Positions 1 to 13,498 of a stretch of 13,498 nucleotides of DNA are shown here, one piece after another. A program made the position numbers and the translations under genes. Source of the stretch: Octopus sinensis (taxonomy: Eukaryota); NCBI RefSeq assembly GCF_006345805.1, contig NW_021826051.1:1-13498 (forward strand), in the 5' to 3' direction. Within the stretch, counting starts at the first letter, position 1. The number at the start of each line of letters is the position of its first letter. The notes under the pieces are model-generated. The model was not told where the DNA came from. It saw nothing but the letters and a program-made list of their open reading frames with translations, and did no database searches.

Positions 1-152
1 CAGACCGCTTAGTTTGTACGTCAGCTTAGTCTTACAATATTCAAATTCTGTCGGATAAAAAAGAGAGGAAAAAACCCAACAAAACCGACCATGGCACAAA
101 TAAGCGTATAAAGTATGTAATTACGCTGAGGGGAAGGATAACTGGAGAAGCT

Positions 153-327
153 AAATGTTTCAGAGAATGCACATCATTATGCCAGTATGTTTGGAATCAA
201 AAAGAAAAAATAACATAAAATTACATGATTCAAGTCGAAGCTATTGATAGCTGGAGAAAGGCAAGATATTGTGTCTAAGTGCAGGCATGAAAACAAGTTA
301 TTAATGGTACAAAAGCAGACTACATAG
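153..327 (+). mobile_element. Degenerate Penelope-like element, C-terminal GIY-YIG endonuclease region (frameshifted remnant)
   Basis: Manual translation: 153-215 gives KCFRECTSLCQYVWNQKEKIT then TAA; a different frame at 241-327 gives LLIAGERQDIVSKCRHENKLLMVQKQTT*. These resemble PLE C-terminal motifs as I recall them (S-T-x-L-S-K-Y-V-W-x-L-K-E and L-N-x-R-x-E-x-x-S-K-C-R-H-x-N-K). Family call is from motif recognition only. Confidence 0.6.
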
Positions 328-562
328 AAACCCAAGTGTAATATGAACTGAAAGCTGCCGAATCAACGTTAGAATAAATACATTTACTTATACTGTAAGA
401 GTCCGTTAAACTTATTCATTCAATAGGTGTAGAATGACAATATAGGATATAAGCGACCTTTGCATCCGTTGCGAAACCAAAGGTTTTGCGTGTAATCGTC
501 TTGCGAACATGCAAAGAACGGGAAATTCAGAACAGCAACGGGAGTTAAGCGTTAGCTTTAAA

Positions 563-564
<2 letters not shown>

Positions 565-600
<36 letters not shown>

Positions 601-728
601 AGTGTACGTATACATACATATATACACACACGCACATATATATGCACACACATAGGTAAATGCTCACATACATACATACATACATACATACATACATACA
701 CACATACATACATACATAAACACATATA
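565..728. repeat. (TG)n followed by (CATA)n/(CA)n compound microsatellite
   Basis: Pure TG run 565-598; CATA run ~668-718. Confidence 0.95.
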
Positions 729-963
729 TCATGAACTAACTGTTACTCTCTCAGATGCAGTACCAAGTTTTGTCAGTGAACAGGTCGCGGTTTCAAAACG
801 ACGAAATTATTTTGACACAAAGAAGAATTAAATGTTGAAGTGAAAATAACGGTTTTTGTGTGTTCTTGGATGGCTTACAAACATCTTCCACGCTAGAATT
901 GCTTTTATTTCAGCACACGATCTCAGATCAGGTCACTTGCTATGCAAGTACATCTCCGTAAAC

Positions 964-1003
964 ATATGTATGTATGATATATATTATATATATATATATA
1001 ATA

Positions 1004-1043
<40 letters not shown>

Positions 1044-1162
1044 ATATAGATAGATAGACAAGTAGATCGCCATGATTGTATGTATGTATGTATGTATGTG
1101 TACGCATATGTACGTGGTATAAGTGTATATGTGCATGCGGTGTATGTGTGTGCGAATGTGTG
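964..1162. repeat. (TA)n/(TAGA)n/(TATG)n compound microsatellite
   Basis: Directly visible alternating runs. Confidence 0.95.
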
Positions 1163-1208
1163 GTCTCACCTGAAGATCGCAACAACATGAAGCTCAAGTC
1201 ACCAACCA
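1161..1208 (+). ncRNA. Degenerate minimal hammerhead-like motif (PLE-type)
   Basis: CTGAAGA (1170-1176), 12 nt spacer, GAAG (consensus GAAA), CTCAAG, then GTC (1198-1200). GCTCAAGT is two changes from the palindrome ACTCGAGT. Stem I pairs poorly (only TGGT/ACCA). Lies downstream of the PLE endonuclease remnant on the same strand. Confidence 0.35.
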
Positions 1209-1639
1209 GATAAACATTAAGTTTTAATAAATCCTTTCACTCTTTCTCTCTCTAAAATCTATCTATGTATATTCATGTGTGTGATTGTGTGTGCGTTTGT
1301 GTTATTCGTCGTAAATATTATTTTTTCAAACAAGCTTTCTTACTATAAGTACTTCCCTCTTTGTATCTTTTTTCTCTTTCTTATTCGCTTCGCCCTTTCC
1401 CTCTCTCTCTCTCTCTCTCTTTCTTTCACTTTCTCTCTTTCCCTCCTCTGTCCTTTCTCTCTATCCCTGCATAAAATACACATCTCTATTCACTCCCTAT
1501 ATTTTATCTATATCAGAACAACCTAGTCGTGTTATAAACACGGGTTATGTATTAACTTTACGGTTTCAAACGAAAACAAGACAAACGACCTCACTTCCGG
1601 TTGAATAAAATTACTGCCCTGGCTACTAACTCTCTGGAA

Positions 1640-2255
1640 CATTTTTACTTCTTTCTTTATTTGTCTTGTTTCTTTCATTTGCTGTCTTTCTCTCTCATTC
1701 TCTTTTCTCTCTTTCATTTATTGGGACTTAGCTTCTTATAATGTCTTATCTTTCTTCCTCTACGTTTTCGTTCATCTTTTATTTTTCTTCCGGTCTCATC
1801 TTTAACTTTCTTTCTTGCTGTCTTCTATTTCTTTCGTTTTACTTTCTTTCATTCTTTCTTTCTTTTTCTTTCTTTTCTTCTTTCTTGCGCTCAGTTTTTC
1901 TATTTCTTTCTTTCTTTCTTTCTTTTTCCTTCCTTCCTTCCTTCCTTCCTTCCTTTCTTTCTCTCTCTCCGTTCTGTCTTCTATTTCTTTCTTTCTTTCT
2001 TTCCTTCTGTCTTCTATGTCTTTCTTTCTTCCTTCCTTCCTTTCTTTCTTTCTTTCCGTTCTTCTATTTTTCTTTCCTTCTTTCTTTCTGTCGTCTATGT
2101 ATTCTTTCTTTTTCTTTCTTCTTTCTTTCTTTATTTCTTGCCTTTCTTTCGTTCTTGCCTTTCCTTCTTTCTTCCTTTTTTCTCTTTCTTTTTTCTTTCT
2201 TTCTTTCTTTCTCTCTTTCTTTCTTTCCTTTTCTTTTTCTATCCCTCTGTCTTAG
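1640..2255. repeat. ~600 bp polypyrimidine tract, (TTTC)n/(TTCC)n low complexity
   Basis: Plus strand is overwhelmingly C/T; TTCC and TTTC runs at ~1900-2235. Confidence 0.95.
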
Positions 2256-2299
2256 CATTTGCAGACAATAGTAATATTGGCCAAGGAAGTTTACTCAAC

Positions 2300-2775
2300 G
2301 CTGCCACCACCAACGCCACCACCACCATCATTATTGTTATTGCTATTGTTATTACTCCCCCTCTATCTATGGCTATTGTCTAACAGATCTTGCACTCCGC
2401 CCCCCCCTCCACACGTCATCTCTAATCGTGCTCTGAACTTCTTTTCTTATGCCATGGCCGAACAATGTTGTTGGCTTAAACCCAATGTCTGCATTTATGC
2501 ACCTTTCTTTTTTTGTTTTGTTATATTATGTTGCTGTTGTTGTTGGTGGTGCTGTTGTTTCTGCTTTGCAAGTAAGGCGCACCCAAAAACATCCTTCAAG
2601 AGCACAACAAACAACCGCCCACCCAATCATCATCATCATCATCATCATCATCGTCATTGTCATTGTCATCATCACAACGGGGACTATGGCCACATCCACC
2701 ACCCAAACCACATCGCTAACACAAACATACAAATACACAGCTTCAGAAACACACACACTACACACACATATATAA
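2300..2775. repeat. Patchwork of trinucleotide repeats (CAC, ATT/GTT, TGT, CAT) with short unique islands
   Basis: (CAT)n ~2627-2673, (TGT/TGG)n ~2529-2560, (CAC)n ~2304-2326. Confidence 0.85.
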
Positions 2776-2849
2776 GAAATATTATTTCTAAATCTCTCAA
2801 AGAGAGATATTCAGTAACAGTTCTTTAAAGTAAAGACTATTTGCCAACA

Positions 2850-3018
2850 TAATGTGGCTGTCCTGGGATCGGTCCACAGATGTTTGTACTGGTGGGAGTG
2901 TTGGAGTGCCTGTTCGAAAATATAAGGACACAGATATTGTGTCATGTAGCCAGCTGGAAACGATGTTTCCTAGGGCTAAACAACCGTAACAATCGTCCCT
3001 CTCAGGACAGCCATATTA
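2850..3018. mobile_element. MITE-like element with terminal inverted repeats
   Basis: TAATGTGGCTGTCCTGGGA (2850-2868) versus reverse complement of 3000-3018, TAATATGGCTGTCCTGAGA: 17/19 identical. Outermost TA on both ends is compatible with a TA target duplication (Tc1/mariner-type; inference). Confidence 0.7.
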
Positions 3019-3038
3019 CACACACACAACACACCAAA

Positions 3039-3075
<37 letters not shown>

Positions 3076-3096
3076 GAGAGACAGATAGATAGACAG

Positions 3097-3189
3097 TTAG
3101 TTTCCGTTTACCCGCTCCCCTCACAAGGCTTTAGTTGACACGAGTCTATAACAGAAGACACTTGCCCAAGATACCATGCGAGTGTACTG
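3097..3189 (-). mobile_element. CORE-type SINE fragment (head missing)
   Basis: Minus strand reads GGTATCTTGGGCAAGTGTCTTCTGTTATAGACTCGTGTCAACTAAAGCCTTGTGAG...GGAAAC; CTTGGGCAAGT is the CORE-like motif. Homologous to the copy at 3986-4146. Confidence 0.75.
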
Positions 3190-3345
3190 TCTTGAAGGGT
3201 TTAGACGAACAAATCACCCCTCGTAGGCATTCTTTTTAAAGTCTGTTATTCCATCGGACTAATATGCGAATCGTTAAGTTACAGAGACGTAAAGAAACCA
3301 AAACCGGTTTTCAAACGGTGGGGGACAAACATAAAATCAAAGACG
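3190..3345 (-). mobile_element. SINE 3' segment (probable tail half of the element whose head is at 3986-4146)
   Basis: CTTGAAGGGTTTAGACGAACAAATC...TAAGTTACAGAGACGTAAA...GGGGGACAAACA matches my recollection of the 3' half of an abundant octopus SINE that has an internal (TA)n/(CA)n tract. Not verified against a library. Confidence 0.6.
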
Positions 3346-3364
3346 GCCACACATATGTACATAG

Positions 3365-3394
<30 letters not shown>

Positions 3395-3402
<8 letters not shown>

Positions 3403-3686
3403 AATCAAAATGAGGGTGAAAAATTGGATATTAATTTGATAACATCAATTTTAACACCAGTGGTCTAGCATATTAAAAAAACTGAGATTCAGTAAATAAT
3501 ATTTCATACATAAATATAACAGGGAATTTTGTAACCACTATGTGGAAACCCTTATGCTAGAGGAAGATCCGCTATGATCTCAACCACTAAGAATTGTTCT
3601 CTAGAAAATTTAGCACACCAGAAACGTAAGCGAGCAAGACAAATGAAAAATAACAAAAATATAGATTAATCATAAACAATTATTTC
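3395..3686. mobile_element. Unclassified ~290 bp interspersed repeat embedded in (TA)n
   Basis: Complex AT-rich block bounded on both sides by (TA)n (3366-3394 and 3687-3703). No ORF, TIR or pol III boxes found. Confidence 0.4.
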
Positions 3687-3703
3687 ATATATATATATAC
3701 ATA

Positions 3704-3976
3704 TGGCTCAGTGAGGTTAGTGCGTCGGGCTCACAATCTTGAGGTAGTGAGTTCGATTCCCGGGCCGGATTGTGTGTTGTGTTCTTTGGCAAGACACTAT
3801 TTCACGTGTCTCCAGTTCACCCAGCTGTAGCGAGTGAGTTGCGACGTCACTGGAGCCAAGCTCTATCGACCTTTGCCTTTCCTTTGGATAACATCAGTGG
3901 CGGAGAGTAGGGGAGGCTGATGTTTTTCCATAAACGAACTTGTGCCTCGGAAGGAAACTTCTTAGGTACAATCCCA
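3704..3976 (+). mobile_element. tRNA-derived SINE with CORE-like domain
   Basis: A-box-like TGGCTCAGTGAGG from 3704, B-box GTTCGATTCC (3751-3760), CORE-like TGTTGTGTTCTTTGGCAAGACACT (3775-3798), then CTCCAGTTCACCCAGCTG. Flanked by TA runs. 3' boundary approximate. Confidence 0.85.
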
Positions 3977-3985
3977 TATATATAA

Positions 3986-4146
3986 ATGGCAGGCTTCCAC
4001 AACAGCTTCGGCCAACCAAATTGACCCATAAAGCATGGGAGGACCCAAGGATATAATGGAAGTCACTTGACGAAGATACTGCGCTGTTGGACTGAATCAC
4101 GTGGTTGCGAAACGAATTTCTTAACTGCACAACCATGCTTGCGTCT
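3986..4146 (-). mobile_element. tRNA-derived CORE-type SINE 5' half (degenerate)
   Basis: Minus strand: GACGCAAGCATGGTTGTGCAGTTAAGAAATTCG (A-box-like), GATTCAGTCC (decayed B-box), TATCTTCGTCAAGTGACTTC (CORE-like). Homologous to 3097-3189. Confidence 0.7.
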
Positions 4147-4682
4147 ATACACAGTTAAACCAGCGATTATTGAGTTTGTAGTGTAATATTTAATATATCA
4201 ATACTGTTGATCATAGATTTCAGACAGCATTTAAGCATAGTTAATCTCCACATAGCATTCCTAGTTATCTCATAACCTTCCAGAAGGCAACTTTCGTCGT
4301 GTGAGTGAAAATGTCAAATCTGTGAATTTTACTACAATAAAGCAGACCTACGATTTTTCTTGTCGTATTGGATATTGCCTGATTTTCGTTGAATCTATTT
4401 CTTTACATGAATAAACAACTACCTCAATAAATGCATAAATGAATAAATAGATAAATGAAGGGATTATTGGATCAAAGATTGAAAGGATTATTGCTAACCA
4501 TATATAAATGCTTCATCCAAAAGTAAATTTTGCATCTTTTTGATTATCCGCCTGAAGAATTTCTAATAGACATCTTATATGCTTCTCTTATATGTTTGTC
4601 ATAATTTTGTAAGCCACCTCCTATTAACCAATGAAACATCTGTAATGGTGAATAAAGAAATTTTCCCCAATCTCCTTTTTAG

Positions 4683-4944
4683 ATACATACATACATGTAT
4701 GTATGTATGTATGTATGTATGTATGTATGTATGTATGTATGTATACTTAAAATATATAGGGTAGCGATTTTTGTTAGAAATTTCACTACATATATATATA
4801 TATGTATATATATATATGTATGTATATAGATGCATATATATATGTATACATACATATATATATATGTGTGTGTATTTCAACATATACATACATACGTATG
4901 TATGTATGTATGTATGTATGTATGAATGTATATATATATATATA
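4683..4944. repeat. (TATG)n/(TA)n microsatellite field interrupted by a 45 bp inverted element end
   Basis: TATG run ~4695-4744 and TA/TATG runs 4790-4944; complex insert at 4745-4789. Confidence 0.9.
4745..4789 (-). repeat. Inverted copy of the 5' end of the 4945-5436 element
   Basis: Reverse complement GTAGTGAAATTTCTAACAAAAATCGCTACCCTATATATTTTAAGT versus 4946-4990 GTAGTGAGATTTCTAAAAAAACTCGCCGCCCTATATATTTTACGT: 39/45 identical. Confidence 0.9.
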
Positions 4945-5435
4945 GGTAGTGAGATTTCTAAAAAAACTCGCCGCCCTATATATTTTACGTAGATTTTAGC
5001 ATTTTTAGAAGATTAGTTGGGCATTTTTTCATTTGCTGCCGACTGAAACTGCGCCTGCGCGGTGAACTTGGAAAATTATAATATATAATGATGAGACACC
5101 TGTTATTTGTCTCTACATCATACGTTAATGTGCGGTCATTGATGAGAATTTCACCTAGCAAATTATTTTAATTGCTAAATAAAATTCAAAACCTAGGTAT
5201 GGCCGTAAAAACATAAGAAGGTAAAAGTTTTTAATTTTCATTCCCTTCGAAATTGCCCTTAAATGTGGTTTTGGTCGTTTTGACTGCTTCTTCTAGCGTG
5301 TAAAGTTGCCTGTTAAAAGTAGTTTCTCTTGTGTGTAAATGTACACTATTTTACATTGAGAATATGTTGTCTATTGACTTTTTTATACATGCTCAGCCAC
5401 TGGTAGTGAAATTTCTAAAAGACTCGCTACCCTAT

Positions 5436-5436
<1 letters not shown>
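4945..5436 (+). mobile_element. Non-autonomous hammerhead-containing element with terminal direct repeats (retrozyme/PLE pLTR-like)
   Basis: Direct repeats GGTAGTGAGATTTCTAAAAAAACTCGCCGCCCTATA (4945-4980) and GGTAGTGAAATTTCTAAAAGACTCGCTACCCTATA (5402-5436), period 457 bp; internal hammerhead fold; no meaningful ORF; both ends abut microsatellites. Confidence 0.7.
5131..5207 (+). ncRNA. Type I hammerhead ribozyme (core-mutated copy)
   Basis: Stem I TGCGGTCA (5131-5138)/TGGCCGTA (5200-5207), 8 bp with 2 G-U; core TTGATGA (5139-5145; consensus CTGANGA); stem II GAATTT (5146-5151)/AAATTC (5182-5187), extended by TAGCAA (5156-5161)/TTGCTA (5172-5177); AAAA (5188-5191; consensus GAAA); palindromic stem III ACCTAGGT (5191-5198); cleavage triplet GTA (5197-5199). 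Confidence 0.8.

Positions 5437-5505
<69 letters not shown>
5437..5505. repeat. (CA)n(TA)n microsatellite
   Basis: Directly visible. Confidence 0.95.
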
Positions 5506-5510
5506 TATTT

Positions 5511-5726
5511 TATGTAGAAAAATACAAACTGGGACAAGAACGTAAAACATTTAGAAGACGATACAAAAAACACGGACGGGACATTCGAAGCCTTGAATCT
5601 TCAGTCAAGAACCGAATCATCGTAGCCATTTCGGCTTATTAATCTTGAGATCGCTCCAATCCGGCCAGCCCCAAGGAAAAACTAATCTACGAGCATTAGA
5701 TTTCTTGGAAGAAGGATCGAATGTAC
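5511..5726 (-). mobile_element. Unclassified short interspersed element in (TA)n
   Basis: Complex block bounded by TA runs; minus strand has CGAAA...CTGAAGA followed by a T-rich tail. Orientation inferred by analogy with 5739-6064. Confidence 0.45.
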
Positions 5727-5738
5727 ATATATATATAT

Positions 5739-6064
5739 TGTCCTGTCGTTTACTGTTTTTATTTGTATTTGTATTTTTACTGTCTTGTATTGTTTTTACT
5801 GTCCTGTTTTTGTTACCACTTTTACCCCTCCGCAAAAAATCTCAAATTATTTGCGGGAAGGACTGTTTCATCGAAGTCGTGTCTCGCCTTTACCTTCGAA
5901 ACGCGGAGTAGACAAAACAGAGGCGGCTGAAGAAGGGGAATTTTCCTTGTGTCGTATGTCTTGTACCCTGTTTTTTTCGTTGTTTAAAAAAATGTCCGTT
6001 TCCAAGGTTCTATTTTTATGCTTTCGTTTCTCATTGTGTTCGACGTTTTTTGGTGTCCTGTACC
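5739..6064 (+). mobile_element. Unclassified short interspersed element in (TA)n
   Basis: Bounded by TA runs; begins and ends near TGTCCTGT; central CGAAACGCGG...CTGAAGAAGG; T/G-rich flanks. Confidence 0.45.
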
Positions 6065-6171
6065 TATATATGCATGTATATATACATATAGATGTAGGTA
6101 CGTACATATATGTATGTATACATGCATATTTTTTATTTATTATTTTGTTATACATACATACATACATACAT

Positions 6172-6204
<33 letters not shown>

Positions 6205-6219
6205 TATAATTCTAATGAT

Positions 6220-6773
6220 GGATATCGAAGAAGATGAAGATATAAACAGTCACATGTAACTATTAACTATTGGTTGAAGAAAAGCTTGGGATAGAAAAAG
6301 GTGAAGGCTGCCCATGAGACTCAATCATATATGGCTAGCAACTATGACAGATGCCCTTCTATTGGATTTTGCTAGTCATGTTAGAAGCTTTATTCTCACC
6401 AACAGGAATTGTGTGTTGTTCACGTTACACGGATTTAGAAACTTCGAGAGACAAACAAATTTTTAAAGGCGGAACTCAGAGTATATAAAAATATAATACC
6501 CTTTCAATTTAAAAAAAAAAGGCGAAGCCTGCCCGAGAAACTCCTATTCACGTTTGTAAACATGATCGACGCTCTACTACTGGACCAAAGCTATCATGTT
6601 TATGGAAGATATGGGTTCGAGTCGTATTTTAGAAAAAGTCCAAGGATTTATTTTTTCAAAATCCAATGTTTGTACGCTATCATTCATAGCTTTATGTACG
6701 TCGAGCCTAACTGTTAAAAGGTATTTGTTTATCTCACGAATTGGTATCTCAAAAATTGGTATGGCGTAAATAT
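6220..6773 (-). pseudogene. Possible highly degenerate Penelope-like reverse transcriptase remnant
   Basis: Minus-strand motifs in PLE RT order: IYAIP...IPIREI..KYL (cf. YGLPK...PLRPI...KYL), MFTNV at 6563-6549 (cf. SLFTNV), and LMGS..LFLSQAFLQ starting near 6318 (cf. AMGSPLSPxLAxxFM). Multiple stops and frameshifts; no YxDD visible. Confidence 0.4.
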
Positions 6774-6774
6774 T

Positions 6775-6816
6775 ATGTGTGTGTGTGTGTGTGGTGTGTG
6801 CGTGTATGTATGTATG

Positions 6817-6848
<32 letters not shown>

Positions 6849-7062
6849 TGTATATATATATATATATACATATTCGTTTATATACATATGCACGTATATA
6901 TATGTGTGTGTGTGTGCTCGCGCGCGTGTATATATATCTGTATATATATATATATATATATATGTGGTGTGTGTGTGTGTATGTATGTATATACATACAT
7001 ATATACACACACGCATAACTATATATGTATATGATATACACATATGAGATATATATATATAT
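6775..7062. repeat. (TG)n/(TATG)n/(TA)n compound microsatellite
   Basis: Directly visible; source of the six overlapping spurious ORFs. Confidence 0.95.
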
Positions 7063-7116
7063 TCATTTATTTATATGGTAATTTCAATGGAACCTTTAAG
7101 ATTAGCATAACGTTAT

Positions 7117-7530
7117 TAGTTCAAATTTCAGCGAGATTGAATTATATATTTCATCTTTCCTGGGCGGTCGGGTGTGTTTGTCAAGTACTTAGCAGTCAGT
7201 ATTAAAAAAAAGAAGGAGGAGTTTGTTTTATTTGACTATCTCCTCCTCTGACACTTGTGGCATTATTTTCAATGTTTTCTGGCAATGTTATTAATAAACA
7301 GAGAGCAGTGGATGACTAGTTGAATCGATGGAAGGTCGGATTTAATGTGCCACAGTGTTTCGTTATGTTTGTTTATGGTCTGAGTTCAAATCACACAGAG
7401 GTTAACTTTCGCTTTCATCCTATCGTTGGGTCGATAAAATAAGTACCAATGAAATATTTAAATCGACTCTACTCCTCCCCGCGTCTTCGAAATATGTGAC
7501 ATTGTGCTTCTTCTAGAAATCCTTATTACT
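7117..7530 (+). mobile_element. Two old degenerate Nin-domain SINE copies (~7117-7265 and ~7305-7530)
   Basis: Second copy: CTGAGTTCAAATC...CTTTCGCTTTCATCCTATCGTTGGGTCGATAAAATAAGTACCA, homologous to 9705-9770. First copy is fainter (AGTTCAAATTTCAGCGAG...TTTCATCTTTCC). Confidence 0.7.
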
Positions 7531-7847
7531 TGTATAAAAGAATAAAAAAGGAAAAAAAAAAGGAGTAAATAACACACATACAACTGACCCAACCCTCATC
7601 AATCTGCACCCCCCACACACAGATACTACCCCACCCCCCGCACGCCCAAACCAACTTTGAAATAACTAGGGTAAAGGAAAATGAAAGTGAAAATGAAAGC
7701 TGGAAGTTATTGAGACAATTAAAAGAATTTAATATCTGAACTAACTTTGTTCTGTAGTGCGTGAGTGGTTATTATCTGCAGTCTGGTGAGCTACAGGTCT
7801 CGACGGATCAATTTGCTTCTCGGCTAAACCTGATCTTTATCAATTAG

Positions 7848-7995
7848 GTGTAGCAGCAGGAGCAGCAGTAGTAGTAGCGGTGGAGGTAGAAGTGGTAGTC
7901 GTCGTAGCAGTAGTGGTAACCTGCAACAGCAACAGCAGCAACATCAGCAACAATCACAGCAGCAAGGGCAGAAGCAAGGGCAACAACAGTATTAG
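7848..7995. repeat. (GCA/GTA/GTG)n then (GCA/ACA)n trinucleotide low-complexity region
   Basis: Directly visible. Confidence 0.85.
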
Positions 7996-8028
7996 AAACA
8001 GCAATCGCACCAACAGGCAAAAAAGAAA

Positions 8029-8495
8029 ACACTCACATACATTCAAACACGTATACTTGCACATACGTGGACACATACACACACACACATCACACAAAAT
8101 TATACACTCGAAAGCGTACACGAGCTTACATACACTCACACACACGTATATACATTCATAACTGCGCGTGCACACATACATATACGCATACACTCGTGCA
8201 CAAGGTACACACTCACAATCGTACGTACCATGTTGCGTGTACGCAACATACATACACAGATACGTACTCGTACATACGTACATACATACATATACGCACA
8301 AAAGTGTGTATACATATATGCATGCATATATGTATATACGCACCAAAGCGTGTATACATATATGCATGCATATAGACATAGTCGCATATACAGACACACA
8401 AACATATTCGTACGCTTTCCACATGCACACATGCATATATATATATATATATATATGCATAAACATATACATACGCACCAATACGCAAACACATA
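8029..8495. repeat. Cryptic alternating purine-pyrimidine (CA/TA/CG) low-complexity tract
   Basis: ~470 bp of mostly RY alternation with mixed dinucleotides. Confidence 0.85.
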
Positions 8496-9179
8496 AAACA
8501 CGCAAATTGCAGATTAACAAAAAACAAACGCAAAATACTCAACGAGCCAAGCAAATCCATCAATAAACAAACAAATGAATAAATAAATAAATTAGAAAAA
8601 AATTTATTTAAAATGAACATAAAAAGAGCCCGAAACATTATTGAAAATGGCTTCCATGCTTTCTTTATTATCGATATGATACCGATGCTTAATAATGTGG
8701 TATTATAAAGATGATTATTATAATAATAACTACCATAATAATGGTTTCTTTTTTCTTATGCAGGACCAAAATAAATAAAAGAAAAAAATTACAAGAAAAA
8801 AAAAACAATACAGACATTCATAAGCGAACTCAAAACCAGCACCACCACCACAACAATTACCATCATCAGAAAATATTGTCATTTCTGTTGTCGATGGTAT
8901 TGTTGTTCTTGTTGTTGTTGTTTGTTAATGATGTGGTTATTGAAGTTGTCTCATTTACTCTTTGTTCTTTACATTTATTTTGCGCATTTTTATTGTTTTG
9001 TTTTGTCTTGTTATTTATTTAAATTATTATTATCATATTTTCTTGATTATTAAAACTTCGCGTCAGGATGTCGCCTCCCATCCAAAAAGTTCTCCACTTC
9101 TAAATCAGAAAAGACAATTTTTAAAATAAAAAAAAACAAATTATACATTAATGATTTAATTAACTTATTTATTTTATGC

Positions 9180-10335
9180 AAACATCGCTAGAGAGCCGAA
9201 CAAAACGACGCGTTATTTGTATTTATTTAGGTTGCCTTGCAAAAAAGCCCGGCGATAGAGAGTTCTTGTTCCAGCTCTTCGCGTTCTGAGTTCAAATCGT
9301 ACAGAGGGTCAACTTTATTTTACATCTTTCTGGGGTAAATGTAATGGACTTGGCCTACGCCCGCTAAAATTGTTTGTCAGCTAAAATCTGATATCATTAT
9401 TGTTAGTTAAGGAGGCGAGCTGGCAGAATTGTTAGCGCGCATGGCGAAATACTTAGCGGTATTTCACCCATCGCCACGTTCTGAGCTCAAAATCTGCCGA
9501 TGTCGACTTTGCCTTACATCTTTTCGGGGTCAATTAAATGAGTACCAGTTACGCACTGGGGTCGATGTAATCAACTTAATCCCATGCCCCAAATTTCAGG
9601 CCTTGTGCCTACAGTAGAAAGGATTGCTAGTTAAGGCGGCGAGCTGGCAGAATCGTTAGCACGCTGGGCGAAATGCGTAGCCGTATTTCGTCTGCCGTTA
9701 TGTTCTGAGTTCAAATTCCGCCGAGGTCGACTTTGTTTTCATCCTTTCGGAGTCGATAAATTATGTACAAGTTACGCACTGGGGTCGATATAATCGACTT
9801 AATCCGTGTGTCTGTCCTTGTTTGTCTCCTCTGTGTTTAGCCCCTTGTGGGTAGTAAAGAAATAAGTATTTCGCCCGTCGCTACGTTCTGAGTTCAAATT
9901 CCGCCTCAGTCGACTTTGCCTTTCATCCTTTCGGGGTTGATAAAATAAGTAGTAGTTAAACATTGTGAGTCGATGTAATCGAATAATGCATCCTACTAAA
10001 AACTGCTGGCCTGGTACCAAAAATTGAAACCATAAAGGGGTGAGCGAGCAGAATCAGTTGAGTGTCTGACTTTTCACATTCTGAGTTCAGATTCCACTGA
10101 GGTCCACCTTGCTTTTCATCCTTTCGGAGTCGATAAAGTAAAGTAATCTGTCCCCTCCTCATAAAATTGCCAACCTTGTGCCAATATCTGCTACAATTAT
10201 TATTTTGGGACTTAAGAGCAATGCATGACAGAATCATTATTATCACAAACAAAATACCGTGTTGTTTTAGAGACGCATTTCACATTCTTAGTTCAAAAGT
10301 CACTGGCATTGACTTTGTAATTCACTCTTGTTACA
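9180..10335 (+). mobile_element. Head-to-tail cluster of about six tRNA-derived Nin/Deu-domain SINE units
   Basis: Recurrent TTCTGAGTTCAAAT (B-box region) plus GTCGACTTTGCCTTTCATCCTTTCGGGGTCGATAAA-like (Nin/Deu-like) blocks. Units: ~9180-9400 (old), 9411-9622, 9635-9865, 9866-10031, ~10036-10205, ~10220-10335 (old). Heads GG(A/C)GGCGAGCTGGCAGAAT at 9411 and 9635. Confidence 0.9.
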
Positions 10336-10667
10336 TCGTAATGAATGTTCTTATGAATTTGAGACCTTATTTATGCTCCAGGTTTCGATGGAATGGAACC
10401 GCTTATTTCACACCTTATTCATTCTTCTGAAGCTGATTAAAAAGATTTACAAATAATTTGAAACATTATTCATCCTAATGGCACCGGTTAAAGACCTTAC
10501 AAACCTGGAATGGTATCTATTCTTCTTGTATCGAATAAATTAAATTACAAATCTAAAAGTTTATGCCATAAATTTTCTACCGCAGAAAGACAACTTGCAT
10601 GCACATATCTTAAAACTTAAAAGAAAAATGATTGCCCTAAACCTAAGTTAGACTTCCACCACAAGTT

Positions 10668-10860
10668 CCCATTCTTGTTGTGGAATGGTGGCTTGTATGC
10701 CTCAATGACCCTAAAAACAATTATAGTGAAAGTGCGAGCTCCTGGTAGGGCTTCCCATGTTGAACAATTCAAAAAATAGGGGTCAGACTAATAAGGACCT
10801 CCTCTTCCCAGAAGTAAAAATGGGTTTGCGTAGGGCCAACATCCCGACATAGAAGAATGT
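10668..10860 (+). mobile_element. RTE-clade LINE 5' UTR-like fragment
   Basis: CTTGTTGTGG...GGCTTGTATGCCTCAATGACCCT...GCTCCTGGTAGGGCTTCCCATG...GGGGTCAGAC...GGGTTTGCGTAGGGCCAACATCCC is collinear with the RTE/Expander (Rex3) 5' UTR as I recall it. No downstream EN/RT ORF. Confidence 0.65.
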
Positions 10861-11502
10861 GAAGCTACAGAAATATTGAATATAATTGAAAACCAACAAG
10901 ATCTGAGAGAGGGAAGCCTTCCCTAGGGGAAACGTGCAGCGGGGTACTGAAGCAAAGCTGAAAGAGTAGACATCCAACTTGAAAAAGCAGAGAAGACCGT
11001 CAGAGTCGAAAATAGGGAGCGAAGGATTTAAGTAAGCAAGGGGGTGGGATTAGCCTTGTTATGTTCATTCTTATATTTTAAGAAAGAAAACACAAGTTAT
11101 TTTTCTTTTGTAAATCTTTCTCTTTTAGAGAAATAAATTTTACAAGGTAGAAGACTCAGTAAAGATATTGAAGAACAAACACACGCGCACGCGGGGGCAC
11201 ACACACACACAAAGACTGTTATACTTACATTTCAAGTATTTCGTTATTGTGATAAGAAGTAAACTACGAGTAAACGTAACAGTTTCTGTGTGTTTTTAAA
11301 TAGCTAAGACGACTCCTCTAATGGTGTAATTGTTTCAGTTTCAATAAAATTCAGATCAAGTAACTCGCCAAACAAGTAACAATTGCAAAATAAGCCGTTT
11401 TGTATATTGTGCTTTGCTTTCACAGCAGAAATTATTTTCAACATCTTTACTCTGGTTAAAAGGGGAGATAATTTCGATAATAATGATTTTAAATTTTTAC
11501 GC

Positions 11503-11600
11503 AAGGCAAGAAATTTTGGGATAGGGTTTAACTCGATTAAATCGAACCCTCAGTGCTCAGGTGGTACTTATTTTACCGACGCCGAAAGGATAAAAAGATA
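11503..11600 (-). mobile_element. Nin-domain SINE 3' fragment
   Basis: TCGATTAAATCGAACCCTCAGTG...GGTACTTATTTTACCGACGCCGAAAGGATAAAA is a diverged match to 12150-12210. Confidence 0.75.
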
Positions 11601-11739
11601 ACGCCGAAAGCCAAATTGCTCCTTCGTCAGAAGAGGGGGAAAATACAAAATCTTTGGTCGGTAATAATAATAAACATATTTTCCAAATATGTAATGTCTG
11701 TAACATTAGCATCTACGCAGTCGACAACACTAAATGAAC

Positions 11740-12313
11740 ACTCCTTTCACAAGGCCTGGAATTTGAGGGGAAGGGGATAGACGATCACGTCAACTCCAGT
11801 ACTTGTCTGATACTTAATTTATCGACATCCGAAAGGATGAAAGGCAAAGTCAACCTCGGCGGGATTTGAACACGGAACGCAGCGACGGGTGAAATACCTA
11901 TTTCTTTACTACCCACAAGGGGCTAAGCACAGAGGGGACAAACAAGGACAGACAAACGGATTAAGTCGATTACATCGACCCCAGTGCGTGACTAGTACTT
12001 AATTTATCGACCCCGAAAAGACGAAAGGCAAAGTCAACCTCGGCGGAATTTGAACTTAGAACGTAACGGCAGACGAAATACTTATTTCTTTACTACCCAC
12101 AAGGGGCTAAACACAGAGGGAACAAACAAGGACAGACAAACGGATTAAGTCGATTACATCGACCCCAGTGCGTAACTAGTACTTAATTTATCGACCCCGA
12201 AAGGATGAAAGGCAAAGTCGACCTCGGCGGAATTTGAACTCAGAACATAACGGCAGACGAAATACGGCTACGCATTTCGCCCGGCGTGCTAACGTTTCTG
12301 CCAGCTTGCCGCC
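11740..12313 (-). mobile_element. Trimeric Nin-domain SINE: one head plus three units at 184 bp period
   Basis: Head GGCGGCAAGCTGGCAGAAACGTTAGCACGCCGGGCG starts at 12313. GAAATAC recurs at 11891, 12075 and 12259 (exact 184 bp spacing). Two near-identical units and a third older unit with a different tail. Confidence 0.92.
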
Positions 12314-13063
12314 TTATATAACAAGTGATATTACGGAGTATATTAGTTGCTTAACCACTCCACTGGAAGCGGTCTGGACTATAGTTGTTAGTTTGAAGCT
12401 CTAAACTAACAGTGGCATTCGTACATCTGTATGTACATAGAAGATATACTGTAAACTGTATGTATACTGATGTGCGAGCGCTTGTGTGTGTATGTATATA
12501 TGTATGCGTGTGTGTCTGCGTTTGTAATTTGATAGCTTCTATGAGCAATAAATTCTCAAGCTGGCTTGCATCTAGTAAAACTTAAAAAGCAAATATGTCA
12601 AACTTAAGCTTGCTATTTATTGCGGCATTACCTGACTGACGAAATTTCCAGAAACCTGTGTCCGCGTTGACTAAATTTCAGATAATTTGTACTCATTTTG
12701 ATGTACAATAAAGAGGAGTGAGCATCTTAATCTAGCTTTAATCAGTAACTGCACACTTGCAATGACAATCACAGAACACTGCCAAAGCGATCCAATAAAA
12801 TACGTCCAGTCACTTACTCGTTCAATAACTCCCACATACACCCGTCCACACACACATACACATATATGCACACACACACACACATACATACATATTCACA
12901 AAAATAGACACATATATATGGGCATGCATATATGACCAATGAGCCAGAATTTTCGGTTTCACATTAAATTTTTCATTTCCCAGCAAAAGGAGAAAAGACC
13001 CACGCCAAACTCGTCTAAGAGCACGCAGCAAAGTAAAAACGAAAACGAAAGCAAATAATTTCA

Positions 13064-13106
<43 letters not shown>

Positions 13107-13302
13107 AATAATAATAATAATAATAATAAGAAGAAGAATAATAATAAGAATAATAATAATAATAATTATTATTATTGTTATTTTATCATTTTATTACATG
13201 CAAACACCCTCACTTTATGCCTGTTTTTGTATTGTGCCTCCTCATCCTTCGCCCGGGTGGCAAATAAACAAAATCATCATCATCATCATCATCCTCTTCT
13301 TC

Positions 13303-13354
<52 letters not shown>

Positions 13355-13362
13355 GTTATTAT
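13064..13362. repeat. (CTA)n-(AAT/AAG)n ... (CAT)n-(TTA)n trinucleotide microsatellites
   Basis: (CTA)n 13064-13106, (AAT)n ~13108-13167, (CAT)n ~13273-13294, (TTA)n ~13305-13353. Confidence 0.95.
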
Positions 13363-13498
13363 GTTTTTTGGGTTTTCTATTTATTTCTTTTAATAAAAAT
13401 TCTAACGCCGTGATCTGCTCCAAGATTCTAATGAATGCGAAATGATAAGTTTTGGGGGTTTGGGAACTTGGCGTTAGTACAGCAGCCATTGTCGTGGT

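Follow-up and report, generated by a model that had tools for sequence, protein, structure and literature searches.

Results

A 457-nt non-coding unit with hairpin ends lies within a microsatellite tract

The window that we analyzed (the whole stretch of DNA, 13,498 nucleotides in length) contains, at positions 4945 to 5401 of the + strand, a repeat unit of 457 nt with 34% GC, which is present as a single unit at this locus and is bounded by direct terminal repeats. The left terminal repeat (4945-4980, + strand) and the right terminal repeat, which we term the tail (5402-5436, + strand), are identical at 31 of the 36 positions of an alignment that includes one gap (86%), and their local-alignment score of 45 was reached by 0 of 1000 dinucleotide shuffles (maximum 37). 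This confirmed the direct terminal repeats reported in the preliminary description of this locus. Every one of the six frames of the unit contains between 8 and 18 stop codons, i.e., there is no open frame, and microsatellite arrays flank the element on both sides: a TA/TATG array of 155 bp found by repeat scan (4790-4944, no strand assigned), which is likely the expanded target of insertion, a role that we infer, and, downstream, a CA array (5436-5490) followed by a TA microsatellite (5437-5503 for the whole flank, no strand assigned, from the sequence and the repeat scan). The earlier claim of a non-coding element within a TA/CA microsatellite therefore holds.

Two features of the terminal repeat were absent from that description, i.e., a third, inverted copy and the hairpin nature of the repeat itself. 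The third copy (4789-4744) is 87% identical to the left repeat and 91% identical to the right repeat, and forms part of an inverted 46-nt stump (4744-4789, - strand) that lies head-to-head with the main copy, on the far side of the TA/TATG array. The boundary of this stump is the hairpin base of the main element, one base inside, and it extends approximately 11 nt beyond the redundancy into the start of the unit. The left repeat consists of a hairpin (4945-4975) and, after it, a TA tract, and the tail of an 8-bp hairpin (5402-5431) followed by CTATA. All three copies are predicted to form hairpins with the element boundary as their base (z-scores of -3.0, -4.3 and -6.4 for the left, right and inverted copies); in a wider context of 56 nt, the z-score is -1.5.

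Within the unit, a GC-rich box in otherwise AT-rich sequence (5049-5063, + strand) is a candidate internal promoter element, based on its sequence and on its conserved G/C letters, with those at 5053, 5059 and 5060 altered in less than 20% of contig depth in the three large sequencing runs described below; we take this box to be NRF1-like. No tRNA gene was found in the window using ARAGORN, and thus no tRNA head was detected for the unit.

Several other blocks in the window are worth recording. Two further non-repetitive blocks (5503-5730 and 5742-6062) lie within the same microsatellite tract and are possibly other decayed microsatellite-targeting elements; they contain lone CTGAAGA boxes (5604 on the minus strand and 5927 on the plus strand), with no full hammerhead by descriptor. 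An AT-rich block of approximately 300 bp (3396-3690) with TA runs on either side could be a further microsatellite insertion. A dispersed SINE-like family is present on both strands (7375-7440, 9400-10141 and 11541-12324), with a 184-bp unit of this family found in 2.5 tandem copies at 11811-12265; presumably this family, as seen at 9400-10141 and 11541-12324, resembles an octopus SINE.

The unit contains a type I hammerhead that is mutated in this copy

When both strands of the whole window were scanned with a descriptor that allows up to two core mismatches, a single type I hammerhead was identified, spanning 5131-5207, or 5123-5218 on the + strand with the distal stem included (from the descriptor scan, contig majority letters and folding). 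The proximal part of stem I (5131-5138 with 5200-5207) comprises 8 bp and is followed by core positions 5139-5145 and by a long stem II (5146-5187) with a 6-bp base, in which helix II is composed of 6 bp, a 4x4 loop and a further 8 bp. The GAAA box at 5188-5191 leads into a helix III palindrome, ACCTAGGT (5191-5198), with A5199 at position N17; cleavage is predicted after 5199, which places the tail hairpin 202-237 nt downstream of the predicted cut. The distal part of stem I (5123-5127 with 5214-5218) pairs only with the letters of the wider family, and was drawn after those majority letters were known, with free folding also recovering it.

Examination of 1500 shuffled sequences demonstrated that the loose motif occurs in 17, the motif with equally long stems in one, and the motif with these stems and the palindrome in none. 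The central hammerhead fold noted previously is thus well supported, but its core is mutated in this copy, with a T at C3 (5139) and an A at G12 (5188). G12 has a catalytic role in the hammerhead. Since C3 and G12 are both mutated, this copy is predicted to be inactive; in the ribozyme of an anole Penelope-like element (PLE), mutation of C3 is reported to abolish activity (PMC11167929). A search of Rfam returned no hammerhead match, only miRNA matches driven by the microsatellites and chance matches. The terminal 35-nt repeats contain no hammerhead by the descriptor scan.

The family to which this copy belongs has an intact core

Contigs from 4 of 24 sequencing runs (19 of the 24 share some words) were aligned to the element. 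Three of these are large runs, representing three organisms (D, A and E, with word shares of 0.40, 0.34 and 0.32) and presumed from their size to be genomic DNA; the fourth is a smaller run guessed to be RNA. For differences, the contig statements that follow draw on 40 rows out of 111; for joints, on 15 out of 54; for loose ends, on 24 rows out of 714; and for pieces, on 32 out of 5444. Contig depth is used as a measure of shape, and not of copy number. The large runs contain 1808, 2338 and 1051 matching contigs, mostly 90-95% alike, and all bins of the element are covered in all four runs. The presumed RNA run contributes 57 contigs, 37% of which continue into unlike sequence, and these have no bearing on expression or on circles.

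Among the rows listed, most majority letters are the same in all three large runs. At 5139 the family carries C (229.7 of 258.9, 970 of 1152.6 and 201.1 of 219.3 of depth, i.e., 84-92%), and at 5188 it carries G (646 of 723, 4727 of 5275 and 479 of 537 of depth, i.e., 89-90%), demonstrating that the hammerhead core of the family is intact and that the present copy is decayed. The expectation in the preliminary description of a multicopy family with an intact consensus core is thus borne out, with 1051-2338 contigs per large run. Approximately 27 of the 40 rows listed (111 in total) are majority differences, which puts this copy at a distance of 5% or more from its family.

Majority letters also repair the stems. 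T5171 and A5202 mend stems II and I, respectively, and T5123 and C5217 complete the distal stem I. Taken together, eleven majority letters between 5112 and 5225 change the pairing from 24 Watson-Crick pairs, 2 GU pairs and 3 non-pairs to 28, 1 and 0, and the core from 9 of 11 positions to 11 of 11; when the same types of substitution were placed at random, the core was restored in 6 of 5000 trials and the energy was reached in 12 of 1000. Two frequent variants, A at 5146 (42-55% of depth) and A at 5201 (33-49%), would break pairs unless their partners are changed too, as judged from the 40 of 111 rows listed. In the terminal hairpin, a G at 5405 and loose ends with TCACCACC would form a compensatory pair, the two not being observed together on a single contig. 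Cofolding of two motifs with family letters gave a double hammerhead with an 8-bp intermolecular helix III and an energy of -53.6 kcal/mol, vs. 2 x -21.2 kcal/mol for the two motifs singly. Exact-motif searches gave 0 matches in contigs from metagenomes, genomes and viruses.

These data bear directly on the explanation that a target-site duplication or chance gave rise to the repeats, with the fold being incidental. Some animal retrozymes are noted to have long duplications (PMC7229834), and the lack of an Rfam hammerhead match would fit an incidental fold. However, the repeat is family sequence with deep coverage at 5398-5415, a third copy is inverted and all copies fold as hairpins, and the two core letters that the family restores are exactly C3 and G12. 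A target-site duplication is largely refuted by this family coverage, inverted copy and restored core, and we regard the whole explanation as very improbable.

The 3′ module is common to sister groups with other hammerhead half-motifs

Summed contig depth is greatest across a 3′ module (5218-5401, + strand; maximum at 5218-5400), is approximately 5-fold lower on stem II, and is approximately 100-fold lower at 4948-5037, with the dips in depth coinciding with clusters of differences. This profile suggests that more abundant relatives or truncated copies have the 3′ module in common with the unit; the module also occurs in a sister group whose hammerhead has another 3′ half, and we consider it a candidate RT recognition region. 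The full 457-nt unit is possibly a minor form, and none of the contigs listed covers the full stretch. The small unit is not confined to this locus. Diverged contigs bridge 4962-5129 (runs X17 and X18), 4962-5126 (X1, the presumed RNA run) and 5025-5291 (X18), with the records for 4962-5129 in two large runs carrying 30 other letters, and the majority letter at 5019 is found in 13-29 contigs per large run. Indels cluster at 4991-5006.

Loose ends point to sister groups that share the 3′ module, in each case from half-motifs. Those ending before 5216 carry a sister motif, GAAAC-CATG-GTC, with another 8-nt palindrome (17, 20 and 17 contigs); this motif is the consensus in two of three runs and one letter off in X18, with an agreement of 0.61-0.63. 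In those ending before 5140 (14 and 9 contigs), the strand of stem I differs from the one in this element. In the sister group found before 5216, both the helix III palindrome and the cut triplet differ from those of the element under study.

Examination of the 15 of 54 joints listed showed that one X18 contig runs from 5420 through a tail-like stretch to 4992, and that four rows join 5383/5384 to 4945, 4949 and 4960. These joints fit tandem read-through, with none of the joints listed having two ribozymes on one contig. Strand inversions account for 8 of the 15, and the joint 4946/5379 links opposite strands. Joints from 4947/4948 to 5433 were set aside as chance matches of the microsatellite.

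No partner gene is apparent in the window

No ORF encoding an RT or GIY-YIG domain is present in the unit, and none is apparent by eye among the 77 frames of the window; with the tails only 457 nt apart, there is no room for an RT gene. The + strand frame 4947-5435 has the fewest stops (8), two of which vanish with the majority letters at 5171 and 5234, and this is possibly due to chance. Within it, the frame 5142-5435 (with X at four stops) had no Pfam match and no longer homologue among 144 protein candidates, the latter being a weak test, and a coding remnant in the unit was set aside on this basis.

This question matters to a further explanation, namely that the unit is an internally deleted or 5′-truncated end (pLTR and tail) of an abundant autonomous PLE, and is a by-product that does not propagate itself. 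The steep fall in depth towards the 5′ end and the presence of the same 3′ module in another hammerhead group are consistent with this, the indel cluster at 4991-5006 is a possible deletion junction, and the pLTR and tail of known PLEs are described as including the ORF start (PMC11167929, PMC3846280), which the few stops of frame 4947, two of them lost with majority letters, would match. Against it, diverged copies share the linkage of tail to interior (4962-5129 in two large runs and 4962-5126 in the presumed RNA run), the majority letter at 5019 recurs in 13-29 contigs of each large run, a solo pLTR would bear one tail and not two, and the protein searches, weak as they are, gave no match. 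We consider this origin unlikely.

Discussion

Our analysis identifies a multicopy family in which the majority hammerhead core is intact, helix III is palindromic, and, at this locus, a hairpin stands at both ends with an inverted stump alongside. The reading that we prefer, with a probability of roughly 60%, is that the element is an old and catalytically damaged copy of a non-coding type I hammerhead family, likely a non-autonomous PLE in the class of non-LTR retrozymes, one that would have entered a TA microsatellite through copying of a linear RNA longer than one unit by the borrowed RT/endonuclease of a PLE.

This reading builds on what is described for PLEs generally, i.e., a tail of 30-40 bp, an inverted and truncated copy on the 5′ side, and a bias towards microsatellites (Craig 2021, PMC8557442). 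The locus contains a hairpin of 35-36 nt at the insertion end, which from its length and position would correspond to the PLE tail, and an inverted truncated copy on the 5′ side (4789-4744) with 155 bp of microsatellite between; the microsatellite setting also holds at this locus. Head-to-head inversions and a 31-bp tail are also described by Arkhipova (2013, PMC3846280), where an antisense template was argued. Non-autonomous Chlamys elements are reported to share their 3′ ends with autonomous ones (PMC8557442). In the anole PLE, RT is reported to start at two internal sites, at a stem-loop downstream of the hammerhead (Frangieh 2024, PMC11167929), with the tail being the stretch between the two start sites (PMC11167929). 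The locus departs from the published PLE picture in having a tail at both ends, since published tails are usually found at one end only (PMC8557442).

We propose that the + strand corresponds to the RNA, a polarity suggested by the ribozyme. A PLE protein would nick the (TA)n target, and DNA synthesis would start just 3′ of the terminal hairpin (at 5436, and approximately 11 nt further for the stump). The RT would then copy one unit and halt on reaching the upstream hairpin's base, the outcome being a unit plus 35 nt, i.e., a PLE tail at both ends, with the stump as a short product between the same signals. The hammerhead is predicted to cut only as a dimer, in tandem or between paired RNAs, in which case monomer transcripts would remain uncut and insertion would not depend on cleavage. 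In the anole PLE, ribozyme mutants are reported still to insert, cleavage is dispensable in vitro, and no RNA reads end at the cut (PMC11167929).

The main competitor is a retrozyme templated by a circle, in which tandem transcripts are resolved to 457-nt monomers by double-hammerhead cleavage and ligated, and RT makes one round plus 35 nt. This is possible but doubtful. The majority core is intact and the palindrome is competent for dimerization, the joints from 5420 to 4992 (one contig) and from 5383/5384 to 4945, 4949 and 4960 (four rows) are continuous from head to tail, circles are reported for repeats of the same class in coral, mussel and axolotl (PMC7229834), and more-than-unit copying from a circle has been proposed for PLEs, as a hypothesis (Cervera and de la Pena 2014, PMC4209133). 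However, linear tandems yield the same joints, the two ends share a hairpin base, and the anole PLE needs no cleavage, according to the published work on it (PMC11167929). At 457 nt, the unit exceeds the 170-400 nt of the circles reported and sits at the edge of the 150-450 bp given for the repeats (PMC7229834), and 8 of 9 Xenopus dimers are described as uncleaved in vitro (10.64898/2026.07.22.740005). Circular folding of this decayed copy gave an MFE of -91.2 vs. -87.4 +/- 5.7 for shuffles (z = -0.67), with 60% of the letters paired, no better than the shuffles and at odds with retrozyme circles, which are described as highly self-paired; a rod-like circle was set aside on this basis.

Several claims of the preliminary description are affected. 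It read the terminal redundancy as the trace of RT running round a circle of approximately 457 nt, but a tail of 30-40 bp is a general PLE signature. It also took the position of the ends as a sign of such copying, whereas 4945 and 4789, at this one locus, begin at the same hairpin base, and fixed ends were among the outcomes that the description itself named as counting against a circle. The tandem pLTR transcript that it offered as an alternative is a better fit than the circle. Its proposal of a ribozyme-bearing family mobilized by PLE RT survives in its multicopy nature, intact core and PLE-typical setting, and is not supported as regards circle copying. Fixed ends at this locus, a tail that can arise without a circle and an unremarkable circular fold lead us to favor a linear template over a circular one.

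A broader form of the circle idea can be drawn, in which a widespread, undescribed and probably cephalopod ribozyme family has a 457-nt circular RNA as its template and exactly one unit with an added 35-nt hairpin as its standard product, and comprises sister groups with swapped helix III palindromes. We hold this only tentatively and think it improbable. Were the palindromes so swapped, each sister group would dimerize only with its own kind, and if true, such a family would offer a natural way to ask if the PLE tail comes about when copying goes round a circle from one fixed hairpin signal to the next. Since a discrete hairpin tail bounds both ends and the stump here, a genome-wide map of end points could separate linear internal initiation from circle copying.

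Comparison with known systems

In plant LTR retrozymes, each of the long terminal repeats carries a hammerhead of type III, whereas we observe one central type I motif; as the 35-nt repeats hold no hammerhead, the plant type was rejected. With the dimer-acting hammerheads of newt and axolotl type (PMC4209133), the motif shares a 2-bp helix III, a 4-nt palindromic loop and a double-hammerhead cofold, palindromic metazoan hammerheads being described as double-hammerhead forms in the same paper (PMC4209133). It differs in lacking the extra nucleotide between A9 and G10.1 of the minimal PLE consensus, and in a helix II of 6 bp, a 4x4 loop and 8 bp, compared to 4-8 bp. The pLTR and tail of endonuclease-bearing PLEs are matched by the extension of 30-40 bp, the head-to-head inverted copy, the stem-loop end downstream of the hammerhead and, at this locus, the insertion into TA-rich or microsatellite DNA. 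In contrast, the element here is without an RT/GIY-YIG ORF and has the tail at both ends and as an inverted stump.

Metazoan non-LTR retrozymes are alike in being short, AT-rich, non-coding and multicopy units with one type I hammerhead, commonly found as solo monomers and proposed to derive from PLEs. They are unlike in that the unit length of 457 nt lies at the upper limit of the range given in 2020, in the long stem II, in the single unit found here, and in a circular fold that is not above shuffles. Animal retrozymes, mussel included, were defined and their circles shown by Cervera and de la Pena (2020, PMC7229834), and the preprint of Li, Clavereau and Pollet (2026, 10.64898/2026.07.22.740005) argues that they are non-autonomous PLE derivatives, often monomeric and linked to PLE pLTRs, in a sample that, as presented there, has no mollusc (10.64898/2026.07.22.740005).

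The available text of these retrozyme papers holds no cephalopod example of a non-LTR retrozyme, and no cephalopod retrozyme or hammerhead case was found in the literature searched, including a text search with two short sequence motifs; a mention of octopus in PMC10886601 proved to be a reference title and was discounted. In the O. vulgaris genome, PLEs are reported to make up 6.83% in 190 families, and the available text of cephalopod repeat descriptions that report abundant PLEs does not mention ribozymes. Dfam, Repbase or the O. vulgaris library may well contain the family, labeled Penelope or unknown. Should the host be an octopus, our findings extend hammerhead-bearing, non-autonomous PLE derivatives to cephalopods, an extension that is expected and not surprising, since such motifs are known from mussel, oyster and limpet (the latter two listed in PMC4209133). 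In kind, the element is likely one already known from other animals, a passenger of Penelope-like elements.
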